Source of the DNA: Fimicolochytrium jonesii
Lineage: Eukaryota
Assembly (NCBI RefSeq): GCF_025526975.1
Contig: NW_026515673.1
Span: 868,001-932,000, forward strand
Reading direction: 5' to 3'
Length of the DNA: 64,000 nt
In this document: positions 1-64,000 of the stretch, in pieces
Numbering within the stretch: position 1 is the first letter of the stretch
How the letters are laid out: every line of letters begins with the position of its first letter
Notes under the pieces: model-generated
Seen by the model: only the letters and a program-made list of their open reading frames with translations
What the model was told of the DNA's origin: nothing
The model's database searches: none
Made by a program: the position numbers and the translations under genes

Positions 1-1059
1 GCTCCCACCTATGAGTTGCGCACTTCCCCAGAAGTAGGGCAAAAACTGGTGGTCGTCCAGACCCCATACACCATGGCTGCCGGCCGGTTCTAGCATGTAC
101 ACGCGCTGGAGGCGGCGGACGACATCCAGATATCTGTTTCCGCCAGGGTGTAGAGCGGTACGGGCGCATAAATCAGCTTATCCGTCATCAAACCACCCCT
201 GCGCTGGCCGAGCTCCCCAGGAAGCCCAAGCGTACTTCACGAAAACCCTTGTGACGATCGCCGTGTGATCCTCCGGCGTCACCACATCCAGCAGCTCCAA
301 ACAGCACAACCAGGCCGTAAACGACAGTTCGTGCCCGCTTCCATAGTCCAGCCGCGTCCCGTGCCCAAACCCGCCTGTCAGATACGGCGTCAGCTCTTCG
401 ACGGCGGGTTGTCGGTCGGGGGGAAGGATGCTGCTTATGATTGATGCGGCGTTCTGTGGCATTATGTATGATCAGTTGTCGTGGTACCCAAACTGCACTT
501 TTATGACAATGCCCCTGAGATGTGCAATGCTTACACTTTCCAACCGATCTATCCATGTCCTGAATGCCTTGTTGCCGAACCGCTGCGGGGTCTCCAACGC
601 GGGTATCTCGTCGATCCATTTATCCAGTGTATCGAGCATGTCCACCAGCTTCCTTACTGTCTGCCAGATGACAGTGAGATGAGTCAATACGCTTGGATTC
701 TCATCCGGCCCCTTGGCCACCTATATATGTCTTCCTCCCACTCCCGACAGAAGACTACAGCACATCACCTCACTCTCGGCACACGCATCCGAATTCTTCT
801 TCTGATACGCCGCGTTATTCAACACCTGAATAAACTCCAACAACCGCACAAACGCTTCGGAGCGCAACCATATCCTCAGGGTGGTCTCGTCTATGATGCG
901 TTTGTGGGGAACTGTGTAGACGTGGGTTGTTGGGATGGTGATGTGTGCGCGGTGGTCGGTGAAGGCTGGGATGGTGACGGATGTGCCCGGCTGGACTGGG
1001 AGTCGGACAGGGGTGCCTGGGGGAGGCATGACGGGCATTAGGGAGGTTGCGTTGTGCAT
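1..1059 (-). CDS. Serine/threonine-protein phosphatase 2A activator (PTPA/RRD family), spliced, 3' end runs off the window
   Basis: Exons encode the PTPA motifs '[22 protein letters not shown]', '[22 protein letters not shown]' and '[29 protein letters not shown]'. ATG at 1059 (MHNATSLMP). Confidence 0.93.
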
Positions 1060-1300
1060 TTTGTGTCTGTCTGTGTCGGTTTGTGTTTGTGGTCTCGTTG
1101 GTGCAGAAGTCCATGGGAATGTCGCCTCCAAGATCGTTACAGAGGTTAAGGCTGCTTTTCGAGTTCGAGAGTGTTTTCGGAGTTTCGCGAACTGGAACGA
1201 TGTCGACTGGTAACCGCTCTGGTAATCGCTCGACAGACAAAGCTGCCCTCTAAGTCATTGCAATCAACCCGCTTGAAGGCTGTCGTCTGCCTCGATTGCC

Positions 1301-3882
1301 ATGGCGACGTGCTCTCGTCAAAGTGTATGCTTCATACGCACTGCGTTTCGTCGAGCCCACTGCCGAGTGTCGCCACAAGCTGCGAGTCAGCTGCGACAAT
1401 ATGCCATACAAACGAAACACCAGGCGCCGCCGGCAACGGCGGGTATCGACCGTATCCGGAATATCGGAATTATAGCGCACATTGATGCTGGGAAAACGAC
1501 GACGACGGAGCGAATGCTGTATTATGTGGGGTTCACCAAACGGATAGGAGGTGACTTTCGACGCAGGGTACTTCCTATTTGAGAAAACATACACTTATAC
1601 CCACCTGAATGTTTGTAGAGGTGGACCAGGGTTCTACTGTAACGGACTTCCTCAAACCGGAGCGCGAACGAGGAATCACAATCACCTCCGCCTGCATCCC
1701 GTTCTCATGGCAGCAACACCGCATCAATCTAATAGACACCCCCGGACACGTGGATTTCACCATCGAAGTCGAGCGAAGCATGCGGGTGCTAGATGGAGCC
1801 GTATGCGTGCTAGACGCGGTGGCAGGGGTGGAAGCGCAGACCGAGACTGTGTGGCGGCAGGCCAACCGGTACGGCGTGCCGCGGATAGCGTTCGTGAACA
1901 AGATGGATAGACTCGGTGCCAGTTTGGGGAGAACGTTTGCGTCGATGGAGAGAAGATTGACGGGATGGGGGCGCCCGCTGCTTTGTCAGTGGCCCGTTGT
2001 GCCGGACGAAGCTAGTGGGGTCAGCGGCCCTGGGTCGGGTGGGCCCGATTTCGGGGGCGTCGTGGATGTCGTGACGATGGAAGTACTGAGTTGGGACGCC
2101 GAAAAGAGCGGGAGCGTCATCACAAGGCGGAAGCTGCTGCAAGATGGCCCAGATGGCCAGCGGCTCTATCAGGAAGCCTTGAATACTCGCACAGCCCTCG
2201 TAGAAGCGCTCTCAGATCTGGACGAGAAGATTGTGGATGCGTTCATCGAATGTGATGGAGACCATATGCAGATCTCTGCCGATGACATCAACGAAGCCTT
2301 ACGGCGGGTGACAGTCAGCGGGAAGGGCGTGCCTGTGTTCTGTGGAGCGTCGTTCAAAAACATCGGAGTGCAGCCGGTGCTGGATGCTGTTGTACGCTTC
2401 CTGCCGTCTCCGTTGGAAAGGCCCGCGCCCACAGCTCTCACAGCTGATGGGAAGGAAGTGACGGTGAACCTGGCTGACAAGGAGCCCTGTGCGCTTGCAT
2501 TCAAGATCATGCATGATGCGAAACGCGGACCTTTAGTCTTCGTGAGGGTATATTCGGGTAGGATTACACCTCAGGCATTCGATTCAAATGTAGCCTGAGC
2601 TCATCCTTGCCGTCTCAACCCTCCAGGAAAATTGGAGCGAGGAATGTCAGTCATCACATCCAAAAGCAAGACCAAAGAGCGGGTCTCAAAAGTCCTGCAA
2701 ATGTACGCCGACGACTACGAAGAGATCCCCGAAGTCACACCAGGCAACATCGCCGCCCTTTCCGGTCTTAAAGAAACGAGTACAGGCGACACACTCCTCA
2801 ACGGATGGAACAAACGCGTCTTCAGTCTTGATACCATAACAATACCGCCCCCCGTGTTTGTGCGGTCATGCGAACCACAGACGTCTGCAGACGAGCGGGC
2901 ACTCAATGCCGCGTTGAAGGCGATGGTCCGTGAAGACCCGTCCTTGCATGTTACCTACGACGAGGAGACCGGCCAGACGTTGTTGAGCGGGATGGGCGAG
3001 CTGCATCTGGAGATCACGGCCGACCGATTGCAGGAAGTGCACCGGGTCAACTGCAAAATGGGCAAGGTGCTGATCAGCTACCGAGAAACCATGCTGCTGG
3101 ATCCCGCGGCGGGGGAAAGCGTTACCGAGACGTACATCCACGATAGAGCCAGCTTTGGACAGAAAGCGAAAGCGGGCGTCACGCTGCAGATCGAGCCGAT
3201 CATACCGCTGAATTCCGCAGAGGACGAGCTCATCAACACGAAGGAGGGTGCCGGCGGGAACGAAGTGCATTGCAAGCTGGGCAAATTGCAGTTCAACATC
3301 GAGGGTGCGGACGACGAAAAGAAGGGCGCTATGGCGGGGTTGACTGGGTACGGCCCCATTGGAGAGATGGAGGATGCCATTCGATCAGGGATCGACGGCG
3401 CGCTAGGACGTGGGACGCTGTTAGGGTTTCCCCTCACGAACCTCCGTGTAACATGTACGGAGGTTCATCTATTCGGACCCGAAGTGTTTGCGCCATCCGC
3501 GCTCCGGGCAGCGGCCAACCGATGCGTGCAAGCAGCGCTGAAGGCTGTAGACAACAGTCGATTGCTGGAACCCATCATGGATGTGTCCGTCCGCGTACCG
3601 GAACGCTATGTCGGCGCCATCACGAAAGACATCTCGGGTACACGGCGGGGACAGATCACATCGCTCGGCAACGACGCGGAATCGGAGGGAGAAGATTCCG
3701 CGGGGGATTATGCATATCGCACCGTGGAGGCATCGGTGCCACTGTCGCAGTTGGTGGGTTACTCCACCGCGTTGAGGGGCCTGACTGCCGGGACGGGTGA
3801 CTTTACGATGAACCTCAAGGGATACGGAGTGATGCCAAGCGATAGACAGGGGGAAACCATCAAGGAAATTAGAGGCTTTTAA
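1301..3882 (+). CDS. MEF2: Mitochondrial EF-G2 / ribosome-releasing factor 2, 3 exons
   Basis: Arg-rich mitochondrial presequence; '[24 protein letters not shown]', '[11 protein letters not shown]', '[12 protein letters not shown]', 'NKMD', '[12 protein letters not shown]', 'LLEPIM'. Introns at about 1551-1618 and 2558-2626. Confidence 0.9.
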
Positions 3883-4009
3883 CTGGCAGGTGGCCAGTGG
3901 TACGGCGTATCTGGGTATCTCCGTGGACCTATCTTCGATCTATAGTAGGCAGCTATATAGGGAGCGGGTGACTCCTACCTTGAATTACATACATTTAGAT
4001 TCACTATCC

Positions 4010-4961
4010 CTAAATCGTTTCCCCAATGAAATTGATCAATCGCTTCAGCCTTAGCTCGCCTCTATTCCAATCATGGGGCCATCGCGAGCGAGAATGCCAT
4101 TCTAGGAGTACATGGCGCTCCTCATTGTTAGAAACTTCGGTAAGTCGCACTGCTATGTCGTCAATGAAACCCCAGAACGTAGACATTTTCTCTGATGCAG
4201 CGAGAAATGAGGGGTCAACGAAAGGCCATCGGCGGGGATTGGCAACAAACATATTATGCAGCCCACTTTCCGCTCTTACCAACATGCCAATACACGGAAT
4301 CGCCACTCGTCGTCACCTTGACGACCCGGCAGGAATCATCCTTATCCCAATACAGCTGCACAAGCTTTTTCACGCGTTCCAGAGGATTCATAACCTGCGA
4401 TCCAAGTCAGTCAGCATCCCATTGTGCAATCCTATCTATGATCGCTATTGCGCGTCTCCCATACCTTAATACCGGGAGGCATCACCTTGACCCCCGGCGG
4501 CATCGTCGGAGCCCTCAACCGCCCATCCTTCGCCGCCCGATACACATGCTGTCTCGAAACGCGGCCCAACCGCTCCTCGTCGTCCAAGGACGGGAACGCG
4601 GGCCATTTCATCTCCATCGATGTGTTTCGTGCATCGATCCAGAGCATGGCGAAGAGATATGGGATTAGGATACATTGCGCGATGAAGAGACACTGGCGAC
4701 GGAGTCCGGCTAGATGACGGAAGCGTAACTATTGAGTCTCGGGTTACTTCCGCCGTTCAGACCGCCGCTTCGTCCTTACATATTGTGGTATAGTCGAGCC
4801 CGCACTGGGCGCATAGGGCCGCGGTGGCGGCGGCGACACCCATCATATGGCCTCTTCGGAAGTTCTGGAAGAACGCCAGGATGATGCCCCATATTATGTA
4901 GCCCTGAGATGAGACGTCAGCACTCGAAGTCCTTGCTGCCGTTGGCGTGATCTCTTACCAT
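4010..4961 (-). CDS. Membrane protein with C-terminal DUF1499-like domain (5-exon model, start uncertain)
   Basis: GT-AG splicing joins in frame MGYIIWGIILAFF...CLFIAQCILIPYLFAMLW...VYWHVEKMSTFWGFIDDIAVRL...LEWHSRSRWPHDWNRGELRLKRLINFIGETI*. The 'S-x-x-W-G-F-I-D-D ... S-R-S-R-x-x-x-D' pattern resembles DUF1499. Confidence 0.6.
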
Positions 4962-5085
4962 CTCGGCGGGTGAGCGCGTGAACAGCGGCACTGTATAGGT
5001 CCGTCTGGAAGCGGCCTCTCGCTTGTCAGCCGTTCGAGTTGTTCAACAGAGGATGCTGAAGACGAAAACTCTATATGCACGCTAT

Positions 5086-5118
5086 GTACAGTACAGTACA
5101 GTACAGTACAGGACAGTA
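5086..5118. repeat. (GTACA)n microsatellite
   Basis: Five perfect GTACA copies at 5086-5110 followed by degenerate GGACAGTA, in the divergent intergenic region. Confidence 0.9.
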
Positions 5119-5406
5119 TCCACCAGGTCGCCAACGCTACCAAGTTGCGTTTCGCCCAGCGACACGTCTGTCTTGACTCTTCACAAGTCCCACTGGGTGG
5201 CACAGTCACGCACGCGCTGCGCAGAGCTCGTGGAAACATGGCGTTCGAACTCATCCAGTGTGAATTGCAGTCGAGTGAATTCGGGCAAGCGCTGGCACTT
5301 TCCACCTCGACAGTGATTCGAAGGCGGACGAAGAGAACGAATAGGACAGGCTGCCGTAACTTGTTCTGTCGACAGACCCGCTCCCTTAGCGTCAAGATTG
5401 CCCAAG

Positions 5407-6924
5407 ATGGCTTCGATAAAGGTGTGCTACTGAACCGTTCTCAAATTGCCCACCTCAACTGACCAAGTCTTCCTACAGAACTTCAACCCCCGCTCAATAC
5501 CAATAGCTACCCGCTCCCTCCTCGGAGCAGCGATAGTCCTATCCCTAGCCGGTCTAGTTGTCCCGCACGAATACCTTGCACTCCGACCGGCAACGTCGTT
5601 CTACTACATTTGGACATTCGCGCTAGCGGGGTTATGGGAGATCAATATTTTTTCGGTATGAGGGCACCTTGAGGGTAGTACATCATGAGTGAAGACTAGG
5701 GCGGGAGCTCCTTGGGGAGCTTTGCAGCTGCTGGAGGCTAATCCCGCGTTTCATTCGATACTCGCCAGCTGGCGATAAACAGCGTGGGACTGGTGCTGTC
5801 GGGGAAGTACTTTGAATCACATTGGGGCACGAAGTACGTTTAGATGGCGATGACGTGTGGATGAAGAAGGCATAGTCGATATGATCACTGTGGCTAATCC
5901 GACCATGGCCGCCTGTAGAGAGTTCGCAAAGTATGTCGCGATCGTAAATCTGTCGACGTACTTCGGGGTCCTGCTTGCCACGGTCTTTGAATACGCGGTC
6001 ACGATGGACTACTTCTGGCTGTGAGTAGAATGAAGGCGCATACGAGTGGATGTGGAAGTGGAACTCGTCATCTGACTACGACTGCCCTCCAGATTTGGCT
6101 CGGAAGCCAGCGGGTTAGCGGGCCTGCTGGCCGGCTTTCTCGTCTCCTTCAAGCAGGTATGTCGGTCTTCCAGCCAACACCGCTTGTGCCGTAACTGATC
6201 AACGAAAACCGTAAAGGCAGTCCCCGAGCATTCCATCAAAGTGTTCAACGTCATCTCGATACGTGCCAAGGTATGAGATTATCCGCGTTAGGATGGATAG
6301 CCCTTTTACGCCATGGCTCAACCTTTGCAATACATCCTACAGTACATCCCATCGCTATACCTCCTCGCCAACTTCATCCTTTTCGCCTTGCGGATCATCC
6401 ACGTTCATTTCTTCATAATCTTCTTCGGGACCCTGGGATCGTGGGTGTATACACGGTTCTACAAGAAGCAGGACGGCATCAAGGGAGATCGGAGCGAAAC
6501 GTTCTCATTCGCGAGCTTCTTTCCGGACTTCTTACAGTGAGTGCCGTCGAAGTTTGCCGTCTATCCCAGATGAACTGGCATGTGAACTCATGACCCCATT
6601 CTGTTTTTCCACACAGTCCTTTCATCAAACCCCTCTCAAATACGGTGTACAAGTTCGCCGTCGCAGCAAAACTATGTCCGCCATTGCGGCAGCCGCTTCC
6701 CACGACGACACCGGTTGCGGCGGCGGGGAGTCAACAGGCTGCAAGCAACCCGCCAGCGGCGTCGGACGCTGATGCTGAGCGGAGGAGGTCAGTTGCCGAA
6801 CGCGGCGAACGGGGACCCCGAGCGCATTTCATTGACGTTGCATCTTCTATGATATAGGGCGTTGGCGTTGAAAGCGCTGGACTCACGGCTGGCGAGCACC
6901 CCTGATGCGCCTGGGGCTCGATAG
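5407..6924 (+). CDS. TMEM115 / DUF1751 Golgi membrane protein, multi-exon
   Basis: 'SWVYTRFYKKQDGIKGDRSETFSFASFFPDFLQ' and C-terminal 'DAERRRALALKALDSRLA' are typical of TMEM115. Several hydrophobic exons. Confidence 0.88.
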
Positions 6925-7174
6925 GAACGCGAGAGCAGGTTTCGTATTGCGGGATTACTGATGGTAGTGAGCGTGGTTGGGATTGGAAGTGGGGGGAGAA
7001 TCGGCCGCCCCCGCGCGGGGTGATGACTATCGTCCGTCGTTTCACTCGCCGTTAGAAACTCTCCAGCGTTTAGATTACCCCCAATCTTAAAAACAGTAAG
7101 ATAGTCATGACCCACACCGTCACCCCTGCATGTGTATAGTACGAAAGCTCTTCTGTAGATACAGCCGCCATTGT

Positions 7175-10100
7175 TTATTGCCGCGAAGCACAATAAGCAT
7201 GTACAATAACACCATCCGGAAATCTCGTAAACACACTATTCGCGATACGTTTCAGACATATCGAGCACATCCGTTCGTCGGTGACGGGGATCCGCACCGA
7301 CGTGTGGTGCGATAATCGCGATTTGAACTGTCGGGTTCAAATTGTCAGTCGGCAATGAGCTGGTTATATGGGGCAAATGTGGGGAAGATGGGATTTGTTC
7401 CCTCACCTGTATACACTCAGCCTTCAGTAAATTCTTGACAACCTCATTCGTATTCCGCGTCCGATGCGTATCGTGCATGTTACGTTCGAAGTAGCCGAGG
7501 AGGTCAGTTAGGGGGATGGTTTGGGGTAATATCGCCATTGCCCGAATCGCATCGATGCTAGCGCCGTAGATGGTCATAAACGACAATATCTCCGGCAACG
7601 GGAACTCGTTCTTGGAGAGGAGGGAGAGGTACAATTGGAGAAGGAGGAGGAACACGTCGCGGGACTGGGGGTCGGAGGGGTCGTAGTGTTTCTCGCAGTA
7701 CCTAGAAAACGCCCGTGAAACAGTGAGGACTGCACGGCAAACAGTGCGAGCGACATTTCCCAGGCACTCACAGATTAGCCATACGGTAATTCCGCACTTT
7801 CTCGATGTAGATGCGTAACGCTTCCTCGTGACGTTTGAGACGGCTGAGGACTATGGCTTTTTCCTCGTACAGTGCTATTGGGATGCAGGAGTAAGGTCAG
7901 CGAATTGCATAAGAAGGCGTGTGATTGGCTTGGGCAACATTACCATCAGCAGGTAAGGCGTCTAATATCTTCTCGGGCCGATAGGTGGTCGATGTTTCCA
8001 ACATCTTTGTGAGTTTACGTCGGATGTCCCAGAAGGATTTACCGGAGCCTTCTTCTGCCCACACAGAACAGGCCATCGTTAGAAAACATAAGCCAACCGA
8101 GGCAACCGGAGTGTGGCAAAGACCTATACCTGCTCCATCCCGACTCGGCACCATCGGCCCCGCCAGCCCCGTCCTCGCCCCCAACTCCCTCCTCAATCGG
8201 GAAAGATATATCAACAGCAACGACTCCTGAATCCCCGCATCCACTTCCTTCGTCTCATGCACCAAATACTCCAAATACCCCATTGCAAAGTCCTCATCCA
8301 CATCCAGCAAAAACGCTGCAATGCGTTTCTTGGTGTCCAAGCTGAGCTCGTCATAATGCTCGGTGAAGATCTTCATCCCTTCTTTACGGTCTTTGCTGAG
8401 GATCCACGCCGCGTACTCCAGGATGAGGTCCAGGTTGGATTCCATGTTCAGGGCGTGGAGGTACTGCACCATCTTCTCTGTTTCCGCAGCGGTGGCTTCG
8501 GGCGAGGTGGCTTTCGTTTTGAGAAACTCGAGCGCTTTCCTGTGGAGGCCCTTTGTGCGGTACAGCGAAATCAGCTCGTCGAATTTCTCGCGGTGGAGGA
8601 GGAGGGACTCGCTTTCGGAGACGTTGCAGTGGTTGGTGACGCGCAGAAGGGGGCCGACGAGGGCTTCGTTTACTTGGAGGTAGACTTTTAGGAGGGTAGT
8701 ATCGACCACTTCGGAGAGGTAGACCGTGTCGGCGATATTGGTTGTCGCGGCTTGGCTTGCTGAGCCCATGACACTTTTCGCGTAGGCTTCCTGTTGCTGC
8801 CGAAGCCGCGAGAGAACCCCGCGCTGTTCAGTCAGGTACGTCAATAGTAACATGATGGCGTTCCTATCTGAGTACAGGAGCCGAAAAGGTAAGTCCCAGC
8901 GTGCGGTTGTGGGAGTCCCTGGCCCACGGGTGGCGCACCTGATGGCTGGACTGGCTCGCTAGATGCATCTGGATCGGGGGGAGCGAATTCGGGAAAGAGA
9001 TTGATGACATCCAGTGGGGACGCGTTTAGCTCCTGCAGTATGGACAGGCCTTCCTGATACTTGTGTTCGGCTCTGAACAAGTGGTGGGCGTACATCCCGC
9101 GTATGCGGATGACGTTCGCGATCTAAGTGTGTGGAGTTGAGCAAAGAGCCTCTGAGGACGCAAAATCCCGTTTCCACCGTCTAACCTTATCTTGTTCCGT
9201 CGGAAACGCAAGCTCTTCCACCAGGGATTGTGCATCTGCGTACTCATCGTTCCCGAGGAGCTGTTCTATCTTCACCGTGCATCAGTTATATGCCCCAATG
9301 AATGTCAGAACTAGTGAGTTTCTCACTTGATCTTCAAAATCGACCGGTAGTAGTCTCCATATCGACGTGGGGCTAGCAGCCAAAATGGAATGTCCAAACA
9401 CCACAGTATTTACACCAGGTAGTGGTAGAGTCTGCACTACGACGTTACGCTGCAAGGCCCGCACTTCCACGTGACGGGGGAGGAGCGCAACGACGAACGG
9501 TGGCCATGGCGCTGCAAAGCCAACGATGGTGAGATGTTGAACCCCCCCGACATGTGCTACATAGCTATTACCCACGACGTATGGCGGAGCGCTCCATCCA
9601 ATCTCCACATCATGGACCACAGTCCCGTTTTCTTGCACCACAATGGTCGTCTCTAGCAGAAAGTCGTCAGCGTCCGATCCCCTTCGTTCGGATCAACACA
9701 TGTTGCGGCCTACCATCTTTCGTCACCAGCAGCCTATCTTCGGATAGGACATCGACGAGAACCGCCGCCTGCTTCATCGGCGCGAAACTGCCTATTGCTC
9801 CTGCTATCGATGTCCGGAACGAATGCACATCGGTGATGGTGCCTGTTGAAATGTCCACGCGCGACACAGATCGTGTGTAGCCGAGGAATAAAACATCGGG
9901 TGAATGGCTCCAGGTGATCGATCTGGTCCTGTCTGGCAAGGCCAGCTCCTTCTCTGATTTGGCATCTCGACCATCAAAGGTCCAGATCCACAGCCTGTTC
10001 TTCGATGTGACAGCAAACTGCGAGGAGGTAGTGGTCTCCGCGTCGTTTTCCGCAGGTTTCGGTGACCCTATACAAAGCGCCCCTTTGATCGAATCCAGGC

Positions 10101-10433
10101 TTACGATCAGCTCCAAAGTGCTTATCCTGTGGATTCGAACGGCCCCCGCTGAAAGAACGGCCACGGAATCGGTGCCATTCAAGATGCAGATGGCATCCAC
10201 AGGCTTCGAAGTCGACCCCACGCGTGTTTCGACCAAGTTTATCGTAAAACTTGGCTCTTCCTCTACGTTGTACAGCAAAAGAGACCCGTTGTCCGCCCCC
10301 ACCACGATATGGTTCTCTGTAGCTTAGAGCGTTAGTTTAGCTGTTCCAGACTGGTCTGTTTGACAGGTGGTTGACTATACCATACGAGTCGACACATGTG
10401 ATCTTCAACGGTAACTTTTCTACAATTGGTTGT
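7175..10433 (-). CDS. VPS39: Vam6/Vps39 HOPS subunit (CNH, Vps39_1 and Vps39_2 domains), multi-exon
   Basis: N-terminus MHNVFHAQPIVEKLPLKITCVDSY; 'VDTTLLKVYL...LVGPLLRVTNHC...LISLYRTKGLHRKALEFL'; C-terminal zinc finger 'MCSICLKRIANSVFTRFPDGVIVHAYC'. Confidence 0.92.
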
Positions 10434-10813
10434 GCATGAAAGACGTTGTGCATGCCGATGCTTTTCCGCCCCTGGTTTCAGTGCTATTACAACCTTTGCC
10501 TCTGTGGTCCTTTGCGCTGTCCATGTGTGTACAGGTTTACTGGACGTGCTACTCTGCGTGCTACTGCTGGAGCAAGCTACTAGTAATTCGCTCATGCACG
10601 ACATTGTAGGGTAGGGTGCGCGGGGCGTGTGTCATTCGGCTGTTTCCACATGAGTCACGGTGTCATATGAGTTGGGAGCCACGCACCCGCACATGCACGC
10701 ACCGCGTCCTTCAGATATAAGGAGCGTCAAGCCGCATCTCGGAAGTCACAAAAGCCAATAGAGATCACGGCCAATTCTCAGACGGCATTGAACAACCGTT
10801 ATCCACAGCAACA

Positions 10814-12432
10814 ATGGGCGAACCAGCCGCAGACGGTCCCGTGCAGGCCACCTCGTCACCAGCAACACTAACATCCGCTCCCGTCGAAGTCCCCGCAGAA
10901 AGCGCCTCCGGCCCGACCGACAGCAACCAGGAGCAGGTCGTCACTCCCTGGGATGTACAAGGAGCACAGGTAGACGGCAAGGCCGTCGCTATCGACTACA
11001 ATAAGCTGGTCGAGCAGTTCGGGACGAGAAGGATAGATCAGGCGCTGCTGGATAGGTTGGAGAAGCTGACGGGGACGAGGCCGCATCCGTTTTTGAGGAG
11101 AGGGTTGTTCTTTTCGCACAGGTGAGGAGGTTTGAGGCAATGGGAAGCACTGAGGGACCTTTAGAGGGCGTACGGGATCGACCGGGGTCCACGGGGCCCG
11201 GCCAGGTGGACGCACGGCTGATGTGTCTGGGGGGAATGTGCTCTGGTGATGCGACAAGTTCTGACACGATGACTTGTAGAGACCTGACACAACTACTGGA
11301 CCGATACGAGAAAGGAAAGCCATTCTACCTCTACACCGGCCGTGGACCTAGCAGCGGGAGCATGCACGTCGGCCACATGGTTCCTTTCATCTTCTGCAAA
11401 TGGTTGCAAGACGTCTTCCAATGTCCGCTAGTCATCCAACTCACCGACGACGAAAAGTTCCTGTTCAAGCAAGAACTGACTATGGCTGACGCATTGAAGT
11501 ACTCAAAAGAGAACGCCAAGGACATCATGGCGTTCGGGTTCGACCCGGAGAAGACCCTGATCTTCTCCAATCTCGGGTACATGAACCCCGCGTTCTACCA
11601 GAACGTGGTACGGATCTCGAAATGCATCACCACCAATGCATCCAAGGCCACGTTCGGGTTTGGTGACAGCGACAATGTTGGCAAACTGCACTTCGTGTCT
11701 GTGCAAGCCGCGCCGTCCTTCTCGAACTCGTTCCCGCAGATCTTTGGCGGGAAATCAGATGTGCCATGCTTGATTCCGTGCGCGATTGACCAGGATCCTT
11801 ACTTCCGACTTACCCGCGATGTCGCTGCCAAGCTGAAGTACCCCAAACCAGCGCTGCTACACGCCATGTTCTTCCCGGCCCTGCAGGTAAGAATCCCCGG
11901 TCGAAAGACTTCCTTTCTTTATTCCCACTTCTAACCCACGCCACTCCCCAACTCACAGGGCCCCTCCTCCAAAATGTCCGCCTCCAACGCCTCCTCCGCC
12001 ATCTACCTTACCGACACCCCCTCCCAAATCAAAAACAAAATCAACAAATACGCCTTCTCCGGCGGCCGCGACACCCTCGAGGAGCACCGCAAGTACGGCG
12101 GTAACTGCGACGTCGACGTGTGCTTCCAGTACCTCCGCTTCTTCCTCGACGACGACGATAAGCTTGAGGAGGTTCGCCAGAAGTATACCAGTGGCGAGAT
12201 GATGACGGGGGAGCTGAAGAAATTTTGTATTGAGGTTGTTACGGGGTTGGTGGGGGAGATGCAGGCGGTATGTAAAGCGTGTTTTCGCCTTGGCTACCTT
12301 AATTGTTGGGCTCATGGGTGTCATTTTTTTTTGCAGAGACGGAAGACCCTCACGCAGGAGACGATCGACAAGTTCCTCGACATTGGTCCACGGAACATCG
12401 TCACCCCGCCCGCGAAGAAGCCTGTCGCTTAG
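10814..12432 (+). CDS. WRS1: Cytoplasmic tryptophanyl-tRNA synthetase, 4 exons
   Basis: 'VTPWDV', '[17 protein letters not shown]' (HIGH motif), 'AIDQDPYFR', 'KMSAS' (KMSKS motif). Confidence 0.96.
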
Positions 12433-12741
12433 CGACGTCACGGCAATTTGACTTTATCTCGCTTGTATGTTCAGTTTATATTCATCGAGTTGACGTACGC
12501 GCAGCAGCAGCCTGCCAGTTAACTATAATGTCCGCCCCGAATCCACCAGCGAATGAGTTGTATTTCAGCCGCGTTCAGTTGATAATAGCTGATGACGACA
12601 GATTCTGCATTTTGTAGATAGACTACATGTAATTAAAGATTCAAACTTAGATGTGCTTCAAGGACTAGCCAAAGAAAGTGCTCTTTGCTTCTCTACGTAG
12701 CTACAGATACTCCAACTCAAGAAGTCCGTTGTCGACCCGAT

Positions 12742-14335
12742 TTACGCACGCTCCAAAATGAGCGCAATACCCTGCCCACCCCCAATACACGCCGTCCCCA
12801 AAGCATATCGCTTCTTCGTACGTTGCAGCTCATGCGCCAAATGCGCAGTGATCCTCGCCCCACTCGCTCCGAGCGGGTGTCCAATGGCAATGGCCCCACC
12901 AGCCAAGTTGACCTTCGACATATCCCATCCAAGCTCGCGGGACACGGCAATCGCCTGCGTGGCAAACGCCTCATTCAATTCAATGATATCCATGTCGTTC
13001 AGTGTCAAACCGGCCTTCTTCAACGCGCCTTTGACGGCGGGGACGGGCCCGATACCCATGATCTTAGGGTCGACGCCGGAGTAGTGCCAGCTGACGAGAC
13101 GAGCGAGGGGTTTGAGGTTTTGGGATTTGACGGCGGATTCGCTGGCGACGACGAGGGAGGCGGCGCCGTCGCAAATCCCGGACGCGTTTCTGTGAGTGAT
13201 GGGAGCGTGTGAGCTTGTCGGACCTAACTAAAATGGATGTCTGAATGAGTGCATCTTTCTTACCCAGCGGTGACCGTCCCTGTCTGCTTGATGAACACGG
13301 ATTGCAGCTTTGCGAGCGTCTCGAGAGTTGTTGATCCTCGTGGATGCTCGTCGGCAGTGAACGATTCCGTGCCTTTCCGCGTCTTGATCTCCACGGGAGC
13401 GATTTCTGCGTTGAAGATACCGGCAGCGTGTGCTGGAAAAGGGATTTGGGCGTCAGTAAGCATCATAAGAGGACCATGGACAACCGTTTCATCAACCCAC
13501 CTTTCGCGTAGTTCTGTTGTGATCTCAACGCAAACTCATCAGCCTCTTTCCTCGTGATGCCATATTGTTTCGCAAGATTCTCAGCAGTGATCCCCATCGG
13601 CGTCTTCTCGGGGAAAGTGTCCGTGAGAGCATGGGCGAGGGTATCCTCAAGCTTCTGGTCGACACCGTATTTCGTTCCGAAGCGTGCATTCCGCAAGGCA
13701 TACGGCGCCTGGGTCATGCTCTCTGTCCCGCCGGTGAGTACGATTTCGGCTTCACCTAGAATGATCTCTTGAGCGCCGTTGATGACGGATTGGAACCCGG
13801 ACCCGCAGAGGCGGTTGATGGTCAACGCGGGCGACTCGATGGGGACGTTGGCGCGGTGACCGACGTGGCGGGCGAGGTATGCGGCATCTGGCAGAGGAAT
13901 GCGTGTCAGCCAGAACCCCACGTTTGACCACCGAAGTAAAGTATGACCCCGCCAACCTACCTGCAGAGGTTTGCAGCACGTTCCCGTAGATAACAGAGTC
14001 TACCTTCGTCCCGCTTGGCAATTCCTTCAATGCAGCCACGGACGCGAGGCCTCCAAGCTCAGTTGCCGAGAAGTTGGTAAGCTTTCCGCCAAAGGCACCG
14101 AAGGGCTATGCAAGGGAAGAAAGCAACAATGAGTTAACCTCCTGAAATGGGACTCCTGCCTCCCGCCGAAAGAAAGGATGCTGGACATACCGTGCGCTTG
14201 GCTGCGACTGTGGTGCGCAGATAACAAAGGGAGATGCGAAGACGATGAGAACAGACTCCTGAAACATAGATGGGCGGAATGGTGTCGAGGCGACTTACCG
14301 ATGTAGACGTTCTTTGCAAGGTGTTTGGACGCCAT
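12742..14335 (-). CDS. 3-ketoacyl-CoA thiolase (ACAA2-like), multi-exon
   Basis: 'TINRLCGSGFQS' (catalytic Cys), 'ELNEAFA', 'GHPLGASGARI', 'CIGGGQGIA'. ATG at 14335 (MASKHLAKNVYI). Confidence 0.94.
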
Positions 14336-15439
14336 TGTGATAGGTGTTGCAGCCGTGGGAAAGTTGCAATTTTCGAGGAGATGATGATGAGAGTGTCGCC
14401 GTATTTGTAGTTTCGCCAGGGGCGGAATCGTGCGAAATCCCAACGGGTTGGATGATTAGTCAGCAACGCTTCGCGTGACTCCTTTTGGCATGTGCAGAAC
14501 GCAGCACCCGCGACTGCCCGCGGCGGCATTCAATGAACAATGCACCCGTCAAAATCGGTATCCCCTGTCCTTGCTCCCAGTATTCTCCTTGCCCTCCGTA
14601 TATTCTGCTCGCAAACTCCTTGCACTGGAGTCTGCGAGGTAAGGTACTACTGGCACATGCTGCACTGCTTCGATGAAAAGCCGGATGTAGTCCCCTGAAT
14701 ATATATTAGCCTGCCCAGCGACTGATATGCATCCGCGAAAAACACGCGGGCAGGATCGTGTATATCAAGAGCATACGCCCTGGGTGAAATAGAAAAAGTA
14801 TCAAGCTTTGGGCCTATATGTAGCCTCCGATCGGCAGCTCAACAGCGAACACTTGATAGCCGGCACCGGTGAACATCTTCAGGAGATATTGTCCGTCGAT
14901 AGCTATCGCTTTTTCATTCACCGCCGCGTGCAAGTAGCGTAGATGCACATCACATCTTGTATATGTCGGAAAGATAGGTAGGATAGAAATCCTCCTGCAC
15001 AGGACAAATGGAACTCACAATGTCTCGCGGCGGGTGACAGCGAAACGAAGATGCATACGTGCACGGCCCAAATATTGCTCTCGCATCTGCCGTATCGTCC
15101 GTCTTCAGGACGTCAAGATAAATGAACCCTCTTTGCCAGCAGGGACGAACCTCCAGGAGCCATCGGAACTACTATAATAGATGGTGGTACTATTCTTTTC
15201 TCATACTGTTAGGGTTCATTGTACACAGATACACGACATCAAAACGAAATGTTTAAAGGGTCCAACGCACAACGCGAAAAGGAAAAGAAAAAGAACAATG
15301 AGCTAAGCGTCTATATACAGTACATACAAAATTTCAGCGGCTATGCAGCGGGTAATCCGACTATGTAAGGTATGAAAAAAACACAAAGCATAGATGGAGT
15401 GGTACATCAAAAAACACGTACGGCGAAGACGTCCATCTC

Positions 15440-17507
15440 TCAACTGGACCCCATAACATTCGTCATCGGCGCATAACTCTCACTCTTCAACACAATATAC
15501 TGCTCCGCATGCGCCTTCAACACCGCCTCCACACGCTCACCCCATTTCAGCGGATCCGGACCAAGTTCCCTCAGACAGTCTCCTAGCGCTTTACAACTGC
15601 CCACGGCGCGCGCCCACCCGGTGCCCATTGGCCAGAAGGGTTCCACGAGGGCGTCGCCGACGAGGGCTACTAGGAGGGTTTTTGGGTGTCTTGTGTTGCT
15701 CCCGGGGGGCGTGAAGGTGGAGGTAATTGCTTTACTGGGTTCGGTAGCGCAAGTTTTGCCGGTGAAGTCGAAGATGGCGACGTCCGGGCGGGGCGGGCCG
15801 CCTTTACTTGACGTGGTTTGGAGGAATTCGCTGTCCGGTGGCACACCTGCCATTGTTGCGACTTCTCTTGCAAATTTGAGTAAGTTGTCGCGGTCGACGT
15901 TATCACGTTGCACCAACTCCACGGGATCCGCGCGGTCTTCCTTGACAATTCCCTTGTTGAGCAGGGTGCTGCGTTTGGGCGTCATGACGAGGTAATGCGA
16001 TTCCTCAGTAATATACGAGGCAAGGTTCTCAAGATCCAGTCCTTTCTCTTTCAGCGAGTTGAAGAAAGGCGCGGAGAGATATGAGACGACTCCGCCCTGC
16101 ATGGCGTCGGCGGCGGCGGGCGAGTGGGAGGGGACGAAGTTGCAGGTGATACCTGTGGCGACGCCGGCGCGGAAGGAGGTACGGGAGAAGCCGAAGTCGG
16201 AGGAGAGTTTGGATTTTTCGCCGCCGGCTAGGACGAGGGTGTTGCATTTTAGGTCGTGTGGTGTTGAGGTGGTAGTGCGGGCTGTCCAGTAGGGGGTGTC
16301 TTTGTCGGGTTCGATGCCTGCTAGCTCGGCTTGGGGGATGACTGTGGGAGCAACGAGTTTGTTGTGTAGAGTGAGTACGGGTCCATTCATTAGACCGCGC
16401 CCTCGAAGTGAGCTTACTCTCAGCGCCTAAACACAAAGCCATCTTCATAAAAACAATCTGCATGCGTCTGATGGCGACGACATCTCGGTCCTGAACGCAA
16501 ATCTTGCGGTAAAAGTCTCTCGCCCCCAGCTGATGCACAAGCTCGTCCATGTCCTTTGTGTGTATCCTCATCACATTCACCCTGTTGAATGTGTCTGAAG
16601 GGAAGAATGAGCGTGAGAAAATGTTTCGTGCCAGTGGAGGAGAACTGAATAATACGTACTTCGCTTCTCAAGCACGACAATCTTGTCACATCTCAACAAA
16701 CACATCTCCACAGCAGCCCGAAGTCCTGCCGGCCCCGCGCCCACAATCAGTGCTCTCCTGCCCGCCGCATTCGATAAGTTTGTTGATGATGAAGTCTGCG
16801 AAACGTAATGTGGATCGCTGAACCGCGCTTCCATGCATTTCCAGAAATCGCCCAGATGGTGTGTCGCAGTCGCTGAATGCTTGTGAAGTAATGTGTATGT
16901 TTCGTACGGGGTCGTTGGCGCGGAGCCACCTTCACGATCTATACACGCCAGCTTCCATGCCTACAGGGGGGAACAAGCACTTAGGTTGTGGGTTGGATGA
17001 CGATATTTCAAACCGACATCATGCCCGCTCCGCTCGCGACAAGGGTGCTCTTCAGCTCATACAAAAGGACGACCGGCTCCGGCCCGCCTTCGCTCGCGAG
17101 TGTGTTGCGCCTTCAGGGCCGTACCCGCTCTGCTCTCTCGCTGTCGCATCCAACCCCTCGCCCCGCTCGTCGCTCTAACTCGCAACTCTCACGAAACCCA
17201 CCTCAAAAGCCTCCAGTATATCCAATAAGTCATCAGCCTCCGTAAACTTCCTGACAAGGGCAAAAATCGAGTTTCCACCACCAGAACTAGTACTACCCCT
17301 TGGGCCAAGAAGTGGTGAACTCGGAGGTAAGGGAGATTGGTTTCGGGGTGTTGCGGTGGAAGATATGGAAGATAGGGAGGTACCGCCGAGCATGTTGATA
17401 ATATCGCTTACGCTTGCTTTTGGGCTGCTGCTGCCTGTGGTGTGTTCGTCTGGCGGTGGAGTGATGGCGTGAGGAAAAGGATGGAGCGAGGAAGCGGAGT
17501 TGGACAT
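15440..17507 (-). CDS. MICAL-family flavoprotein monooxygenase domain protein, stand-alone, multi-exon
   Basis: Rossmann motif 'ALIVGAGPAGLRAAVEMCLL...VLEKR', then 'LGARDFYRKIC...VAIRRMQIVFMKMALCLGAE', 'LDLENLASYITEESHYLVMTPKRSTLLNKGIVKED', 'PDVAIFDFT' and 'LLVALVGDALVEPFWPMGTGWARA'. All parallel the MICAL MO domain. Confidence 0.87.
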
Positions 17508-18926
17508 GAGGGCGAGACTAAGGGGGAGGACAGCGCGTGCGTGGACTGGATAGTTAGGCTGGACGAAAGGAACTGCCGATGCTATCTTGTGTCAATACCG
17601 TCGTCGCCGTCGGAAGTTGCTTTCAAGGAACGTCCTATACATATATGAGTTTCTCTCCAAGGCTGCCGAATGTGCGCTGCCAAGACTGTGAGGCTCTGAA
17701 GCACTCTGAAGTAGGCGTCATCAATCGGGGCTGTGGGAATACGCGACAAGAGCGGCGATACACACTCTGCAGCTCACTCTGAAGTTGCTGGAAGGAAGGC
17801 CAAAAATACTCTCTCTTTGACAACGGAAGGGCTTTCCGAGAATGTTTTCCGAGGCGGTGGCTTCGATTTGTCGCCCGCAATTTGAACGCTTTGGTGCAAG
17901 GATCTGTTCGCGAGCATTTCTTTGCAGATCTATCAAGTACGTCCGCCATCTCCCGCGACAGTTCTACAACTCGACCAGGCTAGATGGCACTCACCATCGA
18001 GAGGAGGCATTGGGATGCTACTAAACATGCCACAGGTGAGACGCAGAGTCGTATGAAGCTGACAAGATCCAGCTCCACAATGAGCGGCGGATGATGTTTA
18101 AAGTTGTCGAGACGCACCGCAGTGAAAAAGGTTCCAGTCTGGAGCCATGCGGCGGGTTGAACCACCCCAAGTACAAGAGTGCGACGTCGAGTGCGAGCCC
18201 CTCTCGACCAGTTCAAACGGAGGAATTAGTAGACGGTACTATTCCAATCTGATGAGGCTGGATCAAGTGCCTCGAAGACAGTCGGAGCGCTCAACATGTG
18301 CTGAACGCACGGCAAAAATCTGACAAAGCGGGGCGAGGGAGCGCACTACAGGACTTTCACGCCTAGATCATAGCCGGGGACTCGGTGAACATAGACCTCG
18401 ATACTGGGTTGGGATCGAGGTTTGTGTTCGCCAAGTGTGATTTGGATGGTCAAGATTCATCAATGTTTCGCCTTTGGACAAGCAGGGTGTCAGAGACGAT
18501 GCCTGTACGAAGACTGATGGCCATATAATGTATGTACAGGATGAGCACCGACAGGAAGGCCATACTCCGCAAAAGGGAAGTCCACACGTCACCCGCGCAC
18601 ATGATGACGCTGGCCTGCGAGAAAACTCCCACTCCAACTCCAGCTCAACGTCGTCGTCTCAAGACTTCCAACGGAAGACCCCCCTTGGCCCCATATTACA
18701 GATATACCCGACGTACTATCTAGTCGCTTATATCAGTAGACACCCATAGTAAAGCCTGCCAAGGTTACTCCGCTGTCCCGATTGCAGCAGCACCGTATTG
18801 TTTCTGCTCCGCCAAGGAACGGAAGCCGACCCGCTAAACGCAAGGTCCACTGAGATCGACCTAGCAAGTCTGGAACAACCCAGTCGGCAGAGAAGCCACT
18901 CCTAGTAACATAAGCTTCCAAACACC

Positions 18927-19963
18927 ATGCCGACCCCACCTCCGAATGGCGACGTGGACATAGCAGCAACATTCAAGCTATTGCTAATTGGTGATTCCGG
19001 AACTGGGAAATCGTCCCTACTTCTGCGCTTTACGGATGATACGTGGCTGCAGCCAGATGAAGTCTCAGCAACTATTGGTGGGTGTTTTAGGGACCACTTG
19101 CGTCCTTTGGGCGACTGGGAGTTGGCGGTGACGACGGTGCCGTGTCAAGGCCGTGCACACACGAGAACAAAGCGTCTCACACTGTCTTCCATTTGTCCAG
19201 GTGTTGACTTCAAAGTGAAGATAGTGGATGTTGAAAATAAGCGGTACAAGCTGACAATATGGGTAAGCTGGCGACTGTTAGCCGTCTTGTGCATGTCAAC
19301 GCAGTCGGTGTTTCTTGTATTTCAGCGAACCTAATTTCTCTTTTGACATTCAAAGGACACCGCTGGTCAAGAGCGATTCCGAACACTGACTTCCAGCTAT
19401 TACCGTGGAGCTCAGGGAGTGATTCTAGGTGAGCCGGCGTTGTCCCTCCTCAAATGGTCACAAAAGCATGCACGAACATAGCACTCACACTACTCCATTC
19501 ACCCAGTATACGACGTATCCAACCGTCAAACATTCGAACATCTCCAACTGTGGTTCAACGAGCTGGATACCTACTCGTCCAGCCGGGACGTGATAAAGAT
19601 TATCGTGGGAAACAAATGCGACAAGGATACGCCTGGCGTGCGGGAAGTGTCTCGGAAGGACGGAGAAGCTTTCGCGAGGAGGATGGGGACGCTGTTCATC
19701 GAAACTAGCGCAAAGACGAAGACGGGTGTGAAGGATGCGTTTGTTGAGGTCGTTCGTAAGGTGGGTGTCTCGTCGTCGACCGAAGAATCAACGTCTGGTC
19801 GAGTTGCCGCATGGCGATTGGTATACTGACGATATTGTCTTCGGCATTCTTGTGACAGATCGCGGAAACGCCAGCATTGTGGCAGAAGCAACAAGGTCCC
19901 CGCCCAGGAGCTGTTCAGCTGCACGGCGAGGAAGAAGAACAACAAGGAGTCTGCGGATGTTAA
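18927..19963 (+). CDS. RAB18: Rab18-like small GTPase, 5 exons
   Basis: '[18 protein letters not shown]', 'SATIGVDFKVK', '[25 protein letters not shown]', 'NKCD', 'ETSAK', 'IAETPALW' and a C-terminal CGC prenylation motif. Confidence 0.9.
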
Positions 19964-20566
19964 ATCCAGAGCTCCTCCGAGGCCTTCCGCTACATCGATC
20001 CCCGTAGGCTCTCGCGATCGATCTCCTCCTAGCTTTCCACGCCCGGAATGTGCCGCGATCGTTCACAATGCAAGATTGCAATCCAACTTCCCTTGGCACC
20101 CCTCGCAACTCATCCCCCCTTGCGACGACGACACGATTTCCGGTGCGCTATCCAGCCGCCTAACCCCCCAGTGTACCTTCCCTAATTGATAAAATCCCCG
20201 TTTCACCGACCTCGGTTTTTGTATTTTGCGCCCTGTTGTTTAGCTACTAGTTTTTCCCTTCCATCGCACCGTAGCACATCCCTTATTCAATAGTCCCTAC
20301 CCTTTTTGCTTCGGTGTCCTTGTCGTTTATCGTATTCGATTTTTGTTAGTTCTTGTTTTGCTCTTGCCCTGTGATTTGATGATTCAGTGTAGCGTAGTCC
20401 TCTAAGTATGAAGTAACTGTATATGTATATCGTTCTATAGGTAACGAGTTGCTAGATTGTTGCAGAGAAGCCATTACGACCATTACTGAACCGTCCGGAA
20501 CTAGCCGACGAACGACGGCGTCAGCACTCATCCACAGAGTCCCTCTGTCCCTCGCCCCCTCCAAGA

Positions 20567-22053
20567 TCACACAAAATAAACCCCATCAAACATCCTAAGC
20601 CGTCCAAACGACCTCGTCAAATCCCCCACAGGTATGCCAACTCCCGCCGCCGCCGCATCCCTCTCAATCGACCGTCTTCGTCCACCCGCTTCCCTCCCAC
20701 CATCCCCGCCATCGTGCTCCCTAACCTCAACAACACCCGCGTACCCCTCCCTAATCGACCCCCCACCAAACGACCCCACGGGTGAGCCCATCAAAACCGA
20801 CATCGACGAGACGCCCATCCCCAAGAAAGAGGACATGGGATTCGAAGCACTCAACGAAGCCATAGACCCGCTCGCGCTCAACGGACTCGGCGCAAGGACA
20901 TCCACCATCCCTGCCGCCAGATCACATCCCGCTGTCAAAGTATGGAGGATCATGGAGGCGCGGGTGAGGGAGGTTGTCAGGTGGTGGGTGCTGGGGCGGC
21001 GCGGGGGGCTCGTTGTGGGGTGGTTGTGGGTGTGATGGTGGGGGTTCGCGTAGTGGGGTGGGGAGAAGGAGGGTGGGGATGAGGTACCCAGGGTGTGGGA
21101 GCGGAGGATGGGGGAGTGGGGGAGGAGGGGTGGGAGGTGGGTGTGGGTTTGGGGGGGTTGGGATGTTGACAGCGCTGTGCGGGGAAGAGATGGGATGCTT
21201 AATGAGCGATGTTATGCTGCTGGGTGGTATTACAATCTTACCGGAAAATGTGGGCGACATGGCTGTGGCTACTATCCCGTTATCCATTCCTACGACGTCC
21301 AAGATGATATCAGTCTATTGAAGTTTTCTGAAGAAACAGCCCAATATGCGGCCGACACAAAGGACATTTCAACCACCGGCCTCAATCAAAACCTACCCCA
21401 AAACCCCACACCCCCCATCCACCCCCTCTCCTTCTCACACTGCTCACACACCACCACCTCCCTGGCTCCCACAACCACTGCCCTCCTCGCCGGCCGCAAC
21501 CCATCATATATCGACCGCGTCGCCAGAACATCATCCCCGTCTTCGCTCCCGTCGGCGTTGAACCGCGAGTGAGGCGGGAAGAGGGATTGCAGGGCGTGGC
21601 AGTCGTGGTAGGTGGCCCAGAACCGTTTGGAGCGGGAGCGGAGGTGCGAGAGGTGTGTTGTTACGGTGGCTTTCCAGTTTATTGTTATTGAGGGGCTGCG
21701 TGTGGTGATGGGCGGTCAGATATTCTGCTCAAATGCACACCTCAACATCTAAAACCAACAAGTAAAGAGCACACCTACCCATTCTCCTCAACCCCATCCA
21801 TCCCAAAAACCTCCCCATCCCCCTCCCCAACATGAGCAACAACATAAGAATCCTGATGAATCTCCGCCAGCGCACAAAGCCGTCTCCACAATGCGGGCTC
21901 CTCGGCGCATTTGCGCCATGAGCGAGACACCCCGCAGAGCAGGCAGAGCGTCTCGCCGGGGAGGTGGGCGAAAATTTTGATGAGCAGTTCCGGGGGGAGG
22001 AGTGGTGGTGCCGAGGTGACGGGGGCGGGCGGGGGTGGGGTTTGGGCGGACAT
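20567..22053 (-). CDS. F-box protein with Pro-rich low-complexity C-terminus, multi-exon
   Basis: N-terminal 'LLPPELLIKIFAHLPGETLCLLCGVSRSWRKCAEEPALWRRLC'. Downstream exons are open on the minus strand. Confidence 0.75.
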
Positions 22054-22482
22054 TCTGTTGAGATGTGGGAGGCAGAGTGATTTCTGTTTATTCGTGCAAA
22101 CTGTATGCGAACCGCTCTTCTTTTAATCGTATGTCGGGTTTTGACGGGGCTTCCTTACCCGCTATCCCCACGTCATTCCTCTAGCTCTCACGCCCCCTGT
22201 TCTCCGTTTCCTCGCCATCCTCGATTTACTTTTCAGCCACACTTCATATTGCATTTAGCTTAATTCGGAGGATTTCCTGTCTGCTGGGCATTGCTTACGC
22301 TCCCTTTGTTTAGCAAGGAGGCGCAATATTGCATCTGACTCCTGGTAAGACGACGAAGAGAGTAACGTCGTTACCTGAAATGCGAGAAATCAGCAAAGTT
22401 TGACAGGGAAAAGCGGCTGACAGAATTGACAGCACCCGACGCTTATGTAATGACGGGGTCAGCGAAGTGAATGGCTAGAAGC

Positions 22483-22695
22483 GGGTAACTCGTGCTAAAT
22501 GTGAGCAACTCGGGTTAGGGTCAGACTACTAGTTAGACAGTTGCCGAGCGGAGCGTGGTAGACCCTGATTGTAGGAGGTAAGGCCGACTCACCGAAGGCA
22601 AAGGGGTTCTTAGGTTTGTTAATCAGATGGTGCAATTTGGCTGTAAAAAAGTCTTATTCTTGAAGTGAGCTACCCACATTTAGCACGAGTTACCC
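22483..22695. mobile_element. MITE (non-autonomous TIR element), 213 bp
   Basis: Perfect 21-bp terminal inverted repeat GGGTAACTCGTGCTAAATGTG / CACATTTAGCACGAGTTACCC, extendable to 29 bp with 3 mismatches. Non-coding interior. No clean TSD. Confidence 0.8.
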
Positions 22696-22899
22696 TAGTC
22701 ACGCCCGTCAGCGAAAATCTGCTTTACTGATCATAACGACGGCTGATTATGCAGCATCTATTGCAGTGATAAAGGTATATTGACTCTTCGGTAACACTCT
22801 ATCTAGAGAGAGTCTACTTCGCACTCGTGGCCAGAGTCTCCATCTATCGTAGGAAGATTCAGTCAGGGACCGGCCCTATGACGATTCTATGTAAATTTT

Positions 22900-23971
22900 C
22901 TAGTTGGCAGCGGGGACAATGTTATGGTTGACCAGCTGCTTGAGCACACGGTCAGCAATGACTTGGTGCGTCTTTGTCGTAGGGTGGGAGTCGTACAGGA
23001 GGAAATCCGCGGGGTTGGGGCAAGCAACGCGGGGAGCGGTAGGGTTCACCCGCGAGACACATGTCTTGAGCACGTCGCCGATAGGCATTTTGAAGCCCCA
23101 CTTTTTGCGGTTGAGCACGATGTATGCGAACTCGATCTCCATAGAAATGGCCACGAGCTTGACAGAGGGGTTCAGAACCGCGAGCTTGATCAGCTCGCCG
23201 GCGAGGATAAGGTTGTGCTGGACCCATGGGATCTGACTCTGGCCTGGGGGCAGGTTGAACACCACAATGTTTTTCGCCCCGGATTTGATGAGGGTGTTGA
23301 CGGAGGCCACAATGTTGCCGACCACCACCTTCGGGGTGAAGAGGGAGACGTTGGCATTCTTGCTCCAGTAGTCGTTGGCACCGGACCAAACGCTGAACAA
23401 AGTCGTGGAGGCGTCGAAGGGCTGGCCGGCCGATGCGAACTGGTTGACCTGCTCGATGAGGCCCGGGAGGCGGTAGTCAATATAACCGTTCGTGTCGGCA
23501 CCAGGCTCGTTGGCGGCCGACGTGGTGGAACCCCCGTACGCGTAGTTGTCAACGGACGCTTTGAGTGTCTGGGAAATGTAATCGGACCAGACGAGACCGT
23601 TCGTGTAGCGTCCTTCGGGGTAGACATCGCGCGGGAAGGGAGGGTTTGCGCCATTCGCGTCCATAAACTTGGCGGTGTTTCCGTTGTCTATAGAATTGAG
23701 AGAATGACAGAAGGTCAGCGGGGAGCTCGTAGCATTCTCTTATTCGACGAAGAGACGGCAGGAAACACGTACCAGACAAGGAGTCTCCAAACACAATCAT
23801 CTTCTTCACACCAACGGCCTGAGCGCCGGGGATCTCCCAAGGGAAGATGGGAAGAGACAACCTCTTTTCGAGTTCAACCTCCACAGTGTTTTCGCGCGTG
23901 GCGACCGGGGCAGCCGACACGGCGGAGACCGCGGCGAGCACGAAGACGGCGATGTTCCTGAGGCCGAGCAT
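22900..23971 (-). CDS. Secreted GDSL/SGNH lipase-esterase, 2 exons
   Basis: Signal peptide MLGLRNIAVFVLAAVSAVSA; block I 'IVFGDSLSDNGN', 'GRYTNGLVW', block II 'NYAYGGST', block III 'WSGANDY', block V 'YDSHPT'. Confidence 0.92.
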
Positions 23972-24728
23972 GTTGGCAAGTGTCGTCTCGTGCGCTTGAG
24001 AACTTGGGATAGTACGAGGTGGTACTGAACACAGGGGGGCGCGCACATCCCCGTTGCTTTTATAGGATTCCGAACATGGCGCTCGGCGGACTAGTGGTGT
24101 GGGTCGCACTGGTAGTCAAAGCCAGGTGTACGGAAAACTTTGCTGCCTGCGCAGCTTCAAATGCGAACCGCTGTGAAAAGGCCATGACGACTCGAAAGCG
24201 GCCGAAAATCATAGGTTCTGTAACTTCAGTTACGCGTTTGATGAACTTACGAAGCCTCCTCCTGATGAGCAATTTTTCGCTACAGAAGCCGTCCCACGCA
24301 AGCAGAAAAGGACACAAGTATAAGACGGCTCCCTATTTCCCACGGGTGGCCGGAAATGGCCGGGCTATGGAATTGGGAATCGACCCAAAACCGCCGGTCG
24401 TCGGAGAAGACACCTGTCTCCGATCGGAAAAGACACCCGTCTCCCATCAGGTGACGGTACCGACTCCATAGGGTGCCACCCGTCAACGCTGTCGAATTCG
24501 CCTGTTGAAGCCTAGGAAAGGAGACCTCACCATCGGGTCAAGTAGTTGAAAGTGGGTTAACCGTTCTTTGCCTCATCCTCCGGCCGATTGGCGTCTTGGA
24601 ATACATCACACTATTCACAGAAAACGGCAATGATGTTTGCAACTTTTGCACAGAGTTGATATGGCTAGCGTTGGACCACTTCAAGAAAATCATGATACGT
24701 CTGCCTCCCTTCGCTGTAGATTCTCAAA

Positions 24729-27310
24729 CTACTTCCGTCCCAGGGCCAAACTGCTAGATCCTAGCTTGCTGCTGGTATTTGTTTTGGGAGTGACCGAAGT
24801 TGTGCCGCTGAAGGCTCCTCCGCCAGCCATTTGTTTGTTCTTCTTGATGGCCCCCGCAAACGCGCGGACCATGGTGGCGAAGGTCGTCTGAACCTTGCGA
24901 AGCTGTGGTAGTAGATGATGGATTAACACTGACGCTAGACGAAAACAGCAATGAGAATCAAGCGCTAGACGATCATTTTCTCATACCTCCCAAATGATGC
25001 TCCTCCGTTCCAGAGCGCCCGATGACTCGAGTGTGCCAAAGTCCAATTTGGTGAGCTGCGCCATCTGAGCTGCTAGGCGCGACAAAGGCAACGTGACGAA
25101 GACGAAAACAGTAGCAATGAGCGCCGCCACGCCCACACCGATTCCAATGCTCATTCCCAAACTGCGCTTGCGGGCGCTGTCAATGACTCCGTAAATCTGG
25201 ACGTTGGAAATGAAGAGGAAACATGGCCGATTCAGCTGGGGCATTGGCGACGTTTGGATTTGCTTCACTTACCTCACTGTGAGGAACAGCGGCGACGACC
25301 AAGAATCGATCTTGGTCTCTCGTGCTCATCTCAACTACAGCCGTGTTGATGATCTAAGCGGTGAAAGTGCCCCACATCAGCGTCGGTGATTGAGCATGGC
25401 TCCACGTACTTTCGAAGACGTATACCCACCCATTCTGTGCCATCGATTTTGGTATTGTACGACGTCCCATCTCCGATTGCGGCCAGAGCGGCCGCCCCGT
25501 CACCGTATCGACTTTTCAACGAACCCTGAATGGAAATCGTGAAGGCGTCGGGTTTCGCCTCGGCAAAAAGGATGACGCCGCCTATTTGCGACTCATCAAC
25601 GATCATGTTACTGCTGGCTGCGATGGTGAAGTTGGCGTCCTGGAAGAACAAGGCCACCACTAGAGGAATCGAACAGTGCGAGCCATCAGCACCGAGTAGA
25701 AAACGCATCGCCTCACACTCAAAAGCATCAAGAACGAGTTCCTACCGCTGTTGGCTACAGGGGGTTTCAATGCGCGAAGTAAATCGTTCCACACATCGTC
25801 AATGCGGAAACCCGCGACACATGAGTAGTCGGGTCTAGTCGCGCCAGCGGCGTAGTGCCTTGAGCCCACAACACCAAGCTTCCAGCCGTTTTGCAGCCGA
25901 GCAACTGGTAAGAAGAAACAAGAAAGTGATTTGAGTCTTATGGTTGTAATGTTATGTACCCCGCGTCAGTCAGAGGAAACACTCACTGGAGAATTCGGGG
26001 ATCGCAGGCGTTGGAGGCTCCTTCCCCAAAATCATCATACAATCTGACAACATCTTTGGCTCGATGTTGTAGGTGAAGGGATCGGCTTTCGGAACACCGA
26101 TAAGCGGTTTGTACTGTAGCGCCGAGGGATATCCAGAGGCTTTGAAGAGGGTCAGTAAGTCAAACATTCAAAGCAGATAATACACAACTCAAACGGAATT
26201 GGAACACTCACTGGAGTTCAAGTAAAAGTATCCGGTCTGATTCATGTACGTTCCTGCGGCGCACCCCGGATAGGCTGGGCGCGTTCCCTCGGCTTTTCCT
26301 GGCTCGGTCACACCTAGGAACGATATCCCGGTGTAGATGGTGTATTGCAGCTATTACGAGCCCAATTAACGCCTACTTTCAGCACCAGAGGGTCCGCACA
26401 CTCAGCACAGCATGAGGACGTTTACTTACCACACCGTAGTCCACCATGGACATCCAGTCATAGCAGTCGTTGACGAGGGGGGTATTTGCACTGATACAAT
26501 GGGAAGAGATCAAAAGTGAACTCCATCATATCAAAGACCATAGCGCAGTCAAGGAATTACTCACTCATATCCGGACTTCCAATGGGCCGAATAGCAGGTG
26601 AGGGTAGACATCTCGTATGTCTCCCCCAAGGAGAGAATGGTGGGGATGATCGACCCAGTGGTTAAGGACTTGGCCGTGAAATTACCTAGATCCACCAGAG
26701 CACACAGGCAAGTTGCTTTAGTACAATCGGATATTGCGGCGCCGGGCAAGCCTTCACTTACTATTGAATGTTTCGGACGTGGCGGGATTCTTCAACAGGC
26801 TGTTGACGAGGGGCACTAGGTTTCTGGCGGGCGCCTCCGCCTGTACTTTAACCTGTATGCGGGAAAATCGGTTCAGGTAATGTTTCCGACGTCGGTTTCG
26901 AATTCAGCCGCGCCTCACATTGGCTAACAGCGCCCTTAAATACTCTCCAGCCAAAAGGTCAGTAGTGTCTTCACTGGCTTTGTTCAGGACGACGGAGCTC
27001 TGTACGAAACAAAGGAGCCAACAGCTATGTAAGTAAGTGGCCTTGGCAGTGCTCCGAGCAGCCTCCCTGAGTCCCTCTGCAATACTGCATCCAGACCGTC
27101 AGAGACTTACCGGAACGGCCACGGCAATGAGAGCCACGAGAACCAGGACGGGCGCGAGAATAATCAGAGGGATGGGGGGAAGAAGGCTCTTGGCATCTTT
27201 TTGCTTCGACTCTTTGGCCAGGTCGCTTTGAAATGGTTAGCTCATTGGGTCGAGCAGAACGTCGAGCAATTGCGCCGATCTAACCTAACGTTCTGCTCGA
27301 CGTCCGCCAT
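24729..27310 (-). CDS. Membrane sensor-like protein: TM, large extracytoplasmic (Cache-like) region, TM, HAMP-like domain; many short exons
   Basis: TM1 'IPLIILAPVLVLVALIAVAVP'; TM2 'SLGMSIGIGVGVAALIATVFVFV'; HAMP-like 'TLPLSRLAAQMAQLTKLDF...SIIWELRKVQTTFATMVRAF'; short Ser/Thr tail then stop at 24729. Confidence 0.65.
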
Positions 27311-27467
27311 TCTCACTTCGGCTCTTTACCGCTGATGGTCGTTTAAGTGACAGATGAAGGTGGCTATAGTAAAGATGGTAAGACTACAGTAACACACAAG
27401 AACATATATCCGGGGGGAGTGGGCGAGACCTCTCTTTTATAGAGGGCGCATATCTCTGGAGAAGGTA

Positions 27468-28144
27468 AACATTTCCTGTTATTCAACATGTGTCACCGTC
27501 GCGATCGGACTTGGTGTCGACCGCGCTGTCAAAAGTGGTAATGTCGGTTAAAGTTTCGCGCCCCTCTTTGCACTAGGCCTTTTGCAAAGACCCCTGAATG
27601 CGTTTTCCACAATGACATTGTCCGATCTGCCGAAATCCTTCCAGAAAACCCTCATGCTCCCTTCGGTGTTCATTCATGTGCACACTCTCTCTGCACTGAA
27701 TGTCGTGAAAGGGTGATGAGTAAATTCCTGGGTTCTGCGCCTCTGCTCCAGGCCTTTGCAAGGACCCCTGAACGTGTTTACCACAATAACATTGTCCGAC
27801 AGCAAGTCCCGATCGCGACGGTGACACATGTTGAATAACAGGAAATGTTACTCATCACCCTTTCAGGATGTTCAGTGCAGAACCCAGGAATTTACTCATC
27901 ACGAATTCCAGGACATTCAGGGCAGAACCGATCGAGAGTGTGCACATGAATGAAAACCGAAGGGAGCATGAGGGTCTCTAATCGAAAAATTGCATCCAGG
28001 TAGCTTGCGTCCATCAAATGCCGGTCTCTGATCTAATCTGGACGTCATCCAAATTCCTGGGTTCTGCACTAAACGTCCTGGAAGGGTGATGAGTAAAAAT
28101 TCCTGGGTTCTGCACAAAACATCCTGAACGGGTGATGAGTAAAT
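27468..28144. repeat. Complex repeat block: interleaved inverted repeats plus ~44-bp tandem units (continues at 30362-30400)
   Basis: IR 27468-27521 / 27794-27849; IR 27648-27738 / 27876-27975; direct repeat about 27576-27624 / 27750-27799. Unit core GGGTGATGAGTAAATTCCTGGGTTCTGC occurs in both orientations. Confidence 0.85.
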
Positions 28145-28353
28145 AGAGAGGTTGTGCTATCCGTTCAGAACAGATTCCCGCGACGAATTCTGTCCGGAAA
28201 GGCGGTAACCTGTCCCCGGAGAGGGGTATTGCCATGAATACGTTGCGAGCGGTCCGTTGGGAACGAAGAGGGGCTCTCCAATCCGTAGCTTTCAAAACGG
28301 ATTCCCCGCCAGCATCTTGAAAAGCATTGCGCCAGCTTTTTCGCTTTGCAGAC

Positions 28354-29427
28354 ATGCGGGCAGCACTGGACGACCTCCCTGACGGTGACAACAACCTCCT
28401 GCTTCTCCTTTTGCTGCGGAGACGACGGGCGCAGCATGCTCGTCACCGGGATCTCCGTCTCCGTCGCCAGCCTTTACAACCTGAGCTTCGCATCAACCTC
28501 AGGGCTTTGACGGATGCACACTTCAAGTCCGAGTTTCGTTTCCATACCTACGAAGAATTTCAGCATGTGCTGCAACACCTACGCTTGCCAGATGTCATCA
28601 TAACCCCGCAACGCTACTCCTGCACTTCCGAAGAAGCCCTCGCAATTGTCTTCCGTCGGTTTGCATACCCATGCCGCTTGGCAGACCTGGTGGAAATCTT
28701 TCACCGATCTGTTTATCAGCTTTCCGCTATCATCAACGTTACCACTTCGCTGATTTACGAAAAACATAAGCATCTGTTTGTGTGGGATGCGGAGCGCTTG
28801 AACAAAGAACGCCTCTCAACTTTTGCAAGCTCAGTGTACAACAGAACGCTTGTCCTGAAAGACTGCATTGGATTTATCGACGGGACGGTGCGGGGCATTG
28901 CCAGACCCAGTCATCACCAGCGACAAGCCTTTAATGGGCACAAACGCAAGCATGCCATAAAATTCCAGTCGGTGATTTCTCCAGACGGGATCATTATCCA
29001 TCTTGCCGGTCCATTCCCAGGCCCCCGCCACGACGCTCGGATCCTTGTTGAGAGCAGGATTGGGGACATCATGGAGGAATCAGCACAATTTAACGGCCGT
29101 CAGTTTGTTATCTACGGTGATCCTGCGTATCCGTTGAGGCCCTGGCTACAAGTGGGTTTCAAAGGGGCCCAATTAACTCCACGACAGCAGGAATTCAACA
29201 CGCGGATGAGTGCTGTCCGAACATGTGTGGAGTGGGGATTCGGAAAAATCATTCAACTGTGGGCCTTCGTTGCAAAAAACCAGAAGATCTGGCTCCAGCC
29301 AGTGGGACGATTCTATCTTCTTGCCACTTTGTTTACAAATATTCATACATGTATACATGGGAGCGTTACCACCTCTACCTTTAACGTAGAGCCCCCAACC
29401 GTACAAATGTATTTACAGTCTACTTGA
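28354..29427 (+). CDS. PIF/Harbinger DDE transposase (DDE_Tnp_4, HARBI1-like)
   Basis: Intronless ORF with 'CIGFIDGT', 'FNGHKRKHAIKFQSV', 'GPFPGPRHDARIL', 'IYGDPAYPL' and 'FNTRMSAVRTCVEWGFG'. ATG at 28354. Confidence 0.93.
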   Translation: MRAALDDLPDGDNNLLLLLLLRRRRAQHARHRDLRLRRQPLQPELRINLRALTDAHFKSEFRFHTYEEFQHVLQHLRLPDVIITPQRYSCTSEEALAIVFRRFAYPCRLADLVEIFHRSVYQLSAIINVTTSLIYEKHKHLFVWDAERLNKERLSTFASSVYNRTLVLKDCIGFIDGTVRGIARPSHHQRQAFNGHKRKHAIKFQSVISPDGIIIHLAGPFPGPRHDARILVESRIGDIMEESAQFNGRQFVIYGDPAYPLRPWLQVGFKGAQLTPRQQEFNTRMSAVRTCVEWGFGKIIQLWAFVAKNQKIWLQPVGRFYLLATLFTNIHTCIHGSVTTSTFNVEPPTVQMYLQST

Positions 29428-29428
29428 A

Positions 29429-30184
29429 TTAATCTGCTAAAGTCATCATGAGCCGCATCATAGCAGCATGTTCCGCCCTCCGGTCTGCCATTTCCGCCCT
29501 GCGATCTGCCATTTCAGCCTCCAGCAGATTGACACGTCGCTGTTCAAGATCCAGCTGCTTTTGAGCTAACGCCCCGGCTACAGCACGTTCCTCAAGCAGA
29601 TGACGGATGAGGGCATCCTCCCCTTCTTGAGCTGATGATGACCTACGCCGCTTTCTTCCAACTGACGAAGCTCTCGAGCTGCTCACGGAGCTGCCATCAT
29701 CCCACTCCCCCATAGACTCAAGCGACGCCTCCTGCAAAAGACGCCCCCGCCTCTCGTCGGTGTCCTTCTTTTCCTTGTCCGCCTCTTTCAACATCGAAGC
29801 GTTTGCGTTCAGATCTGTCAGCTCCTGCAGCAGTTGTGTGCGCTCATCATACTCCTCATCGGTCCCCGAGGCTCGCAGCGAGTCCATATCATCATTTCTG
29901 AACTTCTCTAGCAATATGTTTGTTCGGTCCCTCGCTCGTCGGAAGTCAAACACGGCGGGGCCAGAAAAGCAGCTGTTGGTGTTTGCCGCAATCAGTTCCC
30001 ATGTCTGTGTTTTCTGATTGCGAGGCTTGCTCTCGGGGAGGTGGGCAACAACCTCCTTCAAAAGGGCAACGTCGTGGGCTGGACGCAGGTGAGGTCCTTT
30101 CCTTCTCTTTGGAGGCGGTGTGGGGTCAGCAGGTGGAGCGGGAGGTGCAGAAGTGGCCTCCATGGCGTGGGCAGGTGTGGCCAT
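29429..30184 (-). CDS. Harbinger ORF2, Myb/SANT-like DNA-binding protein with basic NLS and C-terminal coiled coil
   Basis: 'DVALLKEVVAHLP...KTQTWELIAANTN...RRARDRTNILLEKFR...LRASGTDEEYDERTQLLQEL'; 'RKRRR'. Lies inside the TIRs, convergent with the transposase. Confidence 0.85.
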   Translation of the reverse strand: MATPAHAMEATSAPPAPPADPTPPPKRRKGPHLRPAHDVALLKEVVAHLPESKPRNQKTQTWELIAANTNSCFSGPAVFDFRRARDRTNILLEKFRNDDMDSLRASGTDEEYDERTQLLQELTDLNANASMLKEADKEKKDTDERRGRLLQEASLESMGEWDDGSSVSSSRASSVGRKRRRSSSAQEGEDALIRHLLEERAVAGALAQKQLDLEQRRVNLLEAEMADRRAEMADRRAEHAAMMRLMMTLAD

Positions 30185-30555
30185 GGCGACGGTGAAATGA
30201 CCTGGAGATGGCGAGGGTGATCCCCTTCGAGATGGTGGTATGTAAGAAGGTCAACGAATAGCACAACAGCAAGCAGCCGGCTGGAAGCGACGAAAACGTT
30301 TTCATAAAGCCACACCCAATCCGTCGCCTGAATCCGTACAAACCGATAGCACAACCTCTCTAATTCCTGGGTTCTGCAACGTCCTGGAAAGGTGATGAGT
30401 GGCGAAGTCAGGAGAGGGAATTTCAGTTCGTCGTGTTGAAATTGTTCCCAAGGCGCTTCGTAAAACCACAGTTTTATGCTTTGCACCGTGCTCAGCTACA
30501 TACTACCGGAGTTTACCCATGCGATCATGCCCCTCTCGTCTACGGAACAGACTGT

Positions 30556-32772
30556 CTATCTCCTGAACTCAATTATAAGCTCACAGTGCTTGGTGTGCGG
30601 GAACAGATCCACGGGCTGGGCTCGGATAGGCTTGAATGGTGTTCCCTTGAACTTGTTGGAGGTCGGTCTGCATAAACTGGAGTGGAGAGGCAGCGTGAGC
30701 GATTGCCCCCCTATTTCACAAAGCACGCGAATACATGATGTAACCACAGAACATTTCCGCCCGGAGAACGCAGACAAAGGTACTCACTCAACAAAGTTGC
30801 CAGACGCTTGTCCTGCGTCGCAGCTGACATATATCACCCTCTTGATTCCCTCACATGCCCGAACCGTCCTGATCACATCTACATGCACTCCGCTTCTCGG
30901 TGGATCCAGCACTGCAACTACGTCGTCGTATTTCCCCACATACTCATGTATCACCTGGTTGATGACCTTTTCAACCTGATCGGCGAAGTAGACGACTTTA
31001 GCCTCGTCGACGGTGGTGGTCGCTGTGGTGGAGACACCATTCAGTTGGGCATTATGCTCGGCGTCGGCGATGGCGGATGCGATGATATCAACGCCGATGA
31101 CCTTTTTCACGTGAGATGCCATGGTCAGACCGATGGTGCCTGTTCCGCAACAAAGATCCAGAAGGATAGTGCCTGGTGGTGACAGATCTTTCGCGCGGGG
31201 TGGGAAAGCAGATAATGCTGCCCCGTTATTGGTTTCTGACGCAGTCGCCTCTGTGGGCGGGCTGGCGGTAACGGTACTCTGGTTTGAATCAGGTGTCTCC
31301 ATAGGTGGAGGTAGGGCCGCTTTCACTTCCCCAGCGGTAACGAGCCCTCTGCCCACCCTTTCGGCTTCCACCTCCTGCAGCGCACACCATTCCCGGACTT
31401 TCGAGTATAGCAGCTCCGTCCCTTCCGTGTTGACCTGGAAGAACGCTGTTGGGGAGACCCGAAACCTCAACCCTAGTAGCGTCTCGTGAACACTGCCCGA
31501 CCCATAAAGCACCTTCAGAGGGGCGCCGTCTATGAAACCGTTGAAGGTGCCATCGTGCTCTTGGATGAGGAGAGTCGTAACACCAGTCGGAGTATCCTTT
31601 GTCGGTTCGAGGTGGGCTTTGAGGGCGCTCTGGGCGGCAAGCACCGTCGCTTCGTCGACCCCCGTTGGGTTGTACTGCACCACAACCATGTTCTCGCCTG
31701 TTCGGAAGGTGCGGACAAGCGCGAGTCGCCAGAAGCCGACCTTGTTGATGCGGTCGTAAAGATCCAGGTCGGAGGATTGCACAAATGAAGACAACAGTTC
31801 CGCGATATTAGCAGCTGCGGGGGACACTATCTTTGTTGTTGTGGGTTCGATGACCGTGACGAGGCCGTCTTTGAATAGTCCCAACAGAAACCCTGCGACC
31901 TTCTTTCCTTCCGAGTTCCATCCAAATGTGAATTCACATTTGTTCCTGTACCCTTCCAATTGCGGGGAATGCACGGGCTCCAGCAACTCGCACGGGACGC
32001 CGCCATTCTTCTTCTGTGCAGGTTTCAACCAAGCCAGCTGTCGAATAGCTTTCTCCTCCGACGTCATGTCAGACATTATGGTAAGATCTTCAGGCGGTTC
32101 CTGCCTGTTCCTGAAGTAATCTCGTGGAAAGTAACGTTCCATATCCTGTCCGAACTTTTTGAGTGCCTTGTGCATCATTTTGCGCTTGCTTTCTACTTGT
32201 TCGGTGTAAGATTGCCGCCATAGCGGACTGACTTGATCTGCGATTCGCTCCTCGGGTGTGCGTGTGTCATTGGCATCCTCCCTGCCTGCTGCAACATCAC
32301 GTTGCGATTTTCCCTTCATGTCTCGCATGCCTTCGCGCTCCTGGAGGTTCACAAAGGACACCTCCAACTCCTTGTCCTTCATAGGCTTCCCCTGCAGCTT
32401 CTCCATCGCATCCTTCCGCGCCTCCTCCGTCTCGAAAGCCAGAAAGCAGTAGTTCCATGTTGGTGCCTTCTTGCACTGATCCAAACCCTCCACTCCGTTT
32501 GCTCTACAGATTTTCTCAACGGCCTTGCGGTCGGCATACTTAGGAAGGTTGTCCACGCGCAAACGGAAGCGCGTCGTTGCGTTCGAGTCGGTGAGTGCGA
32601 CAGCAGGAGCTTCCACGGGGGTGCTTTCTGGCACGGATGCGGGAGCGCTTTCGGCTACATCCTCGATTTTGACCTTCTTGTTGTCGGGAGCAAGGACTCC
32701 TTCGGTGAGCGTTGGCTCAGCACCTGGCTCAGCCTCGACCTCTGTCGCGTCCTCGTCTAGTTCTCGTTTCAT
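30556..32772 (-). CDS. TRM2: tRNA (uracil-5-)-methyltransferase TRM2/TRMT2A with N-terminal RRM, 2 exons
   Basis: 'GYRNKCEFTFG', 'FRVSPTAFFQVNT', 'LLDLCCGTGTIG', 'VLDPPRSG', 'IYVSCD' and last exon 'AQPVDLFPHTKHCE'. Confidence 0.93.
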
Positions 32773-33752
32773 TGTGCTCCTGTCGACGGAAAGAAGCCAC
32801 GCTGTGCGCTGAGTCCAGTGTACTGTACTCCAGATATCGGTTGCCAATACAGTTGCCCTTTGCCAAACGCAGTGCAAGTGTTTGCAAAAATGATGAATAT
32901 GTCAAAGAAAAACCTCAGAGAAGCAGGACATGCCTTACGTTGCACGTGACCACAAGGCTAGATTATTTTGCTCAGCGCCCGTAACATTTTTACGATTCGG
33001 TTTAGGCTCTTTCCCGGACGCAAGGGCGGCCACGTCTCAATACGTAGCGATCGGGGACTCGGCAAGGCAGTGTCAGGCAACCCAAAGGTTGTTTCCAAGA
33101 CGCCTGAGTCGTCAGAGCAGCTTGAAGCAGCTCGCTCTATCGAACGAAGCCGGAGCGTCAGCGCTCTGGTCGGCGCTCAATCAGAAAAAGGCAGAAAGAA
33201 AGCTGACTTGAGATGTTCTTCCCACAGCCTGGACCCCTCTGTGTCGATGTGAAGCCGGCTGTAGCATGCCACTCCCCTCGTCAGTTCCCGCTTCGTGTGC
33301 AGTCGCTGAGGTGCCTCAAAACCGCCACAGCTCGAACTCCGCGACGCGGGATGGTAACGACATGGGAACCATCTGGGTTTTCGTCCGCACCCAGGTGGCC
33401 CGCGCACAGCCGGCAGAATGATATTGGATATAGCCCTCAAATGACCGCACGATGATTCAAGGGACTTGGCGCTGCGTACAGATACGGGGCTTACATTTTG
33501 TCTGCGAATTTTCCCAAACCGATTGGTTTCTCACGGATTGTGATATTTCATTCTTATTATGCATCGATGTGGGTATGAACCGAGACGCCGTGACTGTACA
33601 TATTGTGGTCGTTTCTCTGCTTCCTGCCCCTTACATCCCACTTCCCAAGCAATTCCTCCTTTCCAAAATCGTGCGCAGGCACAGAAATCCCGTCAATGCC
33701 TTCTTCTAACCCTCATCACATAAATGATCCTCGACCTGAAATCCCCATACGT

Positions 33753-36700
33753 TCAATCCCACCCAAACCCGTCCTCATCATCATCCGCAAACTCCATCAA
33801 CATGCTCTGAAGTCGCTGGCACGATCCCGGTGTAGCCAGCGGCGTGTTTCGAATGGCATTGTTGTGATTACGGATGGTACTGGGCGTGACCGACGGGTGC
33901 AAGCGGCTAGGTGAACGTTGCATCGCGTGGGCTTGAGGAGTCGTGCTGGGAACGTGTAACGATCCTGCATTCCCCTGCGATCCGCGCTTGACGCTGGGCG
34001 ACCGATGGACATCGCTAGTACGCTTCGCAGTCGGCGTTGTCGGGTCGGACGGCGCATTCGGCGTACAGGCTGACTTGGTGCCTCCGCCGCTGGCCCGTCT
34101 CGGTGGGGGTGTGCCGGCCTGGTACTCTCTTCTCAACTTCATCTGGCTTACAGTCAATCTCGAACCCGAGCGCGCCTTGGTTGGAGTAACGGTCTGGTAC
34201 GCAGGACGTCCCTGCGCATCTTTGAATAACCCTGTGGTAGGAACCGATGGCGACAAGTCATCTCCATCCAAAGACCTCTTTTTCGTCCCAGCCGGTGTAC
34301 CAAACACCGGCGGTCGCGGAGGCAACACGCCATCACCTGCATCCACAGGCCTCTTTCTGCTACCAGTAGGAGTGCTGAACACCGGCGGCCGCGGAGGCAG
34401 CTCACCGTGCAGACGGCTCATCCTCCTTGCGGACTTTTTAGGTTCAGGCGTTACATTGCCTCCCGAAAGCGGCGCGGTTCGTTTTCGTGGTGTGGGCGAT
34501 CCAGACGCAGCGCCCAGCGAGCGCTTGGGTCTGGGTCCGACATTGTCATTGCCTGCGACGAGGAACGGATTCAGCTCCGCATCTATAGCGGCCGGTGAAG
34601 CCGTGTATTGCGTGCTGCCGAATGAATCGCGTTTCAAGGTGGCAAACGACGATAAGCGTTTTGCCAGAGGTGAGCGGAAAGGTCCCTGTGGCGAATGTGG
34701 AATAGCGGTGGCCTTTGCTCGCGACGGGCTGCCAATGCTGGTATTGAAAGGATTCTCAATATGAGTGTTCTCCTTTGCTTTACGGCCGAACACTTCCTCG
34801 TCAGGTTCTTGCGCGGCGTTGAATGCCTTGTTCAGTTTCGGTTTCGCGAATTCGGCAAAAGGCCGCGGAAGCGAGCCTGTCCTGCCCGCTGCGGGGTTCA
34901 CATCCGTCTTGCTCCCCAGTGCTTCCATGCTCCCTGACGACACGGAAGACCACGCGGAAGACGACCTGCGAGGTGGCTGCGTGAATGTCGCTGAAGGAAC
35001 TGATCCCCGCGTCTTCCCTGTACCGATTTTCACAGAAGCTATCGACGATGTTGGCGATGACGGCGCGTCCCAAAAAGGATTATCGGCATGTTCACTAAAA
35101 GCGGGCATCGACTTCGTGCGTTGAGCCTGGCCCAGAGGGTCCATGCCACTGCCTTTACCGCTTCTTCCGGACTTGCTGATGGGCCCCGCGCAGATAGAGG
35201 TGGCAGTGCGAGACAAGCCGGGATTTGTGGCATTCTTCGTCGTCAGCGAGTAAGTCGTGCTCCGTCGGCCAAGAGGCTGCGAACTGCCAGTGGGTCCCGA
35301 GTTTGACGCCGTAGAGGACGCCGTTGAGGACCGTCTCAACTCTTTCATGAAAGCCGACTGGCCCTGCGCCAACGTTGCCGACTCCTTTTTACCCGCATCT
35401 CTACTGCTGCCATTGGAATTCGATTTCGGCATGCCCGCAAGGGAAATCTGCCGTTTTCCCAACCCTCTCAGAAAAGCGGGCATTGCTGCCGCCCGGCTGG
35501 TGGTAGAGGGTTTCGCGTTCGCATCATTGCTGACTAGCACCCCTCGTCGGCGCTCGTTAGCTTTGCTACTTCGATTGCCACTTCGCTTGACGCCACTCAT
35601 TCCGCTTCCAACTTTCGTCTCGATTCGACTGCTGCCCTTGCGCTTCTTCTTGAAGAAAGGGGACGGGGGGACCGGATTCTGAGTCGAGGGGTCCCCACCG
35701 GCTTTGATGAAGAGTGACTTAACAATGTCCGGGAAGAATGAATTGTAGCTGTTATGAAAACAAGATCCGAATTGTAAGACGCTTAGATTCCTAATAGAAC
35801 AGGATACCTGCACCACTTACTATTTAATAAGCACGGGCTCCACAAATGTCTTCAACAGGGTCGACTCGTCGGGTCCAGAATCGAAACTGGTTACCGCGTT
35901 CCATATACATATCCGATCCATCAGCTCTTCGATCGCCTTGACAAACATTGCTTTGCGGTCCACGATAGGCGTTGCCTCCACAGCTTTCGTCTCCTCGGGG
36001 CTATCGTTCTCCTTGGGGTGATTGTCAGCAGTCTCGGACTCTGCTTCTGGCACAGCCGTTGGTCGCTGTTTCGGCATATCGCTTTTCCGGCGTTTAGGAA
36101 GTCTGACTATATAGCTGTCTAAGGCGCTTGTCATCGATTTGCGCTTGCGTTTTGAAAGTGATGGATCGGTCGTTGTTGAAGGTTCCGCGGGTGGGGGTTG
36201 TGGAGATGCAAACCAGTGCGAAATGTCGGGGAGTTCGACCTTGTCTTGAACGTGAATGCGGAGCATGTCGAACAGGAGAACGAGCTGCAGCTTTGCTCTA
36301 AGCGACAGAAATTGTGAGTCGCATGCTGGATTATAAGCCAATTTCTCAAAGCGGTCCATACTCTTCTGTCTTCATCAGGGTAAGTTTGCGTCTCAAAAGC
36401 CTAGCCAGGTCAACCGTTGGGTCTAGCGACGCCGTGTTGGATACGCCTGCCCACCACTTGGTGAGCATTCTGGCCTCATCGGGGTCCACGTGCGGGATTT
36501 GTACACGAGCTGGATCGTCAGGCTCCGATGCTTCGTTTGCTGTTCGTGACAATAGTTCGGATATGGATCGAAATCGTTGCTCTAGAGCCGTAACGCCGCG
36601 AATCGTGGACCTCGACACAAATTCCAAAAATGTATTCATCGCTGCGCGGTTGGCCCTATTGTATTTCGAACGGCTTGGCGATGCCGGCCCGACCGTTGTG

Positions 36701-39047
36701 AAAACGATGGACGCTATCGCCTCGTGAACGTTGGACAATGACGTGTCCATGAATTGTGCTAGGGAGTTATGTCCCAGTAGCACGTCCATGTACCCTTTCT
36801 TCAGTGCAAGAACGATATCATCCACCGAGACACAGTCACCCAAAGGCCTTCCGGCAGTTTTGGACTTGCGGCACGAGCGGGGGGCTGGTAACGGCGACGA
36901 GAATTTCGGTGATGGAGGTGGTATTGGGGGAGGCCTTTTGGGTAGAAGCGTGTGAGCATCAGAATGACGAACGCAGTTATCATCCGATTGTTGGAACGGG
37001 CCATACCGTGCATCCAGCTCCAAGCGCGTGCGCAGTCTTTCGTCCTCCATTTCGGGATACCAGATGTCAAATGTAGCGGTGCAGAGTTGCTTAACTGAGT
37101 CCCGAGCTGATTCCCCATTGAAAATCATACTGTGGATTTGTTGATCGAGTTCATTGCTGTACCACTGGGAGAGCAAAGTATCATCCACGGTTGCGCCTGT
37201 GTGATTCGAGAATTGGGGGAAATCAATGGCTGACGACGCTTTCTTGCGGAATGCACACGCTCTCCTACCATAGCTGAGACAGTCCTCTGGAAGGTCGCAT
37301 TGGCCGATACAATCGTCTTCCGAATCTGGTTTGATCAATCGCAGGACGGCGAAGCCCGGCATGATGGGGATGATAACCGCACAGCGCTCTATCGGTTCCA
37401 GGTCCACTTTTTCGGATGGCGAAGAACTTGGCGTTGTGCGGTCATTCAAAGCCATCCCTTTCGATTCTGCAGCGGAGGTGTCTTCCATACTGTTGGGTTC
37501 AAGATGTACCTGCACCATCAACACTTCCTTTTTTGTGTACTGTACGTCCCAAAATGAGATAGTCCCAGCGGTGTCCAGCAGCGGCGAGACGCATTGGTAT
37601 GTTTCCTTCTCCATCCATTCCGCGTCGAGCAACTGGGCATGAAATCGATGCACTATTTCCATCTTGGCCCCGGCGAACGGTAGAGCTTTGATATTCGCAG
37701 TGCTGGGCAAGCTGAGCGATGGTCCTCTCCCGAGCAATTTGCGTTCTCCTGTAGACGGTTCGTCGCCGCTATAAAATTCGTGTGAGAAGAGCACGAGTGA
37801 ACGGGAACAAGGGCGGTGTACATGTTAACATACCCGGCAACATGTGTGATGACTATAGGTACATGAGGTTGCTCAGTTTCTACCAGGGTGTGAATGTTAG
37901 CACAATGTGGTACGTAGATTGTAGCTTCAGCACCTTCCCACAATACCTGCATATCCATCGATGAGCATTCCCTCCCACTGTGTCTTGAAGGCCGACTTCT
38001 TTTGCGAGAGAGGTAAACATCGCCGAGTCGTCCCTGCGGGTTTACCCATCACGAGCTCCTTTCCATATGCAGGGTACAATGCCTTCTGCCGGAGCACCTT
38101 CATCAGCGTCGGTAAAGGAACGCCGTAGATGGCATCTGTCATCAGAGCTCCGGGCGCTAGGACGCCACCCAGGGCTGCAAGAACACACGAGAGAGTGGAT
38201 TGAATCTCAAAGTTCTACAACTTGGTCGTTCAGAAGGTTTTCTCGGTGGGATGTGTTTGTAGCGGGAACATACCTTGTTGTCCTCTATTTGCACACTCGG
38301 GAGGCTCGGAGTGGTGATCCATGATAAAGCAGCCCGTTTCTCCAGGAAAGCGCTCCACAGCCCCCCACCAAGCAGATGCTGCTGCATCACCTCCAAGCAC
38401 CGCGATACTCCGCATTCTGCACCGCCAAGTCCGACATACGTCCGCAAGTCCGCAACTGTGCTCGGTAACGCCGAGATGAAGTACATATAGTTCCGAAGCC
38501 TCACAGGAGCCGCGCCATCCGTCATCTGCTTCCTCGGTCTCACGGGAGATGGTAGAACCATCGACGAGCCTGACCCTCCCCAGTCCCACCGAAAATCCGT
38601 CAACGTCTTCCGGAGTGTGGTGGAAACCTTCTCAACAAACGACGGTGATGACTCCCAGGGCGACCGCTCCTCCCCATCCTCCTTCTCGATACCACTCTGA
38701 TTTTCGAGCTGCCCGTTCAAATCCGCCGCAAACTCTGCCAACGTCACAGGAATGAACTCTCGCGCGTGCTTCGTGACGGCTTTATGGAACGTGGAAACTG
38801 AGCCAAGGTCGAACAGCTGGTAGCTCCATCGAAAGCGGGGATCCACATGGATATGAAAGTATAGCAGTATCCGTAAAACTGTTATGCGAATGAAAGTCTC
38901 GAAGTCGGGAGGGGACTGTGCTGTGCCACCGGCCTCCGATGTGGTGAGAGTAGAAGAACCGGTATCTATCACGAAGACAACGTTCGGAATGGGCCGGTCG
39001 CGGGAGGAGGGCGACCCGAAGGACTGAAAGGCAGAGTCCTGCGACAT
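33753..39047 (-). CDS. Treslin/TICRR (Sld3)-like replication-initiation factor, multi-exon
   Basis: N-terminal vWA-like region 'VVFVIDTG...ITVLRILLYF...FRWSYQLFD...NYMYFISALPSTVADLRTYVG' resembling Treslin_N. Sld3-core-like 'RAKLQLVLLFDML...LMDRICIW...FVEPVLIKYY...FPDIVKSL'. Long basic tail rich in S/T-P sites. Confidence 0.72.
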
Positions 39048-39632
39048 CCTAGGTGTTGCTGCAAGCCAAAGTTCCCCGTGCCATTAGCGGCCCTGAGAAG
39101 ACGCTGTTCCAGGGCGATTTTGTCTTCCCTTGTCGAACCCCCGTCCTTTTCCGTCTCACCAGCTTCTCCGTAACGCTTGGAGGGCCTAGAATAACGCACA
39201 CCAATATCGCCTTTCACTTTCCGAATTAGCCTCTGATGGGCCTAGTCTTGAGACAATTTCTGCGTATTCCCGGCGCTTGCCCTGGTTCGAACTCCAGATC
39301 CAGACAGAATTCAAAAGGAAACGCGTCACATTCCGCGTCTGTCCGGTGGCCTGGACAATCTTCCGAGACTCAGATTCACGAAGCATCAGGGCGAGTAAGA
39401 GCACATCAAACATTTCTCTTTCCAGAGCGGTCACAGCACGGAGGGGAGCAGTTCGCTCAAAAATCGAATAATAAAGCTGTGCACAGTCATCCGATGGAAC
39501 GGTTTCAACCTCTCGTCCTATATACACAGTGCCGTACGCCGACATCGCCAGGGGCAAAAGCCCAACGCCGCAATCCCTCGCCTTTCTCTCCCTCCCATAG
39601 TTATCCCACACCTCAAACGTCCGACGTCTCGT

Positions 39633-42559
<2,927 letters not shown>

Positions 42560-42775
42560 GATGCGAGGGTCGGGAATTGAGGGTACTGAAGGCTTATTTG
42601 AGGTGGCCAATACGACAACGAGTGGCTTCCAACGAGGCTCCACTTGACGGGTGAACGAGAAGGCGATTGAAGAGCTGAAGTCCGTCTGTGCGCAAGCCGA
42701 ATGGAGACTTGACGGAAACAAGCGTTCAAGCCAAGAGAAAGAGATCGTGTCCGAAACGTGTGTCCGAAATGGAAG

Positions 42776-42784
42776 GGCGCGAAA
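42776..42784 (-). promoter_or_regulatory. Putative E2F/SBF-type site (TTTCGCGCC) upstream of MCM5
   Basis: GGCGCGAAA on + strand, about 220 bp upstream of the MCM5 ATG, flanked by three TGTCCGAAA copies. Confidence 0.45.
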
Positions 42785-42934
42785 TGTCCGAAACCTCGGC
42801 TGGAGCGTTTGGCGAGCCTACAGTATAAAAAGTGTCGTTTTGCGCAAGACGCGATGGCCCAAGTCGTCTAAGGCCGCAGACTAGAAATCTACTCGGAAAC
42901 TTCACCTTTACTGCAATCGACCTTGAAAAAAGCA

Positions 42935-44192
42935 ATGTCGGAGCCCAGACAGCGCCCATCGATTCTCATTCCTCCCGACCGTGAAGGGGAAGGTTTTCAT
43001 CTGGCCCAATTTTGGGAACATGAAACAGCCTTGCGCTTCCAGGGCTCGGAAAGTACCCTTCCTTTGGACTGGAAATTTGCCTACCAGTATAACCCGGAGA
43101 AGAAAAAAATCACCTACAACGAGAATCACCTGAAGAAATGGCACCATGCCGCGACAGAACTGAACGACTATGATAATCCGTACGTCACCTTGATGATCAG
43201 GGGCCCTAAGGATCTCGGTCCACAGCTCCAAGCGACGACAGTCATGCTTCGCGTATTGGGACCCACCGACGATGGGACCACCAACCCCCCAACCTTCCAT
43301 GGAACGGCGTTTTATGTTGCACCCACCATGTTGCAGACCGCCAGACACAATATACAGCCCATGGAGAATGTACGGCCGCTCGCCTGCAATTCCGCACGAC
43401 CCATAACACGTCGGACAGCAATTCGATCTCGGCAGGCTTCAAGGCTACTCCTATTCGCCCAGCGGACGACTTGGTTGATTTGCCACCTCATCTTCATCAC
43501 ATGCTCCCTCAAGCCGAAGGTGTAGAAGACAAGGATCCAGTGGATAGCTCCGGGTTAAAGTATCAGAACGACTTTACATTTTTAAAGAGTAACCGAACGG
43601 TTGGCCAAGTTTTGGTCCCAGCATGCTGGCCGATGCATACGTGGTCACTGCTGGATTTCCTGGCGCTCCAAAAGAAGAGGACGCAGTGGCGGCCGCCACA
43701 GATATTGTAGGCGAATTACGCTGCCAAGATGTCGATCAGTATATCAAGGCCGTCATGGGCATGGTTACCAAGCTGAGCCGTTTGTTTCGTGAAGATGTAT
43801 TGAATGTTTCTCCAGGAGCGGTCGTTCAACAGGGCTTGCGAATCGCGACACACGATTGTACAACACTGCCTGGCTTCTCCGGCGGCCCTGTTATTCTGAT
43901 TGCCTTGCCTGGTGTGTTCATCGGACAGCATATTGCTGGTACCAATGTTCCGGCTGCCGGGCAGAATCTTTTCTTGTGCGCAACCCATCCGGCTTACGTT
44001 GCCGAGTATGTCAAGCACGTCCTTCCCGAGCTTTTCGAGGCCCTAGAGACCAATGCTGGACTCCTCATGTCGATTCAGCAGCGGCACTTTTCTGATTGGT
44101 TGAAGGCAACCTGCGGTGCGCCTGACATGGATTTACTTTCTTGCATCAAGTCGATATTGGAAGAGAGCACGGACGGGGGGCGGGGGGGATGA
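42935..44192 (+). pseudogene. Trypsin-like (Trypsin_2) serine protease, frameshifted
   Basis: Triad motifs lie in three different frames: 'GTAFYVAPTMLQTARHNI' (His), 'NDFTFLK' (Asp) and 'HDCTTLPGFSGGPV' (Ser). No plausible intron at the ~43620 frame change. Confidence 0.6.
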
Positions 44193-45010
44193 ACCCAACC
44201 CTACGTAGCTTTCAAAGTTAACCCAACTCATTGTGTATGGAGGCGTGTCTATTGGCATAGCAAAGCGTATGAGCGAATTATTGGAGAGCTGTATTGGCAT
44301 TGGGAACGGCGTAGGCATCAAGTATCTGTATTTGCTACAAAAAAAGACTTCGCGGTGGTGTGAGACACACAAACCGAGATGTGATTAGCGAAGTTTTGGA
44401 CGGCGACGTGAGAAAAAGACGGGAGATGGAGCTGGGGGAAGGGCGGAGATGAGCCCGGAAGCGGGGTGATGTGGGCGAGAACATCCCACGCAGAGGGTAT
44501 CTATGACCGTAGGATATGTCCCCTTTTGTCGACGCCGTTTTTTTTCTCACTCGATCTCGACTCTTTGGGTGGTTCCCAATTTTTGTTGTATTTTCTGTAA
44601 CTTGTTGTGTCATGGTATCATTCAGGGCATTCCCTATGAACTATACCCTTTGTTCGAACGATCTTGGCAGTTGCTTGCAGCATCGGTTTTACCGGGCGTT
44701 GAAATTTCTACTTTTTGTGTAGTTTGCGTGCGTTGGTTTTGTTGTTTGAGTGTGGATTTGAAGTTGAGACTCGTGAGGCAGCGAGATGCATTTCCCTTCT
44801 TCGCAAATCCCGGAGGAGTTCGGTTGGCCAAATTGACCGTCCATGAGCTCGTTGACGTATCATCCATCGTTTGTTTTCAAGATGTGATGTGGCTCCCAAA
44901 TCACGCAACCGGATGTCTCACATTTATGGATTCATGCACTATGAAAAAGATACGTACGCTATGCAATAATTTACCTAACCTAACTACAACCTCCGTCCTT
45001 CTCCCACACC

Positions 45011-47985
45011 TTACCCCTCAAACTTCCTCTTCCTCCCCTCCTTTTCCTTCTTCTCCTTCTTCTCCTCCTTCTCCCCACTCTTCCCCTTCTTCCTCTTCTT
45101 CGTCGCGGAAATCGCCTCCAAAACCGATACGATATCCCTATCCTTCTTCAGCTTCTTCGACTGCGGTGTCGCCACAACATCAACAGCAGCAAGGGTGGCG
45201 TCATCACCATCGCTGTCGTCATTTGATTCTTCTTCAGCGTCAGAGTTGAACGTGTGATGCCCGTCGGCGCGTTTGCGTTTCTTGCTCTTTTGGAACAGGT
45301 TTTCGATCTCGTCTTTGGATTCTTTGGTTATTGCGCTGGTTATGACAGCATCGGCGGTGGGGTCGGTGGATGTTGGGGCGTCTTCGTTGTCTGAGAGGGC
45401 GAGCTGTGGATGCAGGAGGCGGGATGTAAGTATGATATGGCAACGGAGGAATGCTAAAAGTAGTTGAGGTTACCTTTTCGATCTCCTCATACTCCTTAGC
45501 AGCGCCCGTCGCTTTACTCTTCTTGCTCTTCTTATCCTTCTTATCCCCCTTGACGATCTTCTCCTTCTTCCCGGGCAGCACGACGCCCGCGTCACCCACA
45601 CGCCCACCAGTGAATCCAAGGGCTGCCATCCCCGCGTCGAATTGGTGCGTCGTCCATAAGGGGTCAGCTTGCTCTTTTGCCTTCTTCGCTTTCTTCCCAC
45701 TTTCGTCATTGCTCGCAGCCCGCTTCCCCGCATCATCATCATCCAAAAACTCCTTAAACATATCCCGTTTCCGCTCATGCCCCATCTGCCTCTCCACCCA
45801 TTCCTCCCTCCGCTTCCCATACGTCTCAATCTTACAATTCCTCAGGACAAACTTCCCAAAATGGCTGTTCTGCAAAGTCTTGGTATGGTTATACAGATCC
45901 TCGGCAATCTTCTCCTTCAGACCGATATCCGCAACTGCCCAGGCCTTGTCGACGGTGTGCGAGCCAAATTTGTCGGCGGCGAGGGTGGCGAATTTGCCGA
46001 GCCAGGAGCGAATGAGTTTGCGTTTGGCTTTAAGGTTGATGGTGGAGGAGAGGAGGAATTGTTCGAGGACCCGGGATGAGGTCGGGGAGAAAGCCCAGTT
46101 GCGGCTTTCTTCGGGTGTGAGGGACATAAAGCTGTGGTTGAAATGGAAAATGATCCGTGAATACATTCCATAAATCGCATATATGGGCACCAAACGAAAT
46201 TTACCTGTCAATAACCATCTTGTTCGCATCCTCGTCAAACAGGAGAAGATTCTGCAGAATCAACGATCCGTTCGTATCCGCTTTCGCAGCTTCACCCAAC
46301 GCGCCATACGGCTTCAAGCACAGAATCAAGTTCACCAACTGCTTCCTCTGTTCCGGAGCAGTAGCCTTCAAAGCGTTAGCGACAGCCTTCACGACTTCTT
46401 TCTGACATTTCCCAGTCTGGTGCTTGACGCACGCTTCTGCCACCTTGACGACGACACCAGGTCGCCTATGTGTGAACAGCGTTGGGAAGAACGGGATGAG
46501 CTCGTCGAGCAAGACCTCCAATTGGGTGCCGTTGCGCGTATGGCAGATCAGCTGTTGCACGACAAAGTTGGCGACGGGGTGCAAGCAGAGTTCTTCAAGC
46601 TGTCCGCGGAAGTAGGTGACGTAAAGCTGGTGGAACAGGTGTGCGCTCGCGGCGGCGAGGAGCTTCTCTACGAGGTGAGACCCGACCGGGTGACGGATAA
46701 GATCAACCATGAATTGCCGCTCCTCGTCTGTCTGCGTGCTCAGTTGGCAGGTTGCAGAATCCTCGACCGCGAGGAGGGTGCTGATAAGGGATTCGGATGT
46801 GTCGGAGAGGGAGATGAGGAGCTGGAGCACGGGGTTGGCTACAATATGTGTGGCGTAGGTCCGCAGGCCCATGATCTCCATCTGTTCGGCGACCTCACGC
46901 GTGATCTCCTTCAAGGCCTCTTTGAATTGCGGAGGCACTGTGCGTTTGACGGACACGCCGGCGCGACCCGTTTTCGGCGCGTTGGCGGGATTGGGTTTCC
47001 AAGTATTGTTGTGCTCGGAGTTGTATTTTTTCGATTTCTTACTTCTGCGTTCGGCTTCGCCTTGTGCTAGCGGATCGCCGGACAACAGGCAGAGTACGGC
47101 CCGGACCAAGTGGGAGGCGTACGCGTCCATCATGAGGTCCTTCCATTCTCCTTTCATTTGCTCGCAGAGCTGTTCGACGAGCGTGGTCATCGTCGGTAGA
47201 GTTTCCAATGCAGCTTCGTCGCCTTCAGGCGCCTCGACGACGAATGTTCCCTTGATCTCGCGGTCCACAACATCAGCAGCTGCGTATATGAGTGTTTGAC
47301 ATACATGCGATGCGAACTGGTGCTTGAACAGCTCGATGAACTGTCCATTCAAACGGTCCGTGAACACCCGTACTCGGAAATCGTCCGCCGACCGCAACAT
47401 CTTCTCCACGACCCTCGAGCAATCGGGATCGGCTGCGACAATACACTCTTTTCCGTCCATGGCCCTGAACATGGCGCCGATAAACAGAGCTTTCTCCTCC
47501 TCCGACTCGAACTCTTTGGTGTCAAGCTCCTTTTCCATGCTGAGGAAATACTGATGGTCGTCCGGTGCCATCACGCCGAAGAAGGGCTGTGGTGGGCGGT
47601 TGGTGTACTCGACGTCTTTCGACCGATCATGGTCCCAGGTTTCCCACGCTGCCTCTTCGGCTGCCGTGCGGCCTGAACCAACGGCTACCGCATTCACTCC
47701 AGTAGCTCCTTCCGCGACCTCCGCTTTTGCTTTTCCTCTCTGTCCTCCACGCCTGGTTTTCTTCTTTTGTGGTTCTCCAGTGGAAGTTGCGCCCGGTGGC
47801 GCACGGTCGGAATGCAATGCAGGCTCATACGTAGCTGTGACTGATGGAGCGTCGATATCGGGTTGCGATGTTACGACAGAAGCCTCCTGATTCATGTCTT
47901 CTACGGGAGCTCCTGCCTCTCGATCTTTGACTTTCTTTCCACCTCGCTTGCCCCTCTTCACCTTCTTATGCACCGCTTCGGGCAT
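45011..47985 (-). CDS. NOP9: Nucleolar protein 9 (Pumilio-repeat 40S biogenesis factor), 3 exons
   Basis: PUF repeats 'HQFASHVCQTL', 'YASHLVRAVL', 'VGSHLVEKLL', 'VANFVVQQL', 'FGSHTVDKAW'. Lys-rich tail, stop at 45011. Confidence 0.9.
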
Positions 47986-48376
47986 GACGCTGTTCTTTCC
48001 TGTTGTCGCTCAATAATCAGAACCTTTTTGAGGGCCGTTACGACAGGGCAAAAGTAGTCTATATGAGCGCTGGCTCGACGACCTCTTATACAAGTTCCGG
48101 TCCAATGTCGACGCAGTGGGAAGTTCAGAAAAAATGGAAACGGGATGTGCAAGGAGCCTGAACTTGACGTTTGAATTCCTCGAGTGCCGAGCTCCCGGAG
48201 TTCGGTGGAGCGCGAGGGGTGACACGGCGTCGCACAAGAGCAGTCACCGCGTTTCTCTCGCTCTCTGCTTTCTGCCATGTTTCGCTTTTGCTTTGCCCAG
48301 TGCTCAGTTGAAAGTTGACAAGTGGAAGTGACATTTTGGGCCGTTCAACAAGACATATATATATTAGTCGCACGCA

Positions 48377-49402
48377 ATGACTAGATACAGGAGGACAAAA
48401 ACACACAGGGGGTGAGTACTCGGTGGTCTCGCAGGCGGAAAGACGGGGAGCGTGAGGCTTTGGCTGTCAAACGTTGTTCAACACAGCGACCGGGCGTCAG
48501 TGGAGCATTTGTTATTCAAGTGGCGGGAAAATGCGTGCTCACGGGAAGGGGCATGGATGACGACTTGGGGAGCTTCGTGGACAGCTCTCTTACCAATAAT
48601 CAGCTTGGAAACTCACATGTACTTTCCAAACCTTCGTCCCACTTAGAATTCGCGACGTAAAGCGAGCAAAGCGCACCCGTGCTCGTGTGAAGGATTTGGA
48701 CCAGATACACGAGGACTTGGCCAATCCTGAACAATACAATAACGCCGAACAGGATGCTGATCTGCCGGGAATGGGACAGAACTATTGCATACAGGTGTGT
48801 ATGTTTGTGGATTGTGGGTGGTGGGAACTATCAATGTGTGGACTACGGATGAGATAGGATTTTCAGTGGGACCAGAGAAGTGAGCCTTTGTTTGCGCGCG
48901 GGAACTTTGTTCATTAGCGCCAACGAGAAGGATCTTGGTTTCATGATTGACGATCGAGGAGAACGAAACAGGGATGGGAGAGCGAGGCCGATGGTTGGAT
49001 CATCATGAAATGCCATGACGCACAACACGGATATTTGAGAGTGGGCTCCCGGAGTGCCTGTTACCCCACGCAATCACGCTCACCATCTCTCCCTCACCGT
49101 CCCAGTGCGCCCGCCACTTCACCACATCCGCCTCTCTGCAAGACCACTACAACACCAAACTGCACAAACGCCGCATGAAGGTGCTCAAAGAAGCCCCCTT
49201 CACCCAAAAGGAAGCCGAGGCCGCCGCGGGGCTCTTCACCGACAACGGGCCCGGAAGGAGGAAGGATGGCGCGGATGCTGGGCTGGTTCCGCCGCGTAAT
49301 GCTGCGGATAAGATGGAGGATGTGACGGCGACGACAATAGCTGCGGGGGATGCGGGGAGAATACCGGAACATGCGACGGATCCGCCGGCGGCGGTGGTGT
49401 AG
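48377..49402 (+). CDS. BUD20: BUD20/ZNF593 C2H2 zinc-finger 60S biogenesis factor, 3 exons
   Basis: 'RARVKDLDQIHEDL...DADLPGMGQNYCIQCARHF...HYNTKLHKRRMKVLKEAPFTQKEAEAAAG'. Confidence 0.9.
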
Positions 49403-52400
49403 ATTCTCTCTGCATCTACACGTGTCCTTTTCGACCGACAACCTTCGGAAGAATAAGCCCTTGCATCATTTCGAATCCATACGTAGTCTCGAACTATAGC
49501 GGCGGCAGCGACTCCTTCTTGTTTGCGGAACAGAAGGCCGTTTCCTACGTCATTCGTTCCGCCCCTTTTTGTAAACCTCTCTTAACCTTATGGTGACATG
49601 CTTGTATAAGCGTCGGCAAAGCGTCTTGGAACCCAACGGCTTATCCGAACGACCCGCTTCCAACGTCTTTGCATGTCTATTTAATTTCTTTTACTACAAA
49701 CCACGAATGTTCTCAAATGCATGCACATTTCGCCCGTTTGTCCATTTATGCTTTATGCAAAACCGGGGAGCACCAGCGCATTTGAAGCTCCGGCTTTTAG
49801 TCTATAGATCTACCTCAGACCGGAGAGGGAAGTATCGATTTCGTCTGTAAGGGAATGCTGCCGGTCCATCTAACACAACTGACCCAAGACCCAGACTGAT
49901 AATGAGATATTAAGTAACAGCGATGCGCACTGGGATTCTGGACAAGCAAATAGGGTAATTAACCCATCTCTGTCGTGAATCATTTTCGTCGCCCGCCCGC
50001 GGGCGGCTCCTACGTTGCCAGCGACACCGAACCCTTACTACTCGTCTAACCCGGATCCCGAATGTATCTCCATCTCCTCAGCGCCTGCAAAAAGCGCCAT
50101 CCCCCTCAGCGCCGGACGCCATGATCGCATCTCAAATCGGCCGGAGGCAAGAGTGTTGCTGTCGCGGGCCAGTCGCGCGGACTGACGCCCACGGCCGGAT
50201 TTCACGGGTAGATTGACCCTAAGCATCAATGGGCTCCCCTCAGGAATATCCTTGCTCCTCATGAAACTGACCGCACATCGACGAAGTAGCCCGAACTCAT
50301 GTCCCACAACTCACGCATAACCCCACCGCCACACAGGTGTGGAATTTGTCCAGAGGCAGGCCATCGCGATGTGCTCCTTCATGCAAAGACTTTGAAATGA
50401 TGGTCGAAGTTGAGACCTCTGCACAGAGGACACAATGGATAGGAGAATGAACCCTGGAATGTACGCACCATGTGCGATGTCCTCATGGGCCTCATAGCGC
50501 TCGGAGAGTGTGATTGCAAAGAGGAGCAAGTCGCGAATGTGATGTGATTTTCCGCATTGCGAGGATCGCTCCTCGCAGACGGTTGTGCACGGCCGCGGCG
50601 ACAAGCCCACGACGTCTTCCTCCCTTAAGAACTTCTTTCCCCTGGGAATCCTTGTTTGCCCTCGATTCCAATCCGAAAGTTACGAATTTTCGAGATCCGA
50701 CCTCTGCGCGGACAAGTGCTTCATGTCGTGCGAACTGATTGGTTAGTGCGGGTCCCACTATTGGTAGCAATCGATCGGGATTATTTGCTCGCGGCTTGCA
50801 GCTCTTGCAAAAGAACTGCTGACATTTGTTTATCAACATAGTTCGTCTCCTCTGCCTGCGCGACGGCAGTGGCGGCATCCTTTGCATCACCTGGTTCAAC
50901 CAGTACCGCACCACTGCTTGCTCGGAAGACGCAGGATTCGCTTGACTAGATCCTATTTTATGGGGGTTCGGTGTGCCTCGCGCTTCGTACGGAAACGACG
51001 GATCTCATATCTTCTAATCTTTCCAACGGCGGTAGCTTTGAAAGGCAAGGTGGTATGAAAGGCACGGTGAAAGGCAAAGCTTCCTCCGACGCATGGGTGA
51101 GGGTAGCGATATAGATCGGCATGTAGCGCCGCCCATTTGCTTGCGCCTGTGTGAGTGGCAGCAATGTATGGTATTGGTCATTTTTTTGCGTACGCTACGT
51201 TCTTCAATGGGGCAAAGAAACCTGGAGCGTCGGCGTTTCGCTTTCAAATGGCTCTGTTTCGCCGACACGGCGCAGGCGTGGGTAAAACAAGTATCCGGCT
51301 CAATCATCAGGCACGATGATGCGAACACCCATCCTCGGGTGTCGACGGATTCACCCACTCGACCGTTAATTGACAAGCAGCGATCGGAGAAGTGTTGCGG
51401 GCCAGCGCAAAGTAGCTTCGCAGGGCAATTGATGATGTCCAAGTATAAAATTCGAATCCGCTCAGGACTGGTGCTGGTTTTTGGGGTACGTCTCCGACCT
51501 ATGCACATTGGCCCCCGACGCGTGATTGTGTTCATGTCAGCAAAACGCGTCGCAAACGCGTTCCATTGCGGGGCCCCGACTTTCGAAAGGAGATTTTTCC
51601 CAGTCGCGGCGCCCGGGTGCTGGCAGCTCTCTATGTCGACATCTGTTTCCAACTTCCAAGTGTAGCATGCCCCTCTGCTAAAAAACTGTTCAGTGTACAA
51701 CCGCTATTCGCGCTAAATGATTGGTCGTCGATGCCATGTATATTAGTCATAAGTGCGCTGTCGCTCCAACCTGTCGTTGTCGGCGTGCTCGATTGCGGGA
51801 AGAGCGTGTGGCTTTGGCGTTTGCTGTCGTATCAACCTCATCCAATTCAAAATTCGAAGGACTCTGGTTGCGGCGAGCCGATGCGACAGCTTAACCGGAA
51901 TTGAGGCTTTCCATGCGAACAAAGGTGCCGCTTGGTGAACATCAGGTCCCACGAACCGTTCTCGGCTCTTTGCGTATGAAACCCGTAAGCCGGCCCGAAC
52001 GTCTTTCCGGGCATTACGCGTGATGAGAGAGGGATACCAGAAGCCCGGCGTTAATTCTCAAGTTCTCATACGTGTCCAAAAACAAGCTCTCGCTGAGCTA
52101 TTGAGGACGAAGCAGCTCCTCCGACGTTATCTCCATAGGCGACGATCAAGGAACAATGCACTGTAAAGAGAGTGGTGGCTTCGTCCATTTCGGCCATGAA
52201 TGATAACAGACGGAGTGCGTCACGGCACAGGAGTTCTCGCGAGACGCATCCTTGTCAATGGATGCAGGACGGACCCACGCTCGTTCTGCTCGTTCTGCGA
52301 ACTCCTTTGCAAATTTCGCACACCGCCGGATGCAAGAAAAGTCTTATTCCGTCCATCCCGCCATGACGCTCTGTCTCGAGCCATCCGAAACCAAGATATC

Positions 52401-53982
52401 GCCATCGGGCGACACCAGGAGGTCCGAGTCGGAGACAGCAAGTCCAACAACGAAATATCGCACCATGAACTCAACTTCGTGTCGAGAGTCACGCCTTTTC
52501 TTCGGTTGACGAGGGGCCCCCGAGTGAGTTGAGAGTGCGGCCGTAAGCCGAGTCACTTTGTGGAGTGGATGGATGTCCACGATTGGCTCGCCTTTGGGTG
52601 TCGCTGGTGGACGTAAGTACAATTCTCTTCGCCCCGGCGCTTCCGCGCTCTGTCTGCCCCACAACTGCTACAACCTTCGCGTCTCTAACCCGCAGAGCGA
52701 GGATGCAGCGGATGTCCACAGGGATCGACCAATGTTCAGATTCCTTTTGCTACGCCCCCTCTCACCTTAATTGTCTGAACGTCTCCGACATGCCGTAAGC
52801 TACGATATATATCCACCAGCGATACATCGGGAGGAAGGCCAAAGCCCACAGTGAACTGCGGTCATTCGCTCCCTTTGTAGGAGAGCAGTCCTGTATGCAC
52901 TGCAATCAGCCTCTCGCGTCAATCTCTTATAGCGCTCGTGGGGACTTCAGGATAAAGGTTTCCTTCAGGCAAGTCTCACTCGCCCATGACTTAGCTTCAC
53001 ACAGCCCCATGCATGGGCGCTGTATTTCCATTTTGCGACGGAACTGGTTGCCTGTTTCTGGTCTTTAACCAAATATCCAGCCGAGGAGATCCATGTCCCG
53101 TCGGATATCACTGCGACAAGAGACCATTTTCGGGTCGCGAAGCCGTTTCGGACGCTCGCTCAAACTTGACCACGGGTGCGTCCTAAGGTTTCACCCGATT
53201 CCCTTCTTCAACACTAGGAAGTGCCTTCGGCTCGCCAAGGGGGTGCGTGGACATGACCCATAAGCAACAGTATCGAAACTTGCGCGGCTCCATTGGCGGT
53301 GTTGAGTGCTTTTGCTCCTCCTTGCAGTAGTAGTCTGGTAACCATCGCCTGAGATGCTCTGGCTGTCCAGTCTTTCCTTGTTGAATGTGTCCCAGCCACT
53401 GAAGTTAAGTACTCAAACGGTTCTACGTGTCGTAACAGCTCTGCAGTTGTCCCCTTTCGAAGACCTTGTAACCGTGTCCGTGTGCCGGAATGTCCTGCGG
53501 TTTCTGGGAGATCTTGACGAAGGGGGATTTGGGAGAAGACGGGAAACTGACGCGTTTTGGGAGGAGGACGCTGCTAACTGAAGAACACGCTGGCGAAATG
53601 CGGCTTAGTGTGGCGTAGTGATTGCTTTCAATTAAATGGAGGGTCACGCTCTGTGTTACTCCCACTCGCCGGTGACAAACCTCTGTGCAAGTCATGCTTC
53701 GCTTTGAGACGCGTCGACCACAATGCATGTGGGACTGCCTTCTAATACATATTAATTTGGGAGAAGCTCTTGGGGGCAGGGGCAGGGGGCTCCGAGGAGA
53801 GTCCCAGGATTTGACGATGCAAATGTTGGACATGTGTGCACAGCAAGCACATGCAAGATGAGGATCCCCGGGGGCACAAGCCATGGTCATGTGGGAGAGG
53901 GTCGATGATGATTATGCCCAAGATGTGCTGGGGCGGGCACAGCAACCTCTCGTTTTCCCACGGAACCAATTTGGCGATGGGT

Positions 53983-54000
53983 GGGGGGGGGGGGGGGGGG
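53983..54000 (+). repeat. Poly-G tract (18 nt) upstream of the fumarate reductase gene
   Basis: Uninterrupted G run, followed by a duplicated TTGCGAGTTCTA motif and a TATTATTAAAA TATA-like box. Confidence 0.85.
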
Positions 54001-54248
54001 AAGGATGTTGAACAGGGGCGGCGGGCTATTATAACCCATGATGTTGCGAGTTCTATTGCGAGTTCTATTATTAAAAGTTGCTGCTCCGCATAAAACCTCC
54101 TTTCCACAGCACAGTCACCTCCTCTCTCAACCGGCCCTTTTCCCCACAACCCATAACGGCCGATCTCTAAGCTCATCGTCCAATATCCCATCCACTCGAG
54201 CATACTACGCACAGCCGACACACTCAACAAACGCCTAATTCCAAAACC

Positions 54249-56243
54249 ATGGCTTCTCCTCACATTATCGTTGTCGGCGGTGGTCTAGCCGGTTTGTCCG
54301 CTGCTCACACCATCTTGGAGCGCGGCGGGAACGTGATCCTTCTCGACAAGAACGGTTTCCTGGGAGGAAACTCTACCAAAGCGACGTCTGGTATCAACGG
54401 AGCCAACACCGCTACGCAGCGCAAGCTGAAGATTCCAGACACCTCCGAGATCTTCTACGAGGATTCCGCGAAATCTGCCCGTGATCTGATCGTGCCCCCA
54501 CTCACCAAGGTCCTGACGTACCAATCTGGCGCCGCCGTCGAATGGATCCAGGACAACTTCAAGGTCGACCTTTCGCTGGTGTCGCGTCTCGGTGGTCACT
54601 CCCAACCCCGTACGCACCGTGGAAAGGAAATGTTCCCTGGTATGACAATCACCTACGCGTTGATGGAACGTCTGGAAGATATCGCAAACGACACCCCTAC
54701 CCGCGCCAAGGTCATCAAGAAGGCCAACGTGAACAAAATCGTGAAGGAGAATGGAAAGGTTGTTGGTGTGGAGTATGAGAGGGATGGCAAGACGTACAAG
54801 GAATCTGGGCCGGTGATTGTCGCCACTGGTGGTTACGCTGCCGATTTTTCCGCTACCTCTCTCCTTAAGAAGTACCGCCCTGAGCTGCTCGATTTGCCTA
54901 CTACCAACGGAGACCATTGCACTGGTGACGGTATCAAGCTCACTGAGGCCATCGGTGGAAACACGTTGCACATGGAAAAGGTACAAGTTCACCCAACTGG
55001 TCTTGTTGACCTCAAGGAGCCCGACGCCAAGGTCAAGTTCCTTGCCGCTGAAGCTCTTCGTGGTGTCGGAGGTCTTCTCCTCGACGCCAACGGTCACCGT
55101 TTCTGTGATGAGCTTGGACACCGTGATTACGTGACTGGCAAGGTGAGAACGGCCAAAATTGGGGATGCTGGAGTTGACGGCTGAACATTTGGAACTAATT
55201 TCTTGATCCCAATGTAGATGTGGGAGAACAAGGGTCCCTTCCGGTTAATCCTGAACGGCAAGGGAGGAAAGGAGATCGAATGGCATTGCAAGCACTACAT
55301 GGGCCGTGGTCTCATGAAGCACTTCAAGGGAGCCGACGCCCTCGCCAAGGAGATGGGCATCAACGTGAAGGTTCTGGAAGAGACCTACACAAAATACAAC
55401 GAGATCGCCCGCACGAAGAAGGACCCCTTCGGCAAGAAATTCTTCCACAACGTCCCCTTCGTCCCCGACGACGAGTTTTGGGTCGCCATCGTCACCCCCG
55501 TCCTCCACTTCACCATGGGCGGAATTCAGATCGACGACCAATCCCGCGTGCTGGGTCACGGCGACAACAAGCCCGTTGACGGTCTCTTCGCCTGCGGTGA
55601 GGTCGCCGGCGGTGTGCACGGCGCCAACCGTCTCGGTGGATCCTCCCTCCTCGGATGTGTCGTCTACGGCCGTGTCGCTGGTGCCACCGCCGCCACTTAC
55701 ATCCTCGAAGAGCTGTCCAAGAACAACACCGCTGCTCGTCGTGTCGGTGGGATCGCTGGCCACCTTGCCTCTTCCCCGGTCTCCATCTCCGTCAACGGCC
55801 TCAAGATCACCCTCGCCGCCGACGACGGTTCCTCTTCCTCATCCGCCTCTACCGACGAGGGCGCCGCATCGCAAACCGAGCCCCGCCCCACTGAGGCCAA
55901 CACTGGACCAGAACCCAAGGGCAAGCCAGCTGCGAGCAAGGAGTACACGCTCGAGGAGGTTGCGAAGCATAACACGGAAAAGGACTGCTGGGTTGTTGTT
56001 AACGGCCAGGTGCTGGATGCGACCAACTTTTTGCCTGACCACCCGGGAGGCAAGAAGGCGATCATGCTTTACGCTGGTCGTGATGCAACTGAGGAGTTTA
56101 ACATGTTGCACAAGGTTTGTGAATATGCTTCCAGGTTTCTTCCTTCCACTCTCTTAAATCCAGTACTAACACGGTTCCCCCCCTAGCCCGAGGTCGTTGC
56201 CAAGTATGCGCCTGAGACAATCATTGGCACACTGAAGAAGTAG
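54249..56243 (+). CDS. Soluble fumarate reductase (Osm1/Frd1-type flavocytochrome) with C-terminal cytochrome b5 domain, 3 exons
   Basis: 'IIVVGGGLAGLSAA', 'GGNSTKATSGING', 'RLGGHSQPRTHR', 'VQVHPTG', 'LAAEALRG', 'HFTMGG', 'GGVHGANRLGGSSL'; b5 domain 'EEVAKHNTEKDCW...FLPDHPGG...DATEEF'. Confidence 0.94.
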
Positions 56244-56513
56244 AACTCTTGGAACCCTGCTTGATACCCCAACCCCGATCCCTCTCCTTTCCCTGCACTG
56301 TCCGTTTCCCCGATCTCTTTGCTGTTGTATTCACGTTTCTTTGTGCTTATGTATCAGTATAGCTGCCTTATCATGGTTCGAATCAAAAATTTACACGAAG
56401 AATACTGTCCCAGCTACCTACTTGAGTCCCGTACCCAAATGCCTCTCCGTTCGTCCAGGAACCACCACCTCGTTCGATGCAAACCTTCATCTATCGTCAC
56501 CATCCAAATTCCC

Positions 56514-57612
56514 CTACAAAAACCCCCCCTTCTCCAAGTAATCCAAGCCCATCCATGCCGTCTGCACACTCGGCAGCATCATCTCCCCGCGTAATATGAT
56601 ATCTTTCAAATCCCGGATGTCGACGTTGCGCCGGATTTCGATGAGTTCTACATAAAATATCGCGTTAAGTGAGAAATCTCTCGGGGTGATGTTGGAATGG
56701 AATGTGACTACGGGTTACCTTCAGCATCCCTCGCCCGCGGATGTTCATCATACACCGGGTCAAGCACCAAAAACGGAATAAACCGGTTTCGTGACCATTT
56801 CACCTAGTCGTACCCCATAGCTGTCAGTTCTACACCCTTGCCGGACCGCGAAGAGCGATACTGAAAGGGGAAGCGGATGCACCAACCTCGCCAATCCCGT
56901 CATGATCCTGTGGTAAGAGGGAGATCCATTCTCCGCCTGTTAATCGCATTTCTTCTGAGAGTTCTTGTTTTGACGTATCCAGAATCCTACACCAATGAAC
57001 ATCAGTGACACATATATTTCAAACCCATCTGCTGTATGGCGGGTGTGAAAGACTCACGTCTGATGTTTCTTTTGATCAAAACCTCCCGCCGCAAACGTGT
57101 ATTTGAGGTCGTTGGTGCCTTGTGCGTATTCGATTATCAGACACGTTGTTTTCTGCAAAATCGGTGGTCTCAGTATCAGGGGTGGAAACGGGAGAGGAAT
57201 GGTGGGGACTTACTGATTGGGTATCGAACGGGAAGACGACCGAAAAGGCCGGGTTGGGCGTATCATGTCCAACTACATCCCTACAAAAAGAATCGCGTCA
57301 ACACCCCCTCCCCGCCTCCCTCCCCCACCCCAACAGCCCCCATCCCCGCACACCTTACCAGTCAATAACCCGCCCATCAGGATACCGCACCTTCCTATTC
57401 CACACGGACAGGTACCGTCTATACGCCTCTTTCTCTTCGACGACGGGGAAGCGTTCGTCGCGCAGGATGAGGGTGTGGAGGTCTATGAAGGATTGACCGG
57501 GTGGCGGGAAGGTTGGTTTGGGTGGGAGGGAGGGGTTCATTGGGTGGGGTTTGTGGGTGGAAATGCGGGATGGGAGGCGCTTGAGGGGCTGGATGGGGAG
57601 GCGGGGGGGCAT
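56514..57612 (-). CDS. Nudix hydrolase family protein, multi-exon
   Basis: Spliced 'YRRYLSVWNRKVRYPDGRVIDWDVVGH...FSVVFPFD...LIIEYAQG...QELSEECELTGGEW...KWSRNRFIPFL...RARDAEELIEI' contains a Nudix-box-like ELSEE. Confidence 0.78.
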
Positions 57613-57926
57613 GCTGGGAAAAAGTTCGTGAGTTTTTGTGATATGCAACAAGACTTGGGAGAGAGAGCGGTCGTCTTTTACCAAGGGCTAAGTAACTGGC
57701 GTGAAAGAAAGAAAGACGGAAAGAAAGACGCTGCGAGCGGACTTTCTAGAACTCGTGCAGGAATGGAGGTGACGTGTGCGAGATCGGCGTGTCCAGCCTG
57801 TCGGACACTTCTGTGGGCGTCCCCTTTTGCCCTCTTTCCCGAGGTGTTCTTTTTCAGAAACGGACGCCTGTTTCTTTCGGCAAGCAAGCAGGCCAACTCC
57901 TTCACTCGCCGCCCTGACCCTCCCAC

Positions 57927-60396
57927 ATGTCAAACAGCACCACCCGCTTCACTCTAGTCGCCGCCGCCCTACGCAACGGCGGCGGCATCGGCGTCAACAA
58001 CTGCCTGCCGTGGCGAATTCCTGGCGACATGACCTTCTTCCAGAAAGTCACAACCTGGCTAGGACGGGGCTCGTCGCAGCCTTTCACACACAACACAGAA
58101 CATGGCGATGCGACGTCTCCTCTCAATGTGGTTATTATGGGACGCAAGACGTGGGACTCGATACCGGCGCGGTTCAGGCCTTTGAAGGGGAGACTGAATA
58201 TTGTGTTGTCGAGACAGTCTCGGCTGAGGGATGCTATCCGGAGGTAAATTTCGAAGGAAGACATAGGTCTGAGCCTCTGCGGTACACGACGTTCTTCCTG
58301 GACACGACCTTAATGTAACCCACCAGTCTCGCCCCGCAGTTCCAGCATCCACGACAGCCCCGCGTACAGCTTCCCTACCCTCGAATCCGCCCTCGCCTAC
58401 CTGCAATCCATACCCCATAGCGCCATCTTCATCATCGGCGGAGCCCAACTCTACGCGAACTGCATAACCCATCACCAATGCGAGCGGATCCTGCTGACAG
58501 CCGTCGACCCACCCAACCCGATTGAATGCGACGCGTTCTTCCCGGAGATTCCTAGCGATCTGTTTAGATTGGCGAGTGGGAGAGAGTTTGCGAATGTGGT
58601 GGGGCAAGAGTACCCGGACGGGATTCGTGCGGAAAACGGGTATGGGTATGAGTTCCAGATGTGGGTTCGGCGCGATGATGAAAGGCAACGAACTGCCCGA
58701 GCGCCGTCAGAATTGCCGGTAGATCTCGCAACGTGCTCCTCCGACCGAGCCCACGGCCGAACAAGCCGACACCCCTTCCCCGACCCCTCCGTCTCTGCAA
58801 TCACCCCAGCGTCACAGACCCCACACGGCGCATCCTACTCTCTATCAAACTCCCACCCATTGCTCTCACTCCAAATCGACCCTTCGCTGGTCTGGCACCC
58901 CTCCGACATGTCCGTGCCGTCCACCATCCTCCCCAACGACCTCCTCCTCCTCGGCGGCGCCAACGCTCCGCCAGAGGGAGCTTACACCCCGCTGTTCACG
59001 CCGGAGAAAAGTGAACAGAGTTTTAGGACTGCGAGGTCGTCCGCTGGTAAAAGTGGGATACCTTCACCATCAGGAAGTGACCATCGCCGGGAGGAATCGA
59101 CACCGTGGGAAGGCTTCAACAGCACATTGGGCTCGACACCCAGTGAGCGGGCTGCCCGGAGCGATTCGTCGAGGAGGGATCATGACGGGGATAGAACAGT
59201 CACCTGTGAATCGAACTCGGTGTATGATTCGCTGATGATGCGTGTCCAGGAGGTGTTGATGCTCGAGGACCAGGAGAGTGCGGATGAAGAGGTGGTGGTG
59301 GATCCGGAAACGAGTTTGTTGCAGAAGGTGCACGAGATTTTGCAGGGGGGTGAGGGAGTTACTATCGTGGGTATGCGAGAGGGTGCAGTTGCGCAAAGGA
59401 GGTCGAATCAACAGCCGATTGCCCTGGATGTATCTGGCCATCGAGACCACTCCGCCCGTCGGGATAACGACCAAGGAGATGAACAACAAGACGACTTCCC
59501 CCACTCAGACCCCCTCCCCGGCCAAACCAACATCGACTTCTCCCTCGCGGACGGCACGATGGCCATGTCGGACGTTGCGGCCGCCGTGCATGCCAAAACA
59601 ACGGTTAGGTCGAGACAGCCCACGCGGTACGGGGAATGGAATGCGCTGCGTGAGTTGGGTGGTACGAGGCGGGATGTGGGGGGTAGACCGGTTGTGGGAG
59701 GGTTAGCTGGTGCCCCGCCGCCACCTGTGAGAGGAACAGTGAGGGAAAGGCCCGTGGATCCGTCTATATGGGTGCCGCGGATCGAGTATGAGTCGTTTGT
59801 GAGCAATGGGGGGGAGGATAGTGTTGCTGAGGTATTGTTGCAAATCAGAAGAGTTGGGTCTTGAACTTGGGGTTCGGGCGGGGAACTGATGGTTTTCTTT
59901 ATGATGTTTGTAGCATGAACTTGCCCCCATCTTGGCGAAATACGCGGCTATCACTGCGGCCGGCCGGCGGCAACCGTCCTTGTATCAACATTCAAAGCAA
60001 GTGTTACACCAAAACCATGTTGGGCAGCGGTCAGCGGGACCAGCCGGGCAGTTCCCGCCTCACGAAATCCACCGCCCAACCTCCCTCAGCAGTGACGAGG
60101 AGGACTACGACTCGTACACGGCCCCACCGTCCGCCATAAATCTGACCAATATGGACAGCACAACCTTCGCCGACCAGCTCTCCCTTGCGAGTATGGAGTA
60201 TATGAAGCGGTATGGGCTCGCTGGGGCTGGCGGTAGCGGTGCGCAATCGGAAAAATTGGGGAAGGAGGCAGCGGGTACAAACGCATCGGTGCAAAGATTG
60301 CGCTCGGTGCAACGTGAGCAGCTGAGTAAAGTGTTGGATGTGGAGCGGATTAGGAGGTTGCCGAAGTTGGGGATGCCTGGGCCGAGGAGGGGGTGA
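57927..60396 (+). CDS. Dihydrofolate reductase fused in frame to a STIL/Ana2/SAS-5-like C-terminal region (exons 57927-58243, 58340-59852, 59914-60396; 770 aa)
   Basis: DHFR motifs 'GIGVNNCLPWRIPGDMTFF', 'NVVIMGRKTWDSIP..FRPLKGRLNIVLSR', 'IFIIGGAQLY', 'CDAFFP', 'YEFQMWVR' with no stop afterwards. C-terminal 'LSLASMEYMKRYGL' and 'VLDVERIRRLPKL'. Confidence 0.75.
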
Positions 60397-60581
60397 CGGG
60401 ATTCATGCATAGACTAGCGTGGTCATATCTGCATTTCATGTACTGCAGTCCGCCCCAAATCTCCGCTGCTCTATAACTTCCATAAAAGCCTGGTCGTTGC
60501 CGTCGGCCATCCAGAAGTCTTTGTATATATATAATTTCGCAAATATCTCTGCTGCCTCTCCAGACCCCCGACGAGAACAAT

Positions 60582-60783
60582 TCAGCGGAGAGAACCGTCC
60601 TTTTTCTTCACGAATAAGACTGGCGCACCGACAGGGGACTTTGAGGGTTTGATGAATCCTTTGGCAAGGTTTTCTTCGAGGTATTCGCAGAGTGCTTTCA
60701 TTTCTGGTTCGCTGAGGTTGTAGATCGGGCCGAAAGGTGGCTGCTTGCCTTCTTCCAGATCGATAGGACAGTCGTAGGGCCAT
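60582..60783 (-). mobile_element. Ty3/gypsy LTR-retrotransposon relic (start of RT domain)
   Basis: '[65 protein letters not shown]' is truncated just before the usual CVDYR. No LTRs seen. Confidence 0.88.
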
Positions 60784-60871
60784 TTCTGAGCCTCAATGAT
60801 ATCCACTCCGCTTCATGACGTTGGATTAATATACTGTATATGTACAAACCGGGTAACGCGCTTCCATGCGA

Positions 60872-63723
60872 TTACTTCCAATTAGAAGACGCAGCCTCAA
60901 GGAATCCTTTCTCGATGAGCTGGAGCATATCTGCCTGATGCGGTAGGAGCTGCGTAGGAGAACCTTTATGTTGGATGCCTGGTGACACAAAAAGAGTGCT
61001 CTTCGCCAGATCTGCTTACCTTGAAGACCGGACGTTTAGGCGCCCCTGGGTCTATTTTCCCATTCTGAAAGAAAGGATGTTATGAGTGCTTAGCGACTTG
61101 TGAACATTTTTGCGTTGACGAGAATGCCGGAGCTTGAACGGTACCTTGTGGCTGGCAGAGTATGTCCCCAGATCCTGCTCCCACTTGGCGAGGGCCACCC
61201 GATGCACTTTCCGCCGTTGAATCAGGTCTGTTAGGACTACGTTGCGCTTGATGTCGCTGGATAACACGCATAAACGTTATATCAGTGCCTCGGCTCATAT
61301 GAGGGTCTTTCGAACTCGACGGACTCACCCCGTAACATTCAACGGAATCTTATCCCCATGATCATCCTTCCTCGACTTCCCCCTCGACCTATGCGTTCAC
61401 ACCACAACCCATCAACAAACGCACGCTTCCAACCAAGAATCTCCATCTTACTGACTTCTTGCTCTTCCCCTTATCCTTCTTATCATCCGCATCGGCGCCC
61501 TTCCGTTGGTTCCACCACGCGGGTTCGAGCTTGTCCCAGTATTTGCACACGACGTCCACTTGCGCGTTGCGGATTGCGTGCCAGGCTAGGACGATGTTTT
61601 GGGCTTTTACGACTGTGAGGAGTGTCAGAGACGATGAGATGTTGCGGGTTTGGATCGTGGTGTGGGAGGGGGAAAGGGGTGTACGTACCAGAGAATCGAT
61701 ACTTCTTGACGACCTTCATGAGACGGGACACGTCGTAGACGTCGCGCAGGAATTGGCGGATCGTGTCGGCGGCTAGGTGCCGCTGGAGCTCGCGGCGGCG
61801 GGCGACGTATTTCCGGAAGACACTGTCGAATGGAAGTTGTGAGATGTCTGGTATGCGATGACATGAGCACCAAATCCCCCCGGACGTACACGGCGATCTT
61901 CGCCAACGCAGTAATCTTATCCGCCTCCTGCTTCTTCCGGATGTATCTCCGCCACGTCCGCTGGATGAGACGTGCCAAGTGGCCATGGAGGTAGTTGATT
62001 GCGCGGCGTTGGCGTTCGGTCTATAAACCACCGCCGAGAATGAGTAAGCTTGCGTATGGTGACCGCCGGACATGGGTAAACGAACCTCGAGAACGATCTG
62101 AATCATCGTCATCCGGCTAGCGACGGCGGTGAGCATGAACCACTTCTTTTGCATGGCTTCGCCTCGGCCTAGTTGCTCTTTTTCTTTTAGACGTAACGCT
62201 TCCTGCGATTGTCGATGTGTACCATGGACCGGTCAGAATGCTGTTCAATCAGTTTATGCAGAGTTGCTACTCACTACGGCCGTCTCTTTTTTGGCCAGAG
62301 CTGCCATCTTCTCTCGCCATTTTTCCAGGTCCTGTGCTCGCTTCCGGGATCGGATCTCTTGCATGTGGTGACTTCTTTGCTCTCTCTGGGAAGAGAGTGC
62401 ATAATCAGTCACGAACTTGCCAGCGGGCGGATTCCAATGCGTTGCTGACTTACAGCGCTTGCCAGCCTTTGCCGCCGAACTTGAGGCAGTTGCTCTTGCA
62501 CTGTTAGCTTGTTGGCTCGCACCATATCCGCTGGAGCCGTTCGCGCACGATTCAAGTCCATCGCTCGGTAATCCGCTGTATCAAAACAAAAGTTGCCTCT
62601 TTAGTCATCATAACGGCCTCGTCGAACAAGCCCGCAATCCTCAACTCACATATCCGATTCTGGAACAAATCCCACTCAGACTGATTCGTCTTCAGCGTCT
62701 CTATCCGCTTCTCCAGTTCCGCTGCTATCACCCGTATCGGCTTCCTGCCCGCCAGCGTCTTGTTCTCGAGCTGCATGTCAAACATGGGCGATTGGTGATG
62801 GGTGGCGGTGGTGGGCGATTTTTCGGCCTTGCGGCGCTTTCCGCCTTTGTCCAGATCCCCGGCTAAAAGGGAGGTGGTGCTCTGTGTTCGGTCGTCGAAG
62901 TTCTTTGCTCGCTCTATGCATTCATAATGAACGTTTCTGAGTTCCCGGTCCTGGAAAACGCAAAGCCTGAGTTTTATAACTCACCAAAAAGCTTCTGAAT
63001 ATCCAGCAGGTTCCTCTCGAACCCTCCATGTCTATCATCAGTATCGAAACTATACAACGCTCTATCATGTGCCCGGAGGTTCCCGCGTCCATTCCCTCCA
63101 TATCCCCGACCTTCCGGCCCCATAGCCTTGTTCAGCAACCCGATAATCGCGTCCAGTCTCACGTTCTGCTGCAAAATCGGGGTCGAGATCGTTGGCATCC
63201 TATACGGCCCCCCCGTCTCTGGCGGTGGTGGGTACGGAATCGTCTTTGCGCCATTTGCATCGTCGCTCCATATGCTCTCGCTCGGCTGCGCATCTTCCTC
63301 ATTTGCCGATCGCTGATGTTGCGATATCCCCAACGCCGCAGGCGCAATCAACGCCTCTAGGTCCCGTTTCCCTAGATTCGTGGAGGTCCCACTTGCGATA
63401 AGTCGTTGGACCAGTGTTTGTACATCCTGACTGCCTAATTGCATTTTGTATATCGACCCCGGCCGGCTCCTCCGCATGCGTCCGGGCAATTCGCCCAACA
63501 TTCCGGGAACTCTCGTCGCCCCGTACCCATTGGCGGGGGCATCGCGAGTCGGGCTAAATGCCGCCAAAGGGGTTTCCCCGGACTTCTGGGCGGTGACGCC
63601 TAGAGGTAATCGGTAGGCATTTTGATCTATATCCCTTGGGTTCTCATTCTGGGTCTTGTTTGCAGCGTCCAAATGCCGTCCGCCTATTTGAGGGAGATAC
63701 GCCGTCTGAGAGACTGCTGTCAT
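60872..63723 (-). CDS. IQ-motif / coiled-coil protein of unknown function, multi-exon
   Basis: IQ motifs 'ARLIQRTWRRYIRK' and 'AADTIRQFLR', charged coiled-coil exons, GT-AG introns, stop at 60872. Confidence 0.65.
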
Positions 63724-64000
63724 TGTGAATCGATCTGCGGGTTGAAGTTAGGGCTTGTCCGTCACATTGAAAACATATGAGTGTATGCATTGTTTACTCA
63801 CAGTAACTCCAATGAACCAGCGGGCTGCAAGGCTTGCTTGGGATTTTCTACTGTCAATATATATACAGTCTGCCGGAAAGTTGGTTTTTCCATGATGACA
63901 CTGATGCGTTTCGAGATGCCCGACGAGGGAAAGAATATCGACACCGCGAAGGTCTGATTACATAAGCACAATGAACTGCATCTGACGGGGCCTCCGAAAA

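What the first reader, a model, noticed from the sequence alone, without database searches (positions are those of the whole stretch)
15440..17507. Stand-alone MICAL-type actin monooxygenase domain in a fungus
Seen: all MICAL MO hallmarks (GxGxxG, HYLVMT, DVAIFDFT, VGDALVEPFWPMGTG), a Pro/Ser-rich N-terminal leader, and a stop ~55 aa after the GD motif. Established: animal MICALs oxidise actin Met44/Met47 to disassemble F-actin and carry CH, LIM and often coiled-coil domains. Those domains are absent here. Inference: a minimal redox actin-disassembly enzyme lacking the autoinhibitory tail, relevant to crawling or encysting zoospores.
Basis: partly seen in the sequence, partly recalled or inferred. 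Interest (0 to 1): 0.7.

Follow-up and report, generated by a model that had tools for sequence, protein, structure and literature searches.

The report
Tail-less, rewired MICAL enzyme of chytrids
This chytrid fungus has a gene for only the enzyme part of MICAL, the animal protein that breaks actin filaments by oxidising them; it keeps the flavin-binding residues but has changed many surface residues, so it likely oxidises a protein, most likely actin, which would make this kind of actin control older than animals.

Summary
Confirmed: a four-exon minus-strand gene (17507-15440, 561 aa) encodes a MICAL-type flavoprotein monooxygenase domain and nothing else. No CH, LIM or bMERB exon lies in the window, and ten proteins from seven other chytrid genera are built the same way. 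Sequence and fold place it with MICALs (Z 31-34), far from PHBH-like enzymes (Z 18.6 or less). Two corrections. First, the missing tail is not peculiar to this fungus: amoebozoan and green-algal MICAL-like proteins also lack it, often carrying N-terminal EF-hands, so tail-less is probably the old state. Second, not all hallmarks are present. The flavin network is intact, but all 9 chytrid rows replace His126, Trp128, Lys141, His154 (each 40 of 40 elsewhere) and the DG aspartate, and lose the C-terminal DPxxRY segment. Two of the three main F-actin-protected segments are thereby altered. Best reading: an active, probably leaky NADPH-dependent protein-methionine oxidase of a long-branch chytrid subfamily; F-actin is the likeliest substrate (about 0.4) but untested, and nothing links it to zoospores. 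A 2025 review says MICAL genes occur only in Drosophila and vertebrates; databases already auto-label some of these proteins. New variant of a known kind.

The parts
15440..17507 (-). Gene for a 561-aa stand-alone MICAL-type flavoprotein monooxygenase, four exons
   Evidence: residues 145-561 are identical to public protein P0001 (417 aa, named Fimicolochytrium jonesii by its source), whose model misses the N-terminal part
17202..17507 (-). Exon 1: Pro/Ser-rich leader (aa 1-85) and first helices of the MICAL N-terminal bundle
   Evidence: aligns to the N-termini of orthologues P0002, P0004, P0007-P0009; leader is longer than in orthologues, a second in-frame ATG lies inside it, so the start is not proven
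16961..17201 (-). Intron 1, 241 nt, GT-AG, phase 0
   Evidence: joins two blocks that are contiguous in orthologues
16660..16960 (-). Exon 2: rest of the helical bundle and the FAD-binding GxGxxG motif (16741-16724)
16595..16659 (-). Intron 2, 65 nt, GT-AG
   Evidence: same junction as public model P0001
16418..16594 (-). Exon 3: Asn123- and Ile157-equivalents kept; chytrid-specific Arg-Ile-His for His126-Leu-Trp128 (16568-16560) and changed 148-158 loop (16499-16479)
16342..16417 (-). Intron 3, 76 nt, GT-AG
   Evidence: same junction as public model P0001
15440..16341 (-). Exon 4: DG site with Gly for Asp (16225-16220), HYLVMT (15997-15980), DVAIFDFT (15784-15761), GD motif with Trp400-equivalent and clade-specific Trp at MICAL1 position 406 (15661-15614), stop at 15442-15440
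15443..15487 (-). Short clade-conserved C-terminal tail (SESYAPMxxVM) in place of the MICAL 449-489 segment; low model confidence
   Evidence: first Met in 9 of 11 chytrid proteins, both Met in 8 of 11

Best explanation
The gene encodes a stand-alone MICAL-type flavin monooxygenase of a chytrid-specific subfamily that likely binds FAD, takes electrons from NADPH and oxidises a methionine of a protein substrate, most likely on actin filaments, through a rebuilt docking surface. Shown: gene structure, family, fold, absence of CH/LIM/bMERB, conservation across eight chytrid genera, intact flavin-contact residues. Inferred from MICAL1 chemistry: NADPH reduces the flavin in its 'out' position under Trp400, the ring swings in, forms the C4a-hydroperoxide and passes one oxygen to a Met side chain; on actin this would be Met44/Met47 and would destabilise the filament. 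Inferred: with no coiled-coil tail there is no Rab-released autoinhibition, and with Gly/Thr/Ser for the DG aspartate the enzyme would burn NADPH to H2O2 without substrate as MICAL1 does, so control would come from expression, location or the short conserved Met-bearing tail. The tail-less build is probably ancestral; animals added CH, LIM and bMERB.
For: Fold: Foldseek ranks 1-10 for the model of P0001 are all MICAL1/3 (E 8e-32 to 8e-29, TM 0.75-0.78), next is E 2e-14; VIA-align of the full-length Powellomyces orthologue gives Z 34.0, 33.7, 31.3 for MICAL3/MICAL1 including the N-terminal bundle, then 18.6. Flavin contacts named for mouse MICAL1 in PMC3645671: Asn123, Ile157, Tyr293, Asp360, Asp393, Trp400 kept in 9 of 9 chytrid rows, Asn243 in 8 of 9, Thr291 to Ser in 8 of 9; NADPH-side Arg116, Arg121, Arg158 in 9 of 9. 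57-68% identity to orthologues with no broken frame. The MO domain alone binds and disassembles F-actin (PMC9982024 section 2). The segment most protected by F-actin (beta11-alpha11-beta12, PMC11557892) keeps Gly260, Phe269, Phe270, Leu281, Glu282, Asn283, and Trp400, Pro401 (9 of 9) and Phe399 (8 of 9) are kept. One tail-less protist-type relative, P0140, is fused to a cofilin/ADF-H domain (E 1e-9), a hint that the tie to actin predates the CH-LIM tail. DG Asp-to-Ala raises basal NADPH use 12-fold in MICAL1 (PMC5772675 passages).
Against: No activity was measured and no actin complex was modelled. Of 95 columns conserved in at least 90% of the 40 non-chytrid rows, 33 are not kept in chytrids (some are conservative or alignment shifts). 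His126, Trp128, Lys141 and His154 are 40 of 40 outside and 0 of 9 in chytrids; Gly150 is 40 of 40 against 1 of 9. The 148-158 loop and the 440-453 loop, both protected by F-actin in human MICAL1, are changed or cut short; the DPxxRY segment is absent. The basic patch proposed to dock acidic actin is weakened: His133 to Asp/Glu in 9 of 9, Lys142 to Asp in 7 of 9; bundle net charge -7 to +1 in 9 chytrid rows against +6 to +11 in 91 vertebrate rows, although protist-type rows are also near neutral (mean +1.0). A long stem (about 1.3 changes per site) followed by 34 clade-specific conserved residues is what a change of substrate looks like, given how conserved actin is (recalled). The ADF-H fusion is a single unnamed record.
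Confidence: 0.42

Rival explanations
1. A neofunctionalised MICAL: the same flavin chemistry, but it oxidises a different protein side chain (a chytrid-specific cytoskeletal, flagellar or signalling protein), not actin.
For: Substrate-side loops changed on a long stem and then fixed while the flavin network stayed; MICALs have other direct or linked substrates (CaMKII, Arp3B; PMC9982024).
Against: The most F-actin-protected segment and the Phe399-Trp400-Pro401 cleft are largely kept; no other substrate is indicated by anything seen here.
Confidence: 0.25
2. Mainly a soluble NADPH oxidase: it makes H2O2 for redox signalling and has no tight protein substrate.
For: The DG aspartate is Gly, Thr or Ser in 9 of 9 chytrid rows against Asp in 34 of 40 others; this change makes MICAL1 leaky; no autoinhibitory tail.
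Against: MICAL1 with the same kind of change is still an actin oxidase; a clade-conserved surface (34 positions) suggests a specific partner; an unregulated H2O2 source would be costly (inference).
Confidence: 0.15
3. A small-molecule hydroxylase that went back to PHBH-like chemistry from a MICAL ancestor.
For: Same fold class; new polar and aromatic residues around the flavin (Arg for His126, His for Trp128, Trp at 406) could form a small pocket.
Against: It keeps the MICAL N-terminal bundle and helix alpha11 topology, with Z 31-34 to MICALs against at most 18.6 to small-molecule hydroxylases; no NCBIfam hydroxylase model comes near its cut-off; no biosynthetic neighbours seen.
Confidence: 0.12
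4. A catalytically dead scaffold, or a wrong gene model that misses downstream exons.
For: Two donor-like sites lie near the end of exon 4 (15540, 15483); no RNA data; His126 was proposed to tune catalysis.
Against: Flavin contacts are invariant; ten other chytrid proteins end at the same place; profiles of the MICAL C-terminal segment, CH, LIM and bMERB find nothing in the window (best E 0.25, against 1e-21 in positive controls for the C-terminal profile); only 1.1 kb separates the stop from the next gene.
Confidence: 0.06

Closest known systems
Animal MICAL1/2/3 and Drosophila Mical, [F-actin]-monooxygenases (PDB 2BRY, 2C4C, 4TXI, 6ICI, 8Y6K, 9EWY)
   Same: N-terminal helical bundle plus PHBH-fold core; GxGxxG and GD motifs; Asn123, Tyr293, Asp360, Asp393, Trp400 network; about 37% identity over the core; Z 31-34.
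   Different: No CH, LIM or bMERB; no 449-489 segment; His126, Trp128, Lys141, Gly150, His154 and the DG aspartate replaced; Trp at 406; bundle not basic.
Tail-less MICAL-like proteins of Amoebozoa and a green alga (Balamuthia P0129, P0134; Acanthamoeba P0135; Physarum-labelled P0141; Cymbomonas P0151), database entries only
   Same: MO domain without CH/LIM/bMERB, at or near the C-terminus (18 of 18 protist-type rows counted end 4-12 residues after DPxxRY); near-neutral bundle; about 37% identity.
   Different: They keep His126, Trp128, Gly150, His154, mostly the DG aspartate, and DPxxRY; many carry N-terminal EF-hands, one an ADF-H domain. The chytrid protein has only a Pro/Ser leader.
Group A flavoprotein aromatic hydroxylases (p-hydroxybenzoate hydroxylase, HspB, UbiH, PnpA)
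   Same: Core fold and FAD motifs.
   Different: 12-20% identity, Z at most 18.6 (PHBH 8weq Z 17.1); no MICAL-specific PF25413 domain; small-molecule substrates.

Membership tests
MICAL monooxygenase domain family | Pfam PF25413 Rossman_Mical above its curated cut-off | tested here: met
   85.9 bits, cut-off 27, E 3e-24; animal-type and protist-type rows score 101-219
MICAL monooxygenase domain family | MICAL fold with N-terminal helical bundle | tested here: met
   Orthologue model aligns from residue 15-16 to MICAL residues 7-10 onward, Z 31-34, rmsd 2.7-3.1 over 424-433 residues; model of P0001 TM 0.75-0.78. The window's own bundle was checked by alignment only.
MICAL monooxygenase domain family | GxGxxG and GD FAD motifs, Trp400 stack, Asn123/Asn243/Tyr293/Asp360 network | tested here: met
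MICAL monooxygenase domain family | DG motif aspartate | tested here: not met
   Gly in the window, Thr/Ser in orthologues; MICAL1 also lacks it, so this does not exclude membership
MICAL monooxygenase domain family | Conserved 121-130 and 148-158 loops (His126, Trp128, Gly150, His154) | tested here: not met
   0, 0, 1 and 0 of 9 chytrid rows against 40 of 40 others
MICAL monooxygenase domain family | Ordered C-terminal segment 443-489 with DPxxRY | tested here: not met
   Structural alignment ends at MICAL1 residue 448; profile of the segment scores 0.3 bits on P0001 against 61-65 on controls
Canonical multidomain MICAL (MO-CH-LIM-bMERB) | CH, LIM and Rab-binding coiled-coil domains after the MO | tested here: not met
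   None in the protein or anywhere in the window; the rest of the genome was not held
[F-actin]-monooxygenase activity | F-actin-stimulated NADPH oxidation, Met44/Met47 oxidation, filament disassembly | not testable with these tools
   needs purified protein
Canonical multidomain MICAL (MO-CH-LIM-bMERB) | One clade with animal MICALs | tested here: inconclusive
   Chytrid clade 100/100 on a long stem, attachment unresolved, no outgroup; AU test of chytrid+animal p 0.083
PHBH-like aromatic hydroxylases | Closer in sequence and fold to PHBH-type enzymes than to MICAL | tested here: not met
   phmmer of P0002: MICALs E 1e-49 or better, next E 0.06; Z 31-34 against 18.6

The most novel reading that the evidence does not exclude
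Redox disassembly of actin is older than animals: tail-less MICAL enzymes are the ancestral form, spread over fungi, amoebae and algae (calcium-gated by EF-hands in amoebae), and this protein is the first fungal actin-methionine oxidase, working through a rebuilt substrate face and possibly gated by its own methionine-bearing C-terminal tail, which loosely resembles the actin D-loop.
Probability: 0.33. Interest if true: 0.8.

Novelty: new variant of a known kind. Interest (0 to 1): 0.56.

Why it matters
[quoted passage not shown] A conserved fungal MICAL domain, with tail-less relatives in amoebae and an alga, makes that view testable with one purified protein. If it oxidises actin, redox filament disassembly predates animals, and the chytrid changes show which surface residues actin binding does not need, a point still open for MICAL. 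If it does not, it is a natural substrate-switch variant of the first flavoprotein monooxygenase class known to act on a protein. Tempering this: NCBI pipelines already name several of these proteins '[F-actin]-monooxygenase'.

Tried and rejected
Whole genome not held, so a second, CH/LIM-bearing copy elsewhere in the genome could not be looked for. No RNA holder was listed; no evidence either way. The exhaustive search of 50%-identity representatives never ran, so the range in fungi rests on word-indexed searches limited to 180-574 aa, 229-970 aa and 409-1302 aa (amoebozoan-type query); a fused chytrid form above 970 aa was not searched for, and the absence of Spizellomyces, Batrachochytrium and Dikarya from the listed rows is not proof of loss. 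Bacterial origin: 1 of 130 pattern matches in genome contigs passed (L001) and is a wrong-frame match inside an unrelated gene; none of 37 in viral contigs; no match in plasmids; the giant-virus cluster suggested by ESM features was not backed by a fold search (best TM 0.42, 7-19% identity). No outgroup could be fetched, so the tree is unrooted. Hidden 3' exon rejected. The idea that the Met-bearing tail plugs the substrate cleft got no support from the models (pLDDT under 50 there). No complex prediction was run: enzyme on a filament, and no actin sequence on hand. Earlier findings: three look-ups, nothing. Literature: ten searches listed no paper whose title or abstract start concerns a fungal or protist MICAL; only the listed rows were seen (e.g. 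20 of 57, 25 of 827, 20 of 1180), the library lacks most subscription journals, and the supplements of the chytrid preprint (its table of 34 regulators) were not read.

Full report
1. The observation. The interval 17507-15440 is the ATG-to-stop span of a minus-strand gene with four exons (17507-17202, 16960-16660, 16594-16418, 16341-15440) and three GT-AG introns (241, 65, 76 nt); the joined frame is 561 residues with no internal stop. The last exon matches Pfam PF25413 at E 3e-24, and the only 5 PDB sequences it matches are MICAL1 and MICAL3. Residues 145-561 are identical to public protein P0001, named Fimicolochytrium jonesii by its source; that public model starts too late, because exon 1 and the start of exon 2 align with the N-terminal helices of the orthologues. 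No RNA run was listed, so intron 1 and the start codon rest on consensus and homology.

2. It stands alone. tblastn with four animal MICAL tails finds nothing better than E 0.035 in the window. Profiles of the MICAL C-terminal segment, CH, LIM and bMERB find nothing in six frames of the window (best E 0.25; the C-terminal profile scores 61-65 bits on three controls and 0.3 on P0001). The next gene begins about 1.1 kb past the stop. A search with exon 4 gave 11 proteins of 4763 candidates, 9 of them chytrid; a profile of eight chytrid proteins gave 181 of 7992, of which 120 were listed: 11 chytrid proteins from eight genera at the top (365-647 aa, none with CH, LIM or bMERB) and 109 CH-bearing animal-type MICALs below. 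All chytrid proteins end at the same place, give or take a few residues. Forms above 970 aa and the rest of this genome were not searched.

3. It is a MICAL, not a PHBH-type hydroxylase. AlphaFold2 models of P0001 (pLDDT 79.1, pTM 0.81) and of the full-length Powellomyces orthologue P0002 (79.6, 0.84) were searched against the PDB. Foldseek ranks 1-10 are MICAL1/MICAL3 (E 8e-32 to 8e-29), rank 11 is E 2e-14. VIA-align over 48,161 chains gives Z 34.0, 33.7 and 31.3 for the three MICAL entries, then 18.6; the alignment includes the N-terminal bundle and stops at MICAL1 residue 448. The alignments behind the models held animal MICALs, so the models lean that way, but plain phmmer says the same (E 1e-49 or better for MICALs, 0.06 for the next).

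4. The missing tail is the rule outside animals. A scan of metagenome contigs gave 88 confirmed stretches of 265 (79 loci kept); one, L004, encodes EF-hands followed by a C-terminal MICAL domain. Searching with it gave 734 proteins of 7995 candidates, 120 listed; the best 18 have no CH, LIM or bMERB on record and include Balamuthia (two), Acanthamoeba and a Physarum-labelled transcript, with the green alga Cymbomonas further down. Of 19 rescanned, none had CH, LIM or bMERB; five had EF-hands and one also a cofilin/ADF-H domain. The 18 protist-type rows counted end 4-12 residues after the DPxxRY motif (the script stopped before the last three). The ESM Atlas lists further PF25413 clusters whose commonest phyla are Oomycota and Bacillariophyta (leads only). 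By inference the CH-LIM-bMERB tail is an animal addition, which fits the finding of PMC3305314 (passages) that the LIM-bearing MICAL class arose at the animal stem.

5. What the chytrids changed. I aligned 9 chytrid rows (the window model and 8 of the 10 other chytrid proteins; P0003 and P0005 dropped as near-copies) with 40 hand-picked others (12 named animals, 7 unnamed animal-type, 21 protist-type) and read off MICAL1 positions. Kept: GxGxxG, Glu114, Arg116, Arg121, Asn123, Ile157, Arg158, Asn243, Tyr293, Asp360, Asp393, Trp400, Pro401, Gly403, Gly405, the flavin and NADPH contacts described in PMC3645671 (section 2.5 part 1 and passages). Changed: His126 to Arg, Trp128 to His, Lys141 to Arg, His154 to Val/Ser (each 9 of 9, against 40 of 40 unchanged elsewhere); Gly150 (1 of 9 against 40 of 40); the DG aspartate to Gly/Thr/Ser (Asp in 34 of 40 others); position 406 to Trp (9 of 9, absent from the four commonest residues elsewhere); Val285 to Ala; and the DPxxRY segment is gone. 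Of 95 columns at least 90% conserved in the others, 62 are kept and 33 are not. 34 positions are conserved in chytrids and rare elsewhere. The bundle is neutral to acidic (-7 to +1 in 9 rows, against +6 to +11 in 91 vertebrate rows); by alignment columns the means are -0.8 (chytrid, 8 rows, range -5 to +5), +1.0 (protist-type) and +8.1 (animal-type), so the basic bundle is an animal trait rather than a chytrid loss.

6. Tree. The chytrid rows form one group (100/100) whose inner order is Chytridium, then Borealophlyctis, then the rest, which matches the species order as I recall it and suggests vertical descent within chytrids. The stem is long (about 1.3 changes per site) and its attachment among animal, amoebozoan and algal groups is unresolved (49 rows; 35 rows after dropping 14 near-duplicates, mixture model). 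Holding chytrids with animals is not rejected (AU p 0.083), which does not show a clade. There is no outgroup.

7. How it most likely works. Shown: fold, motifs, intact flavin pocket, long-term conservation. Inferred from MICAL1: FAD bound, reduced by NADPH, swinging from out to in, forming a C4a-hydroperoxide that oxygenates a protein methionine (PMC3645671). The MO domain alone suffices for F-actin binding and disassembly (PMC9982024 section 2 part 1), so the lack of CH and LIM is no obstacle. In animals the coiled-coil helix blocks a cleft formed by Phe399, Pro401, Leu402, Val285, Ile264 and Tyr265 (PMC11315924, section on MO/RBD), which overlaps the F-actin site mapped by HDX to beta11-alpha11-beta12, residues 148-158 and 440-453 (PMC11557892, results section and discussion). 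The chytrid protein keeps much of the first segment and alters the other two. That leaves actin the likeliest single substrate (0.42) but gives real weight to a switched protein substrate (0.25), a mainly H2O2-making role (0.15; the DG change raises basal turnover 12-fold in MICAL1, PMC5772675 passages), a small-molecule hydroxylase (0.12) or a dead or mis-modelled gene (0.06). A speculative extra: the clade-conserved tail SESYAPMxxVM starts at the rim of this cleft and carries two methionines, loosely like the actin D-loop peptide quoted in PMC4792234 (passages); it could gate the enzyme, but the models leave it disordered, the spacing differs and Borealophlyctis and Chytridium lack it. Nothing here ties the gene to zoospores; chytrids do keep other animal-like actin regulators (bioRxiv 10.1101/2020.06.12.142943, passages).

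8. Novelty. A 2025 review states MICAL genes are known only from Drosophila and vertebrates (PMC11853071, passage); the chytrid actin survey's main text does not mention MICAL (supplements not read). Ten searches listed no study of a fungal or protist MICAL among the rows shown; PMC12050087 and PMC8132124 mention it only in reference lists. Automated names in NCBI already call several of these proteins F-actin monooxygenases. So the family's presence outside animals is in databases but seemingly not in the papers reached, and the chytrid subfamily's rewired loops and lost C-terminal segment are a new variant. Interest 0.56.

Noticed in passing
P0140 (unnamed record); P0129, P0135, L004:3-2234: Amoebozoan-type MICAL-like proteins carry N-terminal EF-hands before a C-terminal MO domain; one also has a cofilin/ADF-H domain. 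A possible calcium-gated actin oxidase family that keeps the animal-type loops, and a better candidate for ancestral actin oxidation than the chytrid protein.
   Followed up: partly
window 18927-19960 (+): A Rab GTPase gene lies head-to-head with the MICAL-like gene, about 1.4 kb away; best PDB match Rab18 (E 8e-20). Animal MICALs are Rab effectors, but this protein lacks the Rab-binding domain; probably coincidence, synteny not tested.
   Followed up: partly
window 16961-17507 (-): The public gene model P0001 (417 aa) omits exon 1 and the start of exon 2, i.e. the N-terminal helical bundle; likely a mis-annotation.
   Followed up: yes
L010:204-4358, L017-L020, L022: Intron-free animal-type MICALs of 1385-1650 aa in which Pfam finds a LIM domain (not in L020) but no CH domain; L010 groups with invertebrate MICALs in the tree.
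   Followed up: partly
window 12742-14339 (-) and 11935-12432 (+): Downstream neighbours look like a thiolase and the end of a tryptophanyl-tRNA synthetase (read from ORFs; names recalled, not tested).
   Followed up: no
window 21775-22122 (-) and 22900-23739 (-): An F-box-like ORF and a GDSL-lipase-like ORF (names recalled, not tested).
   Followed up: no
P0013 (Chytridium lagenaria): The most divergent chytrid member has several long low-complexity insertions and changes at Asn243 and Thr291 positions; may be a faulty model or a decaying copy.
   Followed up: no

Follow-up and report, generated by a model that had tools for sequence, protein, structure and literature searches.

The STAN and TIM motifs are described as the marks common to the STIL/Ana2/SAS-5 family of centriole proteins (PMC4113102 and PMC2819680, in the portions available). 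From flagellated fungi, the accessible part of PMC13358043 reports eight STIL proteins, all eight of which carry the STIL_N domain, and the main text of PMC12659703, as far as it is accessible, does not name STIL beyond one match to the start of a word. Dihydrofolate reductase (DHFR) occurs in several kinds of fusion. A preliminary description of the locus studied here gave thymidylate synthase as the usual partner, as in DHFR-TS, but FSH1-DHFR proteins of Taphrina and N-terminally extended DHFRs of the Xylariales are also found. A terminal fusion is tolerated by DHFR in these proteins, as it is here; their partners with a Pfam name are enzymes, whereas the partner at the present locus is a structural scaffold. 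In the Xylariales, four proteins (P0008–P0011) have a common N-terminal domain of approximately 320 amino acids before DHFR and keep a methionine at the usual DHFR start; they may be true fusions or the outcome of the same annotation merge made several times.

We analyzed a window of 64,000 nucleotides from contig NW_026515673.1 of Fimicolochytrium jonesii, a chytrid placed in the Spizellomycetales, Powellomycetaceae. In this window a DHFR continues without a stop codon into a STIL/Ana2-like tail. Both halves are of known kinds. No report of a DHFR-STIL fusion was found in the literature searched, which was covered at the level of titles and listings and mostly outside subscription papers.

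In the assembly, the fused reading frame is free of stops and runs on the forward strand, in one frame, from the ATG at 57927 to the stop at 60394–60396 (Table 1). The corrected model has a coding sequence of 2292 nt and a protein of 763 amino acids, with two canonical introns, neither of which coincides with the junction between DHFR and tail. The junction lies inside exon 2 and the fusion is, therefore, not the product of an invented intron, which rules out an annotation merge of that kind. A deposited protein of 763 amino acids, named Fimicolochytrium jonesii and assigned to Pfam DHFR (P0001), follows the same fused model as the assembly and is identical to exon 3 of the window over all 160 residues in a search with that exon. 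The P0001 model may itself be just the work of a gene caller tracking the open frame.

The start codon, the end of DHFR at YEFQMWVRR (58673) without a stop, and an open frame beyond it had all been recognized in the preliminary description, and the frame indeed stays open through all of exon 2. The acceptor AG at 59913, the branch-like motif near 59886 and the stop codon are likewise present in the sequence, and the seven peptides quoted there all lie where they had been placed. The second intron, by contrast, had to be revised. It had been given as 61 nt with a donor at 59853, for a total of 2,313 nt and 770 amino acids, whereas P0001 is spliced at 59832, which lengthens the intron to 82 nt and shortens the product to the size given above. 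Both donors are in phase, and the spacing of relatives across the splice is kept only with the donor at 59832 (DSVAE-HELAPILAKY versus DTIVERALAPLFAKY). The donor at 59853 was ruled out by the P0001 splice together with this homologue spacing.

Table 1. Features of the fused DHFR-tail gene; positions refer to the 64,000-nt window.
Feature	Position	Strand	Basis
Exon 1, DHFR N-terminal half, aa 1–106	57927..58243	+	Pfam DHFR_1 E 6.7e-17; P0001
Intron 1, 96 nt, GT-AG, phase 2	58244..58339	+	Sequence; spliced product identical to P0001
Exon 2, first part, DHFR C-terminal half, to aa 217	58340..58673	+	Pfam E 6.7e-8; 52% identity to S. punctatus DHFR
Linker, aa 218–270, without stop or in-frame ATG	58674..58832	+	Homology, periodicity and frame scans
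Tandem TGA-TGA, -1 frame, directly 3' of DHFR end; candidate former stop	58676..58681	+	23/5407 codon positions of the window
Conserved N-terminal block of the STIL/Ana2-like family, aa 271–325, HPLL and PPxGxYxPxF motifs	58833..58997	+	Alignment with relatives
Two conserved amphipathic helices, aa 397–411 and 428–441; candidate counterpart of the central coiled coil	59211..59345	+	Alignment; AlphaFold pLDDT 82, 88
STAN-like region, first part, aa 585–603	59775..59831	+	Family alignment
Intron 2, 82 nt, GT-AG, phase 0	59832..59913	+	P0001 splice; homologue spacing
Exon 3, STAN-like region, second part, aa 604–705	59914..60219	+	Family alignment
TIM motif, aa 740–756	60322..60372	+	Best of 127,894 positions against human STIL peptide
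Stop codon	60394..60396	+	Sequence

The N-terminal half (residues 1–217) matches the Pfam model DHFR_1 (PF00186) with 93 bits against a cut-off of 25 (E 2e-26), and is 52% identical to the stand-alone DHFR of Spizellomyces punctatus (KNC95876, 228 aa). All 37 columns that are invariant in an alignment of seven sequences, the other six being fungal DHFRs, are kept, and the substrate and NADPH motifs are all found in this alignment (LPW, the acidic residue, which is D35, MGRKTW, RPL, GG and DxFFP). The catalytic motifs of the monofunctional S. punctatus enzyme are intact as in the fusion, and that protein ends about 10 residues past the last strand. In a tree of 27 rows, the DHFR domain groups with two Spizellomyces DHFRs and one long row at a node with support of 90/88 (not starred). 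Because of this grouping the domain is likely a native enzyme of chytrid type, and a horizontal origin was ruled out. No second F. jonesii DHFR appears among the 120 matches listed of 411 short DHFR matches; Geranomyces and Phlyctochytrium DHFRs are likewise absent from those listed, and coverage of the nearest relatives is therefore thin. Protein searches with exon 3 and with the whole protein returned no second F. jonesii copy of the tail. As no second copy of either half is found among these matches, the fused locus probably supplies both the DHFR and the tail protein of this species.

The assignment of the tail (residues 271–763) is supported by motifs. The human STIL C-terminal peptide 1271–1287 (PMC4477857, as given in its accessible text) scores 44 at 60322 and 26 at the next best of the six-frame positions of the window, and the tail motif shares 9 of 12 residues with it; LPKL within the motif is invariant in 23 sequences. 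Upstream of the TIM lies a conserved bipartite region that matches STAN more weakly than the terminal motif matches TIM and was placed by position, by length and by a serine aligned by eye. This serine, S693, is likely the counterpart of the Plk4 site S1116 described for human STIL (PMC4477857, in the part available). An 11-residue human peptide around S1116 does not by itself single out the STAN-like site in the window. A short amphipathic segment had previously been suggested as the central coiled coil; alignment and AlphaFold show two conserved amphipathic helices in this part, and the solved STIL/Ana2 chains, in a PDB sequence search, have no significant match to the tail. AlphaFold with a 23-row alignment predicts short confident helices at the conserved places (block pLDDT 82, 88) and low confidence elsewhere; this alignment has no DHFR rows, and the DHFR part of the model is uninformative. 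A single-sequence model of the fusion (pLDDT 34.6) and a poor mixed alignment of DHFR and tail were set aside.

The tail has no match to the Pfam STIL models, and STIL_N (PF15253) is detected in 0/6 and 0/34 of the tail-family proteins. A search of the ESM Atlas for a STIL label returned nothing significant (scores below 0.9). The tail-family profile reaches seven fragments, which we take to be animal-like, and an HMM built from these scores P0001 at E 0.0076, a value that is not independent of the profile. The CPAP-binding motif PRxxPxP, which is a metazoan consensus and is also unclear in worm SAS-5 according to the accessible part of PMC3776556, is absent from P0001 and occurs in 3 of 41 family proteins, where its positions do not align; P0001 contains no KEN box. 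The STIL/Ana2-like character proposed for the tail in the preliminary description is thus borne out by the TIM match and the Ana2-like layout and not by Pfam, PDB or Atlas matches. We consider it highly probable that the tail is a STIL/Ana2 homologue. It would be expected to work like Ana2, with the central helices and the STAN part as candidate elements.

The tail is a member of a chytrid protein family that is unannotated, has STAN-like and TIM motifs and lacks STIL_N (P0002–P0007, P0157–P0201). Besides P0001, the search with exon 3 recovered five proteins out of 4054 candidates, and all five belong to the Spizellomycetales. A profile of six tail proteins recovered 36 proteins at E ≤ 0.001 among 1.84 billion representatives. 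Ten of the 36 were checked, of which 4 are assigned to an organism, and the matches include proteins from Gaertneriomyces, Borealophlyctis, Batrachochytrium and Entophlyctis. Members have a common order of N-terminal block (271–325), helices (397–411 and 428–441), bipartite region (585–705) and terminal motif (740–756), in the numbering of P0001. The HPLL-type motif is found in 22 of 41 family proteins, and the N-terminal block lies 2–140 residues from the protein's own start in 21 of 40 other members scanned; many of the 51 other members are fragments. Over this block, P0001 and Spizellomyces palustris share 13 of 17 residues. A quick tree search on the tail gave no resolved branching order. 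Stand-alone homologues from S. palustris (TPX57756), P. arcticum (KAI9105318), Geranomyces (KAJ3178496), Gaertneriomyces (KAI9002696) and B. dendrobatidis (EGF84215) have the same blocks in the same order as P0001. All five are named 'hypothetical', none carries DHFR, and their HPLL block lies 2–140 residues from their own start.

In comparison with STIL, Ana2 and SAS-5, as they are presented in the available parts of PMC2819680, PMC4113102 and PMC4477857, the tail is similarly mostly disordered, with central amphipathic helices, a C-terminal STAN-like region and a terminal TIM. The STAN-like region spans 53–123 residues across the chytrid family, against approximately 90 for STAN in animals. 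Unlike those proteins, the tail lacks STIL_N and, in P0001, the PRxxPxP and KEN motifs, has two short helices in place of one coiled coil, carries a chytrid-specific N-terminal block, and is preceded by DHFR. TPX57756 and EGF84215 are not listed in the STIL table of PMC13358043, as far as that table is accessible, though neighbouring accessions are. The chytrid tail family thus seems to be a different set from the STIL orthogroup of that survey, and chytrids may carry STIL in two genes, one with STIL_N and one with STAN and TIM.

The fusion appears to be confined to one species. A DHFR HMM matches 1 of 52 tail-family proteins, namely P0001, and the tail-family HMM matches none of 149 other DHFR proteins. 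A whole-protein search among proteins of 419–1336 amino acids gave 31 matches, P0001 being the sole one with both halves. The preliminary description knew of no DHFR-STIL fusion, and none was found in any other protein. Metagenome scans gave 178 and 168 pattern matches and no confirmed locus, so that neither protein nor metagenome searches found the fusion in a second genome. The DHFR and tail genes lie on separate contigs in S. palustris (93,428 and 37,413 bases) and in E. helioformis (82,488 and 331,930 bases) and are not neighbours there, as far as the assemblies show. In Geranomyces, of the same family as F. jonesii, the tails are stand-alone.

The junction itself has the look of a recently lost stop. 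The in-frame ATGs near it are those at 58659, inside DHFR, and 58908; there is none from the DHFR end to the conserved block, a distance of 159 nt, which falls well below the 585 and 980 nt that separate the genes of two co-directional pairs in the window. A second start at 58908, raised in the preliminary description as one case against a fusion, is unlikely because the conserved block begins upstream, at 58833, and would be lost from a protein starting there (M296); a stand-alone tail from this ATG was ruled out on these grounds. The tandem TGA at 58676–58681 sits where DHFR orthologues end. A single out-of-frame stop within 9 nt is common in the window (983 of 5407 codon positions), whereas a tandem is rare, although this comparison was made after the fact. 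The linker has no significant homology to the N-termini of relatives (1 of 15 comparisons at p < 0.05, taken as chance) and shows no codon periodicity, with 7 of 97 left-out coding windows and 30 of 75 stop-free windows outside long ORFs scoring as low; this evidence is weak, as the conserved block and residues 452–496 score equally low. No branch-like motif was found at 58494–59230 and there is, therefore, no evident intron in the linker, which is likely to consist of captured intergenic or UTR DNA and a disordered N-terminus.

Two compositional features were observed over the same region. The GC skew between 57500 and 60400 turns from C-rich to G-rich in the course of each exon, with three such swings inside exon 2; one of the C-rich phases begins at approximately 58700–58990 and resembles the 5' ends of exons. 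Both the linker and the N-terminal block are overlapped by a stop-free +1 frame of 170 codons (58723–59235, forward strand), which does not begin with an ATG and is probably a result of the C-richness.

We favour, with reasonable confidence, a recent lineage-restricted stop-loss fusion that is expressed as one protein with two functions. The DHFR and STIL/Ana2-like genes would have come to stand head to tail in the F. jonesii lineage, and a small frameshift is likely to have recently removed the DHFR stop. A single mRNA from the DHFR promoter would then give the 763-residue protein, in which the folded N-terminal domain is predicted to reduce dihydrofolate as usual. The vertebrate STIL N-terminus is a folded domain, and fly Ana2 has none; in animals, E2F controls both the DHFR and the STIL genes, which gives them a common G1/S timing. 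Tolerance of the fusion could be explained by the need for both proteins around S phase and by the freedom of the tail N-terminus to vary. The disordered tail is predicted to act as a Plk4-activated, SAS-6-recruiting procentriole factor through its central helices, STAN and TIM, and Plk4 is present in chytrids according to the accessible part of PMC6070874. The presence of DHFR at the centriole would be incidental and not a selected function. This reading is supported by the stand-alone relatives that both halves have in other chytrids; the evidence for the fusion comes from one genome assembly.

A missing base at the junction explains the read-through, be it a loss during evolution or one made by the assembly, and the tandem TGA fits an assembly error as well as a real mutation. 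We regard it as unlikely that a base near 58660–58680 is missing from the assembly, or is present in just one haplotype because of a heterozygous indel, with DHFR in truth stopping at 58676–58681 and the STIL-like gene beginning at an ATG within the final codons of DHFR, on an overlapping or dicistronic transcript. The position of the tandem TGA, exactly at the orthologue end, and the absence of the fusion from the other proteins searched agree with such an error. When single-base insertions were simulated across the junction, 82 of the 260 gave back a DHFR no longer than 237 amino acids together with an ATG in frame with the tail, so a single assembly indel would be enough to yield two overlapping ORFs; this ATG lies 52–64 codons before the block, a distance comparable to that in relatives (in Geranomyces and Phlyctochytrium, HPLL is at residue 45–72). 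This arrangement requires, however, zero intergenic space, compared with the measured co-directional gaps of 585 and 980 nt, and either re-initiation or transcription that begins within the DHFR coding exon. For fungi, polycistronic transcripts have been reported (PMC4503453, in its accessible part). The contig is 1.1 Mb long, the window contains no N and the junction has no long homopolymer, all of which speak against an error at this point.

If the sequence is correct, it could also give several products, with the tail made alone from an internal start and free DHFR released by -1 frameshifting or linker cleavage. Candidate starts in frame and upstream of the conserved block exist at ATG 58659, in the last DHFR strand, and at the near-cognate TTG 58713 and ACG 58731, and the TGA pair lies in the -1 frame. 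Uncoupled levels would be useful, and the dosage problem keeps this explanation alive, since excess STIL amplifies centrosomes in human cells (45% of cells; PMC4477857, in the part available). We nevertheless consider it quite unlikely: no canonical slippery heptamer precedes 58676, two candidate introns from GT 58719 have no branch-like motif and, on manual inspection, yield no early stop, and the protein collection holds no isoform (a cluster of one). Very improbable, in our judgement, is an adaptive tether selected for folate reduction at the nucleus-associated centriole or for coupling dTMP supply to centriole duplication. Tetrahydrofolate diffuses freely, the linker is not conserved and the fusion is seen in one species. 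In its favour, both halves are intact and conserved and act around S phase; for STIL, this timing is given in the accessible part of PMC6070874. The tethering of a folate enzyme to the SAS-6-recruiting scaffold, as proposed in the preliminary description, is less likely than a tolerated read-through because one species only is involved and the junction resembles a recently lost stop.

A more extended proposal, which we put forward tentatively, is that the only DHFR and the only Ana2-type factor of F. jonesii are one polypeptide, with scaffold dose hard-wired to a dTMP-cycle enzyme and DHFR present at procentrioles, and that chytrids generally have an overlooked Ana2-like STAN/TIM gene apart from the STIL_N gene, i.e. 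a split STIL. If the fusion is real, it provides a natural test of the constraint on the dose and N-terminus of STIL/Ana2, places a limiting centriole factor under the promoter and stability of a housekeeping enzyme, and represents a gene fusion caught early, with the former stop still legible. Should the junction prove to be an assembly error, the finding of the chytrid STAN/TIM family would stand on its own. This family, with members in Spizellomyces, Batrachochytrium and others, is missing from one recent survey of the fungal flagellum (PMC13358043, in its accessible part), and its proteins offer direct candidate SAS-6 partners in chytrids that are genetically tractable.

The surroundings of the fused gene contain several other recognizable sequences. 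A 76-codon fragment of a Ty3/gypsy reverse transcriptase (60585–60812, reverse strand; phmmer E 1.7e-4 to the Ty3 RT 4ol8) lies 190 nt past the stop of the fused gene and is possibly a trace of local rearrangement. MCM5 (38160–40154, reverse strand) precedes a Treslin-like gene by 585 nt (Treslin_N E 7e-5, below the Pfam cut-off), the two forming a tandem of replication-initiation genes approximately 18 kb from the DHFR locus. A MICAL-type Rossmann domain (PF25413, E 3e-24) is encoded at 15443–16426 on the reverse strand, and a fumarate reductase-like FAD_binding_2 protein with a C-terminal cytochrome b5 domain, an arrangement usual in fungi, at 54252–56250 on the forward strand.

What the first reader, a model, noticed from the sequence alone, without database searches (positions are those of the whole stretch)
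59750..60396. Candidate fungal STIL ortholog (STAN + TIM motifs), independent of the fusion
STIL/Ana2/SAS-5 is fast-evolving and, to my knowledge, described mainly from animals. Motif order here (putative coiled coil, STAN, terminal TIM) matches the short Ana2/SAS-5 architecture. The Ser-rich stretch RPTSLSSDEED...DSTTF...LSLAS could provide PLK4 phosphosites. Inference: the PLK4-STIL-SAS6 module predates the animal-fungal split.
Basis: partly seen in the sequence, partly recalled or inferred. Interest (0 to 1): 0.72.

Follow-up and report, generated by a model that had tools for sequence, protein, structure and literature searches.

The report
Overlooked tail half of chytrid STIL
A fungus with swimming spores has an unnamed gene, joined in frame to dihydrofolate reductase in its DNA, that carries the tail motifs of the animal centriole-building protein STIL and likely binds SAS-6; the gene published as the chytrid STIL is a different one, so these fungi may keep STIL in two pieces.

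Summary
The stretch is the 3' end of a three-exon gene (NCBI model of the chytrid Fimicolochytrium jonesii, 763 aa). Its tail is homologous to the STAN and TIM motifs of animal STIL in both directions: fungal-only profile against sea-anemone STIL 47.5 bits; animal-only profile against this protein 40.7 bits, best of 1000 shuffles 3.2. The serine that matches human S1116 is kept. Relatives occur across Chytridiomycota, without DHFR. Corrections: the protein has no STIL_N domain, no CPAP-binding PRxxPxP motif and no detectable STIL coiled coil, so it is less than Ana2; the SSDEED stretch is not conserved; and 'PLK4-STIL-SAS6 predates animals and fungi' was in print in 2019. The new point: the published chytrid STIL proteins (EGF76849, KND04479; STIL_N-bearing) are other genes than this family's members in the same species (EGF84215, KNC98666), which a 2026 atlas does not list. 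STIL may therefore be split in chytrids; I could not fetch the STIL_N proteins to check. This scan noted the same family before in another genome (e1-9902218). The DHFR fusion is seen in one genome and is untested by RNA.

The parts
57927..58243 (+). Exon 1: start codon and N-terminal part of DHFR
   Evidence: Pfam DHFR_1 E 6.7e-17; splice model agrees with NCBI protein P0001
58244..58339 (+). Intron 1 (96 nt, GT..AG)
58340..58676 (+). Rest of DHFR (to about residue 218), exon 2
   Evidence: Pfam DHFR_1 93 bits on P0001, above the cut-off of 25
58677..58853 (+). About 60-codon linker between DHFR and the STIL-tail part; no stop and no in-frame ATG
   Evidence: stop-free in 491 of 2000 shuffles, so weak as evidence of coding; no branch-site-bearing cryptic intron among 26 GT..YAG pairs
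58854..59003 (+). Conserved fungal N-terminal block (HPLL motif, residues 278-327); near the N-terminus in most relatives
   Evidence: alignments A1, A4
59214..59345 (+).
   Evidence: AlphaFold secondary structure (same pair in P0009); conserved in A4; no Pfam CC_STIL match
59775..59831 (+). STAN first half, exon-2 part (PRIEYES; S591 invariant)
   Evidence: P585, Y589, S591 identical in 20 of 20 relatives; hhalign to animal STIL
59832..59913 (+). Intron 2 (82 nt, phase 0), inside STAN
59914..59943 (+). STAN first helix, ending in KY (604-613)
   Evidence: Y613 in 19 of 19 relatives with a residue; helix 601-619
60157..60216 (+). STAN second half: S685, S693 (matches human S1116), S696 and the Y-x-x-R-Y helix
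   Evidence: S693 in 15 of 16, S/T at 685 in 11 of 13, S/T at 696 in 13 of 15 relatives with a residue; human peptides in PMC4477857; helix 688-702
60328..60369 (+). TIM motif (742-755)
   Evidence: L-P-K-L invariant in alignment A3 of 15 fungal and animal-like sequences; matches the human C-terminal peptide printed in PMC4477857
60394..60396 (+). Stop codon

Best explanation
This gene encodes a chytrid homologue of the C-terminal part of STIL (STAN + TIM), which likely acts as the PLK4-switched adaptor that binds SAS-6 when the centriole cartwheel is started. Shown: homology, motif order, conserved serines, spread across Chytridiomycota, absence of STIL_N and PRxxPxP. Inferred from animals: PLK4 phosphorylates S591 and S693 (with S685/S696), and the two STAN helices and TIM then grip the SAS-6 coiled coil. 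Inferred from accession lists: the STIL_N head sits on a separate chytrid gene, so CEP85/CPAP binding and SAS-6 binding would be on two polypeptides. In this species the gene is joined in frame to DHFR; that is best read as a recent, species-limited fusion of neighbours with no role in the centriole function.
For: Fungal-only profile (11 named proteins, not P0001) scores Actinia STIL 47.5 bits at 1112-1356 and Stylophora STIL 37.6-38.2 bits at their C-termini. Animal-only profile scores P0001 40.7 bits, shuffles at most 3.2. hhalign fungal vs animal alignment: probability 94.8, E 5.4e-8, over STAN. The search of 1.84 billion proteins with six chytrid sequences returned 36 hits; 8 of them match named cnidarian STIL C-termini. 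Conserved positions match the functional ones: human pS1116 and C-terminal peptides (PMC4477857); the two Ana2 segments protected by Sas6 lie beside S318 and S365/370/373 (PMC7729032), like the two conserved helices here. Of the 22 hits whose source was looked up, 17 are chytrids, 1 Endogone, 4 unnamed metagenome proteins. A quick tree groups them roughly by chytrid order. Chytrids have SAS-6 and PLK4.
Against: No Pfam STIL family matches any fungal member (0 of 6; 0 of 34). PRxxPxP is in 7 of 8 animal proteins but 2 of 22 fungal ones, at unrelated places, and not in P0001. No STIL-type coiled coil is detected in P0001, so how PLK4 would dock is unexplained. SAS-6 and PLK4 of this genome could not be checked (no genome held). 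An Endogone protein keeps the first STAN half and TIM. All animal comparators were found through fungal-containing queries, which favours likeness. No localisation, binding or expression data.
Confidence: 0.78

Rival explanations
1. Chytrids have two STIL paralogues: a full-length STIL_N-bearing one with its own diverged STAN/TIM (the published orthologue), and this short second copy. No split.
For: Ito et al. say orthologues were checked for critical domains and motifs. The profile used does not detect full-length cnidarian STIL at all, so its failure to return EGF76849 or KND04479 shows little. I did not see these sequences.
Against: The 2026 atlas row for the 8 fungal STIL proteins gives STIL_N in all 8, 0 Pepcoil hits and mean disorder 0.315, which fits short, head-only proteins better than full-length STIL (inference). 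The STAN+TIM family is well conserved, with one member seen per genome among those looked up.
Confidence: 0.3
2. The protein keeps the STAN/TIM motifs but serves another microtubule-organising role, not tied to centrioles, which is why a non-flagellated Endogone has it.
For: Endogone RUS15470.1 scores E 3.6e-6 and 73.9 bits with the fungal profile; no CPAP motif or central coiled coil in P0001.
Against: The Endogone protein has a degenerate second STAN half, lies on a 5,945-bp contig and has a long, unresolved branch, so decay or contamination is possible. No Dikarya protein is among the 22 hits whose source was looked up.
Confidence: 0.1
3. The DHFR-STIL fusion is a gene-model or assembly artefact and two separate genes exist.
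For: No relative has DHFR. The linker is stop-free in 25% of shuffles and its codon score (0.00) is below that of the flanks (0.08-0.18). One assembly, no reads.
Against: DHFR has no stop of its own; there is no in-frame ATG between 58659 and the conserved block; none of 26 candidate introns has a branch-site match by the pattern used, and the only one giving DHFR a near stop has a poor donor; NCBI's model also fuses them.
Confidence: 0.35

Closest known systems
Human/metazoan STIL (Pfam STIL_N PF15253, CC_STIL PF25775; STAN and TIM motifs)
   Same: STAN in two conserved halves with the S1116-equivalent serine; terminal TIM; mostly disordered backbone
   Different: No STIL_N (0 of 31 fungal-type proteins score above 1.8 bits), no PRxxPxP, no CC_STIL; about 490 aa without DHFR against about 1300; a fungal N-terminal HPLL block; DHFR fused in this species
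Drosophila Ana2 / C. elegans SAS-5 and hymenopteran Ana2-like proteins (P0055, P0056, P0058)
   Same: Short form without STIL_N, with STAN and TIM at the C-terminus
   Different: Ana2/SAS-5/STIL are defined with a central coiled coil (PMC2819680); the insect proteins P0055 and P0058 keep PRxxPxP; neither is found in P0001. Some other chytrid members have a heptad-like N-terminal segment by eye (P0016, P0019, P0035), not significant
Published chytrid 'STIL' (B. dendrobatidis EGF76849, Ito et al. 2019; STIL orthogroup of Sci Rep 2026, PMC13358043)
   Same: Same parent family, same phylum
   Different: Different genes: these carry STIL_N; the STAN+TIM proteins EGF84215, KNC98666, TPX40605, TPX42835, TPX57756 are absent from that supplement file

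Membership tests
STIL/Ana2/SAS-5 | STAN motif (about 90 aa) near the C-terminus | tested here: met
   here about 120 aa because of a longer middle
STIL/Ana2/SAS-5 | Terminal TIM motif | tested here: met
STIL/Ana2/SAS-5 | PLK4-site serines in STAN (human S1108/S1116; fly S318/S365/S370/S373) | tested here: met
   S693 aligns with S1116 (15 of 16); S685 has the S1108 spacing (S/T 11 of 13); S591 invariant (20 of 20; equating it with fly S318 is inference). Phosphorylation itself not tested
STIL/Ana2/SAS-5 | Central coiled coil (PLK4 binding, oligomerisation) | tested here: not met
   Pfam CC_STIL matches animal P0052/P0054/P0057 at 17-21 bits (just under the cut-off of 22) but no fungal protein; only two 14-residue helices. 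A finer block-mapping test was not completed, so a diverged coil is not excluded
STIL/Ana2 | CPAP/SAS-4-binding PRxxPxP motif | tested here: not met
   7 of 8 animal, 2 of 22 fungal, absent in P0001; motif defined in PMC6570480
STIL (non-insect) | STIL_N domain (CEP85 binding) | tested here: not met
   no STIL_N segment in the 64-kb window (best E 3.5)
STIL/Ana2/SAS-5 | Binds SAS-6, localises to procentriole, needed for duplication | not testable with these tools
STIL/Ana2/SAS-5 | Co-occurs with SAS-6/PLK4, lost with centrioles | tested here: inconclusive
   17 of 22 looked-up hits are chytrids, 1 Endogone, 4 unnamed; own genome not held
Dihydrofolate reductase (PF00186) | Pfam DHFR_1 above cut-off | tested here: met
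   93 bits against 25; applies to residues 1-218 only

The most novel reading that the evidence does not exclude
Chytrid fungi build centrioles with a STIL that is split into two genes: a head protein (STIL_N, predicted to carry the CPAP motif; the one published as 'STIL') and an overlooked tail protein (STAN + TIM; this family), and Spizellomycetales have also shed the PLK4-binding coiled coil from the tail. Cartwheel start and wall attachment would then be run by separate proteins, a layout not described for animals; a copy surviving in non-flagellated Endogone would mark a late loss of the module in land fungi.
Probability: 0.55. Interest if true: 0.74.

Novelty: new variant of a known kind. 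Interest (0 to 1): 0.56.

Why it matters
The STAN motif, not STIL_N, is the part of STIL that loads SAS-6. If the chytrid gene listed in published tables is only the head, the functional partner of SAS-6 in fungi has been missed, and presence/absence tables for fungal centriole genes need redoing with a STAN+TIM profile. A natural split would show which STIL modules must sit on one chain, and can be tested in Spizellomyces punctatus, for which transformation is reported (PMC7213984, search listing only). [quoted passage not shown]

Tried and rejected
No whole genome held, so SAS-6, PLK4 and a STIL_N gene could not be sought in F. jonesii. No RNA holder listed. PDB sequence searches: nothing below E 0.98 for the exon and 7.8 for the profile. 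Foldseek on the low-confidence P0009 model: no match. ESM Atlas: no STIL cluster, best scores 0.77 and 0.88. Metagenome scan with the fungal alignment: 178 pattern matches, 0 confirmed. STIL_N search among proteins under 746 aa: 24 hits of 156 candidates, none named as fungal. Metagenome scan for STIL_N: 18 loci, AT-rich; only L014 was read, and it continues as a full-length animal-type gene. Complex prediction (two copies of the helix pair) was not available: no verdict. AlphaFold did not fold the DHFR part (no alignment depth there), so it says nothing on the fusion. Short animal block profiles against fungal proteins were mostly at shuffle level; only the pre-STAN helix profile gave a hit above all 1150 shuffles (P0016, 5.3 against 3.9 bits). 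A finer mapping of the helices was not completed. A CPAP-like 'RHPFPDP' at 249-255 was considered and rejected (loose pattern, 7% of shuffles). P0036 (806 aa, unnamed) as full-length STIL: weak only (blastp E 5e-5; no hit). Absence of STIL_N proteins was dropped as evidence after calibration.

Full report
Observation. The span 59750-60396 is the end of a + strand gene with exons 57927-58243, 58340-59831 and 59914-60396. The spliced product has 763 residues and matches NCBI's 'uncharacterized protein' KAI8823133.1 of Fimicolochytrium jonesii, a Spizellomycetales chytrid. Residues 1-218 are DHFR. Pfam finds no STIL family in the tail.

Homology. The last exon found 5 relatives among 4054 candidates, all Spizellomycetales and none with DHFR. 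A profile of these six, run on 1.84 billion proteins, gave 36 hits at E up to 0.001. Sources are known for 22 of the 36: 17 chytrids, 1 Endogone, 4 unnamed metagenome proteins (that the genera are chytrids rests partly, partly on my knowledge). Eight of the other 14 match the C-termini of named cnidarian STIL by blastp; six were not placed. A mixed alignment then retrieved Actinia and Stylophora proteins named SCL-interrupting locus protein, with STIL_N (12 hits of 7995 candidates). Clean reciprocal tests: an 11-protein fungal profile scores Actinia STIL 47.5 bits at 1112-1356; an animal-only C-terminal profile scores P0001 40.7 bits against at most 3.2 for 1000 shuffles; hhalign gives probability 94.8 over STAN only. 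Caveat: the animal set was itself reached through fungal-containing queries.

Functional positions. Moyer et al. (PMC4477857, passages) print the human pS1108, pS1116 and C-terminal peptides. S693 of P0001 sits where S1116 does and is kept in 15 of 16 relatives that have a residue there (20 in the alignment, 4 cut short); S685 has the spacing of S1108 (S/T in 11 of 13); S591 is identical in 20 of 20. The RPTSLSS stretch has a residue in only 4-5 of 20. In Ana2, the two segments protected by Sas6 lie beside S318 and S365/370/373 (PMC7729032, passage); the two conserved STAN helices here (601-619, 688-702) fit that pattern by inference. STAN and TIM are the family's shared motifs (PMC4113102, passages; PMC2819680, passages; PMC5095913, passages).

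What is missing. STIL_N: none of 31 fungal-type proteins scores above 1.8 bits, and none of 2410 window segments matches. PRxxPxP: 7 of 8 animal, 2 of 22 fungal, not P0001 (motif from PMC6570480, passages). Central coiled coil: CC_STIL matches animal proteins only. Some non-Spizellomycetales members have an N-terminal heptad-like segment by eye. So the protein is the tail of STIL, with fewer modules than Ana2, and I file it as a STIL-tail homologue rather than a full member.

What is in print. A 2026 atlas (PMC13358043; passages and supplement 1 parts 1, 9, 11, 12 and searches) has a fungal STIL group of 8 proteins, all with STIL_N, 0 Pepcoil hits, flagellate-specific. The tool placed EGF76849 and KND04479 in its STIL column; I read five more by counting columns (ORY37005, TPX30364, TPX40999, TPX65721, TPX71588) and did not see the eighth. 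The STAN+TIM family has other accessions: EGF84215 in B. dendrobatidis JAM81, KNC98666 in S. punctatus (a model that stops before STAN), TPX40605/TPX42835 in Synchytrium, TPX57756 in S. palustris; none occurs in that file. KND04479 is assigned to S. punctatus from its accession series, not from a call. The numbers lie far apart, so these are unlikely to be halves of one mis-called gene (inference). Long et al. (bioRxiv 2025.01.03.631223; sections 6 and 15, passages) do not name STIL in the text; their figures and supplements were not visible and may list it. Liu et al. (PMC5928214, passages) place STIL_N and CEP85 in animals and choanoflagellates. Searches for STIL+STAN+fungi (3 papers; one read in passages, two seen as listings), STIL+Batrachochytrium+centriole (1) and STIL+'gene fission'+centriole (0) showed no description of a fungal STAN protein or a split STIL; subscription papers are not covered. 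PMC6070874 (passages) notes PLK4 in chytrids; the supplements of PMC11153136 hold no 'STIL'.

Mechanism. Most likely (0.78) the protein is the PLK4-switched SAS-6 adaptor of the chytrid cartwheel: phosphorylation and binding are inferred from animals, not shown. The split reading (0.55) says the head is a second gene. Against it: I never saw the STIL_N-bearing sequences (searches did not return them), and the profile cannot see full-length animal STIL, so a full-length paralogue remains possible.

Distribution. A quick tree (30 rows; the careful search did not finish) groups the fungal proteins roughly by order, with weak backbone support. Endogone RUS15470.1 (Mucoromycota; non-flagellated from recall) keeps the first STAN half and TIM but not a clear second half, on a 5,945-bp contig with a long branch. 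It may be a relic or a contaminant.

Fusion. DHFR runs without a stop into the tail, with no in-frame ATG after 58659 and no convincing hidden intron. But the linker is stop-free in 491 of 2000 shuffles and has a weak codon score, no relative shares the fusion, and no reads were available. I put it at about 0.65 as a real single transcript, and it does not bear on the STIL identity.

Verdict. Real, a new variant of a known family. Interest 0.56: the age of the module is known and this scan met the family before (e1-9902218, not checked here), but the mismatch with the published orthologue and the possible split are new in what I could search, and are cheap to test.

Noticed in passing
P0028, Endogone sp. 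FLAS-F59071 RUS15470.1: A STIL-tail relative in a Mucoromycota fungus (no flagella, from recall): first STAN half and TIM kept, second half degenerate; short contig, so relic or contamination.
   Followed up: partly
window 57927-58853 (+): DHFR joined in frame to the STIL tail, seen in this genome only; if real, the only DHFR here may be carried to the centriole. Whether another DHFR copy exists was not checked.
   Followed up: partly
window 60585-61276 (-): Short broken frames that look by eye like the pol region of an LTR retrotransposon, just past the gene's stop; no telling Pfam match, so the label is from recall.
   Followed up: partly
window 54171-56240 (+): FAD_binding_2 flavoprotein with a C-terminal cytochrome b5 domain (fumarate-reductase-like); ordinary.
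   Followed up: partly
window 61350-63750 (-): Multi-exon gene with IQ-like and charged helical stretches by eye and no convincing Pfam match; possibly ciliary, untested.
   Followed up: no
P0011 (S. punctatus KNC98666), P0020, P0024, P0025, P0039: Several stored gene models of this family stop before or inside STAN, which may be why orthologue searches missed it.
   Followed up: no
P0036 (unnamed metagenome protein, 806 aa): Has second STAN half and TIM plus a weakly STIL_N-like N-terminus; very long branch; could be a full-length STIL of a non-animal eukaryote.
   Followed up: partly
P0055, P0056, P0058 (hymenopteran proteins): Unnamed or misnamed insect proteins with STAN+TIM and no STIL_N match, i.e. 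Ana2-like.
   Followed up: no
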